In this document: one piece after another, positions 1 through 64,000 of the stretch | Layout of the letters: each line of letters starts with the position of its first letter | How positions within the stretch are numbered: the first letter of the stretch is position 1 | DNA from: Chlorokybus atmophyticus | Lineage: Eukaryota; Plantae; Mesostigma and Chlorokybus algae | Reading direction: 5' to 3' | NCBI GenBank assembly: GCA_009103225.1 | Contig: RHPI01001737.1 | Coordinates: 508,286-572,285, forward strand | DNA length: 64,000 nt | Program-made: the position numbers and the translations under genes | The notes under the pieces: model-generated | What the model was told of the DNA's origin: nothing | The model's input: only the letters and a program-made list of their open reading frames with translations | The model's database searches: none

Positions 1-66
<66 letters not shown>
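1..66. repeat. (CT)n microsatellite, may continue beyond the window start
   Basis: Uninterrupted ctct run at positions 1-66. Confidence 0.98.
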
Positions 67-69
<3 letters not shown>

Positions 70-875
70 CTAATGAATTACAGCGTTTGAACGAGCGGTT
101 CAATCTCCATTCAATGCAGCCCTGCGCGTGTCATAACTTATGACATGACAACCGCACATGCATTGTTGCTTTGCTGTTCCGTACTAAGGCTCTCACACGC
201 ATGCAGTACGTGGAGTAGGGAAGGGAAAGCTGTGTTTTCACGAGGCAGAACTACAGGTAGCTGCGATAGAGACACCAATACACGCTCTGAGGGTATGCCG
301 CGGCTGCAACATGTACTGCGGTTGCTGCTGCTGCTGTTGTTGGTAAGCCATTGCAAACGGTGACGCGTACCTACGCACAATTGCAGGCACTGGGCTTGCT
401 GTTGTTGGCACAGGTGCACATATGTCACGGAGCGAACGGGTCCATCACCTGAGGCTAAGGTTGCAAGAAACTGGTGGGAGGGGGGGGTAGGTGCGCGCAC
501 ATATGATGATGACGAGGGGGAGGATGTGTCCCACAGGGCTGCCAGAGGGACGGAATGAAGTTGTGTGCGTGTGAGTGCGACCATGAGAGCGGTGGGTGGG
601 GCTGGAAATGAGTTGGGCGCATGCACATGTGCGTGCAGACGGGCGCATGTATGACATGAATTGCACGTTGTTGCTGGTGGCGGACAGTACTCTAAGGTTA
701 TTCTGTTGCTGAGCGACCAACAATGTACCTGCAGGCGTAGTGCGGGAAATGGCTTGGCAGCCAAAGGAAGAACTGGTGGACAGAGATATATAACATATTG
801 CAAGGGCAATACGAAAAGACAAGCGAGGGCTAACCTTATAGGCACTTCTCCAGCAGCGGCAACACCGTAAGATCA

Positions 876-3800
876 TCAAGCCTCCATTCCTCTTGTGGGG
901 CCAGGGTCGTTGTGCATCTGTATTGCGTACCTAGATTTCGGGACCTCCTGAACAATGCATTCTCGGTCCACAGGTTCCATGGGTTCAAGGTACACAGCAT
1001 CTCGTGTGCGCCGCGTTGCTGTGTCCCATGTGGGAGGTGATAGAGGCACATTGCAGGACGGCAGGGCGGAAAGCGCTGGCGCAAACATTTGTTATAAGCA
1101 CATCACATCTACTGCTGGTAATTGCAGTAGCAACCCTCCAAGCGTACCTCTAAGCTTTGTTGAGCACTGAGTGGCGTTGGGTGTTGAGAGCAGCTAATCG
1201 GCTCATGTGCAGAAACAACCGACGTCAACATTGCTACGGCATGTCAAGTCTATCATGGGCTATTGAACCTGTATAAGCTCTTATACAGAGCCAGTAGTGG
1301 TTTCGCAATGGAATCCCCTTTGTCGCCGTGCTCTTTGTGCGCTCATGCCAAGACGGCATAACTCACGGCCAAGTGGTGGCTTGTGGACCGGGCCGCAGCC
1401 CGTGCAGAATTGCATAATGCGAACAAGGGCGCCAGCAGCAGTTCCACATTTGATGACAGCCAGGAGCCAGCATTGGTGCTGGCGCTGCTGGTGAACAGCG
1501 CCAGCGTGCCGCAGTGCTTGAAGCCCAAAAGGCTCTTCCAGGGCGGCGAGAGTTTGGTCACTATGTCGCTGGCTAGGACGACGGGGAAGGTCTTGGGCAC
1601 ACGCACGTTGTAGTCCCGCGCAAAGGTGCAGTTACCAACTGCGGCTGTCAAAGGTATACACTGTCACGTGCTCGGGCTCGATTCCGCAATTTGTGCTGCA
1701 CAGGTCATACGCGCAGAGCATTGCCAGCGCACCGCCCTGCGAGTGCCCGCACACCAGCAGGTTCCTGCTCGCCGCATCATTGTCGGGAGCGCTCTCGCTG
1801 TAAACCACCGCCAATATCTGTGCATGAATTGCATTACATGTACGTCAAGCAGCGGAGGCACATTGTGTTGACATCACCAGAGGACCCACCTCGTAGGCAA
1901 CGCTTTTCCAGGAGCGATAAAAGCCTTGATGGATGCGCTCTTGCGTGCTGGTAGCCATGCTGGGCACGGAGTCAATGCTTTCCATGCCCGTGCTTGACGC
2001 ATTTGATGGGCGGCTAGCAACACCGGCTAGAGTAGCTTCATCAGTGCCTGCCAAGGATGAACCAGAAGATCTCGTTTTGGCCACACGTCCAACACGTGGA
2101 GCAGTAAGGTGCATGCGGTTGGCATCAATGGTTGTGAGGGTGATATTGAGGTCCGTGCTGACGACACTCATTGAGGCCTCTGAATGCGATCACCAGGTGC
2201 GTGCTGCATAGAAACTCTGGCTATTGATGTCAAGGTGAAGGCACAAAGACGGCGGATACGTACCTGGTGCGGAGCACATACGCGCTTGTATGCGGCACTC
2301 CTTCAACATGCGCAACGCAGTGCACGGCATCCGTTGGCTGCATCGGACTTCAGCAAGGTTCAACAACTGCTCCATCTTGGATGGCGTGTGGTATGCAAGC
2401 ACAGATGCCCTGAACGCTGAAACACTGCCAGATACACACATCAACACAGAATGTCGCACAAAGACTCAAGTGAAACAGGCTGCCTCAGACAGAGCATTGC
2501 AATGGTTGGATCATACATGTTGTAAGAGCAAAGCATGGCCTGTTGCTATTGTTGATCTTGTCCTCATCAGCATCACCACCATCGGTGACAGTCTCCTTGG
2601 GCACCTGCGGCTGCTGCCTCCAGGGCTCGTCAAACCCATATGAGGGGATAGACATGAGGTTTTTGGACAGTCTCCAGGTGTGTGCCCCAGAGAGCCAGCC
2701 GCCAAGACTGGCACTGTGAGCATCTGGCAGACAACACAGGTCAACGCAGATTTCACCATGAAGGACTCCCGACTCATGAGATCCCAAACAACTCTTGCCT
2801 GGTGGTAAGCGAACATGCGATTGTGAGAAGATGAAGAAGATTGCCACAGTAAGCAACAAGGTATTTGGGAGGGGGTGCCCACCAAAGTCTGCATGGATGC
2901 CCAAACGGACAAAGTCAGTGATAGGCACTACAACCAACGCAATGGCGCTGCCCACTGTGCAAAGCGCCGAAAACAGCACCACGCTCATGTTGAAGAAGTA
3001 GTAGCTGAGCCGCTTGTGCCTGACGTTGCAATGTGCCATCACACACGTGAAGTAGTGAGCAATTGACAGGACAGACATTGTCACGCACTCACACCTGTAC
3101 TTGGCCATTGGCAGATGCTGCAGCACTTTGCCCGAGGCGCGTGCTGTGCAAAACGTACACAAGGAGGCCCGCTTCGCATGCGGCAATTGCAAGTGCAGCG
3201 CATGCCACGCGCCAGCTGGGCCTCAGCTGCGCTGGATCGCGTCCTGCGAGGACCAGCGAACGTATAGCAGGGATCGCGGTCCCAATGGGATACGAGAAGC
3301 AAAGGAGCCCATTGTCTGCGCGAGGGATATGCGAAGCGTCGCATAGCCCACCACTGCAGCCACCTGTATGCACCAGCAATGACATTTTTTGTGTTGGAAG
3401 CAACAGCAATGACCCAACTAGCCTGTGATGGCAACCTTACCTTCCATTGGTAAAATTGTTTGGGTAGATTCTTCGTCAACACACGGTAGTCGTGTAGCAC
3501 AATCATCCTGTTGAAGCAAGAGCCAAATACCGTGAGGACAGACACTGTTGCGCTCATTTAGCAAAGGCATGGGCGTAATGGTTAACCACTATATGCACCA
3601 CTCTGGCACTGTATACGTGCTCTTACCACCACATATTGAGGGCAGAAGCTACCAGGGCGCCCAGTACTTCCTGGTAGCGTGCAATGGAGCTGAAAGCGAA
3701 GATATTGGTATAATATCAGATGTGCGCTAGTGGGTTGTATATCAGTACGAATGCACACAGCAGCCACGCCATCCAGACCTGCTGTCGGTCCCAATTGCTA

Positions 3801-4950
3801 CGCGGTTGGAGGAAAGAAGCAGCGTCGAACGAGTGCAATGAAGATGATGGTGTGATTGATGAACAGCACCTCCACCTACGCAAGCGACATGATTGCTGCG
3901 GCATGGATCATCATGCCATTGGCGTCTCGCAGGATGTGCAGTCGAGACGGCAGAGACACAATAATCACAGCCGCCAGCATGACAGCGGCTGCCAGCAGCA
4001 GCACGCCAAGAATGATGTCCAGCTCGTGCTGCGGGAGAACCTCCAGCATGTAGCGCGGCCTCCTGTCGTCATAGTCTTCATTTTGAACTTGTGCTTGCAG
4101 CTCCGTTGGCTTTGCATTCGGCTCAGTTGCACGAACTGCATGAACAGACTTCCCTTCTGCCACAATTGTTACCCTTAGCGACCGGACGGCAGGCTCCGAG
4201 CTGCCTGCTGGCAGCAGCTCTGTCGCAACGTTTTCCATGCAATGACAGGACCGCACCACAAACGCGCCACTGCAACTTGCTGTAAGCATTAAAAGCAATC
4301 TGTGAACAAAGCTTGACAGGTGCAGGGAATGTTGGGACGAACCAACAAGCGAGAGTCGAACCTAAGGGTTGAAAGTTGACTGTGTACAGCAGCACGTCAG
4401 CTAAGCCGAAGCTGCCGGCCTGCGTGCTTTTGTTGTGTCTGTGTCGGGTTGAAAGTCTGCGGACTACCAGTGCATCCTACATACCACTTTGGTGGTTCAA
4501 AGCAACAGCCCAGTGACGTGCATGCAATCAGCGGCTGATACTGCTGCTGCAACTGCAACTGCCATGAGGCCAGAGTCGTAGTGAAAAGATTATGATGCAA
4601 GGGTCGTCCAAAATCAGTGTTGTGGTGTGCGTGCAGCTAGACCAGTACGGCCACTGGCACTGGTGTACATGGGTACAAGCGGCGTGAGACGAAACATGCA
4701 CTCATAGTCACATCATCCGAGGCAACGCGACTTGACGGAAGGCACGCCATGCACACTACCATCGTAGAACAATGTGGTGAGCACAAACTTGAAATCTGCC
4801 GGTCAGCTTGACTAGGCAAAGCCGTACCCTTCCTAGGCCACCGCAGGGCAGTAAGCTTTCAAGACGTCCTACCCCGCCTTCCCCAGCAGCGAGGCTTGCC
4901 ACACTCGCTGCAACTAGAGCAACGACTGTCACGTACACAGCCCACCGCCG
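876..4950 (-). pseudogene. Multi-pass membrane class-3 lipase (alpha/beta hydrolase) with apparent frameshifts; both ends approximate
   Basis: Minus-strand motifs LVIAFRG (~2180), STDLN, IHQGFYRSW, LLVCGHSQGGALAMLCAYDL (~1740), VYTF..VGNCTFARDYN..DIVTKL..GFKHCG. Hydrophobic exons lie at 2700-4050. Frame switches at ~3225, ~2175 and ~1645. Confidence 0.7.
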
Positions 4951-6759
4951 CCGCCGCGTGGAGCCCCTGCTGCTGTACCGTGACCTCAGTCAGTGCCAAG
5001 CTGGTACTGTAGCACAAGGGGCCTGCAAAAACATTGCCTGCGTACGACTGCTGTGTGTCACGGTCACCGCGTGCGGTTCAAGGCTTACACAGTGTCAAGT
5101 TGACTTTTTGAAACCTTAAAGCCTTCAGTTAGTTTTTTTGATAGATCATTGAACATCAGAGGCAGCTTGTGTATTGGGATGGTAGGGTGTGGACACTTGC
5201 TTTGCCTAGGTCTGGAGGGAGGCAGACCATGCACATGGGCTCCCTGAGATCATGTGCATGTAGGTGACAGCGGTCATGCGCGCCAATCGTGGCTAGAACA
5301 CCAAGTGATGGCATGTGTGCAAGCCATGCACACATGCACGTATACATGTAGTCGTCAACATCGTCGTGCATGCTGTGGTTGCTGGCGCAGCTCTTGTCTC
5401 CACCTGAAACCTCCTCCGCTGGTGCTGGTGTGATTATCATGACTGTCTGCTAGCACAACTGCCTCCTTGCCATTGCATTCCCATGGCTGCGAAGGCATGC
5501 GCAAAGTCTAGCAATCCAAAACGCCCTGTTAGCCGTTGCGTGGTTATTGGATTGTTGGCGGCTATCGCAAGCTGGTGTTGTGCACGTTTGCAATAGTACC
5601 ACACCTACAGCGGCGAATGATGCACTTGCGTGGCGTAGGAGGCAAGCCAACAATGCACCCACAAGCAAGCAATGCTATGGTGGCTGTATGCTACGCTGTA
5701 GTGGCGAAGGTGAAGCGTTGCCCGTGCGCTTGGAGAAGGATAAGACAATATGCTAGGGCGTATGTGCAGAAAAGGGGTATGCTGCTATGCGTGTCACATG
5801 TGCATAGCGTATAGGAATCCACGATAACACTTTATGCCAAGCACGCAAAACACCCACAGCACTACGTACTTTACTCAACACCACCACCACCACCTCTAGC
5901 CTACAGGGGCTCTACTCGACTCTACGAAAATGCAAGTAGAAGTGCGTGGGCAATGCAGGCAGGGGGGAGCAGCGGGCTTCAATCGCAACAGAGCAGAGCA
6001 TGTGCATGAAGTCAAGTGCAGCGCGCCACTCATGCAATGCCTCAACCCATGTTTGCTGGTACATATTGCTTGGGGGCTCCTTTTTTTTCACTACACTACC
6101 GTACATTGTTACAGGCTTTCCCAATAAAAGGTTATTTGCAAACATCGTGAGATTAATGTATCGTGCATTATGTTCTCCATACTTGCCTTGCATAGGCAGT
6201 AGCAGTACAATGATCCAATCAAAGCATGCATTGGTGGAATACTGCACCTCAGCATAAGTGTGAGACAACAGGGCAGGAAATTACCAAATTAAGCTGAAGA
6301 TGCAAGCCGTAGAAATACAGTACATGCATGAGCTGATGGTGTTGTGGAAGGTGGTACGCATGGAGTGACAGGTGTTGGCCAGTTGGCCAACACCTTTCAC
6401 AGCTGGCCAAGACCTGGCTCCCAAAAGACCCGTCCAACAGTTCAGCCAGTTGCGTCCAACAGTTCAGCCAGGTGCAAGTGGAGTGTGCGAGAGCCCCTCT
6501 AGACAACATGTGGCAAATGCTTTGCAAGTTGCAACACCATCAAAGGATGTACATGCAGACTACACAACGGCACAAACAGCTTGCCTGACTATCTGCAAAA
6601 ATCCGTATCTACATCATCCCACTGTCGTCAGCAGCTAGTGGCGTAGATGGCAACAATCAATACTTGGAGGCAGCGCCGTGTTTATTCTTCCTCCTAGCCC
6701 GTTGAGGCGTTGTCCGCAAGCACGCCACCGCAGAGTATGTGTGCTTGTGGAGGTGGGTG

Positions 6760-9134
6760 TCAGCTATGGTACTGCTTGCTGCCATACTCAAGTTTTTTCA
6801 TCTTTTGCAGCTCATCTCCATGCGCAATGCCCTCTTCCACATAGCACAGCTGTAGGTACAACCGGTCAGCAAGTGAGGAACCATTACTACTTGATGCTGT
6901 AGACTCACCTGATATTCAGGCTTGCGCAGCGTGTGAATGCCACGTTTGAGCATGCTCTGCCAACCTGAGCGTTGCTTTAGTTTGGAAACAATTTCCTCCG
7001 TCCTCTACAAAATAGTTGACTTAGATTATGCAAAGAGACAGGAATATCAAGCAAGTCTCAAACAAGGGCACCTCTCCTGATGCGCTACCTGTGCTGGATC
7101 AAGCACAAGAAGAAAGACTTCCTCATCATACGACAGTTTTGAGCGTCGCTTCTGAATACCAACAATAGTACGCGAATGGCCTTGATGCTGGAAAAAGATG
7201 GGCCTGTGCAAATGGAGTACGTCAGTCAGCCAGGAGTCCATATGCGATGAAGTGTTCAACAAAGTAACTTACGGCCTGTTTGTTGAAACCACGCTTGAGG
7301 ATTGAGACCCGGACACTTGAGCAGAGACTTCAGATGTAAAGTAATCCCACACCCACTGTATCAGCGCTGTATGCTCCTGGTTTCCCCCGCCCTGCATGTG
7401 TTCCTTGGCTGGCCTGTCCATCCTGGCGTAGTCTCTGCTATCCCCACCGTCCTCCAGCGCAGACTGCAACACGTGAGCGAAGCTCAGAACTGCTGCCACT
7501 CACAACGGCAAACATGATTATAAAATGACATCTTACTCACCTGCATACAAGCGCCACAAAGGTCGAAGTCCTGTGCAATGTTGCTGCGGAACCGTGGCCC
7601 AACAATGGGGCATGTGCCACAGCCGTCACATTGCACATGCGGGTGCGCAATCGAATTCCTGCTGTTCTCAGCAGAATTCACGTCGCCGCTGCCACTCTTT
7701 GGAGCCGTCAGCTTGAAATCCACAATATTGACACGTATGCCAAAAGAGCGCAGCAGTGCGGCACATTCGGTGCTACCAATCCACTTGTGCCTGCCTCTAA
7801 CAGCCCAGTCTAGTTGGCGGGCTCCAACCTCGTCAAAGCCACGTGCCCAGGCCAGCTCCAGCCAACTTTGCAACGCCGGGATTGCTGGCACAAACCCACA
7901 ACCACCAAACAGCGCCTCCCTGTACTCGGGGCCTCTCTGTAACAAGTGCGAGCTCAATATCTGGACATTGCGCCACCCGCAGCCCCAACCCGTATCATTT
8001 CCGCTGGGAGCATCCTCTTTGTTCGAGCTGTGGCTGTGCTGCAGATCCCCTGCCCATAGCAACCATCAACTCTTACAATCATGTCCATTGTTCACCTGGA
8101 CAGAAAGTCAATACTTCACATAAATGAACTTGCACCTGATAAAAATGTGCGGCAGTGGTTGGAGGATTGCTTTTCAGTCTCTAAACACCAGCGAAGTAGA
8201 TTCATGAAACCTTCAGGCACTGGAAAGAATGTGCAGGGTTCCTGCACGCTCACAAGCCGAGCCATATCTCCGCGAAACTGCTCAGCCTCGTCCTCTGTGC
8301 CAGGTAGTGGATGTGCCCCTTGTCCTCCATGCCGGCCGTGCTGTGATGCCCGCCGTCTCCGCATGGTATCCACTTGTATTGAGTGCGCGGATCCCCTGCC
8401 TTGTGGCTTGGAAGACTTCTCCCCTTCAACCTGCAAGCCAACATGTATACTTATAGTAGTATAATGTGATGCTACTTCTGACGTCTAGTGAACTCATGCT
8501 GCCCCACTAGTACTCTTAAGTATAATTGCACTCTCAGCTTGTAGCAGTACGCCTTGCACTGGTGACTGAGTGAACGACTTGACCACTTTAGGCCAACTGC
8601 ACCAATCTGTTCAGCTTCTAGGTTGCAACGTGCAAAACTGACAAGCAGCAAATGAGCATCAACTTGACAAAACCAGTTTTTGCAGGTTGCTGAGACGCCG
8701 GCAAGATCATGCTAACAACAGCGTGTGTGAGTGATAGCTTGCGGAGCAATTGCGCTGAGCGTTTTGTATTGAATAACACGAAGCAGCTTGGTACAGTGGA
8801 CACGTAGTTGCTTGCATGAAACATAGCAACCTAACAGCATTCAAGTCAGCGACGGCAAACAACTAACCTCGGCAGTTGGTGCTGAAGCCTGTGGCTCCGA
8901 CGCACCGCCATATGGATGAGCGACGCTGCTGTTACTGGTGTCACCCTTCTCACTGTCATACTGCTGCTGAAGGGCGCGCGCCATGGCGGCATCATTGTGC
9001 ACATCATCGTGAAGTCCTACATCAAAGTGTTCCGCCACGTGGCGCTCAACGTCCTGCACGCTCCCCTCTGCGCCGCATACCGGGCAGGTGGCGGCGGCGG
9101 ACGGGGAGGCAGGAGCCTGACCCCTTTCGCCCAT
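6760..9134 (-). CDS. ZUP1: ZUP1/ZUFSP-like deubiquitinase (peptidase C78) with N-terminal C2H2/UBZ-like finger and an internal ZZ finger; multi-exon
   Basis: DTGWGCGWRN (catalytic Cys ~7980), KWIGSTECAALLRSFGIR, PIFFQHQGHSRTIVG, LLVLDP, LRKPEYQ|LCYV. N-terminus has CPVCG..VERHVAEHF. GT-AG exons join in frame to the stop at 6760. An alternative ATG lies at 9140. Confidence 0.92.
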
Positions 9135-9164
9135 GCGCATGCACGGGGCAAGCCCCACTTTCAC

Positions 9165-9558
9165 TCACTTCTTGGGTGGCCGGGAGGAGGAGCCTCCGCA
9201 GCTTGGACAAGGCGCCGCTTGACCCTTAACCTTACCCGGAACAACACCAGCGCCGCCGCAAACCTGCAACCGCCGCAATCACGCCTTTCACATTGCCTTA
9301 ACCTAAAGAGCAACTCCAATCGTACAGAAGCATGCTCACAACCATCCCACCGTCCTGCAGACGGAGAAGGAACAGCAAGAGTGTGACGACCTGGACAACG
9401 CTGTGCAGCAAGGCTTACACACGGACCTGGCAGAGGCGGAGGTCGCGGCGCTGCCGGGCGGCGATCCAGGCGTCGACCTTAAAGGCGGAGACTGCGGAGA
9501 CGGCGAGGGCGGCGCCAACAGCGAGACCAGCGAGCTCGTTGGCCGTCCAGGCCGCCAT
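9165..9558 (-). CDS. Small DnaJ-type zinc-finger (CxxCxGxG) membrane protein, 2 exons (9558-9427, 9263-9165); not shown in the ORF track
   Basis: Manual splice gives MAAWTANELAGLAVGAALAVSAVSAFKVDAWIAARQRRDLRLCQ|VCGGAGVVPGKVKGQAAPCPSCGGSSSRPPKK*. The GT..AG intron 9426-9264 is phase 0. The protein resembles plant plastid DnaJ-related small proteins. Confidence 0.8.
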
Positions 9559-11679
9559 CACCCCAGGTTGTTCTCTGCCCAGGCGGGCTAAGCAGCCACC
9601 GTGCAGACGAAGCCCGCCACGTCACGGCTGCACAGCGTCACGCTTTACGGCACTGCGGCGGAGCCTCGTCCGTCGATCGCCGTGGCACGGATCCGCCGCT
9701 GAGAACCCGACGGCTTCAGTCATCGCGAGGCGCCAACCGCGTCATTGATTGGAGGCTTAAACAGGTAGTATTCATTGACTGTTTCAATGTGGAATGAATC
9801 AGCCGTGCCTCTGATTGCAGAACGGTCTCGTTCATTCTGCGAAAGAATCTGTAAACCGTACGTTGGAAGCAGCGTCACGCTTGACACTGCGTGACGCAGT
9901 GTGACGCCATATCCGACGACGTGACACTGAAGCAGGCTGGTGTCTCTGTCCTGGAAGTGCACTGTACCTCAGGTGCTCGGTGTGGGCGGCAGCGCTGCCG
10001 ACAGCCGGTGCGTGATTGCAAGGGAGTCTTGTGTGAGTGCTTTCAGCCTTACCTCTGTAATGTTAACGGGGCGGCGGCCATATGCGTGTGCTGATAGCTA
10101 GCTAGCTGTGGTCGCTGCCCTCTGACAACGTGCTGCATGTCATACAGCTGCTGCAACCTCCGGTCAGCTGTTGCCGATCTATTACGTCGACAGGGAGGTT
10201 ACGGCTTCATGCTAATTAACTGCCTTCTTTGCGCCCTCATCTCACTGAGTCAACTGGTGCGCAGGCAGTCCAGGCCAGTCTACATCAGTCGCTGAGGGCT
10301 TGCCGTTTGCATGTAATGTCTAGCGCATACCATCGCATTGCGCTCTTGAAACTCAATCGAGATCATGTCACCTTGTCTAGTTCCATCGCAAGGGGCTTGC
10401 TGTCTGCATACACCGCGTACAACATTCGCATTGCCTCTTTCTCAGCCACGTAAAAGCGAATAAGCCTGCTTGAGGCATTGCGTGCAAGGAACATCCATCC
10501 ATATAGAACAGAGGAGCCATGTGCAAAAACGCTGATATGTGCCAGTGTGTATCAGCAACAATGATAGAATGACTCTACACAACATGGCACACAAGCAAAC
10601 ACGTGCGGTAGGGGCCATGTTGTTGACAAAGCTGTGGCGGTGGAGCTGAGGAGTGGGGTAGGCAGGCAACAGCAGGCAATATTAGGCAGCAACAACAGGC
10701 AGTAGTCACGACGTCCCCCCCCCCCTTCCCAATAGGCGGAAGTGCGCTAGGCCCCACAGGTAGTACAGCGTGGCAAGGAAGCAGCTACGAGCTCCTCACC
10801 TAGAGAAGCGCCACATGGGTTGCAGCATGACGTCAGCTGCTCAGCACACTGGTGGCACATTCACTGCACGCACCACGCACATATTGCCCACCACACACAT
10901 ACACTGCACACACGTCATAGCTGCTGCCAGCACCGCTCCACCATCGTCGTCAATCATTGCTCACTAGGCAAGTACTTTGTCCTTGGCAGGCAACAAAACC
11001 AGCAACCGGACTGTCAAGCGACCATCGTGTGCCATAGCACCACCCATATGATTGGGTTGCATATGCAGGTATGAAGCCCTTGCCGGAAAGCATGCCATAG
11101 ACTACAAACAATGCTTGCATACTTAAATGGAGTCAGGTATGTACTCAGTGTTGCAGGGCATGTCTCTGCATACGTGACAGACCGCTGTGCTCAGCTGCAC
11201 ACCGTGCTCTATAAATTTGCTCGGCCAGAAAAACAGGGACTCCATGGTCTGATGATGTTACATTGCACAATGATGCTATTATGTGATCCGGGCATTCATT
11301 GTCTGTCTGTACAAAAGGGATTTGCTACTATGTGAGTGAAGAGTTCAGTATAGACAAGACACTGTTGCTTTCACTGGTACTAAGAGCCCACAACCGTTGC
11401 CAACCCACATGGTGGTTCAACTACACAGTTGTTATGCCGACTGCTCGTTGGCAAAACAACTGCGTAAAAGAACCAGCAAATTCAAGTGTCTAAGCAAGTT
11501 CTCAACAAAAACTTGGATGCATAGTCCTGCATGCGCAGAAGGCAACACGCTCACAGCACTGATCTACGCGGGCCTGCCAGCAAGTATGGCCATACAATGC
11601 CATGCATAACCTCTGTGGTGAAGGCCACTTGCACACATTGCAGCAGACACTGCCTAACCCTCACCCCCAGCACATAAGC

Positions 11680-13784
11680 TCAATACGTTTCAAGTGCTTT
11701 GCTATCAATGTCAGAGCGTTTCCCAAACTCAGATTGGTTGGCCACGTTGTACGCCTTGTGCTCAGTGTGGAACCATCTGTGGAACTCAGGAAGCGTTCGT
11801 ATCCTCTGAGCGTTCCTCCTGGCCATCGCAATGCTCTCCTGCTCACGCTTTGCCCGCGCCTACAGCATCAATGACTCAGTTGCTGATTGTACTTGAAAGC
11901 AAAGATAGGCTTGCAGACATTGCACACATACGTACCTGAACTGCGTCAGTGCCCACTGCGCTGAAGGCGTCATCAGGCGTTGCCTCAAAGAACAAGTGGT
12001 ACCCAGAGTCGCCAACAACATCCTCACCATTGAGCAGCGCATTCTGTGTTTGTTGCACGGTCAACAACGCCCCTGCCTTAGCCGCAACTTTCTGTCTTAC
12101 TCGCACCAGCTCTGGCAAGTATGCACCCTGCAGCCCAAACACCCACTCGAACAGCAGGCGTGTGCGCGGCATGTGGAAACGAGAAGTGATGACATGCAAC
12201 CTCGACCACCTGGTACAGCGCAATCTCAAAATTAACACCATGAACTTCCAATGGTTGGTTCATACGATGATTCACATAAGCAGAGCGGCAAGACCTCTCA
12301 CCCTGCTGGCATGGCGTGTTGCACAAGTGCAAAGTAAGCATTGGCAACAGTGTCATAGGAAGCCCACTCCTTGTATATGTTATCTTGGTGGAGACCCTTC
12401 TGCACTAGGTTCTCTGCACATGCGCTGGACTCGTGCACGACAAAGCCTCGACTGTTCATTACAGGCCTGTAAGGAAGACAACCTGTGGTAAGATGACTGG
12501 CCATGGATTGCATGTCCAGATTTGATCGCATCCATGCCGGCGCGCGTTCGTCGGTTGCCAAGATGTGACCATGACCATAACCTAGTGGTTGCAGGGCAGG
12601 AGCGTGGTGCAATGCCTGCGATGAGGAGTGCCGCTGCCGAGGCACACGATGGGGGCGCCTGTAATCTTGTGCACCTCCAGTGCCGCATCCAGCCGCCTCT
12701 CCACCCATGGCTGCAGGCATGTAAATGTAACTGAGGCTGTGCCATAAGCACGTGACATCACAGCACAAGCGCAACACTGTACACCCAACAAGCACACTCT
12801 GGTCTGAAAACATGTGACCCTGATGGTGAAATGATGGCAGCTGCTGTGCGGTATGGTGTAGTTGGAATGGTGTATGCGCCAAAATAAACAATGCGAATAC
12901 CGTCTTTACCCTGATAGCCTCTGCCTATGGGATTCCAATGCTATACCAAAAGACCTTCTATTTTAAGCGCGTTTGGGCTGGGTAAAAACAGAGAGCGTCC
13001 CGGGGAGGGGGAAATGTATCATGGTAAGCACTGTAAGGCATAAGAACAACTGCGTTGCGCACCATGTCTCAATGATTCAAGTACTAACCATTAGAGGATA
13101 TCTTGGTGTCAAACTTCCAGCTGAGCCAAGTTCCTTGGAATGATGCTTAAAGGCAATCAGTTTCTACCATGCATGACGCACGCAAATGATAGAGTTGATT
13201 AGTTTACCTTACTTGTTAGACCTGCGACATGTATACGCAAATGCGTATGCATGGGCATATCCATGTTTCCACATACATGTATGCGCCAGTGTATGTGCCT
13301 GTGCACGTCATCAATTGTCATTTGGTATGCTAGGTGTAAAGACGTACACATGCATTGACATATACATAAGCAAGGTACGCGCACATGCATGTGCACGTGC
13401 AGTTGCGTGCTTGCGCATGCTTGCAAAACCCACCGCCAAGCTGCAGGCTTCTTGCCAGCCAGACAAGGAAGTGCCTTCAGGCGCAGTCAAACCGCCTGCC
13501 AGGACGAAGATGGCGTCTGCGCGGAAGCCGGCAGGCAGCGAACCGCCATCACCGTCTTCAATAGGTAGGCTGCTCTGCAAGCTGCTGCACGGTGCGGGTG
13601 ACCAAGTCGAGCTGCGCCTGGCCACGCTGAGCTTGGCGACAGCCGGCCAGGCTGAGCGCGCTGCTAGGCCTACTGTAAATCCCAATCGACTGCAGCATGG
13701 CCGCCTAGCTGCAGCGCAAGCTGTGCGTACTCCGCCTATCGCTGGCAAGCACATGGAGACGGAGGCAGCCGCAGCAACAGCCAT
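11680..13784 (-). CDS. DUF218/YdcF-family protein with putative organellar transit peptide; multi-exon
   Basis: ADAIFVLAGGLT, PWVERRLDAA, PIVCLGSGTPH, HESSACA, KEWASYDTVANAYFA, VITSRFHMPRTRLLFEWVFGL, and a last exon ending FHRWFHTEHKAY..ALETY*. Confidence 0.88.
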
Positions 13785-14375
13785 TCCTCCACCACCACCA
13801 CGAAGTTTACTTAGCAGCTCCCTTGAGCTCAAAGGCAACCTCCAAGTCGTGGATTACCCCCTAATTGGTACAGCCTATCACCAGTACCTCCAAACCCACC
13901 ACGGCCGCCACCCCAACCCTCTGCCGCCGCAGCTGTCCAGTGGGCAGATTCGGTTCCTCACTGTGCATACCGTCCAGCTGGCAATCTCAAACAATCGAGA
14001 CGGCTCGGCCGTTACGTCTGGGGGAAGGTCCGCCGTGCCAAGGCACTGCCAACATGATGGTCCGGACTCCCCCGCCACATTTTTGGCCGGACAGACTGGC
14101 TGCACTGCGACACTGCCACTGTCCGGCCGATCGCCTTTTGATCGCATGCCGGAGACCGAAGGTGACTATCGGATCGTCCGACGCTCGTGCTGACCTGAGG
14201 CAGAAACCCTTAAGTGCAAGATTCCCCTCCTGGCGTAAGCTGTGGTGTTCAGTGAGATTGCTACTGCGCCACGCGGTGACCCACCGTCGGTGGCAGCAGC
14301 TGCCGGAAGCGCTGAACTGGGCGCTTGTTGCTGGGGTGCTGGTGCTCGTGTCGGGCGTGGTTGTCGTGGGCGGAC

Positions 14376-16916
14376 ATGGTGGAAAGCTTTGTCGCGGACG
14401 CTGCGAGCGACTTTCTCAGCAACGTGTCCTTTTCTTCCTTCGACACTGACGGCTTGGCTGCGAGCACGAGCAGCAGCTACTTGTACAACAGCAGCAGCGA
14501 TGGTGGGGGCATGCAACCGGAGGTGGCTGGTGCTCTGGTTGCTCAGCGAGAATTCTTGGCGGTTTTTCTCACGGCCGTGTCAGCCATTGGCAAGGTGAGC
14601 GTGTCGGTAATTGATGGTTTGCTGCAAGCTGCTGCGATCAAACACCGCGGTATACTGCATGTTACTACTTTCACGTTTAGCAGCCAAAGTAGGAAACAGA
14701 CAAGGAAGGTTGTACACAGGTGCTGCTCGTGGCTCTCGGTGGAGCATGGATGGCTAGAAAAGGCATCATCAACAACCAAACATCGTCTTCGCTCTCAAAG
14801 GTTCGGTGTCACTTCTCGTAGTTGGAAACTTCGTTATAATTACCGCCGAAGTGCGGGCCAATGTCCGTTTGTGAATGCGTGCGTGCGTCACGCTTGCTGT
14901 GTCTCAATGCCGGAGGCAGCTGTCGCAGTCAGTGCTGTTACGAGCTTTCAAGAGCTTGCCAGCAAGCATGCATAGGCTTGTGGATGTGAAAAACCACATG
15001 CTACGCCTTGTGAAGTGCGGACGCATGTAGGTTGTTTGTTGTTAATACAGCTTGGCAACGTCATGCTGCATGCAGCCGATTGCTGTACACAGCATGTTGT
15101 GGTGCCCCATAGCTGGGCTCATACAGGGGATCTACAGGTTGGGCTCTCGCCAAACTGCATGGTAGTTTTAGAACTATGAGTCGGCACTGACTGGTATTGC
15201 GGTGTGTTCAGCTTATCACCTCGCTGCAAACATAATGACAAAGAATGCCAGCTGGTTTCAGTGACCTGTACGTCATGAGCGCATGGGCATGTTGGACAAA
15301 TTTGTGATTGTTGCACTGACGGTGTATGTTGCGGCAGATGAGCTTTTCGCTGCTGCTCCCCTGCCTTCTGTTCAGCCGGCTGGCAGGTATCCATTTTATT
15401 ACTGTAATTTGGCAACCACTCTACATATGGGATAGTGTTGCCCGTGCATCTACCAAATAGTTGGTTTACATGATTGATCGGGAATGCGAATTACAGCCCA
15501 GAAGGAGCTGGATGAGAAATTGTTGACGCTGTGGACGCTGCCGGCGGGAGCCATTGCTTATGCGGTTGTGGGCGTGGTCCTGGGTGCTATTCTTGTGAGG
15601 GTGCTGCATGTGCCGCCTATCTTCCGCGGCGGTGTGCTCACATCCGTGGCGTTTGGCAACTCCCAAGGCCTGCCCATAGTGCTTCTGGTTGCCATTTGTG
15701 AGGCACATTTCTCACCCGCTGATGAGGACCGCGCCATTGCCTATGTCGCAGTCTACTCCATTGCCTCATCTTTCCTGTTTTGGGGTTTGGGTCCGCACCT
15801 TCTGACCACTGGCCTCGATGACTACACTACACCAGACGGTGGCATTGCTCCAGAAGCTGCTCGTGATCCAAAGCTTATGCGCGTGCTTTCTGCTCATGTA
15901 CAGCGCAAGCTCAGCAGATCCGCCTCGCGCCGCGGCTCACGCGCCAGCAGTGTTGATGGCGGCAACACCCCCGACCAGTCAGTATCCGCTGCTTCCCTTG
16001 ACGAGTGAGTGCTGCCTCGCATGCACACTACAGTGGTCTTTGCGCTTTGAGTTGTTAGTGCTTTTCTTCGAGTGCTTCTGTGACTAAACAAGTTCTTTTG
16101 TAGCTTTGCTCAAAGCGCTCTCCAGCAACCGCTGCTGGCCAACGATGAGCTCAGTTCACCTCACCCCAAAACCCGCCACAGTAGTGCGGCGCCAGCAGCC
16201 AGCCTGCCCCCAATTCCTTCCTTGACCGACATAGCCAATGGCCTACCACCCTCTCAATTTGCAGGACGACCCACAATGCGTACACGGTTGAGCAAGTTTG
16301 TAGTGAAGTCGATCAACGCAGTGCTACAGCCTCCCATCGTGGCACTGATTCTGGGTTCGCTGGTGGGCATGGTGGATGTGTTGTACGATGCTGTGGTCGA
16401 GCGCAACGCACCTGGCCATGTAGTCTGGAGCGCTGCCAATACCATTGGGCAAGCTGCTGTGCCCGTTAACATGCTGCTGCTGGGTGTGCGCCTGCACAAA
16501 GGCCTGGATCGCGAAGAGACCGCTGCCGTGGGCTATTCCCTCATCGGTGCTGTCTGCTTCAGTCGTCTCCTAATCATGCCGGCTGTTGGCCTTGCGCTCA
16601 ATGCCCTGCGCATTCGCTTTGGCTTTAATGATCCTGCTGACCGCATCCTCTGCCTCACCTTCCTTGTCGAGTCTGCTGTACCCACAGCCAACAATAACTT
16701 GGTCAGTACCTGTGAATGGGGTTCGTGTTCGTGCTTGATTCAGGTATTTGCAGTGGTTGATGCTATGGCTGAACTGTTGATGCACGTGTTGTGCAGATTC
16801 TGGCTCGCGCTTTGGAGGTTGACGACAAGGCCATTGCAGTGTTTCTGTTCTTCCAGTATGCAATTGCCCCCATCTTCCTGACGCTGTCCGTAGCTGTGTT
16901 CCTCTACGCTTGCTAG
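14376..16916 (+). CDS. PILS: PIN-LIKES / auxin efflux carrier (AEC, Mem_trans) family transporter; ~6 exons
   Basis: Exons: AVSAIGK|VLLVALGGAWMARKGII..SLSK|MSFSLLLPCLLFSRLA|..AFGNSQGLPIVLLVAIC..AIAYVAVY..LFWGLG|..QPPIVALILG..IGQAAVPVNMLLLG..RLLIMP..ESAVPTANNNL|..FFQY..FLYAC*. Confidence 0.92.
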
Positions 16917-19900
16917 CGGCAGGTGAAAGCTCAACGCTGGCACCAGCAATGTCAGCGTTGCTGCGCAGGGCATAGTAAATGGTGATGCACTTGTAGTATA
17001 GCACCCACCTATGCTGTCTCCTCTGGCAGCTATCTTAGGGCTATCACAGAACACGGATTGCTGAGGTTGTGCCGCAATGGAGACAGGCCAACCACTGCAC
17101 CTTGTGTAGCAAGTGTGAAGCCATAGTGGCTAACATAGTTGGGATTGATAGCATAGCTTGAGACAGGTTTTAGGTTTCCGAGTTGCATGTAAATCTGTAC
17201 ATGTGTTAGGGCTGCTCCGCAAGGTATTACATGTGACAGCATGTAGTATTATGTAGTCCAGTACGGCATGTGTAGCCCATTGAGTGAGATGCGATGTGTC
17301 TTGCGGCTTTTACAAATCGTACACATGGTGTACATAGTTGGCACACCACAAGCACCACACTGCGTGCTTAGCAAGCAGTACAAGCCCGGTGGTCGCACTG
17401 TGGTAGTGTGATAGTGTGCATGGTGTAACATGCGAGCCACGTGTATACATAGGGTTTACATCATGGTCAAACACGTGTATACATGCGTACTCACATGCGT
17501 GCTCAGTGCGCGGACAAACAACAAACAAAGATAAGGCACAATAAACAAGCGCGCGGAGCTGTGACCCATTCTACACCACACTGAGTGCACTATGTGCTAT
17601 GCAAGTGTAATGAGGTAGCAGGAGGCAGTAGCAGCAGCTATCAACAGCGTAATCAACCTGTGAATTACAGGCATGCAGCACAACATTCATACACACGGCA
17701 AAACAGCATAGCAAGCCTTTCGTACACTAACAAGGATGAACAACAAGCATTCCCATGCAACATATGTACTGGGTAGGCAGCGACGCATGTGCATGTCTAT
17801 CCTATGGGTGATCCTATGGCAAGGTAACTTCTTGCACATATCACAAGGGAGTGCTCATGCTATGGTAAGCATGCAACAAGCAACAGGGCTGGCCCAAGCC
17901 CTCGAGTAGTATGTTGTGCTATGCATTGTGGGATGCATACTGTACTGCCACGAACTATTAATGCTTACAATAATGATACAAAAGATAAAACGTAAAACTT
18001 TATAAGTACCCAGGACGCAACCGCCATGCAATCAATGGCATACGTTGGACAGACTGCTGTGGTAGCAAGCGGACGAAAATCAAAACCAATCACCATAACG
18101 AGCTGTCCCACATATATTTTGTGTCAGTACGGTAGTGCCAAGCCAGCACCGCCATCCATTGTAAACCATGACCGCACACACGTGTGTAAGCATACACATC
18201 GTGCACAGCAATGCAGTCTTACTTTTAACTACACCGCGTACACATAGCATTGCCCACAGCCAACCCCACCAAGCCCATGATCACTTGAACGTAGAGGCGC
18301 AGTTATCAATTTGCCGATTGGGCTGCCGTCCTTTTGGTCATTCAAGTCACAATTTGCGTGCGTGACTCACATAATTTACTTACACTTTAGCAGTCAACAG
18401 GCAGTGAGTCATGTATGCATGTCTAATGGGGCAGCCTGTGGGTAGGTAGTGTAGTGAGTTTATACAGTTAGTATTACTTGATAGCCTAGTGGTTGTCTTG
18501 CTGTTGCTCATACGCTGACTGATGCATGACATGTCATTTGGCAAACAACATACATATATATATATATGCATGTATAACAGCACCGTGCATACCTTGTATA
18601 AGCACAACAAGCTTACATGCATTATCTTATTGATGATGCTATCGCATTGCACGTGTCACATGCAGTCGGTTACACAAACAAAACTGAAGGATCAAACAGC
18701 ATAATATGCACTTATAATGCATAACTTGCGAGTGTCCATAAGTCTCAAGATATGCAACATGCACCAAGTGCTTTGCACATCACGTAACAGCCAAGCATGA
18801 TATGCACACATATACACATATATACACTCACCTTACGCCCATCCCAGTTGGACAAAAGGTGAGCATACTTTTAACTACAAGCATAGTGTATTGATAGCGT
18901 AGTTCTAAGAAAAAGCGCGCATGTTTGCAATTATATATTTATACATGATCGCATTATAACAGATATGCTCAAGCATTATTGAATTACCATGAAAGACATG
19001 CTTGCATCTACATTGCACATTAAACCAATTAGTGAAATACGCCACAGTTTGTGTGTATCACAATAAATAATCGCATTTTATGTAATACAAAAATTATATA
19101 AGTATACTTTTTCGACTTGTCCATACGCTTGCAATACACTTGTATCTATGATGCAGGCTTGCCGTTACTTCATGTGTAGTAGAGTTCAATACTCTGATCT
19201 ATTTCAAGCAAGTGTCCAAGCTGTGACAAAAACAGTTTTTGATTGGAGACATGAATCAGCAGGTGTCCTGAGTACACTCTACTCTCTTTATAAGTATACA
19301 CTTGGTCCTTAAAAAACATCTAATTATAGGGCAGATATGTTTGCCTCCATATGATAATATACAGGGTCCCATGTATGTAAGTACATAGTATACTACAAAC
19401 AAAGCAAGTTCATACTATATACTATATGATTTACCGCATCTATCTTCGTAAGCATAGGTACTTATAGGGAACCACGCGGCGTCACGCAACAGCGTCACAC
19501 AATGACTTTGTAACACTGCGTGACGTGACCCGTATACTCTCTGCTAACTTGCGGAATTGTTTTGCAAAACATGTATACAAGAGTTACTTACAACCAACAG
19601 CATTTGCTAGGGAAGCCATCGGTTCCCTGCCATTTTATGTTTACAGGGCATTTATACTTGAAACGACGATACTTATAGCCCGAGTAGACTGTATTGGAAA
19701 GTATTTGATTCGAAGCGGTTCCGTCAATCCCGATCCACAGTTCCAAAACGGGACGCACGCAGCAGCTGTGGCGGGAGGAGCGGCAGGGAGCTGCTGGCAG
19801 CTTGACACGTGTACCGCCTCTTGCAGCAGAGCTTGGAATCATCACAATCAGTACTCTAATATGTGTATTGGGTGGCATAAGCAAGACTGCGTGGTGGAAG

Positions 19901-19958
19901 ATAGAACTAAGCAGCAGAGGCTGGTGCTTGGCACACAGCTGCACACAATGCGGCGGCG

Positions 19959-22900
19959 ATGGCCTTGAGGGCCGCAGGGTGGGACATTTCCGGGTTCCGG
20001 GGAGCGGGAGGCGGCATGGTGCTTGTACGTGTAGAAGACGACTGGAGGGTCTTGCAGGTTGGTGTGTGAGAAAAGAAATAATGATATGCAATCACTTGTA
20101 AACAACAAGGGCTGTGCCAAGGCAGCATCTCATTTAATAGCAGCAGGCTCATGGACCATTGGTTTACCATGTAAGCATATGAAGCTAGCCTGGGAATCAT
20201 TGCTTTGCATCCAGGCACACGGATCTGTTTTTATGTATGACCTAGCGAAGGGTCGCACGCAGGGCTGCCCGGTTTGTAGCTAGAAGCTCGACCGGTGAAA
20301 AGGAGGCTCCGATAGGCGCAAAACTTCGAGATTGTTGTTTGCGTCTGACATGCATGCACTTAGAGCATCATGTCTGTAACTGTTATATGGCAGGAAAGAC
20401 GTCGTCGGCTCACTCATCTACTATGCTACGTCGAGTTGCTCCTACAATGCATTCACGCAACTAACATGCATGGGGTTTTCCAAGTACTGCTTCTCCTACG
20501 GCTATTGCTACTGCTTGTGCTACTACTATCGTCCTTGCCAATGTCATAGCAGCAGTAGCAGGTTTGCAACTGCTGTTTCTGCTATGTACGGATACTAGTA
20601 ACCTTACTGCTACCGTTACAGCAACAACTGCGACTTCCACTAGCATGAACATGCATCTGTCGACCCATGCTTGCACGCACGCCTGTGTGTACGCATGCAT
20701 GCACACAGGCATGCATGCGTACACACAGGCACGCACGCTAGCATGTATGCGCCTTCCGAGTTACGTCCAAAACACTGACAGAACAGCACTCCTGGCGGGT
20801 GCATAGGTGGATGTGGATGTCACTGCCGGCAGTGTTGCCGTGTACAGAGAGCTCTGCAAGCTGCTACAGCTGGATCAGAAAGGCGGAGGACCCTTGCGCG
20901 TGGGTGCGTATAGCAACAGCCCAACATGCGGTTGCCAAGACACAAGCGCACACTTGCAGTGTGTCACAATATTGTCATAGTGGCTTTGTGCTTCTGCAGT
21001 GTGCGATGGGGAGCCATTGACGGACACGAATGCAGCATACTTGGTCAGATCTGGTTCGACAGTGGCCCCAGCATACCGTTCCGCAGACTATACCAACAAC
21101 AACAAGGGCAACAGGCTTGCCACACCGCAGTTCAGTGTCCCGCCGCTCTTCATCAACCCCCCGCGACAGGTCGCTACAGCTGCTGGCGGTCCACGCTCAC
21201 ACACTGCGCGAAGCGCTCTCCCATCTCGTCCGCTAACAGGTGAGAGCTACTGTCGCTTTCAATAATCAAAACAATGGCGTGGACCTGCAGGCATTGCGAA
21301 TGCATCCAACATGCATACCCGCACAGACACGCCAACGCACCTGCACTGTGCATGCATGCGCATCCTCATGTATGTATGCGCGTGCATGTGTGCTTTAGCT
21401 ACGCAACCAAGTGTATTCTAACAGTTCGTTGCAAACAACTTCTTCTTTTGTCCATTCTGGTCAGAGGGACATGCAACCAACAGGACTTCCGCGCACAACA
21501 GCAGCGGGCGCTGGCGGTCCCCGCGCGATTGGACATGGGAGGGGGGTCACCATGCAGAGGTTTCTGCTGCTGCTGCTGCTGCTGCTGCTGCAGATGGGGA
21601 CAGCAGCAGCAAGGCCACTCCGCGCGGCAGCGACAAAGGCAGCTGGCCCACTTCCAAGTTCAAAAACGGTTGGACCACGGACCGCAGCGGCCTCAGCTCA
21701 ATTGGTAATGTCGCCGTCGACATCCCCGAGTTGGACACGGTGAGCGAGTGAGTGAGTGAGTGAGTGAATGAGTGAGTGAGTGAGCCCTGTCGCACTCAAG
21801 AGTGACAGAGTCACAACCTACATACGCGTAGCAAACATGCTATTACCATAAAGCATGGAGTGACACTGTGTTACACAAGCGTCCATGCCTCGAGTGTTTG
21901 CTATCAGGTCATGTTGTGTATAGTTCAAACCCCCGTGTCAGCGCATGTACAGTGCAAAGCTTGTGTGTTGACATGGGTTGTTGTGTGTGCGAGCAGTTTG
22001 CGAGACAGATGGTGGCTAAAGAGGACCTGAAGGACTGGATGGACGGCTTCAGATCAGAGAGGAATGCATTTCAGTCAGTGGCGCTCCTCGCAGAAGTGCG
22101 CTTGTCAGAGACGATCAATAACACACAGGTGAGCTCTCACGCTAGTCTGCGTTGTCTTTGTGTATCATCGATACCCATGTTATAATGTGCTTGTTGCAGG
22201 GCATGGGGACCCCCAATCCAGTGATGACACGCGTGGTTTGCGAGCTTCTGAGCAGAATAAGCTCAAAGCTGGGGCGCTACCGGTCCATCATAGACAAGGT
22301 GAGGCGTCATCAAAGACAGGAATGCATGCATCAATCCACCGAGAGGTGGGCCAAATCAGTCACATGCATGTAGAGGTGCACATTGATACTCAATGCATGT
22401 GTCTGTGCTATTTGTGTATCACAGCTGCTGGTAGAGGTGCTGCGTTGTATCTACATCGATGTCAGCTGCTCAGACCCCGAACCGTACTTCCTCAAATACC
22501 AGATGCTTTTGCAGGTAAGTGTCGTTGCACGGGTGCATGCCGTATGCCGTTAACTGTGGCATGTGCATGACACTCAGCGTATGGTTTTGCAGGAGAACTC
22601 CCGTCTGTCACAAACGCAAAACTCCTTGATGCGGCAGCAAAGCACAATGAACCATGTGTCCACTGCCCGCATGAGCGTCATCGAGCGCTTGATTTCCAAG
22701 TCTGCAATCCAGGCAATGGGGAATGCGTTCCACATATGGCGAGCTGAGGTAGGCTATGGCTAACATGTGTCACGTAGACACTGATGCGTGCAAGAGACTT
22801 GCTCTCTGTTTCAGCCGTGACAATTAGCGCGCTCTTGACTGAGGCTGTGTGGTCCTTTGTGTTGTGCCCGACAGACAGCTGCACAGAAGGAGCTGCGCAA

Positions 22901-25900
22901 GAGGGTGACAAAGCTGCTCGCCAAATGGGCAAAGTTTGACGTGTCGCGCTCCTTCAGCACATGGCGCACGGTAAGGACCCCTCTTTGACTTGTGTGTGCG
23001 CGTGAATGTGAGCATGCGTGCATGTGTGTGTGTGTGTGTGTGTGTGCGCGTATCCCACACACGCGGATGCTTGCGATCGTCTCAGCACTCACTTGATAAA
23101 ACGGCTCTGATGTCTGCTTTTGCAGTGGCTGTCGGAGTTGAGAGAGTCCAGAACTAAGCAAGCCGTCGATGAAATGCGCACAAAGTGAGTGCTTGGTGCA
23201 GACAGGCTAACCCCGCAGCACAATGCTAGCTCATCTGAGAGTCTAAAATACTGTTGTCAATGCGCAGCAATCAAGCTCTGATGCAAGCCGTGGAGATATG
23301 GCGCACAAAGTTTGAGGAGACCCTTCGCAGCTGTGAGAGCTTACAGGTGAGAGGAGCGTGAACAGATTGTACACATAGCTCAAAGGTACACATAGAGCTC
23401 TTTCTGGCAACATTTGCTGAGGATATTGATGTTCTGTGCTTAACTCAGGGGGAGCTGGAGGCAGCTCAGGTGGCAGTGGAGGAAGCCAATGAAAGGACAG
23501 ACAAGTTCAAGCAGGCGCTCGCAGAAGCGCACTTGCAGCTGAAGGTATGTCAGGCCTCGTGTAGCGTGTCAGGGGAGGTGTATGCATGTTGGGTGTGCCC
23601 AACATGCATACATGTACTTGATTTGCATGTTGGGTTGCTGCTCGCGGCTTTGTATTGGGATGCGGTGCGCGTTGTCGTGACCAGTCAGAGCAGAGGCATG
23701 TAGCAATGTGTGTCTGCTGGAAGGATGATACATCGTGGGTTTATTAAGCTTGCATTGCTTGCCTTTTTCAGGATGAGAAGCAACTGGAGCTTCAGGAGCT
23801 GGCCAGCATCTGCCAGGTACACCCTGAAACCATGCTTGCGTGGTGCTGTTGTCACGGCAGGTGTTGGTTCATATATAGCGTGCTTGTGTTGCGCAGGGGG
23901 CTTGCGTAAGTATCGCCATTGCAGAAGTTGACCGCCTGCGAACGCGGCTCGAAGGATTCAAGTACCAGGCAAGCTTAACCACAGCTAATGCTTGGATGAA
24001 GCAACGAGTTGGTTGCAGACTGAGTAACCGTTGACGCTGCTTCTTCTGCAGAACCCTTCACTGCTGCTGCAACCGCTAGAGACATCACCACTGTCACTCA
24101 ATGACGTTCCCAAACCGGTAAATGCTTGCATGCAAGCAGGACACCTTGAATCCTGTCGTTTGCCAAGCATGCTGCGGATGCTCTGAGTGCTGTATACAGT
24201 TTCTGCGTGTGCGTGTGCGTGCGTGTGCATGGGTGGGTGTACGATACGAGTATGGGAGCCAACATATAACGCACCATGGCCATGTGCACGCTTGCGGGGG
24301 CATGTGTTGATGGTGGACATTGCTTACAAGCACAAGTGTGGTGTGTGTTACGCGTGCAGGAGCTGGTCATGCGCTGGATCAACCACCACCTGACGCAACT
24401 GGGCCAAGAAACCGTCTCCAACTTCTCCACAGACTTCGCGGACGGGCGGGTGCTTGCGGCGTTGTGTCACATTGCAAATCCAAAAGCGTGCCCGTTGAAA
24501 CACAACACCGATGAGGTGAGGGTTGTGGCGCTGCACATCACACGAGCTTAGAGTCTGCAGTGGGTGTTGACTTGCTGTTCTGTCCCTGATGGAATGGCAA
24601 TTGAGTTAATGCTGCGCATGATGCATAGGCGAGCGGTCGTGCTGTTGCACAGAAGGTGTTGCAGGACATGACCACATTGCTGGGAATGCCGGAGGGTATG
24701 CTGACAGTTGATGACATTCTGGTACGTATTAAACAAAAAGATGTGCCGCTTATGTACAATACGACCTTTTCACCAGCATGTCTAGCCTCAGTGCCCTGGT
24801 GATGCACACTGACTCCTGCTGCATGATGCTGTTCAATCCACAGAATGGCAGCAGTGACCTGCTGTACTCCGCTTGCTGCCACGTGATGGAGTACTTTGGG
24901 TCCCTTGATCGCGCTCCAGCTGACTCAAAAGTCACCGAAGAGCTGGCGAAAGCACAGGTCTATCAGTTGGCATTTGTGACTGTATACATGGAATGTGTCT
25001 GTTTTGCTCATGCGTATGGCAACTTACACACAGGCGGAGGTTGAGCAGTTTGCTCGTCTGGACCTGATGGCCCACCAGAACGCCGCTGGCGCCCTGCAAA
25101 GCTTCATAGCGGCTCTCACAAAGGTGCACTGGCAGACTTTGTCATGGTTCTTTGCTAACACAGTAGTAGCCAACATCAGCTTCTAGCATGCACACACACA
25201 TGCGCAAACCCTCCTGTCCGTTGTCCCACTCAGGTTTGCGAGACTGTGAACGCATATGAACAGAAGCTGCAGGCCGGCCACGCCCTCTTCAAGAAGCTTA
25301 CGCAGGCAGCATCAAGGTCAGAACAAAATTGTGCGGGCTTTTGCACTGCCTGCTTGTAACCAAGCCAACTGGGCACCAATTGTGTCACAGGTACGCGAAG
25401 CACATGTACACGCAGCGTGCGGCAGGAGAAGTGGTGGAGATACTCGCCGCCAAAAGTGCCGACAACTTGGTAAAGCCCTGCAAGTGTAGCACTACTCATA
25501 CAAGACTCAAATGTCATGTCGTGATATAACAACATCTTGCGTCGTATTATAGTTTTCAGCAGCTCGACTAGTGCCCATGCTCGGCACCAAGCCCGAGGAG
25601 CGTGACGCCGCTGTGGTGAAACTGCGCACGGTCTGGCGCCGGTATGGCAAGCAGCTGGGCAAGCTTTTCTCCCGGTACGCTACAGCTGAAGCTTCTACTT
25701 CAGGAAGGTGAGTTGCTGGAAATGCACTTGCAACATAATCCACTTAGCAGTATCATGATAATACCGGTCACTGACCTTGCTGGTTGTGTAATCTTACTGG
25801 GCTTGCCTTTGTGCCCTTGTCGAGCAGGTCAACCACACAGTCAGAGTCAAAGGGGTTGTCCGTGAAGCCGGGCGGGTCTTCCATGCCCGGGTCACCACAG

Positions 25901-27594
25901 CCAGGGTACACCAAGTGTCTGTGCATCTATGTCACGCTCAGAGAAGAAGTGATGCACTTACACATGTTGTTGTTCACCTCAGGTCCGGTAGTGTGGCCGC
26001 CTTGCCAATGTCACTGCGGGCGAGCGCGCGTGCACCTCGACGCGGGTTGACGGTGTGGGAGTTCAGAGACTTTGCACGCGACATGCGTCTCGTGCAAGAC
26101 GGCGCGGATAGCATCGCCCTCGAGAAGGCGATTTTTGACACAGGTATGATGTTGCAGAAGTGCACACGCGTATGCAACAGTGTTGACCTCAAACAACCCG
26201 ACGCAGTGGCTCTCAACGACGAGCCCATCGCGCAACCAAACCCAACGCGATCAGGTGAAAGCTCTGTGAAGGATGCGCAGCAGCAAGCGGCTGAATCCGT
26301 TGCGCCCGCAACGCACATCACAGACAAGGACGTGAGTACACATACATGCCACATTGTCTCATCAGCTAACTTGAACCCACAACAATCACACAACTTGCAG
26401 GGTGCGGATGAGGCGAACACCCCGCAGGCGTGGTATAAACGCGCTCCGATCGTGACCAAAGATCAGTGGCCTGAGCTCCTGGTATGTATGCACGCATGGG
26501 GTGGCTGGCATGTCGTGCGCGTTGTGTGTGTACTCGCACCCATGTGTTGCCAACTGCTATGCGTGCCAGCTGCGTGTGGCGGTGTGTTTGGCGAGCGAGG
26601 GCACGTGCTGGGAGCGACTGGAGAGTCTCATCAGCGGGCGGCTGTTGCCGGTCCTGTACAGCAGTGATGCGGGCGGCAAGGGACCTGTACAGGACTTCAG
26701 GAACATGCTCCGTAACATGGTAAGTGTTGGTTAACACACACTTTAAGCTTCAAGTCCATGCCTCAACTTGAGAGAGAACCTGTTTGAGAGTGTAAAGTGA
26801 ACTCACTGTATGCATACCTAAATCGCACACTCGTTTCTCTAAGCACACACGTAGAGCGGGTCCACTCCAGACTGCCAGTCTTGGTTCCTTGCCACATACA
26901 GTTTGTGGAAAGGAACTATATATATACAGTACCTACATGCAGGATGTGCGACCGGTGTTTGTGGTGCACCACGGCGTGCTGTACGACATATTCACCAACT
27001 ACGCGCGTGGCGAGGACGGGTTGTCTACGAGTTCTGTCTCCTCCACAGCAAGGCTCAGGGGCCGCCTTTCCACTCGCAACCAGATGAATATAACAGTCAC
27101 AACGCAGCCGCTTCTGATGTCTTTTGAAGGCGCGATGCAAGTGCTGCAGGATGTGGGCGCCATTGGACCTCCTTTTACAGAAGAAGACGCTTTGCAGGTA
27201 CTGAAAGCATGGCATGCATGGTTCACACCACATCGAAAGTGCAGCTTGTTCCGTGTTGATGTTTGTTGGACTTTCCAGCAGCAGGATGCAACAATAACAT
27301 GGGATGTGTTTTGCATGCGTGGTGTAGCAGCCAACCTCTGCTTAGTTGAGCGTTTACACACCCACATGCAACTCTGCTTGATGTGTGGTTGTGCCTGCGC
27401 AGTGTTATGACGCGGTTGCTGCCGCCCCGCCAGCGCTCGCTCATGTAGGCCGGAGATCGCTCACGTACACCGAGTGGCTGGAGTTCATATCGACCTGCGC
27501 ACTCATGTGGCGTGCTCACCCGTTCGAGCCGGTGGCCGCGCGCATTGACACATTTATCAAAGAGACATTTGTTCTGCTAAAGGAAGATGGATAA
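19959..27594 (+). CDS. Large multi-exon coiled-coil protein with Sfi1-like WR repeats, a calponin-homology domain and an EF-hand-like C-terminus; probable cytoskeletal or flagellar-apparatus protein
   Basis: Phase-consistent GT-AG exon chain beginning MALRAAGWDISGF. CH domain: ELVMRWINHHL..VSNFSTDFADGRVLAALCHIANP (~24360-24510). C-terminus: LTYTEWLEFISTCA..KEDG* at 27594. The 5' exons are less certain. Confidence 0.75.
21745..21784. repeat. Intronic (GAGT)n tetranucleotide repeat
   Basis: gagtgagtgagt run immediately after a splice donor. Confidence 0.85.
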
Positions 27595-27898
27595 CAGAAA
27601 GAAACGGGTGCGTGTGCTGTGTGGCAGCACGAGTTGATGTGTACATACTTGACTGCAACATCTTGTGTAATTACACGCAAGCGCATACATGTGTTGAATG
27701 GTTTATGTGTATGGTGTGTGCATACACATGTGCATGTGTATGTGTGCATACGCGTGTGTACGTGAACGTGTGTGTGGGTGTGTAGCTGTATGCATACTCG
27801 TACAAGTATGTTTGACAACAGCAGTTGTGTCCAGACACGAACACAAAGCCCGATATGACGGATGGGCCCGCAAACAGCAACTGCCATATTTACAATGT

Positions 27899-28865
27899 TC
27901 ACGTGTTGAGTGCGGCCTCTGCTGCATGGCCCGGTGCGCCACCTGTGAGCGAGAGGGCCCGCCACAGCTCGCGCCCGAGCAGCGCCTCCCCACCCAGCAG
28001 GAAGGTCAGTGCCCACGGCACCAATACCGCTGCGGACACCGCCGCCCCCATGGCACAGCGCCGCACATCTGGTAGATGCAACACAACACGGTGAGCCAAC
28101 GACAAGTAAACCAGTGAGTCCTACACTTACATAAACGCTTAGCGCATGTGCGAGCTGCTGGTGAGTGAATGAGAGTGTGAGCATGAGGGTCAGTGTGTAA
28201 GAGAGTTGTATAATGTGCGTAGGATACACATATGGGGTCATGCAAGAAAGAGGAGTAAAGCATTTGTCTACTGCTTGCACTGCGCAAGCCGCAATGCACA
28301 ACGAGTGCTGCATGTGTGCACTCCCTTCTTCCCCCATGTTCAATCAAGCGTACATGGTTTGGCGGGGTGTGGGTGGGGAGAGCGAAGAATGGGCCAGAAG
28401 TACGCGCACGCCACGCACCACAACCACGGCAAACCCACGAACCCCGCGTAGTACAGTAGATCAAATTGCAGTTAAGGGGGCAGCATGGCTGACTGAAACA
28501 ACGACACAACATAACACAACGCAGTGCGACCATCATCATCACCACCACAGCAGCAGCAGCAGCAGCAGCGACGACAACACAGCAACCTACACAATACAAA
28601 CAACGACGACGATAGCTTTGGCAACACAGCGTGAAAGCAATTCGTGTAACATTGCTTGAATGCGCTTCACATGAGCACAAGAGTGAGCACTACGCAGGAC
28701 AGTTGAACGTAGTAAGGTTGGGGGGATATTTTTCCTAGCGAGCGGCATGGCCTCCTCGTCGCTGACTCCAGCCTCGCCGTCGATGGTGGGGTGCCAAGGC
28801 TCCGCGTGCAGCACCTCAGCCTCGCCGCTGCCGCCTTGCCTGGCGGCGGGCTCCATCTCGTCCAT
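27899..28865 (-). CDS. PEN2: Gamma-secretase subunit PEN-2; 3 exons, first intron AT-AC
   Basis: Spliced product: MDEME..WHPTIDGEAGVSDEEAMPLARK-MYYAGFVGLPWLWCVACAYFWPILRSPHPHPAKP-YVRRCAMGAAVSAAVLVPWALTFLLGGEALLG..*. Matches the plant PEN-2 motifs WPTIDG, GFAxLPWLW and WALTFxxGGE. Confidence 0.93.
28456..28729 (-). other. U12-type (minor spliceosome) AT-AC intron in PEN-2, 274 nt
   Basis: Minus strand: 5' end ATATCCCC, branch CCCCTTAAC (28479-28471), 3' end ..TCTAC. Removal restores R-K-M-Y-Y-A-G-F in frame. Confidence 0.85.
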
Positions 28866-29189
28866 GCGGCCTGGAAGCAAGGCACGCCTACCCCTTCTTT
28901 GCTACATCGGCAGTCCTGCCGCCGCCGCCCCGTCCCTTACTTGTAGCTTGGCCTGGCCTGGTTGAATTGCTAGCGCACCGGTATTTCGGATACTGCCGTA
29001 ACCGAGCTCGCTTAGTCCAGTGAGTTGACTTTACATTCATTCAGGACACGGATTCATTGTTTGTGAATCTCAACAGCCCAAACACGGTGATTTGTGACGT
29101 GTTGCGTAACCGCGATACGGACTACGGGATATCCTCGGCCTGATTGCCACACACAACGTGCGTGTCTTGTGGCCTGGCCTGGTCTGGCG

Positions 29190-32100
29190 ATGGCTGTGGC
29201 GGCGGGGTTGTTGTCCGGGGCGGCTGCGGCCGGGCGGCCTTCCTTTCCAGCCGCTGCGTCGGCGCCGACGTCGTCGTACTTGTTGGCGGGGCCTGCCTCC
29301 GCGTGGCGGTGGAGGCAGCAGCCGGAACCTGCGGCGCAGCGAGCATGGCTGTCGCCATCACCGCCGCCTCCACAGCAGCAGCATCGCTATGCATGCAGGT
29401 GGCGGCGCATGCCTGTCACCACCACCTCCGCCTGGACGTCGGAAAAGCGAGGAGGAGGAGCCGGCAGCAGCAACTTTCCGGTGAGCAGCATGCACAGACC
29501 GTCCAGAGCTGCCGGCACGTTGTTGCTTGACACATTGCGTGCTTGTAGTTCTGCTTGCTATTGTGAGTGCGGTGTCATAGCCAACAGCTTTGCTCCAAGC
29601 TGTCTCCAACATGAGCACATGAGCTTGACGAAACACTGGCGCACAGCCTTACTTTGCATGCTTGTGGCTGACTTCTGTTGAAACGCGTTGGTGACTAGTG
29701 CAGCCAATAGCCGTGCTTATGTTTCAAGCATGCGTCTTCCAGTTGTTGCAACAGCAGAACAAGTGTAAGCTACCAGTTCCCCGCCTTTGTCGAGCGAACA
29801 CAATGCACTCGCACACGCACACTCACATATTGGTGGCAAGCAGAAACAGCTGTGCCAGCTCGTACACAGTGAACAGCTGCATCCTGGTTGTCGTCATCAT
29901 TGGCCTTATGATTATCACCATCACCATAGTCACAATTGGCACAACAGGATGGTGTGTATGGGGACACATCCAACGAGTCAAGCGACGATGATGAAGACTG
30001 GTTCCTCGCCAGAGAAGAGGAGGCAGCAGCAGCACTGGAAGAGCGGGCAGGCACGCCATCAACCTCCGCTCCCTCCTCCTCATCAGAAGTCTCGCAAGGG
30101 TCCAACCTATGGAGCCGGCTGGCGGCGGCAGGGCGTGGCGGGGAGGATGGACGGAGACCTGAGGGTGCCCTTGGTGTGTTGGGCCTGCCTCGCCCCGCCG
30201 GACCCGCCTCACGCGTGCGATCACCGCCCTCGCCCGTCCCGCCCGGGGGCAACAGCACCCCGCGACAAACGCCGAGCTACGAGGTGTGTGCTGGGCAAGG
30301 CAGGCGTGACACATAGTGTGTGTTTCTGTAACGTGTTGTCTGACTATCTCAAAGAGCGAGCATCAGCTTTCCGAGCCGTGTGCGTGTATGAGTACCGATG
30401 CACAAGTCTTGCAAGCTTGTGATCATTATAAGCAAGCAGCACAACTTGGTCCTTTGAGTGACTCCCAGTCAGTAGTGACATCGTTTGCTTGTGTGCAGTC
30501 AGTAGCAACACTACTTGTAATGAATCGTCCATCTCAATCAGTTGTCAACAGGTGCTGAGGGTGAAAGCGGACGGCAGCTCAGAGCTTAAGCAATTGGCGA
30601 GGAGGTCGTTGCTGCACTCGAGCGGGCTGCGGCCGCGTGACCTGCGCCACGTGGACCCCTCCCTCGTCATCTACGAGAACTCCCCTGTCGTCCTCGTCCG
30701 CAAGAACGTGTGGCTCGTGTCCGTTGGCCTTGTTCGCGCATGCATTGCTCGCGACTTTGCGCTGCTCTTTGACCCCCATAGGTGAGTTGTCGACAAGCAG
30801 CAAGTAAAGGAGGTGCACAATTTCCTCACACACGCACGCAGCGTACACACAGGCAGAATCATGTGCACGTGCCAATGTACACGGCCTGCCTGCCTGCATG
30901 CACATGTGTTTAGTTTGTTGTGAAGTATCACACATTCGCACAGGCATGCATATATGTATGTGCCCTTGGCCATGTACATGTGCACGCACACATGCATGCG
31001 CATGTACAAAAGCATGCACGTGTACAGAATGCGAGTCGTTCATGTTGCTGTTGTGCTCGTGGCATAACATATGTCCTCGTTTTGTGCGCACAGTGCGAGC
31101 ACAAGGGAGGTGGCAGAGGCGCTCAAGAGCAGGCTGGGCTATTACGGCAGCAACAGCGACAACAGTGACAACGACGGTGCCAATGGTCAGCATGGTGCTG
31201 TGCGCTTTGAGCTCGAGGCGCTGGAGGCCATACTCATGTCCGTCACGCAGGACCTTGACGTGCAGCTCAACCGCATTGCACCTAAGGTGTGCTAACAAGT
31301 TGCCTGTAGTCTTGGTCTGCACAGCCTCTTATCTTGAGGAGAAGAACCAACAACATCATGTCACAAAAGCGCGCATACGCACATGCACAGGCATTCGCAT
31401 GCACGTACGAACACACACTTCTTCTGCAGGTGCAACATCTGCTCAGGCAAGTGCCAGAGCGGCCCAGCCCGGGTCACATAGACGGCTTGCGATCTGCAAA
31501 GCAAAGTCTGGTAAGAGTCACTGGTCACCAGTCATTCACTACTTTGGTCGCTCATCATTTCTCGCTCATCATTCCTTTGCTGTCAAACAATACGCGCAGG
31601 TGGAGATAGGGAGCCATGCTGACTCCCTCCGGCAGATGCTAATGGAGCTGCTGGAGGAGGAGGACGATATTGCCCGCATGGCCGACATGCCTTTTGAACA
31701 ACAAGAGGTTAATGGTTGGCATCGTGAAGAAAGCAAGGACTCTGCACGCTTCGCAGGTGCGTTGGTCAAGTATACATGCATGTTGCACCCCACTTCATAC
31801 AATTGTGCTTCATTTTGTTTCTTTTCATATGCATAGCTGCGTACATTTCATCTTTTGATTGTCTATAATTGGAAGTGTGTTGTTGTTTGTATAACGTTGC
31901 TGTACCTATCAGTATAAGTGTCCCAATCAGTACCAAGCAGCTGTCAGCATGGCTGCACAGCAGTATTGTTGTCGTTGGCAGGATCAGGTGAACTTGACCG
32001 CATTTTGAGATCACCATGTCATCTTGCAGGCATGCAGGAAGAGGAGGTTGAAATGTTGTTGGAGTACTACTTGGAGCGGGCTGTGTCGTGTAACATGGAG

Positions 32101-32524
32101 GCGAGGAAGCTCCTTGCCGAGGCACGTGACATGGAGGCGTCAATCGCTGTCAACATCAGGTGTGTGAGCATGCGTGCGGGTGGTGTCTGCAGGTTGCCAT
32201 ACCAAGTCATTCCCTTGGCATAAGACACGTTGATAGTTTCCAACCTCAAGTGAGTGATTGTGACTGGTTTGCTAGGATTATTGATCAGACCTGTGATTGT
32301 AGTTCGAGGCGGTACGAAGTTCAAAGGCTGGAACTGCTGCTGACACTGGGAACGTTCTCAACGGCGGTGGGGGCGATGATATCCTCCATATTTGGGATGA
32401 ACCTGCAGTCCAAGCTGGAGTATTCCGTCTTCGCCTTCTGGTTCACCACCGCGGCGATCATCATTGGATCCGCCGTGATCTTTGTCTCAATGTACTGGTA
32501 CTTGAAAAAGAAGTCTATTTTGTA
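29190..32524 (+). CDS. MRS2: MRS2/CorA-family Mg2+ transporter, plastid (MRS2-11-like) type with transit peptide; multi-exon
   Basis: GLRPRDLRHVDPSL, FELEALEAIL, EEVEMLLEYYLER, RRYEVQRLELLLTLG, IFGMNLQSKLE (GMN motif), and two C-terminal TM helices. Confidence 0.93.
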
Positions 32525-33035
32525 AGTACACTGCAGATACATGTACAGGATATGACATGCAGCCTGGGATATATGGCTGTGCCATTCTGAAGTGCCATTC
32601 TGACCTCTACATAGCAAACAGTCCGCATGGAGTGGTCTGCAGGTATTACAAGATTTTGGTTGCCAAAGGTTGCTACGCCCTTGCTGGCGTGGACATCTCT
32701 TCTCATTATGTAATATATGCAGATTAAGGGTGTGAAGTGGAATGCCACTGCACAACAGTTATGTAGGCACAAAACGCAAATGTGTACAGTTGCTAACAAG
32801 CAGCATGGCAAGCAGTCAGCAGCATACAAGCTATGCATGGCAAGCACTCGTGTCATGGGAACATGTGTGCTTGAAAACTTGATTCCTCGCAACTACTCGC
32901 ACCCACCAAGCAGATCTCAATAAATGCATTGCACGATATTGGTGGCAACCGCGAAAAATGACAATACCATAGACACTAGAGACTGTTGTATCAAGGCTGT
33001 ATATCACATGGCTATTTCGGCAGGCAAAGATTTGC

Positions 33036-36000
33036 CTAAAGAATCGCCCTTTTCTTTATGTACCTGATAATCATCCAGAACAGCATCGTGCACCCCACAA
33101 CAATGCCGGCAGTCGTGTACCAGAAAGCCCACTGCGCAGCACACATATTAGTCAACCCCGCTGCTTGCATGACTAGTACCAAGCAGCGCTTACCGCATGC
33201 AACTCCAAACGCGACTGCAGATTCATTCCAAAAATGCCTGCATCGAGGCAAACAACACAGGCGTCAAGTCAGCATGTTGACGCACAGCGGTGAGTAAGCA
33301 TTCCACAACAATAGTAGACCATCATTTGAGTAACAATCACGATGTTAACACCAATGCAGTTCCAGAGCGCAAACTCCTGTGCGCAATACCTGCAATCATT
33401 GCCCCAATCCCAACAGCAAACGCCCCGACAGTCAACAGCAGCTCTAGCCGATTCACCTCGTATCGTCGCGAGCTGTAGCAGAGCATGATTGTTTATATGT
33501 CAGACAACTTTCGTCTGCAAGAGTACAAAGCTGCAACTAGTACATAAGCTGAGGAGCACCTCAAGTGCACGGATATAGATGTTTCCATGTCTCGAGCTAC
33601 GGCCAACAGCTTCTCACACTCCATATGCACAGACACCGCTCGTTCCAAGTAGTACTCCAACAGCAACTCCACCTCCTCTTCCGCTGTGCAACACGCCACA
33701 ACAAGTGAGAATTGATATGGCATTTCGTGACCATCAAGGCTGAAATTACAGCACAATGAACCAAGATGCTGAGGCCGCTCATTTGATTGTGGCATTGAGT
33801 GATGATGCTAATGCTTGCCCCTGATGTTCACCCAAAAGGAGACGCAAATGCAGTCGTACCGGCTGCAGCCATCGCGTCATTCAGCAAAACGGGTGCGGTC
33901 GCCACCTGGGTGCCGTTATGTGACCCTGAGGGCTCCGCTGCATCATGCTGAGATTTGCTGTGCCTCTTCTTCAACTCTTCCTGCAGCGAGCCATTGTCGG
34001 AGCCATCTTCAAACAGCCACCTTGCTCGTCCCGGCCTTTGAAATGTAGCTGCTGCCTGCGCCATCTTCTTGATGTCTCCCTCCTCCTCCAACAGCTCCAG
34101 CAGCATCATGCGTATTGAGTCGGCCCTGGTGCCAATCTCCACCTGCGCAACGACTTCTGCGTGTAAATTCTAGACCACAATCCAACCTACACAACACTTA
34201 CAGCTGCCACATAGACACACAGCCAGTCCTGTACAGTTCGTACCAGTGCCTGCTTGGCTGCACGCAGCCGCTCAATGCCGCCAGGACTCAGCAACACTGG
34301 AAGCTCATTCAGAAGTTTGGTCACCTGCTGACAAAGTGCACAAACCAATGAGCCACAGACGTGCCAAGGGCAAGGTGGTACCCCGGCAATGTAGCTTACA
34401 TCTCCACCCGCATACCTGAGGCGCCACTTTGTTGAGTTGGTTGTCAAGTTCAATCTGTGCCGCCATAAGCGCTGACTCAACTACCTGTGAAGTCAAGTCG
34501 TTTGAGTACTCAGTACTCAAAGGGCAGTACTGGAATCTAACGAACAAAGCAGCAGGCCAGCCAGCAAAAACAATAACCTTTCCACAACATTACCTCCAAC
34601 TCAAACTGCACACGAGTTTCTTGTTGGCTGTATGCCAGCCGCCGCGTCAACGTCTCCAAAGCTGATGTAGTGGCAGGGCTGCAAAGCAAACCAAGGTCAA
34701 TGTCAGCAACTTGTATATCCCAGGACAGATTTGGCTTTTGCATCTCATCATGTGACCAACCAAACAAGCACAAGTACAACAGGCTACCTATTGTGATCAA
34801 AGAACAAGGCGCAGCCCTCTGCAATGACGGCCCTGACAGAGTGTATGCTGATCAGCCAGACGTTCCTCCGGACCTGCAACAGACAACAACCTTAAAACGA
34901 CACATTGATACACAAAGTAGCGCCAACCTTGTACCCAACTCATGGTGTGCTTGTATAAGTTGTAAACGGTTACGCACCAGAATATTTGGAGACGTCTCGT
35001 ACATTGCCATGGAAGGATCAATCCGCCGCAAGTCACGTGGCCGCAGTCCTAAAACAACTACATCAGCTCATGCACACTAACCCTGATTCCCACCTGCCCC
35101 ATCCATAACATGAGAGGCTTGTAATGCTTAGCGCTGCAACCAACAATGCAAACACTGACCTGTTTGCGATAAGAGCTGTCGTCGTGTTACAGTCACAGTC
35201 TTCTGCGAGCCATCAGACTTCAACAACAACACCTGCATCAACGTGAGCATGCCATGCTTGGTACTGGACAATGAAAACACTACTGGCTTGAGATGCTGGA
35301 TAACGTGCTGACACTGCGGCACACTGAGTGGCTCAACCAATGTCTTAGTGTAAGAACCGGACCCCTCCCTCGCAGATTTACCATAGCAATCCGTACTGAC
35401 GCTCCATTGTAGTGGGATCAGTTTGCATGCGCACGTAGTATCCACACACACACGCACACATGTACACACACATATACACGACAATGCATTATTTACACCC
35501 TCAGTTGCTGAGACATGGGGAGAACCGCAGCTGAGGCTTGAAGAGAGACCAGACCCAACCACAGGCTGCAAAGTGACAGATACAGAGTGCTCCTGTACTG
35601 CGAGACATGATGGCAAGAAGACAGTGCGCTCACCTCAAAGGAGACGCGACGATTAAATCGTGACGCCAGCTGATTCACCCTTGACGCGCCGGCATGAAGC
35701 ATGGCGGTGGCATCTGGTGACAACTGGTAAGCGCGGTCCCGGTCTTCCTCATCGTCCCAATGCTTTACGCCCCCAACGTAAGTGGCAGATGCTTGTGTCG
35801 GCTACAAGAACGAGTTTCAGAGTCAACATGTTCAGCTTGCACAGTGTCACACACTTCGCCTGCTGCTGGCCATTCAGCACTACGTAACCACCACTGCATG
35901 CAGCATGAATCAGCGACACAGCTACAAACAAGGTACACTACATCTCGATCTCTGGCAAGAGAGATCTCTTGCCAGATGCACAATATGTCAGCAACGACAT

Positions 36001-36547
36001 CCATCCCTGCCGTGTTCACAATTGAAGACAGATGTGTTCGAAAGTCACCATCGAGCGCAGTGCGGAAGTAAAGAGGCTGGCTCCACAAATTGCGCAATGC
36101 AACAAGCACACAATACATAAACTCTGCTTTGTGCAATCAGACTGAGGTCCAAACAGTTGTGGAGATCATTCACTTGCGTAGATAAGAAACGAACCAGTTG
36201 TTCCCTTTCTGCCGTACTGCAGGATGCCACAATAAGTCAACGCATGTAGGCACGCAAGACGCCAAAGACAGGAGATCACACAAAGGCAGCAGCAGGTCAA
36301 AGAGCCACGCACAGTCCCAACCAACCTGAGACCAGCCCTCCTGTCGTGTTCGTCTGCGCTGCACGCTGACAAGCGTTGCATTTCGCAAAATTGAGGTCCT
36401 GCGAGGCCACTGATGGCCTGACGGCGCCGCACCACGGTGCTGCCGGCGTATGAGCCCCAACCCCTCACGACCAGCGCAGCTACACAGTCCGCCTTCAGCA
36501 AGAGCCGCAACATGCTGGCCAACAGTGAGCACTGCCACCCCAGCCAT
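33036..36547 (-). CDS. MRS2: Second MRS2/CorA-family Mg2+ transporter paralog; multi-exon, 5' exons approximate
   Basis: RPRDLRRIDPSMAMYETSPN, RVQFELE, LLELLEEEGDI, EEVELLLEYYLER, RRYEVNRLELLLTVG, GIFGMNLQSRLE, YIKKRAIL*. Confidence 0.9.
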
Positions 36548-37011
36548 GCCTGGCTGCAGAATTCACCTCTTAGCCTGGGCCACAACACACCCAATCCCGC
36601 TGCTGCAGCTGCTAGATCTTCAGGCGATCCATCGTGTGCAGCCCTCAGCTGACCTTTCCATCAAGCTCTTCGACCTCACAGTGTGACGACCAACCACGCC
36701 GTCAACGCTGCGACTGACGGCGCAACCGAGGCCGCCGTCGCCACGTGGCGCCGCTGCGTCAAGCCAGCTGGCAGTGGCAATTCAATGACGGGAGATTGCT
36801 GGCCGCAATTTTGGCATGCCCGATCAGGAACCGTAAGTCTCGTTTTCTATTTTGCGAACAGCATCGACCGAACTGCAGATCTGGAACTGGGTTGAGAAGT
36901 CAGGCAGGATTTTTGGGCGCCAAAAGTGCTGCCGGCGGCGGCGGCGGCGGTGTTGTCGTAGTTGTCTAGTTGGTCTTACGGGCTGTCATTGTTTTCGGGC
37001 GCTACTGGCAA

Positions 37012-37436
37012 ATGCTCAGACGAGCCACGATGAGGGTGCTGGCGTCGTCGCCTGCAATGTCTACCGCTCTGTCACAGCCGGCGTCGACTAGTCGTCATGG
37101 GCATGCTGCCCGCCAGGCTGTGAGAGGCAGCTTTGCGGGCATCAGCAGCATAAGCAATCCTCAGCCTCGCCAGACGGCAGCTTTTGCTGGCCCGCGTGGC
37201 GATCGCGCCCTCACCTCTGCTGCGTATCAGCTGGAAGAGGTCAGAGTCCTGTCATGCATGCATGCCATACAGTGGTAGCAGAATTTAAGGGCTTGCAGCA
37301 AGTTGGCTCAATTTGCACTGGGTATGCAAGTTGATATTGACGTAACATGGGTAGTCATGTGTACTTAGCGACCTGAGTCAATGCCAGTTGTATTGGTGTA
37401 ATCCCACAACAGCCATGTGCAAGTGATTTTAGGTCG

Positions 37437-37490
<54 letters not shown>

Positions 37491-38889
37491 TCAAAGTGTC
37501 CTCCGCTTTGCCGTCAACTCTCTTCTACATGACAAACGTTGGGTACACGTATAAAAAGCACACCTTCCGTGTCGTTTGTATTCTAAGCCATGCAGCGAGG
37601 TGAGGCCATTTTAGTCAGCCTGTGCTTTGTCGCTGTCTACTATGACACACATGCATCCAATGCCGGTTGGCAGGTTGATTGGGACAAGTCGTCGTTGAAC
37701 ACGGTGACGCTGACTGGCAGAGTGGGCAAACCGCCACAGCAGAAGAACGTTGCTGGCAAAGTGCTCGCGACGCTGAGCATTAATGTCAGATCCGGCAGCA
37801 AAGACAAGCCACGGGACAACTGGTGATTAATCTTGTCGCGTGTTAACCAATCCACGCAGCCTTGGTCAATGCAACTGTTATTACTGAGTCTGAGCGTTGA
37901 CTCTGCCATGTATCCACTGTAAGCGTGTTGTCACTGGTTGTTTTCAAACAGGGTTGATCTTGACATGTGGGATGAGGTTGCCCAAGCTGCCATTGCGCAA
38001 GTCGGTCAAGGGCAGACTGTGATAGCCAAGGGAAGACTGGCTGTGGACGAATGGCAGGAGAAGGACACCGGCAAGACTCGCTACAAGACCAAGGTGAGAT
38101 TGTGCAGGTGGGTGCATGTGCGTGGTGTAACCAGGTGAAAGCTTGTAAACCTCTCTCCATGTCAGGTCGTTGTTAATGAGTTGAAGTTGGTGAAGTCTTC
38201 GTTCTCAACAGCACCCGACAAGTCCAGCTATTTCCCAACTGGTTCCTCTTTCCAAAGGTCAAATGCTGCCTCGAGCAGCAGCTCTTTTGCACAGGGCGCC
38301 TACAATGCCCCGTCCACCTTCGACAGCGGCGCCTCCACCAGCGGTGCATATGGTATGTGCTTGTCCATAACCACATGACAATAGCAGCAATGTTTCGTCC
38401 TTGGCCTGCACTTGACATTTACCTTGCACAGTGGATGCAAGCAACCAGGCAAGGACGTCAAAGGCATCCTTGTGGGAGCAGCTTCGCAAAGATCCCAACA
38501 CCTTTTGGGACAATCGCACTACCAAGGTAACTAACTCTTGCGGAGCATTGTGTGCGTGCGTGCATGCGTTTGTGCAGTGCTCGCATGCAGCAGCGCGTGG
38601 TGCTGGTTATGTGCATTTTGCTGGCAAGAGATTTGATTGTGACGTATGAGTGGAGGCCCTGAGCTTTGCGTTGTGACGTATGTGTGGCATATTTTTTCAG
38701 AAAGGCAAGCAGCCTGACTTCAAGTCGAAAATCGGTGGAGAGGGTCTATGGGTTGACTCAAGGGACACACCTGTGTGGGTGGGAGGGTTCCTGAGTGAAC
38801 TTGATGCCAAAAACGGCCCCACTGCTGAATGGGGCCACATCAGTCAACCGCCGCAAGGCTACGAGTCACATGAAGAAAATCCTTTTTAG
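37012..38889 (+). CDS. Organellar single-stranded DNA-binding protein (OSB-like): SSB OB fold plus one PDF motif; multi-exon
   Basis: Transit peptide-like N-terminus. SSB fold: NTVTLTGRVGKPP..DNW|VDLDMWDEVAQ..KGRLAVDEWQEKDTGKTRYKTK. PDF motif: LWEQLRKDPNTFWDNRTTK|KGKQPDFKSK..GLWV. Confidence 0.9.
37438..37488. repeat. Intronic (TG)n microsatellite
   Basis: About 25 TG units. Confidence 0.97.
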
Positions 38890-40000
38890 GTCTTATACGT
38901 GGGTAGTTGCTCCATGCGTACTCATAAACTGGCAAGGCAAGCTATGTTTGTCATGGTGGTGTGCCTGATATCGGGATTTTGCTAGCACGTGCTACTCTCT
39001 ATGCGCTGCTTCTGTGGTGGGGCATTATATGATTACGGTCATCACAGCTGGTGCAAAGATGAAGCTAGACCATGACATTGAAGGCAAACATTGGTTGCTG
39101 TTTGCACTGTTCGGACGTGTAGTATGTGGCGTGTTGGCATTTTTGGCATATCCATTGGCCTTGCTGAATCTTTGGTTCGAGGGTCTCCCTGTGTCCCTTT
39201 ATTGCCAGCACAGGTGCAGCGTATGGTTGGCCAGCTATGCGAGACTACGGTTCTCAGGTGCTGGGGCTTGCAATATGAGGGCCGGCCTGGTTGCCTTGGT
39301 GACCATGACGCTTGCAAATCATGTGTTTACCATCATTGTTTACCATCATACTTGTGAAAAGCGTGCCTTATGATGCCAGCAGGAAGGCGTGCCAGCCATG
39401 CAATCAGGTTCACCCATTCATGCATTTGCGCATGTGCACAGCAAACCTAAGCTATATCTGTGCATGGCGGTTTACCTCGTGCTCAGCTGCCTTCACGTTT
39501 GCAAAGCCACATCCAGTGCTAATCAGATCGGGGCTGCGCGTTTGTGGCTACCACTTGAAGTGTTGCAGTCATTGGCCCAAAACGTGGCTACAGCAAGTAT
39601 GTGCACACAAAGCCAGATCTACGTAACTGAGCTACACCAAACCAGTCCAAGTTGCACGTTGCAGCAGCCTTGACCGCAGGCACTCAACCACCACACCGGT
39701 GGTCGCGTATGTAGTAACGAGGTGAGTGTGTTCTGCAGAGTGTTGCCTGCGTGGTGTGGTCTGAATGGGCATACCCCTGTCGCATTTTCTGTACATCACA
39801 CTAGCTGGAACAATCCAACAATCACAAATCAGCTCGCTGATACTCTGCCGCAGCCACCTGCAGCTGGACACACAAGCACTTGCCACCACACCAACGCACT
39901 GCTGCAAATTCAGCAAGACTAGGCCAACAAACAGCTACAACCCACCGCTTAAACATTTACAAGCCAGCTGGCGTGTGCATGCACGAATGCATCCCACATG

Positions 40001-41289
40001 CTAGACTGCCTTTTCAGCCTCTTCCAGTCCCTGAGCGATGCTCTCCTCTTTGTGTAGCTGACTTAATCGATTTGCGTCTTTCTGCTTCGTTTGCGTGAGG
40101 GACCCCGCGTCTTGCTCCGCGCTCTCGTCCCGCTTCACTTTCTCTTCAAGTATGTGCTCTATCTGGCTGTGGTACTTTGACCGCATGTCTAGTAGATACG
40201 TGACCAACGCGTGGCCGCTCCCGAGTATGCGCTCTGCCATTGGTGATGCAAATGAGCAATTATCAGCATAAGCAACATGCCAAAGAGGCAAGTGAATTGC
40301 CGATCACATGATCACTCACCAACTGTTGTGGTTTCGTTGTCGTGGCCATGCACAACACCTCTGGCAAAGGTGTCATAGTACCAAATGAACGCGGCCACCA
40401 TCAATACAACAGTCAGAATCTTCCAACCCAGCCCGCGCGCTCTGTTCATGAGCACAACATGAGTTTGCAGTGACCATGGATGTTGTTGTTGAGTAACGGT
40501 TTGCGTGTTATACTTTGCATGTAGGGCCCACAAGTACAAGAGAAGGATTACATGCATTGCAAAGTTGAGATGACATGCATGCATGCACCTTCCAGAGCGC
40601 AACCGGCGTACGGCGGCCGGCCTGCCCGCTGCTGCTTTACTGGCCTCATCCGTCTAGGCAAGAGAAAACACAAGGCAACCTTAGAACCCATGATTCGCAT
40701 GCATTGTATGTATTACCTCATCTTTATGTACCATATGTTGACCAACGTGGTGCTCACCGCAGGCGCCTCGTCATTGGGTCTCCGTCGAGGCCGGCGTGAG
40801 CTGCTTTTCGTCCCTGAACTGTGCACCTGCAACGCGCGCACAAGTGCAAGAGTGTGTCAAACTTGTTGCTGTTGCTGTACAGTGTTGTTGCGCGTATGCA
40901 TTGGTTTCAGTCAAAGGCCTGCATGCTAGCCTGCACGCTTGTGTTGCAGCACAGAATTGATGCATTGGCAAATGACACAACAATAAGGGAAGTTGACAAG
41001 AATTTGGAAGCATTGCTGTAGTCATGCTGTATTGAGTGGACAGCCCTTGCACTAACCAACATCACCCATGCAACGTGTGCCTATGATGTATAGCTTGCTC
41101 GCAAACAGCAAGATACAATATAACATGATCTCAAGAGGGTATGTCAAGGCAAAACGGCAGCACTAGGCCGAGCACAGGCCGCCAAAACACCTGATCCTCG
41201 ACAGCTCCAAGCTTGTCGCTAAGACCCTGCAGGAGATCCAAGACGTCTCCACCGCCGTCCTCTACATCCCGCTCGTCGCCGCTACCCAT
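40001..41289 (-). CDS. Hypothetical single-pass membrane protein with C-terminal coiled coil; ~5 exons
   Basis: Compatible GT-AG exons: MGSGDERDVEDG..EDQ|VHSSGTK..EAPA|TDEASK..SG|RARGLGWKILTVVLMVAAFIWYYDTF..|..HALVTYLLDMRSKY..EEAEK. No family recognised. Confidence 0.6.
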
Positions 41290-42087
41290 CACACCCTCTG
41301 CGCCTGGTGCTGGTCTGAGCCTTGCTGCTGCCGGCCACCTCTTACCGACAGTGCTACCGTTGCAGGCTACAACTTGTAGCAGCAAGGCGCTCTGCCTGCC
41401 TCTTTGTCTACCTCCGCCTTTCTAGCAAGTTTGCGCTGAGGTCAAGATGAGCGCACCCGGCTGAAGCACCCGCACGACGACAACAACGGCGACGACGCCG
41501 ACGACGACAATGTCAGCGCTGCTGCTAACGACCAGGCAAACACAGAAGCCAAAACTATGAAATCACATGCCGCCTGACTCGGGGCGCAGGAAGCGAGTTT
41601 GGATCTGCTGCTTAAGAGGCTCAGGGAGCGAAAATACGGTCATAGGTGGTTGTGCTCCAAGAAGCCAATCTGCAATTGATCGGTTTTAAAGGAGGAGCCG
41701 CTGTCGTCGCCATATCATGCGACGACAGCGGCGGCGGCGGCAGGATGCATGCGGGCACTGACGCATATCCATCACAAAGAGGTGGAAGCTTGGTAGTTGG
41801 ACGCATTGGACAACTTAACTGAGTGGTTATCCTACATTTAGTGCTTTTTGCATGGGCATGTCTGCCAAAGGTTTGTTTTGTTTTATGCCTTGTAGCATAT
41901 TGCAGCGTCTCCTGCAGGATTGTGACATTGTCACGGCTGAACAGCATGGCAGGTTTTGCCGTTACTATGTACATGGTGTGCAGCACGCGCACAACACTCA
42001 GTCGGCAGCGTAGTGAGCTGAACTTCTTTGATACTGGTGTCTAGCGCATGAGCTATGCTGGCAAAACACACACTCTACTTGTGTACA

Positions 42088-42168
42088 GGTAACTACGCAT
42101 GCATGTTGACTAACGGGGCAAGGGCTTAGCGAAAGTAGCTACCTAGTTTGTATAGGTAGCCCGGTGGT
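42088..42168 (+). repeat. Representative copy of a dispersed repeat family (AGGTA..CATGCATG..CTAACGGGG..TAGCCCGGTGGT)
   Basis: Core motif also at 17383, 46029(-), 46171, 46462(-), 60757, 60931 and 62958. Confidence 0.7.
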
Positions 42169-42305
42169 GTAAGAAGTTGTTTGCTGGCGTGTGCAAGTGT
42201 GCGTGTGTGTGTGCATGTCATGTTCACAATGCAATGGGGTCACATGCATAACATTGCATATATGTTACACACACAACACGCAATCGCAGCGGCAGAACAA
42301 TACTC

Positions 42306-45300
42306 TCATCCACTCGCAGCCCGCGCAGCAATCCCTTCTACACGACTGATACTTCTCGCACTCGTGTCATCATCGCCACCATCATCATCGTCGCTCTGGT
42401 CCCCAGCATTGGACTTCTTGCCCTTCTTGGACTTGGGCTTCTCGCCCTTCCTCACCCGCATGCTGCTGAAGCCCGGGCGCTCAAGATCGCGGGCCATGTC
42501 TCGCAGCATCGCCTCGTGCATCAGAACTGCCACGCCCTCGTACGTAAACACCCGCACCGTTGCGTCTCCCGCCACCGCCACCGCGACCCAACCCACCTGC
42601 AAAACAACATACGCAACGCTATAGACCGTGCTGATGATGGTGTATACTTTAATACATGAGTCTCAGCTCACCCCCGCTATAGAGATGTCGGTAGTGGACT
42701 GCTTCCACGAATCCCCGCTGATTTGCAAGTCGCGCCAAACCCATGATCCCAACTGCGTCAACCTCTCGTAGTCTCCTATTGGTGGCTATGACACAAACAC
42801 TGTCAAGCCCAGCCTGTCCAATACAGTCAAAAACTTCAACAAGAATGCATAAGCAATGCACCTGCAGTGTGGACCCTCCATGGTTCTGCAGCAGCTCGCC
42901 CGCGCCTTCAATCTTGCCCATGTGGCACGCAACATCCGCGGAAGCCCACAGCGTGAGGTACAGCGATGAGCCGGGCGCGGCAATCACGTCCAGGCGGGCC
43001 ACTGACCCCACATGGACGCATGAACCCACCTACAATGCCAGCTACATTGTTACGTGGAGGAGGCACAAGCTTGGATGAATGGGTACAGGACCATGTTTTG
43101 TTGCGGACCTGCACGCGAAAGGTCCGCGGCTTGAGCTTCTTCCTGGGCAGCAGCTGCAGGACCTCTTCTGTGTCCAAGCGGGTGGTCACCTGCAATACAT
43201 GTGTCTCAACCCACTGTTGCCTGCCAGCATCTCATGTATCAAGTACTGCGACCATCTGCCGGACTGCCACTGCCTGCTAGGCTGCAACCATAGACAATGC
43301 AGTGCTGACGAGTTGCTGACCATGCACGCGCACACACAATATACGTTGGCAATGGACTGACCTGGTGGGCATGAATGATGCCAGGAGTGTCCAGCAGCAT
43401 CGCACGGCCTGGCAGGACTCCTGAGAGTTTGATCACTCCTATCGTCGTGCCCGGCAACCATGCCTCCGTTACCTGTACACAGTACAAGCCGTTGTGAACC
43501 TTGCATGGATGTGCGTGGATGTGCAGGAACGACCAAGCCATGTGCGGTGTTAAGGTACATCACCCTTCGAGCGGCAGTACCTTTGTGCTTCCCCCGCCTG
43601 CACGCTTGGCGAGAGCATTGATGAGGGAGGACTTGCCAGCATTCTGCGCTCCCACCACCCACACCTCCCCGCGCGGGCCCGCTAGCTCAGCCTGAACAAA
43701 TCCATGAATTAAACGCATGACTCACAGGCACTACCTGATTGCATCACACGTCTTTACCATTTTCTCAGCAAGGTCGTCGATGCCATAGCCACTCTTGGCG
43801 CTCACAAGATACACACCGCTGCACTGCACGGCAGAAGTCGGCATTTGCACCCAGTACTTTGCAGGTGGCACAACATGCGCAGCAACGCATGCGAGTTGCA
43901 ATGCTGCCGCATATGACGTGCTGCTTGCACATTGAACGTTGCAAACTGACACATGAACGCACCTCCTCTACACCGCCCTGTCTGGCTCGATGTCGCACCC
44001 AGTTCTGAAGTCGCATCTTGAGCGCCTCATCTGGCAATAGATCCACCTGTGCCAACGCCATGCTTACGGAATAAGGCGACCCAACATGTGCTTACAATGT
44101 TGCCATGCATGACCTCACAACCAAAGCATCCTGCACCCAACAACCAAAGCCAAACACAGATGATGGGAACTCTCTCGCACCTTGTTGGCAGCGAGCATGA
44201 GACGGGGCACATTGGAAGGCAAGCCACGCTCATGCGCGTCTGCGTTCTCACGCACTGCGTCTTGCATCAGAGTCGCCACTGCCCTTGGAAATGACCCGTC
44301 AAAGTCTGCAGCGTCAACCACCTGTGTGTATACACTTGACATGAGCTGACTACTGATACAGGTTACTACCAGACTTATGATTGTGGCGTCAACAACAAAT
44401 TGTTGCCTTGAACAGCTACGTGCAATAGCCAAACAACATACTGTTTACCATGACCACGACGGCTCTGCGGCCATAAGCACGCCGCAAGCGTCGGCCTACC
44501 ACAGCCTCAAAATCAAACTCAGGAAGCAAATGCTCCACCTCTTTATTCTTCACCCGCCTACGAGCCACGCAATGCACTCATTGAACACTCTTGCACTCTT
44601 GCACACACGTAGCGCAATCGTACAATAAGTCACATACCCATAATTCCTCAGCGCGTGACAGCGTGCGCAAACAGCCACAGGCGTCCTCTCCACCCTTTCC
44701 CTATCGCTCGTGCTGGCTTTATCAACACCATCTTGCCTGCTGCTGCTACTTTTACCTTTGCTACTACTGCTGCTGCTCTTGCTACCTTTCCCCCCGCTCC
44801 AATACCGCTCCAGCGCGAGATCAAACTCTTCCGAGCTGCGCTGGTACTCGGATGATGTCATCACATCCGTCTCATCAAAATCGTCATCATCGAGCTTTCC
44901 TGCCTCGCCAAACTCCGCACGCAGGGCTGCCATTGAACACAAGACAGGGTTAGAACCACTGTCCTTTGCAATGTGCTGCTCACTCCCTGTGAATTTTACC
45001 TTTGAGCTCGCTGTCGTCCAAAGCTATCTCAAACTCTTCTAGCTGTTGTGTTGAGGCTTTTTGTTTTGCAGCATTGTTACCGTCCAAATTGACAACCTGT
45101 GTGCCCAAAACAACTCAGGAATTCTACATGCACGCTTGCGCTGTTGCTTACACAGGCGTTAGCGCATGCATGCCCCTACATGAGCAGCACAGTACGCAAC
45201 CATGTTTGCAACTTGTATACTCTGGCATGTAAACATATGCAATCACGATTGTCCGAGTGTGGTGATGTAGTTTTAATCATGCATTGCCAAACTCATAACT

Positions 45301-45798
45301 ACAGTTGAACAGTTCCACAATTACCTCATCCATATTCTCGAGCGCCTCCGCCTCCTTCACATTGTCCTTGTTTTCCTTCACCGTCGGCGCTTTGTAGAAG
45401 CCCGGGGCGTCAGGGTGGGACGACTGCATGGGAACGCCACAACCAGGGCAAACCCTGGGTGCTGCTGCTGCTGCTGCTGCTGCTGACGAGGAGGAGGAGG
45501 AGGAGGGGAGCGAGGAGGAAGGAGGGGAGGAGGAGGTGGAGGCGCGAGCTGCTAAATGGCGACATGGCTGTGAGGGTGCAGGTGAAAGGAACCTCGTCGT
45601 CCAGGAGGACGTAGAGGTGGCAGCGGCGGCTGAGACGGAGGCGACGGGCCTGCAACGGACAATTGCGGGCGACACGTCGCTCACCGCCACCCCGACCAGG
45701 TCAGACCCTCGCGCCCACGTCACCGACGAAGCTGCGGCGGCTGCCCTCCTCGCCGCCGAAGCCGGCAGCAACCACCTCGCCCACATCCCCGCCTCCAT
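42306..45798 (-). CDS. BPG2: Circularly permuted YqeH/NOA1-family GTPase, plastid BPG2-like; multi-exon
   Basis: Zn-ribbon halves CPGCG and CARCHALRNYG. Also VVDAADFDGSFP, LAANK|VDLLP (G4), VYLVSAKSGYG, VWVVGAQNAGKSSLIN (G1), PGTT, LLDTPGI (G3), KKLKPRTFRV, DISIAG|VGWVAV. Confidence 0.92.
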
Positions 45799-46839
45799 GA
45801 CCAACCCCGCCGCCTGCGCCGCCGCCACCGCCGCCCTTCAACTTCAAACTCCGCGCGTGACTGAGCTCTCAACGGCGCAATGCGCTGCTGCCGCCCTGTG
45901 CTTGCAGCTTAACACACGGTGGCGAAACTAGCCACTACAGCTTGTACAGGATAAGCACGAGGCTGTTGAAAGCATGCCTATCTTCACACCACACATCACG
46001 TAGCCAACCACACGCACCTGCAAATACGACCACCGGGCTAAGTCTACCTTCTGCTCTACCCCTACACGAAAGACTACACGTTGCGCAGGCAGCCTGCAGG
46101 CTCACCCACTTCCCCTTGAATGACTTGAATAGTTTTTGTCATACTCAGTGGCTAGCAGTAGGTTAGCATGTAGCCCGGTGGTGTTGTATGTGAGAATGTG
46201 TTGGTGGTGATGTACTGACCGCATGCATATGTGTGTGATGAATGCGGTGTGCCTTGCACGCATGAAACCCCCCTTGCATCTTGTATGCAGCACGCTGGAC
46301 AGCACGCTTGCAGGCCAGCATCAGGTTCAACACAGTGTGTGGCTTGCGTTATCACACCCACAACAGCATGCTTAACATGCTGTTGTGGGTGTGACTGTGC
46401 ATGCAATCATGGTAGGTCAGCCTTTGTGTACACAACCCTCACACTACACATAACAGCATAAACCGCCGGGCTATGCGCTACTACCATCCATTATATGCAC
46501 CTGCGCGTGCATTTCATTCATTTGTGTAGTGTAGCGTATATGCAATGCTATGCATGCAGTGTGAGAGCTGTGTACATGCAGACCAATACATCGATGCAGC
46601 CAGGCGTATGTTGCGTGACGGACTTACAATCTGCAAATACCCTATATGGCTCTATGTGAATGTAGAGAGTTGACAAATCTCACAACCAGTCAGCAGTGCG
46701 ACAAACCATTGCAAGTTCCTCTGCAACTTCAGTGCTCAAGTTTGTCTACCAGTATGTCTACCGGAAGGCTCCGCAGCTGATTTGCAGTACAGTGCCGAAG
46801 CACAGGCGCTGGCTACCTATGCTCAGCTGAAGTGCGCGC

Positions 46840-49380
46840 TTAGTATGTACGTCTAAAGGCATGCCACTGAAGCTGTAACTGCAGCCACATGGGTGAGACT
46901 CCCAATGATGCGCCCGACAACGCTTTGGTAAACACATTGAAGCCATGCTTTTCAAGCGCTTGGAGGTAGAGGCCGCAAGGAACCTATGGGCGGAAGGGCA
47001 GTAGACGGCATCAGAATCGCATCTAATTACGAAACAACAAGCACTGCCTAGTGATGGCAGTGTTTGAACAAACGCTTACGAACCAATTACGCACCGCTGG
47101 GAGCAACACCGGCAGTGCTTCTTTGGGCACAGTACTGGCCATTGCTCGTGCTTTGTCCAAGTGCGCCTTTGCTGTGCCTGCAACCTATGCAGTCATACCT
47201 ATGAGCTAGCATGCCTATCAGAATTCAGGCACATCGTACATATTGACTGCTGAGTACAATGGTGCCCCACCCAATCGCCGAAGGCGACGATAATGACAAC
47301 GTACCTCCAGAATAGCATCAGCCATGCCTTCTGAGAATTCACCACGAAACACTTCCTCTTGCGAAACGGAGTACTGTGACACAAGTCCCACTGTAATGAC
47401 ACGACATAGCTTGCAAGGACTGCTCAGCAGCGAGAGCACATTGGGGGGTATAATTGCTGAGTTGCAAAGAACAAGTCCGCACCTCCGTGGTTAAACTTGC
47501 AGGAATGTAAGTTCTGCGCTGGGCGCTGTGGTACGGTGTTGCGCGTAGTAATAGAGCCACACCATCCGCTTTCCCTGTCAATGAGCACAGTAATTGTACA
47601 AGGCCGCTGACAAGAGTTCCTGCCAGATAGGCAGTACGGCACTCACCTATATGGCTGGCAGCGTGATCAGCGTTTGCATCACGGACGCCAGATGCTTCAA
47701 GGGTAAGGTAGAGTAGTGCAGACATCGTGTTTTCCGCATACCTGTTGAGTGGCAAAGTTTTCTATCAGCGCTGGACATCTTAACAGACACTCATGCAGCT
47801 TGCACAACGACAAGATGCCTGCAGCCTTTGCAACATCACAACATCCAATGTGGCCAACTGAACAATACTCATGCCATGCACATGCTCAACCTTTCAAGAT
47901 CTTTGACGGTCGGTGGTTGTTCTGTACTGTTCGCATCACGCTCCTACTGAAGCGGGCATACAGCAATACAGTTACCATCAGCATGGTTGTTGAAACATTG
48001 ACCACATTGCACGACGGTTGCCATGCACGCTCACCCGAGCATCAATCACGCGGCTGAACCATCGCTTTGTCAGCCTTGTAGAGGCCGTAACAGTTGCAAG
48101 CGCCCGCGCTACAGGATGCTCTGGTGGCCGGCCCTGCAGCGGTTCACCCGGATGTTTCAATGCACTCGAGCTAGGATGCAAATCAACCAACAGCCAGCAC
48201 CCACTGCAACACAACACAACAGTGCAATCAACGCACAAGCCGATTGCCTATGCATAACAGTTCCATTGCTGTTGCGGAGCTGACACACACACAGTGTTTG
48301 TGCCAGTATGCACAGTATCAAGTTGATGTTCAGATTTCTTGCAGTGATCTTTCAGGTGTGTGCTCCAACAATCGGAAATCCCGCCACATATCACAGCCTC
48401 ATTCACAACCTGCTACAACTGACCTTGAAAGCATCCTCAACCGCTTCACGCCACCACTCAAACCGCAGCTTTGACAGCGTTGGCTCCAGGCGGGTTTGAT
48501 CCACCACCTGCACATGGCATGTCACTGTCTTCCACTGTGCAGCAGACCAGCATGGTGTGTGTTGCACACTTCTCAACACACAGTGTGTGCAGCATGCAGC
48601 TGCTGTCAACCAGTTGACAGAAAGTGCTAACCAGCAGGCATTTGATCTCACTAAGCAATGATTGGTACAAACGCGACAAAAACCCTCATGCACACTTACT
48701 TGAGCGGTTTCCACATTGAAAGCTCGAAAGGCAAACGCGGCAGCCCTTTGCGGCTTGGGCAGCAGCAGTGCGCACAGGTAATGCTCGTAGTCGTATTTTC
48801 TGGTAACAGAATAGTCTTTTGTTTTTACAACAAATAGAAAACTCACGCAGCAGTGTCAAGATGTTGTGAACCCCTTCACTAAACACAACTACAAGAACGC
48901 AAAAGGGGAATGACATTGATGTTGGCTGGTAAAAGATGCATCATCTACTAGCGACGCATGCATAGCAATCTTGATATAAATAGAAAGCAGTGCTAGGACT
49001 CTATTGGAGACAGCAAAGCATGGTGTATACAAAGCTGACCGACTAAGCAATGGTGTACTACTGCTCGCAGGGTGAGGTGCAACAACTACATGGTCTTGCA
49101 GCACGCCCACACCTGCAGGACTGCCGGTAAACAACATGCATTCACTGTTCCAGATTTTCTTTGGCCAGACTGCTAGTAATCAAGCTCTGCTCCATGCAGC
49201 AACCAACCTGACGGTTTCCATGCAGTAAGCGAAGGAACTCTTTATCTTGTCATCAGAGCCCAACTGCGTCGCCAAGTACCGCCGCCAGAAAAGCAGTCCC
49301 TGAGCGTCCCGACACGTGTGGCTTAAAGCGGCGAGCACCCGCCGCCCGCCTCCGCCTACAACAACACCACGCCCAGCCAT
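46840..49380 (-). CDS. NDUFAF6: NADH dehydrogenase complex I assembly factor 6 (squalene/phytoene synthase fold); multi-exon
   Basis: [10 protein letters not shown]|[76 protein letters not shown]|[28 protein letters not shown]. Confidence 0.93.
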
Positions 49381-49955
49381 GCCGACAACCACGGCGCCGC
49401 CCACAGCTGCGCCGACGCTTTGGCTAGTCTCGCGTGCTGCGTCATAGACAGAGCCTAGAACGTTGCCGCTGATGGACGCCGTACACAGCGTAAGTACCGC
49501 CAGCACTGTTGTGTACAAACGTAAGCTAACGTGATTCACTATGTGCAACGCAGCTGCATGAGCGCAGATTTGGTGGGCGCTTTGCGGGCGGCGGCGGATG
49601 GGCGAGGAGCGGTGGCGTTGTCGGTGCATGTAGGCAAGCGTTTGCAAGGCGCACGGTGCATTCGTGCACTAGTTCCTGCATGTTGCTCGTCGCAATTGGA
49701 CTGCTTGAAGTGTTAAGAGGTATAGGCAGCAAGTATGCTGCTTGAGAATTTTACTTGTTTGCTTGCCGGAAGCGCGAAATTGCGTCATATGGTATTGCAT
49801 GTGCTTGACTTGCAATTGCGTATGCCATGCGTTCACGTGGCTGCCTGTTACTTGCCAGAGTATCACCTCACCGTAGCAACGTGCTCTTCTTGCAGATTTC
49901 AGGTATGTAAGCAGGTTGTGACTGTAAACGAAAAGCATTTACGCGCAACAGCAAA

Positions 49956-52900
49956 ATGGCTGAGGCGGAATTGCGACGCCGTCAGCCTGAGCAAAGGTCG
50001 TCATCAAGTTCGGGACTGCAGGCCCAAGGTAGTCTGCTGAAAAGGGCGTTGCAATGGAGCAGGCATCCCCTCAGAACCTTATCAAGTCGCAATCGTTCAG
50101 CTGCAAGGTGCGTACTTCCGCACACCTGCACCCATCAACTTGTTCCCTGCTGCATGTGTTGAGTTCATAGAGACTGATGATGCTGTGTGCACCCCAACAT
50201 TGCACCGCTGTGTTAGAGACAGTCTCTTGTCGCTGACTCTGCTCGCCTTCTTTGATCAGCTCCCAGCCTATTGGTCTGCTGAGAGATGTCCAGAAAACAG
50301 CGAGCGCCATGGCTTCTTCATTCAACTTCAATTGGGTACACTTCTTGCTGGTGCTGGTTGCAACTCGCGCATTGCAACATGTGCAAGCGTGGATTTGGCA
50401 GGAATGGGGGGCACTTGCGTGTAGTATTGCCACAAGCACACGATTGCTTGCAGATGGCTGCGCAAATGACTCCCCGCGATGGGCCAGCAACTTTCAACAT
50501 AAACGAATTGCTTGCTGTTGGTCCTGGAGTGCAGCGCATGGCTGTGGCGCTGCTGATTGCGTGGCTCGTGGGCATCATTAGGCTCTCGGCTTTGTGGCCT
50601 GTGCTGGTTTCCTCTTGGGCGATTTGGCTGGTATGCATGTAGCAAACGGCTGCGAGCTCGCTGCTTTGAACATCGCAGTACGAATTGTACACTTCCTTGA
50701 GTATCTTATACTCAAGGACTTGTATGTGTGGGTGTGGGTGTGCGTGCGCGTGTTGTCCAGATGGCGGATCGTCACTTTAAGCAGAAGCTCACCGCGGAGC
50801 GCCAGCAGTTCCTGTTGACACAGACTGACTTGCATGTAAGTGCTGCTTTGTACTAGCATGTTGCGCATGCTTTGATTTGTGGGCATCCAGCGTCGAGTTC
50901 AAAGCACTTTCGCATTGTAAGGGTTGCCCCTCATACAGCCACAAACGCCTGAAGAGTCTGTGGAGTGGCTGAACCGTTTGGCTGCCCTTCTCTGGCGGCA
51001 ATGGTTGGAGCCGTATTTTGCTGTAAAGCTCAGCAAACAACTGGCAAGCAAGCTGCTCAAGCAGCAATCCAAGTATGTGGTGAGCGGCTTGTGCTTCGCA
51101 CAACACACTATGTTGATCCTTACAAAGCTTGTGAGATGGGTTTGTAAAGGTTGACCTGTCACACTGACTGTCATCACCGGATTGCAAGGAAGATGCACAG
51201 TTACAGAGCTTCACGTTGGGGAGCGCTGCACCAGTGTTCAGCAATGCTCAGGTACGAACTTACTGGTTGCAAGACCATGCATGGGATCCGTGCCAGTAGC
51301 TTCAAGGACTTTGTGCATATGCCTAGCACAACACGTCCTGTTCGCCACCACCTTCTCTTATGGCATGCTGTCGTAGATGCTAAAGCACAAGGGTGATGTT
51401 GTCATGGAGATGGATGTGGAGTTTCGTTCAAGAGACATGCAGGTAATGACTGTGTTTGCACAATCAGCAACAGCCTGACAGACCGGCTGTGCATATGCAG
51501 GTGACGTTTGGTTTGAAACCCAACCTGAACTCAATTGGCATGGGCAAGACCACAGTGCGAGTATCTGATTGCCTCCTGGTTGGAAGGCTTCGCTTCAGGT
51601 GCGGCTCAGGTTGCTGACGGTCATAAGCCATTGTGCTTGTGCTTGTGCTTGTGGTCTGGGCATGCGTGGCGCATACTACATCAGTTTTGGTTTTGGTACT
51701 GGCATGCGTTGAGCCTGAACGCATCTGTTGCAGGCCGTGTTCGGAAGAACAGGTGGTATTAGCCTCCTTCGTCTGCAAGCCCACGCTCTCGCTTTCCATC
51801 AATGTCTCCGGTGTTATACTGACAAGCGTGCCACTGATCAACCACTGGCTGGTACTAGCCACTCTTGGCTGTAATCATGTTTGCGCTACTGAGGCCACCT
51901 CTCATATGCTTGTACTTGGCAGGAAGGCACGGTTCGTGCGGCAATGATAAAGAAAATGATCGAGCCTTATCGGTTGGCGATGGAGCTGCCAGCAATCTTT
52001 GGCCGAGTTGGTTAGAACCATGACAGTGCCGCTCTTGTGCATACATGTCGCTTCCGTGTTAGCATAGCTCATCAACAGCGGTTACACAGGGCCTTCACTT
52101 TATGATGAGCATCATAAGCATCCGCCAGAGCGAGGCAGCATCAGCATTTGGCTCCATGGCGCGACCCTACACTCGCGCTCTTCCAGTAAACCTTTACATG
52201 TTTTAGGCAACCAACCTCTAAGACTAGTTGTGCCGATCGATGAAGTGCTTGCAGCATGTCTGCCTACTGTCTCGCTAACTGCTCTCTTTAACGCAGGTAG
52301 TCCAATTATCGTGCAGATAAAGTCTGGCAAATGCAAACGGAGTGGGAATATGAACCCAACCCTTAACCCGCTGACTGTAGTCGGCAACGCCAAGGTACGC
52401 GTCCCAGTGGTGGTGCGCCACGGGCTGATGCAAAGCAGTATGTGGAGATGATTTTGTGAGGAGAAACCGTCGGCGGGGAGTCGCACCAGCTGTTGTGCTT
52501 GGCAGGAGGCGCACCAGGTTCCAACTTTGGATCGATCGGGCAGTGTTCTTTTCACTGTGCTGGAGCAACACAAGGATAGGAAAAGCAGCATGCAGGCAGA
52601 GCGTCTCATAGTTGTGGGAACTGCATTCTTCCAGGTCAGTATGGTCCTAACGTGAGGCTTCTTCTCGTGCGTGGAGATATACATGTTTGTTGGGCATGTT
52701 ACAAGTCATCATACCTATTAACCTCTCGCCAACTGCACCCTTGCACGAACTTGTTCCGTCCATGACAGTTCAAGTGGATGCGCGATGGAAGAACATGCTT
52801 TTGGCATAATAGTACCAAGCACAAGCCTGTGCTGCGTAAAACTGATGGAGTTTTACCCATGCGCATAGCGATCACAACCAATGATGGGGGTACAGAAGTA

Positions 52901-55032
52901 GGCGCGCTCGACATTGAGGTGCAACCTAGCTGGTGAGCTTTTGGTTGTGGGAAACAAGCACTATGCAAAGCGGTGTTGCTGTGACAGGTAGACGTCGATC
53001 AATGCCTTGTGCTGATTGCTGTTGCGACAGGTTGAATCTGAAGGCTCCATCTATCAAACTTGCTACAGTTCATTCTGCGGACTCCGTTGTAGAAACTATT
53101 ATGGCAGCAAGGGAGGGTTACTGGCTTGTGACTCTGCTCGAAGGACGAGGCTTAATACCCAAGGACATGAACGGTAAGACACATTGGTCGCTTATACTTC
53201 CACAGCGCTGTTGTGCAGTACCTGGCAGGCACTTATGTCCCAATGTCCGCAGGCAAGTCAGACCCTTACGTGCAGCTGCAAGTGGGTTCCACAAAGCGTG
53301 TATCCCGTGTCCAGCGCGGCACTCTTCATCCCGTCTGGAACCAGTTGTTTACCTTTGCCAAAGGAGACAAACTAAGCCTACTGGCGTTTGATCACGATCT
53401 GATGCGCGATGATGACTTCCTTGGGATGGCAGAGTTAGACTTGTTTAAGTACCGAGATTTTCAGGTTCGTACTTTGTGCAGCCAACAGTTTTTTCCGTTT
53501 GGCGAATTTGACATGCACAAGCGTCAATAACTGTAACCGTGGTAGGTGCCTCGCCAGCTGAGAGTTACAGAACAGAACAACATGACATGGCATTGCTTTG
53601 CTCACAGGTGCACGATCTCTGGGTCCCTCTACAAGGCGTCGCTTCTGGAGAAATCCACATCAGGTTGGCATTTGAGAGGCAGCATGTCGACGACTCTGTG
53701 GTTGACGAGGCCAAGGCTGCGGTACAGTCAGATGCAGCGCCAAATGTTCGCAGCAGAAGGCCGTTGGAACTACAATTGGACATGATTCAGGAGCAACTGA
53801 CTGTTTTTAACGGTGACCAGTCTTCACCAGGTGATGACTGCGGGGTGTTGCACATTGGGCGTGCGTGTGTTCATCACTGACCATACATGTTCCTGAGTAC
53901 ATGTCCTTAAATACATGTTCTCGTGTACATGCCTGCTCAAAGACAAACTTGGCTATGCAGGATATTCCGAAGACAGCCTTTCTGAGTACTCTTTGACAGG
54001 TAACAGCCTACCAACGCCAAGTAGCAGCACCCATCCCATCCTGCGAGAAAGTGTCGAGGAGGAGCCGGTAAAGGCAAATGGGTTGGAAGGTTTCTTGTTG
54101 ACGGCGACTCTGATCAAGGCACGACATCTGCACAAGGGCCACCTGTCGTTGTTTACTGTAAGTGTCTCACGCACTGCTGCATACTGCTGTCAGCAACATG
54201 CAGTTCACCTGCCCTGGTTGGGTTCAGAAAGATCCATGAGTGTGTATTTTGTGCTGCAGGGGAAGATTGACGCGTACTGCAAGCTCATATGTGGCGGCAC
54301 AACCTTCAAGACTTCAGTTCAGCACAACAGCGCTGACCCAGAGTGGGGGGTGAGCCAATCGTTCATTGCTGCTCAACCATTGCAATGAGATTTCAGAAAC
54401 GCAAATAAGACACTTTACTGTGCTACAGGAGACCTTTGCGTTCCATTTGTCAGCTCACCCGTCAAGGTGGCATCGACACCAACACGACTCAGTGCTGCTC
54501 ATCGTTTGCAAGGTATTATTATTCCATCGTTAAGTTGGTTGGTAACAAGAGTGACATACATTGCGTGTAAAAGCCTGAGGCCGTAAGCTCCGTGCGATGC
54601 AGGATAAAAGCTATCTTGGCCGCGCTGGTCTGACACTGGGTCACTGTGTGGTGCCATTGACTAAACTCGTCATCAATAAATTGGTGGAAGAGTGGCTGCC
54701 GTTGGACGGTCATCGCCATCGTGGGGAGCTTCTGTTACGCCTAGAGCTGCATGAGGTGCGCACATTGTCACAGCAGCATTCAACCACAATCTCTCTCAAC
54801 TGCTTGCATTGTGCTTGGTGAGCAACATGTGTTTTCAGCTGACATCCAACGACGATTTGACCCTACTCATAGTTCTCACATGTTACTTTCAGTGATGGCA
54901 TGCATTTGTTGCTTGCTATGTAACGACTCTGTCTGTCTGAAGTACGCGCTTGTGTCACTATAATTACACATGCAGGCGCAAGCTGCTGGAGTGTCCATTA
55001 CAAGCCCCGGAAACAGGACAACCGGGAGCTAG
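49956..55032 (+). CDS. Synaptotagmin-like / extended-synaptotagmin protein: N-terminal TM, SMP lipid-transfer domain, multiple C2 domains; many exons
   Basis: TM segment AVALLIAWLVGIIRLSALW. SMP: EESVEWLNRLAALLWRQW. C2: VTLLEGRGLIPKDMN|GKSDPYV..TLHPVWNQLF..AFDHDLMRDDDFLG and GKIDAYCKL..ADPEWG..EEWLPL. Confidence 0.9.
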
Positions 55033-56860
55033 GCTGTTGAAGTCTTGCAATGTGCTGGTAGTTGTATAGCGCGTTTAGGCTGAGAGCAGCTGTTGTCTGC
55101 TGTGTTAGTGCCTGCAGATTAGTCATCATGGACGCGTACTGCATCTATTTGGCGGTGCATAGGTCAATAGTTTGCACAGCAGGCATGCGTTGCTGGTCAT
55201 GCTGGAGTTCTTAGCCTAGCAGTTACATGCCATCTGTCCACCAGCCCCAGGTGAGGAGTATACATATGGGTTGTGGTTGTAATGGGTGTTGTGGTGACAC
55301 AGTGTTGACACCACAGTGTTGACATCGCAGTTGACGCAGTATTGACACCAACAAGGTTGTTATGCCAATACATTCGGGAATACCACTTGGTGGTGTGATG
55401 AGTTGCATGATGTACTAGCTTGCACCCTGCTCTTTCCATGGGTACTAGTTGGTTCGAAGCGATAGATGGCGTTACTGCAGTTCCGTATACGGTATAAAGA
55501 GTGATGCAAAAGTAGTAGTAGGCATTGCACAATAGGCTATCCACAGCACTGCTCTGCACAGCACTGTTAAAAAAGGTAGAAGTTACAAATTTGGCTAGGG
55601 GGTGTAGTTACCAAACTCACAACCTAACTAGCCCATCTCTAAGCTGAGGTATGTGCTTGCGTGCGTGCAAATGCGGCAGTTGGTGCAAGCAGGGAGACGG
55701 GAGCGGTAGGTGGACAACCTGCAGTTCTGGGGCTCAACGCCTCATACAACCACGCGCAAACCAAAAGCAGCTGCACTGATGGCTCTTTCAAGGTTGTGCG
55801 TCTTCATGGCCAGTGGCACAACAAGTCAGAGGGGTATCCTACTATGATTTTGCAACTTGCCTCTTTCCTTGCTCGCACGCTACATAATCATCTGACGCTT
55901 GTGGCACTGTGATCGTCACGTTAAATGGCAATCTGATGCCATTGCATGATTGGACAGTCAAATGTCATTATGATATCGTAACATCAACCAATAAACACCT
56001 TGGAACATCATGTACCGATGTGGTGCTTGCAATATGTGGTGCCGAGGTGGTTGGCATGGGAATTAATCTCTATATGTGTCGTCACGTTTCCATCATGATG
56101 TACATGTAAAGCAACATAGAAGCAATGCTCCACATGCATTAACATTTTACATTTGGGGGGCGCCCAGACCAGCGCTTAGCTGCTAGCAAACCGACAGGCT
56201 AACACTAGGCAAGCTAGTACGAAACCAGCAGGTTAGGTGCTTATTCAGCAGGAGGCAGGGCAGGGGATCAAGGATGTAAGGGCAGAACGGGGTACATGTG
56301 CGGTGTGTAAGCGTTAATGGTGTAATCGAGAGCAACTCGCGCAGTGCGGCATTGTGACACATTTGTGTTGGTTGTTGCATACAACAACGAGTGTTTGTAT
56401 GTACCTGTGAATAAACAGCAATCAGGTAGCTGCGTCAGCGTTGATGTGAATATTACAACTGCTGATGCAAAGCAAAAAAGCGGAGACTATGGTCGTAAAC
56501 GATCAAATGATCGCATACAACCGCTGAAGCAATGCTGCATACACCGAGCATGCAAGCAACCTGTTATTACATATCACAGCGACACCGCGAGGTGCAATTG
56601 ATGACGCCATGAATGATGATACAACAAACTATTTTGACATAGACTGCAGTTGTGGCAGCTGTGAAAAAGACCACCCTTGCGCAAACCTCTCGCCACCACA
56701 AGGGCAACTACACCACTGCCCTGCACCAACCCCGCAAGGCAGTGCCATAGCTGCTACCAACCAACACAGCGCATGAGCAAATATGAAAGCACAATGATGT
56801 GCAACAACCGATGCGTCATTATGTGCAATACATGTGAGTGACGGTGGCCTGTGATGAGAC

Positions 56861-58585
56861 TTAAGTCACCTTGAAACTGTCCAGCATCTCCTGCTCGAGA
56901 ACATGCAAGTCGCCAGCTATCACTAGGGAATGTAGGGGTGCACCCAAGTTCGCGGTAAGCAAATCTTCTAGAGTCCCCGCCACAATTTGCTGAGTGGAAA
57001 GGCCAATGCGTGCGAGACCAACTGCTGTAGTCTCGCGTCCATATGCTGCATACAAGCGCTTGTGGGTTTGTAACGAGTAGCCAGGCTGGGCATGGCACTT
57101 ATAACAACACTTACCGCCCTCTTGTCGCTTGTCTTCTACTTCAAGCAACTGTTCCGCAGCAACACTCACTGACATGTATCGCGGCGGCTCATACTCCTTC
57201 CTTCCTCTAAAACATAACACTCGATAAGCCTTCACAAGCCACATGCACATGATACTGCATGCAAATACGTGAGCTTGACGCACACGCACACGCTACTAGA
57301 GACGGTGACAGCAGCAGAAAACCAGTCACAAACCTGCACAACGCCTCCATTGACGGCTCTTTGACTTTGATATCTGTTGCAACAGCTTTCATGAGCCACT
57401 GTCAACGTACACTAGGACCTCCGCGCACCGCAGGCAGCATTGGTATGCACACCTAACAGACACAATGTGTGTAGCCCCCGCGATCGATTGGCTTGTATGC
57501 GATCATAGAAAGAGTCCGGACGCCAGGTGTCTGTGAAAAACGGGATGGAGACTGTTTCACCGAACCGATATAGCTGCAGCCCGCATGCCCCCACCTGTCT
57601 AAGCAGCAAGACGTTATGACGTATGATGACAACTGTGGTGTCGAATAACCTGTTACACTTGAACTAGAATGCCTGCACTGTATGTGTATTAAACGCCCCA
57701 ACAATGACCTACCGCGTTAAGAATGGACGCATTGTGCACGACGGACACCTTCACACCCATCGCTCGCGCTCGTAGCAGCAAGTCTGCATGCGTTGTGGCC
57801 CTAGTCAACCAACAGCAACCTCATGAACAAGCTGATGGTGTTGCACGGCCACAATGTAGTGAGGTCTTAGCTCAAAAAGATGATGCAATGATGCAAAGGA
57901 GCACTGGTACAACCCATGGCAGCTGCGCCACCACTAAGAGCCCGTGCATGCGTGCTGGTGTTGGGTCCCTTACCCAAACGGGTCGCCAACCACGAGGAAA
58001 GCAACATCAGTCGACTGGGCTTCGGTCAAGATCTCATCCGCTTGCTGCTCCACCATCTCGCGATCAGCAACAATCACGTCCTTCTCATACAGCGCTTCCT
58101 GCGCATGCCAGTGCACAGTGTCACACCTGAACACTGAAAGACCGACAGCAGTACGTCTGTACTTGTTGCCATGTGATTGGCTGTGAAAGCAACAAGCAGC
58201 AGGTTAGAACACATGGCTTGTCTGTTGCATTGCACTCGACCGTGCATGCAGACACATGCCTATTGCGTTAGACACATGTCTATTATGCAGGAGTGTGACA
58301 ACACCTCGCTTCAAGCACCGGTCAATTTAGCTTACGAGTCAAAAAGCATTCTATATGTACATTGAGGAAACCAGCCCTGTTTGCGGCGAGTGTCAGCTAC
58401 CTCGGAGTATGCATGCATGCATGCCTCTGGCCTCACAGAGCGTGACTCACCAGTTTGGCCTTGTCGACACCCAGGACGGAGGTGTACATCTCCAGGTACA
58501 CCTTCTGGCAGCCCTTCACCGCCTTCAGGCCCTTGAGGGTGATGTCCTCCTCGTCGCCTAGCCCCAGGCCGATGAGCCATAGCAT
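56861..58585 (-). CDS. DPH5: Diphthine methyl ester synthase; multi-exon
   Basis: [96 protein letters not shown]. Confidence 0.96.
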
Positions 58586-59601
58586 GCTGACGGGCGGCGG
58601 CGGCGCTGCTGCTGCTGCTGCTGCTGCTGCTGTCTCCTTCCTGATAGTCAACTTCAGCTTCCTCCAGCTACTCGTACAGTCACACTCAAAGGATAAGCCA
58701 GTGAAAACCACCGCCGCCGCCACCACCACCGCCGCTGCCGCCGCCGGAAACAGCAGGTGGCATATCTACCACAGCTTTGCCTGATTCCGCCCGCGCATTG
58801 ATATCTTCTGCAGCATTGCTTAGAATAGCGGCAAGCATCGCTTGCCAACCGACGGCACAGCTCTGCTGTAACAGCAGGCGTTGTGGCAGGTGCAAGGTCG
58901 TCAGGCTGCCGCCGCCGCCGCCGCACCCCCTCCACCTTGCTTCGCTGTGCCTGCTGTGTCATTGCGTCACTGAGCTGCTGCTAGCCACAAGCAAGCAGGT
59001 ATGTAACAGGCGATTTGTTTGTCGTCACCAAGACCAGGAGGAGCAGCTCTCCTCTGCGGCTGGATGCCCTGGTAGAGTCGGTGTTATGGTTGGCTATACA
59101 ATTAGGCCACCCCTGTGCAGCGCTGTAAGCTGCGTGACAGGTTTCATGTTTCAGCAGCAGCTTCTCAATGCCATGCATGCACTGGTGCACGGTGTGCTCA
59201 AAGCTCTCAAACTTTTTGCGGGTTGCGGTTGCACCAGTGCGGCACAGCTGAGGTCTAGTTGCAATCGGCTCGTTGAAATGTTGTGGTGTGTGGTGTGGTG
59301 TGTTCACGTCAGGCTGGATCATTGTTGACGATCGAGGCAAGGTTAGTTGCTGGGTTTGGGGCTTGCTCAACTCCAGTGCGCAGGCACATGCATGCCATGC
59401 TTTGTGCGCCTTTCACAGCAGATGTTGCCTGCTCATGCTTTCTGTGGTAGTCACTTCACTTATAGTGTTGTAGCAGCACCAAGCTCGCTCCAGCTTCAAC
59501 GTGCATGCGATCAAGTTGGTCGTCTCACATTTATTATGCTAGGAAACAGACCGTCAGTGTGTACACTGAGGCACGCTGTGCACAGCACAGAAACACAAGC
59601 C

Positions 59602-60354
59602 ATGGTGCAGTCTGGCGTGTGCAGTAATTGCAGCTGCTGGTACCGAGACTCTGACCATGTTGAGGGCAACTACTATGACTGCGCGTTGGTGTGCGATTGG
59701 TGTCGAGACGGTCGGACATGGCGCAGCCCCAGACATGCGGCGCAGCATCTAGCTGATAAGCACCTGTGGTGCGACAGCTGCAGGGCATACGTAGACTTCC
59801 CGGATCTAGACGACCACAATTGGATTGTACACAGAACATCTCCTCATCGCTGCAAACCGTAAGTAGTACTGGGTGTTGATCACTTGATCTTCTCAGAGCA
59901 AGTACTTGCGACTGCCATGCATGCTATACCTAGTCGTGAGAAGCTGTCCATAGTGCCACTGTGATATTGGCCCGCTCTGCATGGCAATGCATTACAAGCC
60001 CAATGTCTGCGTGTCCACAGCTGCAACATGGTTCGTTTTGTGTGGTTTGGTCTCGCTTGTTAATTGATACATGCATGCCGCTAACGGTCGTGTGTTTGCA
60101 GCTGCAATAAGGCTTTCCGCAATGCTCACGCGCTGCAGCAGCATATGCACTCAACTGCTCATCGGGACGACTTGCGCTCCCCTTGCACTCAATGCGGGCG
60201 TGTTTTTGCAAGCCCGTCCGCACTGGTTCAACACATGGAGCACCCTGCAAGCACGTGCTATATGGACATGCGACCAGTGGCGCGTTCGTTACGCGCGAGA
60301 GGCTCGATGGCATTGCGAGCACCCAGTTCTGTGCAATCGATAGAGTGGTTTTGA
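59602..60354 (+). CDS. C2H2 zinc-finger protein, 2 exons (intron ~59860-60103)
   Basis: CDWC..AAQHLADKH, CDSC..LDDHNWIVH, CKP|CNKAFRNAHALQQHMHSTAH, CTQCGRVFASPSALVQHME. The gtaagt..ttgcag junction joins in frame. Confidence 0.85.
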
Positions 60355-60677
60355 TTCGGCTCATGTGTGGTGAGGTTTCGTGCAATGTTTGTACAGGAAC
60401 AGCGATGCAAACACATGGCGTGAAGAGTGTTGCGGTGACAGCTATTGCTGAATGGTTTATGTCACGAGACAGTTGTCCTGCCGTCATGCCACTACTGTAC
60501 TTGATGGAGGCTTATGATATGCGTGTAAACATATGCATCATTGATGCACATGTGTACAGCAAGCGGAAGAAGCGCAGGGAGGCCGAGGGAGAGGAGAGGG
60601 CGAGGGAGTTGTCGTTGCTGCGGCTCATGTTGACGTTATGGGCAACTATCAACCGCTAACCATGCCCCATGTGGGCA

Positions 60678-60942
60678 GGTACTACATGCATGTACTGACT
60701 GCTATGGCTAACGGGGTGTGGGTAGTAGAGTAGGTAGTGAAGTTTGTGAGTAATAGTAGCCCGGTGGTTTACATGAACAGTGTAAACTGCATGTTGACAT
60801 CATGCTGAGTCCATTGCATGTGTCGTGCATGTGCATACGTGTCGCGCATTTTCTGCACATTGATAATGTACACATGTATGTCTAACGGGGCGGGCTAGCA
60901 TTGGTATAGTATAGCAAGCAGCCATAGAACTAGCCCGGTGGT
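60678..60942 (+). repeat. Two tandem copies (~174 bp period) of the same dispersed repeat
   Basis: CTAACGGGG at 60708 and 60882; TAGCCCGGTGGT at 60757 and 60931. Confidence 0.7.
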
Positions 60943-61757
60943 CAAGTCTGATGTGTAAAGCGTGTGTATGCTTGTGCTGATGCATGTCATTCGCATTGTC
61001 TGCACACCATGCATGCTGCCACCGCACCATACCCCTAAAATACATAATTACCAACCGGTAGCGGTCAATGCGTTTGAAGGCAAGCAACATGCACACAATA
61101 TTGCAAGTGTCAGAAATCAGCTTGCCTGATTAACCACATTATGCACTTGCGAGTTGTACACTGTAGTACCGGTTCAGTAACTTGGCAGTTACTGCTGCTG
61201 CCATATATAATTGATTCGACTTTGGGCTTAGCCTGATGCAATACTAGTGTTGGTGCTTACGACTGGTTCATTGTTGTTTATGTAGTGACTCATCATGCCT
61301 TCGCAATCCCCATGCAATCTTCTCTCTCCTCTCAGATTCACAAACGTACACGTGTTTTCTCACACAGCATTATGTAAAATTTACCAAGCCACACACGACA
61401 AAACCAGAACTGAAACAACACATCCCCCTCCCCTTTCCCCTCTCAACCTTCACCAGATCCTCCATTGTTGTTGTTAATGTTGTTGCCATTGAAACAACAA
61501 TTGGTACAAGTGCAGGGGAGACTGTATGTGGGTGGTGGGGACCATGGCACGCGTACACGCACATATCCTCCCATCAACGCACGCACGCACCCATGCACGC
61601 ACACGCACACACGCCCACCCACCCACGTTTCCTCACCTTGTGATGTGGGGAAAGGATGAGGGGACAGTGCTGTTGACACACAAGAAGAGCTGCCCAACTT
61701 GTGAAACGTACAACAAGCGTGCCGGTTGTTGCTGCAACCTAGAGGGTGGTGGGGACA

Positions 61758-61792
61758 CAACCACAACCGCAACCACAACCACAACCACAACG
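61758..61792. repeat. (ACCACA)n hexanucleotide repeat
   Basis: acaaccacaaccgcaaccacaaccacaaccacaac. Confidence 0.85.
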
Positions 61793-63687
61793 TAAGGGTG
61801 GTGGCGAGAGGAGGGGGTGAAGGAGAGGGCGAGAGCTGAGCCCCCCGAACCACACAACCAAAAGGCGTGCAGCACATGCGAGCGATGGCGGCTGAGATCA
61901 AGAAGCGCGTCACCATAGCTCTGATGACGATAGTGTGCGTGTACGCGCTTGCCAGTGAGCATGTGCTTGTGCGTATGTGTTGACAAACGAGTGAATATGC
62001 TGTTAGCGAGCAAACAACTCCAGGTGCAAGGGGAGGTGGAGGCGATGCGCAGCGAGATGACGACACTGATGGAGCAGGCGAGGCAGGAGCTTGCCCGCCA
62101 ACAGCACAGCACAACAGCAACAAAGACAACAGCATTGGCACCTTTCAGCTTGTGACGTTGACATTGTTGTTGGGGGGTGGTTGCTGACATCTTGTTGTGT
62201 GCTCGTGGGAGGGGGGAAGTGATGAGAAAGGCTCTTGTGGACTTGAGGGCCAAGGCGACCCTTGTTGCGGTGGCCTGTACACATGTCCGACCGATGGTGT
62301 GTAGACACTCCCGTCGCTAAGAGAGTTGCGCATGCACGCGCGTGCACACGAACATACACGTACGCCCGCACACATGATGACATCTTCTTGTTCAAATCAG
62401 TGACATGAGCGGCGAGAGCGCGGAGTGTGGCCGCATTATCGGAGCCGAGCCCACAACACAAAGTCATCCAAAGTCCGGCTTGCCCTTCGTGCGAGCCTAT
62501 GCGTGTGCGGGTTGGTGGGATGTATCAGGCAAGGCCACGTGCGGCAGCGGAGACCATGACGGAGGGCAACCTGAATGAGGAGGACACCACCCTTGTTCCA
62601 AAGAGCGAGGTGCTGCGTGTACACATGTGTGGTAACCCAACTGCCAGCAGCACCGAACTGCCAATGACACCAATCTGCCAGCAGAACAGCTCACCCACCC
62701 GAACGGCCCTGCACGTAGGCAGCGCACAGCGACGGTTACGGTAGAATGGCAGCATGAGCGGCGAGATGCAGAGAGTGGCGGGGAAGAGGGAGAGGGAGAG
62801 CGATAGGGAGGGAGTCGTCGTCATTGTGAACTGCCATGTTGCCCGTTGACACCAGCGACTAGCAGCAGCACGTGCGGGCAGGTAATGACAAACGTGTGCA
62901 TGGACATGCATGCATCTAACAGGGAAGGCTGGTAGCTGGTAGTTTAGTGCAGTAGGTTAGCGCGGTGGTGACAACGGTGAGATGTATATACTAGTATGCA
63001 AGTAGTGCTTGAGTGGTTGTTGCGCATTAAATGTGTTTGCCTATTAGCACGTCATGTATCCTGTACACATGTGTGGTTGTGCATGTGCTTGCATAGGTGT
63101 ATGTATGCGTGTGGGACATGCGTGTGGTAGACCAATGCATGGCGGCAATGCTGTGTGCTTCAACAGGCATGATTGGATACACACGCGCACACACACACGC
63201 ACTCATATGTGCACGCACACAAAGGCACACACACCATCACACCCACTTGTTTTCCCATGTGCTGGGGCAGCTTCCAACTAAATTGACAGAAGGGGAGCGG
63301 GGGTGCCAGGCTACAGGTGGAAAGGTGTGAACCACGTTGGTCGGCAGAACAGCGTGTCGGAGGAGACTGTATTGTAAGAGTGTGAGGGTGCTACACTGTA
63401 TGGAATTGCTTTTTCTCCGCGCAATGCATAGACTCCGCAAGCAACAGCGTTGTTGCTGTGGCTGCTGCTTGAACACAAAGGTCTCTTTGTCAGCTCGCTC
63501 TCTCTCACTCCCACTGTCACCTGCTGAGGTTGCGCGTGCGAGCCGAGGAGAGGGGATCTGTCCCAAGGTGCTCTGGGATGATGTAGGGTTCTAGCAGGAG
63601 GCAGAAGTGGTGGGGTGGGGTGGGGAGCAGTTGCGGTTGCTATTGTAGAGGTCGACGTCAATGGCATTTTGCGTCAGGGCGTCAAGA

Positions 63688-63710
63688 TCAACAACAACAA
63701 CAACAACAAC
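63688..63710. repeat. (CAA)n trinucleotide repeat
   Basis: About 7 caa units. Confidence 0.9.
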
Positions 63711-64000
63711 AGAGGTCAAGCCCCGGAGTCTCATTGCGGCCCGAAATGCCAATGTCGAGGACTCTCAAAAAACGACTTTGATTCCTTGGCTTCAATTGGG
63801 ATGTGCCTTGCCATTGATTGTGCAGGGTGGGATGCGCCAATTCAATCCAACCGTGAGTTTGTTGGTGATACGCGCATGTGTTGTACACACGTGTTGTGCA
63901 CAAATCGGGATGCATCACATCCAATGCCTCAACCCCAAAACAATCAACGCAACATGCTTATCATGCGTACAAAAGCGCTCACCATTAAGCACAAACCCAA

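Follow-up and report, generated by a model that had tools for sequence, protein, structure and literature searches.

A candidate bicistronic nuclear locus in Chlorokybus with a small zinc-knuckle ORF ahead of a ZUP1-type deubiquitinase gene

Gene content of the locus

The locus lies on the minus strand of the window, by which we mean the whole 64-kb stretch of DNA that was analyzed, from Chlorokybus, an early-branching streptophyte alga (Chlorokybophyceae). Along that strand, a two-exon ORF of 76 codons (ORF1; 9558..9427 + 9263..9165) is followed by a seven-exon gene for a 522-aa ZUP1 protein (ORF2). Exon 1 of ORF1 (9427..9558; 44 codons) opens with the ATG at 9558 and encodes a hydrophobic helix, a basic stretch and the first cysteine of a zinc knuckle; exon 2 (9165..9263; 32 codons plus the stop) completes the motif CQVCGGAG, continues with CPSCGG and ends in a basic tail before the TGA at 9167-9165. 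Between them lies a phase 0 intron of 163 nt with GT..AG borders (9264..9426), which divides the first cysteine motif between LCQ and VCGGAG. As an earlier note on this DNA had recognized in describing the upstream gene as split, ORF1 is open only once this intron is removed. The same note had placed the ORF1 stop 24-30 nt before the ZUP1 start, and direct reading of the minus strand agrees: with the ZUP1 ATG at 9140-9138 the inter-ORF spacer (9141..9164) is 24 nt long, or 30 nt if a second ATG at 9134-9132 is used. The 24-nt spacer contains neither an ATG nor a stop codon and is in frame with both ORFs, each of which has its own start and stop codon.

The ZUP1 gene comprises exons at 8868..9140, 8136..8430, 7541..8049, 7273..7463, 7089..7203, 6909..7004 and 6760..6849, the last ending with the stop TGA at 6762-6760, and the predicted protein matches jgi/Chlat1/7421, as annotated for Chlorokybus, without any difference. 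Exon 1, with its ATG at 9140 or 9134, encodes a CPxC...HxxxH zinc finger and a helical UIM/MIU-like stretch; exon 3 carries the GWGCGWRN catalytic motif of Peptidase_C78 together with an inserted ZZ zinc finger (Pfam: C78, 1.2e-24; ZZ, 5.4e-10), and exon 5 the HQGHSRTIVG catalytic-His motif. PF07910 (Peptidase C78) matches ZUP1 with 142 bits against a threshold of 29.1, and in the comparison with human ZUFSP (6FGE; E 8e-37) the GWGCGWRN and HQGHSRT catalytic motifs align. In the N-terminal finger, CPVCG...HVAEH lines up with CPxC...HxxxH in homologues, which begin 2-28 residues ahead of this same finger; by this alignment, ORF2 starts where ZUP1 homologues start. Judged by these motifs, ORF2 encodes a full-length, putatively active cysteine deubiquitinase of the ZUP1/ZUFSP type, interrupted by a ZZ finger. 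Human ZUP1/ZUFSP (PDB 6FGE, 6EI1) is a K63-specific deubiquitinase. It shares with the Chlorokybus protein the GWGCGxRN Cys motif, the QHQGHSRT His motif and an N-terminal C2H2-like finger; however, it has several N-terminal fingers whereas Chlorokybus ZUP1 has one, and the latter differs further in carrying a ZZ finger between the C78 halves, as other plant and algal ZUP1s do.

The spliced 76-aa product of ORF1 contains a zinc knuckle of the form CxxCxGxG-x12-CxxCxG. The C..C.G.G motif is rare: a six-frame reading of the window, about 128,000 codons, has only 2 occurrences. The pairing of CxxCxGxG with CxxCxG lies far beyond chance; taken together with the hydrophobic anchor, a chance origin is very unlikely. 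The hydrophobic helix occupies residues about 8-26 (hydropathy reaches 1.76 in the stretch 8-28), and the GC3 of exon 1 (0.84) is coding-like. From its sequence, the 76-aa product is best read as a protein anchored by its hydrophobic N-terminal segment and bearing a single DnaJ-CR-like zinc knuckle.

The earlier description of this product as a DnaJ-type zinc finger stands in part: CxxCxGxG and CxxCxG are present, but on the full ORF1 the Pfam matches stay below the cut-off, both for Anti-TRAP (E 0.0022, 18.4 bits against a threshold of 32) and for DnaJ_CXXCXGXG (PF00684; E 0.034, 14.9 bits against a gathering threshold of 32.7). What ORF1 shares with the zinc knuckles of DnaJ cysteine-rich and Anti-TRAP proteins, and with small plant DnaJ-like proteins, is CxxCxGxG followed by CxxCxG at hairpin distance. 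The DnaJ central cysteine-rich domain, in contrast, needs four CxxCxGxG repeats and two zinc centres, whereas ORF1 has only CQVCGGAG and CPSCGG, enough for one, and its Pfam scores are about half the gathering thresholds. Small plant DnaJ-like zinc-finger proteins include BSD2, LQY1 and PSA2. A plastid-related role, also proposed earlier, found no support, because a hydrophobic helix that begins at about residue 8 appears to leave no room for a transit peptide; ORF1 thus differs from plastid proteins of the BSD2/LQY1/PSA2 type in having neither an evident transit peptide nor a homologue detectable by word search. In that search of protein collections, the exon 1 query shared no words with any protein and the full 76 aa had no match at E <= 10, while exon 2 gave chance-level matches only against PDB, NCBIfam and ESM Atlas. 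ORF1 is absent from the protein collections searched, including the Chlorokybus set that holds ZUP1.

Assembled RNA across both ORFs

RNA evidence comes from assembled spliced contigs, two of them from independent studies (X1 and X2) and a third from a diverged Chlorokybus (X3). X1, of 1911 nt and free of mismatches, covers 6651..9536, and X2 (2029 nt) covers 6569..9566; both lack all seven introns and run without a break through 8865..9261, spacer included. The contigs reproduce the ORF1 joint exactly (9261>9425, skipping 163 nt, cut +2) and confirm each of the six ZUP1 introns in the gene model. The length of X2 is consistent with a leader plus 231, 24 and 1569 nt and a 3′ UTR of about 190 nt. 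X3, roughly 7-9% diverged, has the same two-ORF layout: ORF1 exon 1 and its splice joint are present, and a contig crosses the spacer (8922..9209), which is again unspliced. The earlier note had proposed one mRNA for both genes, and to the extent that contigs run unbroken over the ORF1 stop, the spacer and the ZUP1 start this is borne out, with the limit that they are assembled sequences and not single molecules.

The 3′ UTR (6569..6759) contains an AATAAA at 6686-6681, 74 nt past the ZUP1 stop, and this is the sole AATAAA or ATTAAA on the minus strand between 9600 and 6300. The contigs end at 6651 (X1, 30 nt beyond the AATAAA), 6569 (X2) and 6533 (X3). On the 5′ side, X2 extends 8 nt beyond the ATG, to 9566, so that the assembled leader (9559..9566) is apparently short, its true length not being fixed by the contigs, and the RNA contigs have no coverage at 9567-10146. 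The adjoining region on the minus strand (9560..9960) holds the densest TGACG/CGTCA cluster of the window and may represent the promoter: its 400 nt contain 6 sites, a count that none of 1272 sliding windows exceeds (mean 0.91).

Contigs can merge overlapping transcripts, and their ends neither fix the RNA ends nor exclude an internal start site. The same contigs could therefore come from two overlapping transcription units, with ZUP1 expressed also, or instead, from a shorter mRNA that starts in ORF1 or its intron. A TGACG site lies inside that intron, at 9384, and the X3 assembly breaks at 9209-9213 into separate contigs, with a depth of 288.6 on the ORF1 piece, roughly half the 621.5 on the ZUP1 contig. 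However, a second variant of low depth (contig 5) falls at this very break, which suggests a common assembly artefact, and depth falls near 5′ ends anyway. Furthermore, a messenger for ORF1 by itself would have to be polyadenylated within ZUP1, where there is no AATAAA, ATTAAA or exonic TGTAA, and RNA depth over ZUP1 intron 1 is at trace level only. We regard the two-unit arrangement as distinctly unlikely.

Conservation of ORF1 and possible routes to ZUP1 translation

Comparison with X3 also bears on the coding status of ORF1, which has no indels there. Exon 1 of ORF1 diverges by 6.7%, compared with 7.7-14.6% in pieces holding ZUP1 exons only (6909-8421), and the piece holding the 3′ UTR shows 10.7% divergence plus indels. 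Similarity ends 1 nt ahead of the ORF1 ATG, the contig continuing with 18 unlike letters past 9559. Conserved adjacency in relatives had been put forward earlier as a check, and the pairing was not found upstream of ZUP1 in the loci of nine other organisms: Symbiochloris, Chara and seven RNA/metagenome contigs have neither an ORF1-like ORF nor a CxxCxGxG motif there. Similarly, 0 of 198 retrieved ZUP1-like proteins (150 search hits plus cluster members) carry an ORF1-like domain. By these comparisons, the pairing of ORF1 and ZUP1 is apparently lineage-specific.

The ORF1 start lies in the context GUGAUGG, which places G at both -3 and +4. By the general rule, this makes a good AUG context. From the ORF1 start to the ZUP1 start, 252 nt are free of AUG, while the ORF1 intron holds three ATGs. 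AUG-free windows of such size make up 0.4-1.3% in the 64 kb and none occur in the ZUP1 CDS; shuffles that keep the composition of ORF1, however, give P(0 AUG) of about 0.6, so against that background the absence of AUG is not significant.

Several of these observations would also suit a reading in which ORF1 is no more than an extended uORF of the ZUP1 leader, whose translation, if it occurs, would serve to hold ZUP1 output down and would yield a functionless peptide. ORF1 is unannotated and no homologue was found, the pairing is unconserved outside Chlorokybus, the spacing is within the range of uORFs (PMC11892635), and a good AUG context would make an effective barrier. Coupling to NMD would be possible because the ORF1 stop lies upstream of exon junctions. 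On the other hand, at 76 codons ORF1 would be a long uORF, GC3 is coding-like, and a CxxCxGxG and CxxCxG pair together with a hydrophobic anchor would hardly arise by chance; X3, moreover, keeps the frame, with similarity beginning at the ATG. On balance a mere uORF seems unlikely.

We consider it reasonably probable that the locus produces a bicistronic mRNA on which ZUP1 is reached by leaky scanning. A nuclear mRNA of about 2.0 kb would start just upstream of 9566, lose seven introns and end about 110-230 nt past the ZUP1 stop. Ribosomes using the first AUG would make ORF1, and those scanning past it would find the next 252 nt free of AUG and start at the ZUP1 AUG, a passage that the apparently very short leader may aid. 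We infer the single molecule, the translation of ORF1 and the leaky-scanning route from the features described above. The good context of the ORF1 AUG would weigh against leaky scanning, as ORF1 contexts in published bicistrons tend to be weak, although this is a tendency and not an absolute rule (PMC11892635), and the want of a detectable ORF1 homologue, with sub-threshold Pfam matches, would weigh against the bicistronic reading itself. An IRES-like or other structure found no support, the predicted folds of the spacer region (z 0.09) and of the ORF1 start region (z -0.11) being no better than shuffles. No Rfam family was matched in 5500-11500, and a scan for bacterial promoters and terminators, irrelevant at this nuclear locus, was empty.

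ZUP1 might instead be reached by reinitiation after translation of ORF1 on the same bicistronic RNA, a route to which we assign little likelihood. Reinitiation in eukaryotes is disfavored by a long first ORF and a short spacer, and the 76-codon ORF1 and 24-nt spacer are unfavorable in both respects. The strong-looking context of the ORF1 AUG would suit it and the depletion of AUG fits it too (PMC11892635, discussion), but in-vivo tests in two green algae favored leaky scanning (PMC11892635).

The shared frame and the stop-free spacer would also allow a fusion of ORF1 with ZUP1, that is, a membrane-anchored deubiquitinase, to be made by UGA read-through or an unseen splice, and a consensus GTGAGT overlaps the ORF1 stop codon (9168-9163). 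This donor is unused in every contig, the spacer being retained in X1, X2 and X3, and splicing from it to the closest acceptor (9118-9117) would take out a 52-nt intron and give the wrong frame. Fusion by splicing was rejected on these grounds, with no joint in the spacer in any run, and the splice joining both genes into one ORF that the earlier note had named as a counter-case has no counterpart in the contigs. In addition, about one third of ORF pairs would be in frame by chance, and none of the 198 retrieved ZUP1-like proteins carries such an N-terminal module. A fusion as the main explanation of the locus is scarcely credible. There is a very slight chance that one mRNA gives three products, namely the zinc-knuckle protein, free ZUP1 and, because the ORFs are in frame across the spacer, a low-level read-through fusion. 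If so, the fusion would tether a K63 deubiquitinase to the membrane and the bicistron would be a gene fusion caught half-way.

Comparison with known bicistronic mRNAs

Polycistronic nuclear mRNAs of green algae have been described by Gallaher et al. 2021 (PMC7896298) and Duenas et al. 2025 (PMC11892635), and long reads document exclusively polycistronic nuclear mRNAs in chlorophytes (PMC7896298, PMC11892635). The earlier note had drawn on this chlorophyte setting, which does not apply to the host, since Chlorokybus is a streptophyte. Published green-algal bicistrons have a short ORF1 that is poor in AUG, a short spacer (median 40 nt in Auxenochlorella) and a short 5′ UTR (PMC11892635, PMC7896298). 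The Chlorokybus locus resembles them in its ORF1 of 231 nt, its 24-nt spacer, the AUG-free stretch, the apparently short leader, the separate start and stop codons of each ORF and an ORF1 missed by annotation; like TOM22 and OST4, the predicted first product is a small membrane protein. It differs in its streptophyte host, in its gene pair, which is different and apparently lineage-specific, in an ORF1 AUG context that is not weak by the general rule, and in being known here from assembled contigs. By this comparison, the locus appears to add one more example to the green-algal mRNAs that each encode two proteins.

Full-text literature searches found no report of a bicistronic nuclear mRNA in streptophyte algae. 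Within Streptophyta, Chlorokybus stands among the lineages furthest from land plants, and the locus, if well supported, would fit leaky-scanning bicistrons in both branches of the green lineage and show that new ORF pairs still arise in single lineages. It would also bring to light a coding sequence that the protein collections searched do not contain and offer, in its 231-nt ORF1 and 24-nt spacer, a compact natural cassette suited to testing the influence of start context and leader length on the product ratio. For plants one conserved pair is known, CDC26_TTM3, a bicistron shared by land plants and green algae (cited in PMC11892635); it encodes unrelated proteins and is deeply conserved, whereas the present pair was not found outside Chlorokybus. 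The two would nevertheless have in common a bicistronic arrangement in Streptophyta with a short first ORF, which in both cases terminates upstream of exon junctions.

The two reading frames and their predicted products

The small upstream reading frame with a zinc-knuckle motif, ORF1, begins at an ATG at 9558 on the minus strand. It becomes an open frame only through excision of a 163-nt GT..AG intron (9426..9264), which leaves exons 9558..9427 and 9263..9165 and a 76-aa product. Because the intron splits the first cysteine motif, between LCQ and VCGGAG, ORF1 is absent from the six-frame ORFs, as the earlier note had recognized. That note had also placed the junction correctly: on the minus strand it reads ...CCC AAG AAG TGA GTG AAA GTG GGG CTT GCC CCG TGC ATG CGC ATG GGC..., with the ORF1 stop TGA at 9167-9165 and the start ATGs of the deubiquitinase gene ZUP1 at 9140 and 9134. 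The predicted ORF1 protein has a hydrophobic helix at about residues 8-28, then a basic stretch and the motifs CQVCGGAG and CPSCGG, separated by a 12-residue gap. When the spliced 76-aa sequence was used for a Pfam scan and a word search, the sole Pfam matches were two DnaJ-CR-type families, both sub-threshold: Anti-TRAP (18.4 bits, threshold 32) and DnaJ_CXXCXGXG (14.9 bits, threshold 32.7). ORF1 was not in the protein collection searched, and the word search returned no word-sharing relative. A plastid-related role, proposed before, is unsupported because ORF1 has no room for a transit peptide. Six-frame translation of the window, about 128,000 codons, contains the motif C..C.G.G just twice, and GC3 of ORF1 exon 1 is 0.84 against a GC of 0.54 in its intron; these two features suggest that ORF1 is a genuine coding sequence.

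Downstream, ZUP1 was modelled as seven minus-strand exons with GT..AG borders (9140-8868, 8430-8136, 8049-7541, 7463-7273, 7203-7089, 7004-6909 and 6849-6760). The 522-aa product is identical to jgi/Chlat1/7421 from Chlorokybus atmophyticus in the EukProt set (exhaustive search with exon 3). It matches Peptidase_C78 in Pfam at 142 bits; the closest solved structures are those of human ZUFSP/ZUP1 (6FGE, 6EI1; E 8e-37), with which it shares the motifs GWGCGxRN and QHQGHSRT. Unlike the human enzyme, it carries a ZZ zinc finger (7541-7650, minus strand) that splits its C78 protease domain in two. This insertion is common to plant and algal homologues, several of which have a recorded Pfam ZZ match or are named 'ZZ-type domain-containing protein'. 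Since these homologues start 2-28 residues ahead of the same CPxC...HxxxH finger, the downstream frame is, judged by its sequence, a complete ZUP1 beginning at 9140 or 9134.

RNA contigs across both frames

Contigs assembled from RNA runs were aligned to window positions 5600-10900. Of the words sampled from the 4-kb stretch, two runs contained 0.41 and 0.35, the proportion expected if exons alone were represented. Runs X1 and X2 come from different studies: X1 yielded a single 1911-nt contig aligning in eight pieces without mismatch (6651..9536), and X2 a single 2029-nt contig (6569..9566). Both contigs lack the single intron of ORF1 and the six of ZUP1, exactly as modelled, and in both an unbroken piece, 8865..9261, carries the ORF1 stop codon together with the spacer and the ZUP1 start codon. 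A consensus splice donor, GTGAGT (9168-9163, minus strand), overlaps the ORF1 stop codon and is unused in all contigs. X2 also contains a separate low-depth 216-nt contig with six differences (10147-10362), about 600 nt upstream of ORF1, in a region with no convincing ORF.

The third run, X3, is recorded as the same organism, yet differs by about 5-15% per exon. A 2021 study described cryptic Chlorokybus species with divergence times of 24-76 Ma (PMC8611356), and X3 is presumably one of these. Its ORF1 has no indels and differs at 9/135 positions of exon 1 (6.7%), against 7.7-14.6% in pieces covering ZUP1 exons alone (6909-8421); the 3'-terminal piece differs by 10.7% and has indels as well. 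Similarity ends 1 nt ahead of the ORF1 ATG and gives way to 18 unlike letters. This pattern suggests that ORF1 has been constrained as a coding sequence; that it serves solely as a regulatory uORF seems rather unlikely. X3 also has 51 unlike letters in place of the end of ZUP1 exon 1 (8868-8921, minus strand), a low-complexity Ser/Ala/Pro stretch that is a fast-evolving linker from zinc finger to protease.

The earlier proposal of one mRNA for both frames thus stands as far as the X1 and X2 contigs are continuous across them; an assembly of this kind does not resolve individual molecules, the ends of an RNA or its abundance. That limit leaves room for a second, internal start site for ZUP1 RNA, as does the separation in X3 of an ORF1 piece containing the splice joint (depth 288.6) from the ZUP1 contig (621.5). 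We regard such a site as unlikely. X3, too, runs across the spacer (8922..9209). The sole AATAAA/ATTAAA on the minus strand between 9600 and 6300 lies at 6686, 74 nt past the ZUP1 stop, and the X1 contig ends 30 nt beyond it; the two TGTAA sites are both intronic. Six TGACG/CGTCA sites fall in the 400 nt upstream of ORF1 (9560-9960), the densest such cluster in the 64-kb window; the copies at 9635, 9872 and 9889 have the palindrome-like form GCGTGACGC/GCGTCACGC. The cluster may represent bZIP-type promoter elements.

Proposed translation of the downstream frame

The best reading, and a reasonably probable one, is a bicistronic mRNA in which the first AUG would direct translation of ORF1, and ribosomes scanning past it would translate ZUP1, a model that has been put to the test in Chlamydomonas and Auxenochlorella (PMC11892635). 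The 252 nt separating the start codons of ORF1 and ZUP1 are ATG-free once the ORF1 intron, which contains three ATGs, is removed. ATG-free windows of this length make up 0.4-1.3% of the 64 kb, with none in the ZUP1 CDS. However, ORF1 is low in A and T, and 60% of its own shuffles are also ATG-free, so the absence is compatible with leaky scanning rather than independent proof of it. The ORF1 AUG has G at -3 and G at +4, which departs from the weak start contexts that algal bicistrons are reported to show. The assembled leader is just 8-19 nt; short leaders have been linked to leaky scanning (PMC11892635). The spacer and start region fold no better than shuffles. That ZUP1 is reached by reinitiation appears very improbable.

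ORF1 and ZUP1 share a frame, and no stop codon interrupts the 24 nt between them (9141-9167, minus strand), so read-through of the single UGA would produce an ORF1-ZUP1 fusion. We consider such a fusion most unlikely; about one third of pairs are in frame by chance (PMC7896298). As ORF1 terminates upstream of six exon junctions, coupling to NMD is conceivable, a point that PMC11892635 discusses for CDC26_TTM3.

Comparison with other algae

Under the favoured bicistronic reading, the anatomy of the locus is that of published green-algal bicistrons (PMC7896298, PMC11892635), but Chlorokybus is a streptophyte alga, not a chlorophyte, and full-text literature searches found no report of bicistrons in streptophyte algae. 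Adjacency was not conserved in the loci compared: the sequence preceding ZUP1 homologues in Symbiochloris, Chara and seven RNA/metagenome contigs contains neither an ORF nor a motif resembling ORF1. An ORF1-like module is also missing from all 198 ZUP1-like proteins retrieved. As far as these sequences reach, the pairing appears limited to Chlorokybus.

The surroundings of two of the homologues were also noted. In a plant or algal RNA contig (L001:325-1100, SRR31511108), the 5' leader of the ZUP1 homologue is made up of some nine decayed copies of a direct repeat of about 80 nt, each reproducing the gene's start-codon and zinc-finger segment (CCATGGGnGAGCCTGAGAAG...AAGTGCCC) and together creating many upstream ATGs. 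In another alga (L005/L006:4001-9770), the ZUP1 homologue has as its tail-to-tail neighbour a deubiquitinase gene of the UCH type (USP), beyond which further UCH and DUSP-domain ORFs form a small deubiquitinase gene cluster.

Follow-up and report, generated by a model that had tools for sequence, protein, structure and literature searches.

Transcript contigs and splice signals point to a U12-type AT-AC intron in the PEN-2 gene of Chlorokybus atmophyticus

The PEN-2 gene and its three-exon transcript

We analyzed a stretch of 64,000 nucleotides of Chlorokybus atmophyticus DNA (the 64-kb window; position 1 is its first letter) and compared four runs (X1, X2, X3, and X4) with it. The four were taken from runs that contained about 40% of the sampled words, as expected for spliced mRNA, and their RNA status was presumed. 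The evidence from them takes the form of assembled contigs without read counts, and such contigs cannot measure levels. The locus on the minus strand comprises the following features:

28730..28865, minus strand: coding part of PEN-2 exon 1, with its ATG at 28865-28863; 45 codons plus 1 nt, encoding M...WHPTIDGEAGVSDEEAMPLARK
28456..28729, minus strand: PEN-2 intron 1, 274 nt, AT-AC, with U12-type signals, phase 1; joint found in three runs from two studies
28720..28729, minus strand: 5' splice site of intron 1, reading ATATCCCCCC
28471..28477, minus strand: branch-site core CCTTAAC of intron 1 (branch consensus TCCTTAAC)
28354..28455, minus strand: PEN-2 exon 2, 102 nt, encoding (M)YYAGFVGLPWLWCVACAYFWPILRS...; supported by a PF10251 match and by contigs
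28069..28353, minus strand: PEN-2 intron 2, 285 nt, GT-AG (GTACGC...CCAG), phase 1; joint 28068|28354 found in X1, X2, and X3
27899..28068, minus strand: coding part of PEN-2 exon 3, with its TGA at 27901-27899; encodes (Y)VRRCAMGAAV...WALTFLLGGEALLG...; supported by PF10251 and by contigs

The 3' end of exon 1 reads ...GCT AGG AAA A at 28730, intron 1 ends in ...GATCTAC at 28456, and exon 2 begins TG TAC TAC GCG at 28455 (all on the minus strand). The split codon A|TG encodes Met, and the protein there reads ...ARK-M-YYAGFVGLPWLW. The transcript contigs gave a three-exon product of 135 residues. Contigs of exon 1 (X1 record 4 and X2 record 5) reach upstream to about 28928, and the 3' UTR extends to at least 27797.

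Pfam and PDB searches were made exon by exon, and joined translations were used only for reading-frame tests. The Pfam family PF10251 (PEN-2) matched exon 2 alone with 29.2 bits against a curated cut-off of 25 (E 1.3e-6, profile positions 13-41) and matched exon 3 with 12.8 bits (profile positions 53-88). A phmmer search of PDB with exon 2 alone gave no match. A profile built from an alignment of the exon-2 regions of the Chlorokybus gene and related loci matched chain D of the gamma-secretase structure 5a63, which is human PEN-2, with an E value of 6.4e-7. In the alignment to this chain (...LCRK-YYLGGFAFLPFLW...), exon 2 lies against human PEN-2 residues 18-38, and intron 1 interrupts the codon aligned with human Tyr18. 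Exon 2 is the most conserved part of PEN-2 and codes for the conserved first membrane segment. Judged by these profile matches, the gene is PEN-2, a gamma-secretase subunit.

The joint 28455|28730 was present in contigs of X1 and X3 (study P1) and of X2 (study P2), in each case with exactly 274 nt skipped. On the plus strand the skipped segment has the ends GT..AT, corresponding to AT..AC in the minus-strand reading, and no letter is common to both sides of the joint (no microhomology). One X2 contig of 565 nt (record 5) carried all three exons without a mismatch. The contigs of X1 and X3 carry a few SNPs relative to the window, indicating a second strain with the same junction. X4 contained only unspliced pieces and looks genomic. 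One X1 contig of low depth (record 2, 28426-28759) retained intron 1, and no X1 contig lay inside intron 2; this is suggestive of slower removal of intron 1, which is typical of minor introns. The retaining contig has T for C at intron position +6 (G>A on the plus strand at 28724).

To examine alternative splice sites, every GT-AG, GC-AG, and AT-AC pair lying between exon 1 and the exon-2 motif GF..LPWLW was tested for reading frame. Sixteen pairs preserved the frame and all 16 were AT-AC; no GT-AG or GC-AG pair linked exon 1 to GF..LPWLW in frame. The junction seen in the contigs is the AT-AC pair flanked by ATATCC and CCTTAAC. An initial annotation of this DNA, made from the letters alone, had placed an AT-AC intron at 28456-28729 of a PEN-2 gene, with no usable GT nearby and in the register of human LCRK-YYLGGF. 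Its coordinates were exact. Contigs from three runs join 28730 to 28455 across 28729/28456, and both the frame test and the match to 5a63 chain D agreed with it.

The same annotation had predicted that gene prediction limited to GT-AG introns would mis-annotate the gene, and the public model proved to be such a case. This model (jgi/Chlat1/7425/Chrsp6S07447, P0001; 108 aa) has the same N-terminus as exon 1 and an exon 3 that is 100% identical, and it reads ...MPLARK-NIPPTLL-H-VRRCAMG.... Its reading frame continues past the AT donor for 7 codons (28710-28729); a GT some 20 nt into intron 1 is then paired with the intron-2 acceptor, by which exon 2 (28354-28455) is lost. No contig of the examined runs carried the junction of Chlat1 7425, and a word search with the Chlat1 7425 protein at E values up to 10 returned only the match to itself. 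The model needs correction, as comparisons of plant gamma-secretase otherwise use a broken protein. Annotation of the Chlorokybus genome with GT-AG introns only systematically drops such exons.

Splice signals and type of intron 1

The donor of intron 1, ATATCCCC, was compared with the U12 consensus ATATCCTT. It matched at all six rigid positions (+1 to +6), and positions +7 and +8 are C rather than T. The second A of CCTTAAC (28472), the likely branch A, is 16 nt away from the final base of the intron. The spacer between CCTTAAC and the final AC is 14 nt long and is not pyrimidine-rich, and no U2-like CTRAY branch motif was found in the last 45 nt of the intron. Both the branch element near the 3' site and the CC-for-TT deviation at +7/+8 had been pointed out in the initial annotation and are present in the sequence. 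In human work the optimum for the branch A is 11-13 nt from the 3' end, and the 16 nt of intron 1 is on the long side of this range. Given snRNAs like those of human, the C residues at +7/+8 would weaken pairing with U6atac. Within the intron, at about 28499-28584, there is also low-complexity trinucleotide sequence, with GCT runs followed by GGT/GAT (minus strand), which was left out of the run search as a repeat.

A scan of the whole 64-kb window with loose donor and branch-site patterns returned many chance pairs, so these motifs alone are weak evidence. The case is made by the U12 motifs sitting exactly at the AT-AC junction defined by RNA. Intron 1 combines AT..AC ends seen in RNA with a U12-type donor and with a branch site that lies 16 nt from the 3' end (about 10-20 nt is expected) and is followed by no pyrimidine tract, the features of a U12-type AT-AC intron. 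Its phase 1 accords with the known tendency of minor introns to avoid phase 0 (PMC10639083). On the strength of the donor match from +1 to +6, CCTTAAC at 16 nt, the lack of a pyrimidine tract or CTRAY motif, and the phase, we read PEN-2 intron 1 as a U12-type intron of the AT-AC subtype, with a probability of roughly 0.9.

The main alternative is that intron 1 is a U2-type AT-AC intron removed by the major spliceosome, like the 'AT-AC II' introns of human SCN4A and SCN5A. The donors of such introns resemble AT followed by AAGT or GAGT, with G at +5, and a pyrimidine tract precedes the AC; intron 1 begins ATATCC and shows neither feature, and the C at +5 excludes a U2-type donor. U2-type AT-AC introns do occur (PMC1557818), the homologous introns at five metagenome PEN-2 loci look U2-type, and the donor of intron 1 is off the U12 consensus at +7 and +8. 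However, ATATCC contrasts sharply with the metagenome donors ATGAGT and ATACGT, and the CCTTAAC core at 16 nt, with neither pyrimidine tract nor CTRAY, is not what this alternative would predict, so that we consider it very unlikely. Still less credible is the view that the junction is an artefact (RT template switching, misassembly, or a retrocopy) or a minor isoform and that the two-exon public model is the true mRNA: although the support for the junction comes from assembled contigs rather than reads, from runs whose RNA status is presumed, and one X1 contig keeps the intron, the identical joint without microhomology was found in three runs of two studies and in two SNP-distinct strains, the junction of the public model was seen in no contig, and only the three-exon form holds the conserved PEN-2 core, a form that gap-free alignment with intronless plant loci also fits.

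The contigs show the primary transcript cut exactly at A|ATATCC and AC|TG, joining exon 1 to the 102-nt exon 2. Under the U12-type reading, and from what is established for minor splicing, the U11/U12 di-snRNP would bind first, with U11 reading the donor ATATCC and U12 reading the branch site CCTTAAC. U4atac/U6atac.U5 would join next, and U6atac would replace U11 at the donor. Catalysis would then involve a non-canonical terminal pair, A at +1 and C at the last position. From the intron signals and the correct removal of the intron we infer a working minor spliceosome in Chlorokybus.

Two further U12-like motifs of the window were considered. The sequence GTATCCT at 28221-28227 (minus strand, inside intron 2) resembles a minor GT donor; it is probably a chance motif, because the contigs splice out intron 2 as a single GT-AG unit. 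A second U12-like intron, with GTATCCGC at 15982 and TTCCTTGAC before 16234, was rejected, as GTGAGT at 16005 and TTTGCAG at 16264 fit better. The gene at 15484-16881 (plus strand), of the Mem_trans family (PF03547, PIN-LIKES-type), holds this best-looking chance pair (GTATCC and TTCCTTGAC). An Rfam search of the 64-kb window at the gathering threshold found no snRNA and no other RNA family, and four long ORFs of the window had no match in Pfam.

Minor introns in streptophytes and in other systems

Larue & Roy (2023, PMC10639083) reported 166 minor introns in Chara braunii and 110 in Klebsormidium nitens, both of them streptophyte algae. Minor introns and their snRNAs are reported for land plants and for these algae and are lacking in Chlorophyta (PMC10639083; PMC11347168). 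The minor introns of Chara and Klebsormidium belong to the same clade (Streptophyta) and the same intron class as the Chlorokybus intron, but Chlorokybus differs from both in representing the earliest-diverging streptophyte lineage. Both cases show a minor spliceosome that persisted beyond the land plants. The initial annotation had set this intron against the loss of the minor spliceosome in model chlorophytes such as Chlamydomonas. The chlorophyte loss stands (PMC10639083, PMC11347168), but the surprise does not: Chlorokybus is a streptophyte, and minor introns are already published for Chara and Klebsormidium. A minor intron in Chlorokybus, inherited in the lineage, is expected by phylogenetic bracketing, and the case is consistent with a minor spliceosome kept since the common ancestor of plants. 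For the streptophyte lineage that diverged earliest, the contigs would add direct evidence, from transcripts, of minor-type splicing. Chlorokybus is not named in the main text or the available supplement of PMC10639083, and our literature search found no paper with both 'Chlorokybus' and 'U12'.

U12-type AT-AC introns of land plants and animals, such as intron 3 of Arabidopsis HD2B (ATATCCTT ... TCCTTAAC ... AC), have the same termini and the same donor positions +1 to +6 as PEN-2 intron 1. The likeness extends to CCTTAAC close to the 3' end, to the lack of a pyrimidine tract, and to a phase other than 0. In contrast to the land-plant and animal consensus, PEN-2 intron 1 has CC instead of TT at +7/+8. 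In the available supplements of a survey of human and mouse minor introns (Olthof 2019), PSENEN is absent. AT5G09310 is likewise absent from the Arabidopsis AT-AC introns in the supplements of the DROL1 and TITAN-LIKE studies, and no paper was found that ties AT5G09310 to U12.

U2-type AT-AC introns are extremely rare: Sheth et al. 2006 (PMC1557818) give 15 for human and none for Arabidopsis. These 'AT-AC II' introns share their terminal dinucleotides with PEN-2 intron 1. However, their U2-like donors and pyrimidine tracts fit the introns of the metagenome loci L008, L015, L024, L022, and L025 described below, and not the Chlorokybus intron.

The intron-1 site in metagenome PEN-2 loci

A degenerate DNA pattern for GF..LPWLW......FWP returned 32 metagenome loci, and all 32 were PEN-2 genes. 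The land-plant-like loci and L032 had no intron at the site of intron 1, as follows:

L001, L002, and L005: Brassicaceae-like, intronless at the site
L009, L014, L016, and L026-L031: second angiosperm-like group, intronless at the site
L007, L004/L019, and L032: others, intronless at the site

In the intronless loci a single open frame extends from Met, by way of ...ARR-FYKFGFALLPWLW..., as far as the site of intron 2. The position of intron 2 and its phase 1 are common to Chlorokybus and the intronless loci, and the land-plant-like frame ends in ...IRN or IRP followed by GTAAG. The intronless land-plant-like loci agree with the absence of AT5G09310 from the Arabidopsis AT-AC lists.

Five algal-like loci carried a putative AT...AC intron that interrupts the same codon behind its first base, in the same phase, with U2-like donors:

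L008, 6579-6837, minus strand: GC 72%; donor ATGAGT; CTAAC with a long pyrimidine tract behind it
L015, 3468-3923, plus strand: GC 60%; donor ATGAGT; a short run rich in T; last 45 nt without a CTRAY match
L024, 636-1079, minus strand: GC 60%; donor ATGAGT; CTGAC 27 nt from the end
L022, 3861-3931, plus strand: GC 52%; donor ATACGT; CTCAC 21 nt from the end, followed by a C-rich pyrimidine stretch
L025, 1142-1295, minus strand: GC 67%; donor ATACGT; CTGAC 17 nt before the end; pyrimidine tract absent

At these five loci only the AT-AC pair gave the gap-free spacing of the intronless loci, and with GT-AG or GC-AG pairs the protein would gain 10-40 unconserved residues. The introns of L015 and L024, a pair of diverged relatives, differ by substitutions and indels, with the ends conserved.

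GT-AG introns were predicted at the same codon and in the same phase in the L006 group (GTATGG...CAG) and in L017 (GTAAGC...CAG):

L006, 10974-11040, minus strand: 67-nt GT-AG intron
L017, 191-257, plus strand: 67-nt GT-AG intron

Near-identical JAABU loci with the 67-nt GT-AG intron at the site were L003, L010-L012, L018, L020, L021, and L023. JAABU contigs derive from metagenomes of cryptoendolithic communities in Antarctica (PMC7171226). Such communities are dominated by lichens with Trebouxia photobionts, and the algae behind the JAABU contigs are for this reason probably chlorophytes.

Descent from an AT-AC minor intron would be the simplest explanation of the AT..AC ends at the five algal-like loci, which makes these five introns candidate U2-type relics of such an intron. 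Intron 1 probably dates back to the ancestor of green plants. The original AT-AC minor intron may have met four fates: it would have been kept in Chlorokybus, turned into a U2-type AT-AC intron in some algae, turned into a GT-AG intron in other algae, and deleted in land plants. Compared across these genomes, the PEN-2 site looks like a series of minor-to-major conversion, and the accepted direction of conversion is from minor to major (PMC10639083; PMC1557818). We give an even chance to the full proposal, in which the AT-AC intron predates the split of chlorophytes and streptophytes and the genomes display every fate (minor-type, in-place conversion to U2-type AT..AC, further conversion to GT-AG, and deletion).

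If true, this would be a natural series at a single site for minor-to-major conversion by way of the very rare U2-type AT-AC state. It would also place conversion in lineages thought to have lost the minor spliceosome; several of the algae with the U2-type AT..AC state are GC-rich and probably chlorophytes. The metagenome comparison thus offers a testable example of how an AT-AC minor intron may be converted when the minor spliceosome is lost. The ORFs neighbouring the metagenome PEN-2 loci yielded only a Myb domain.
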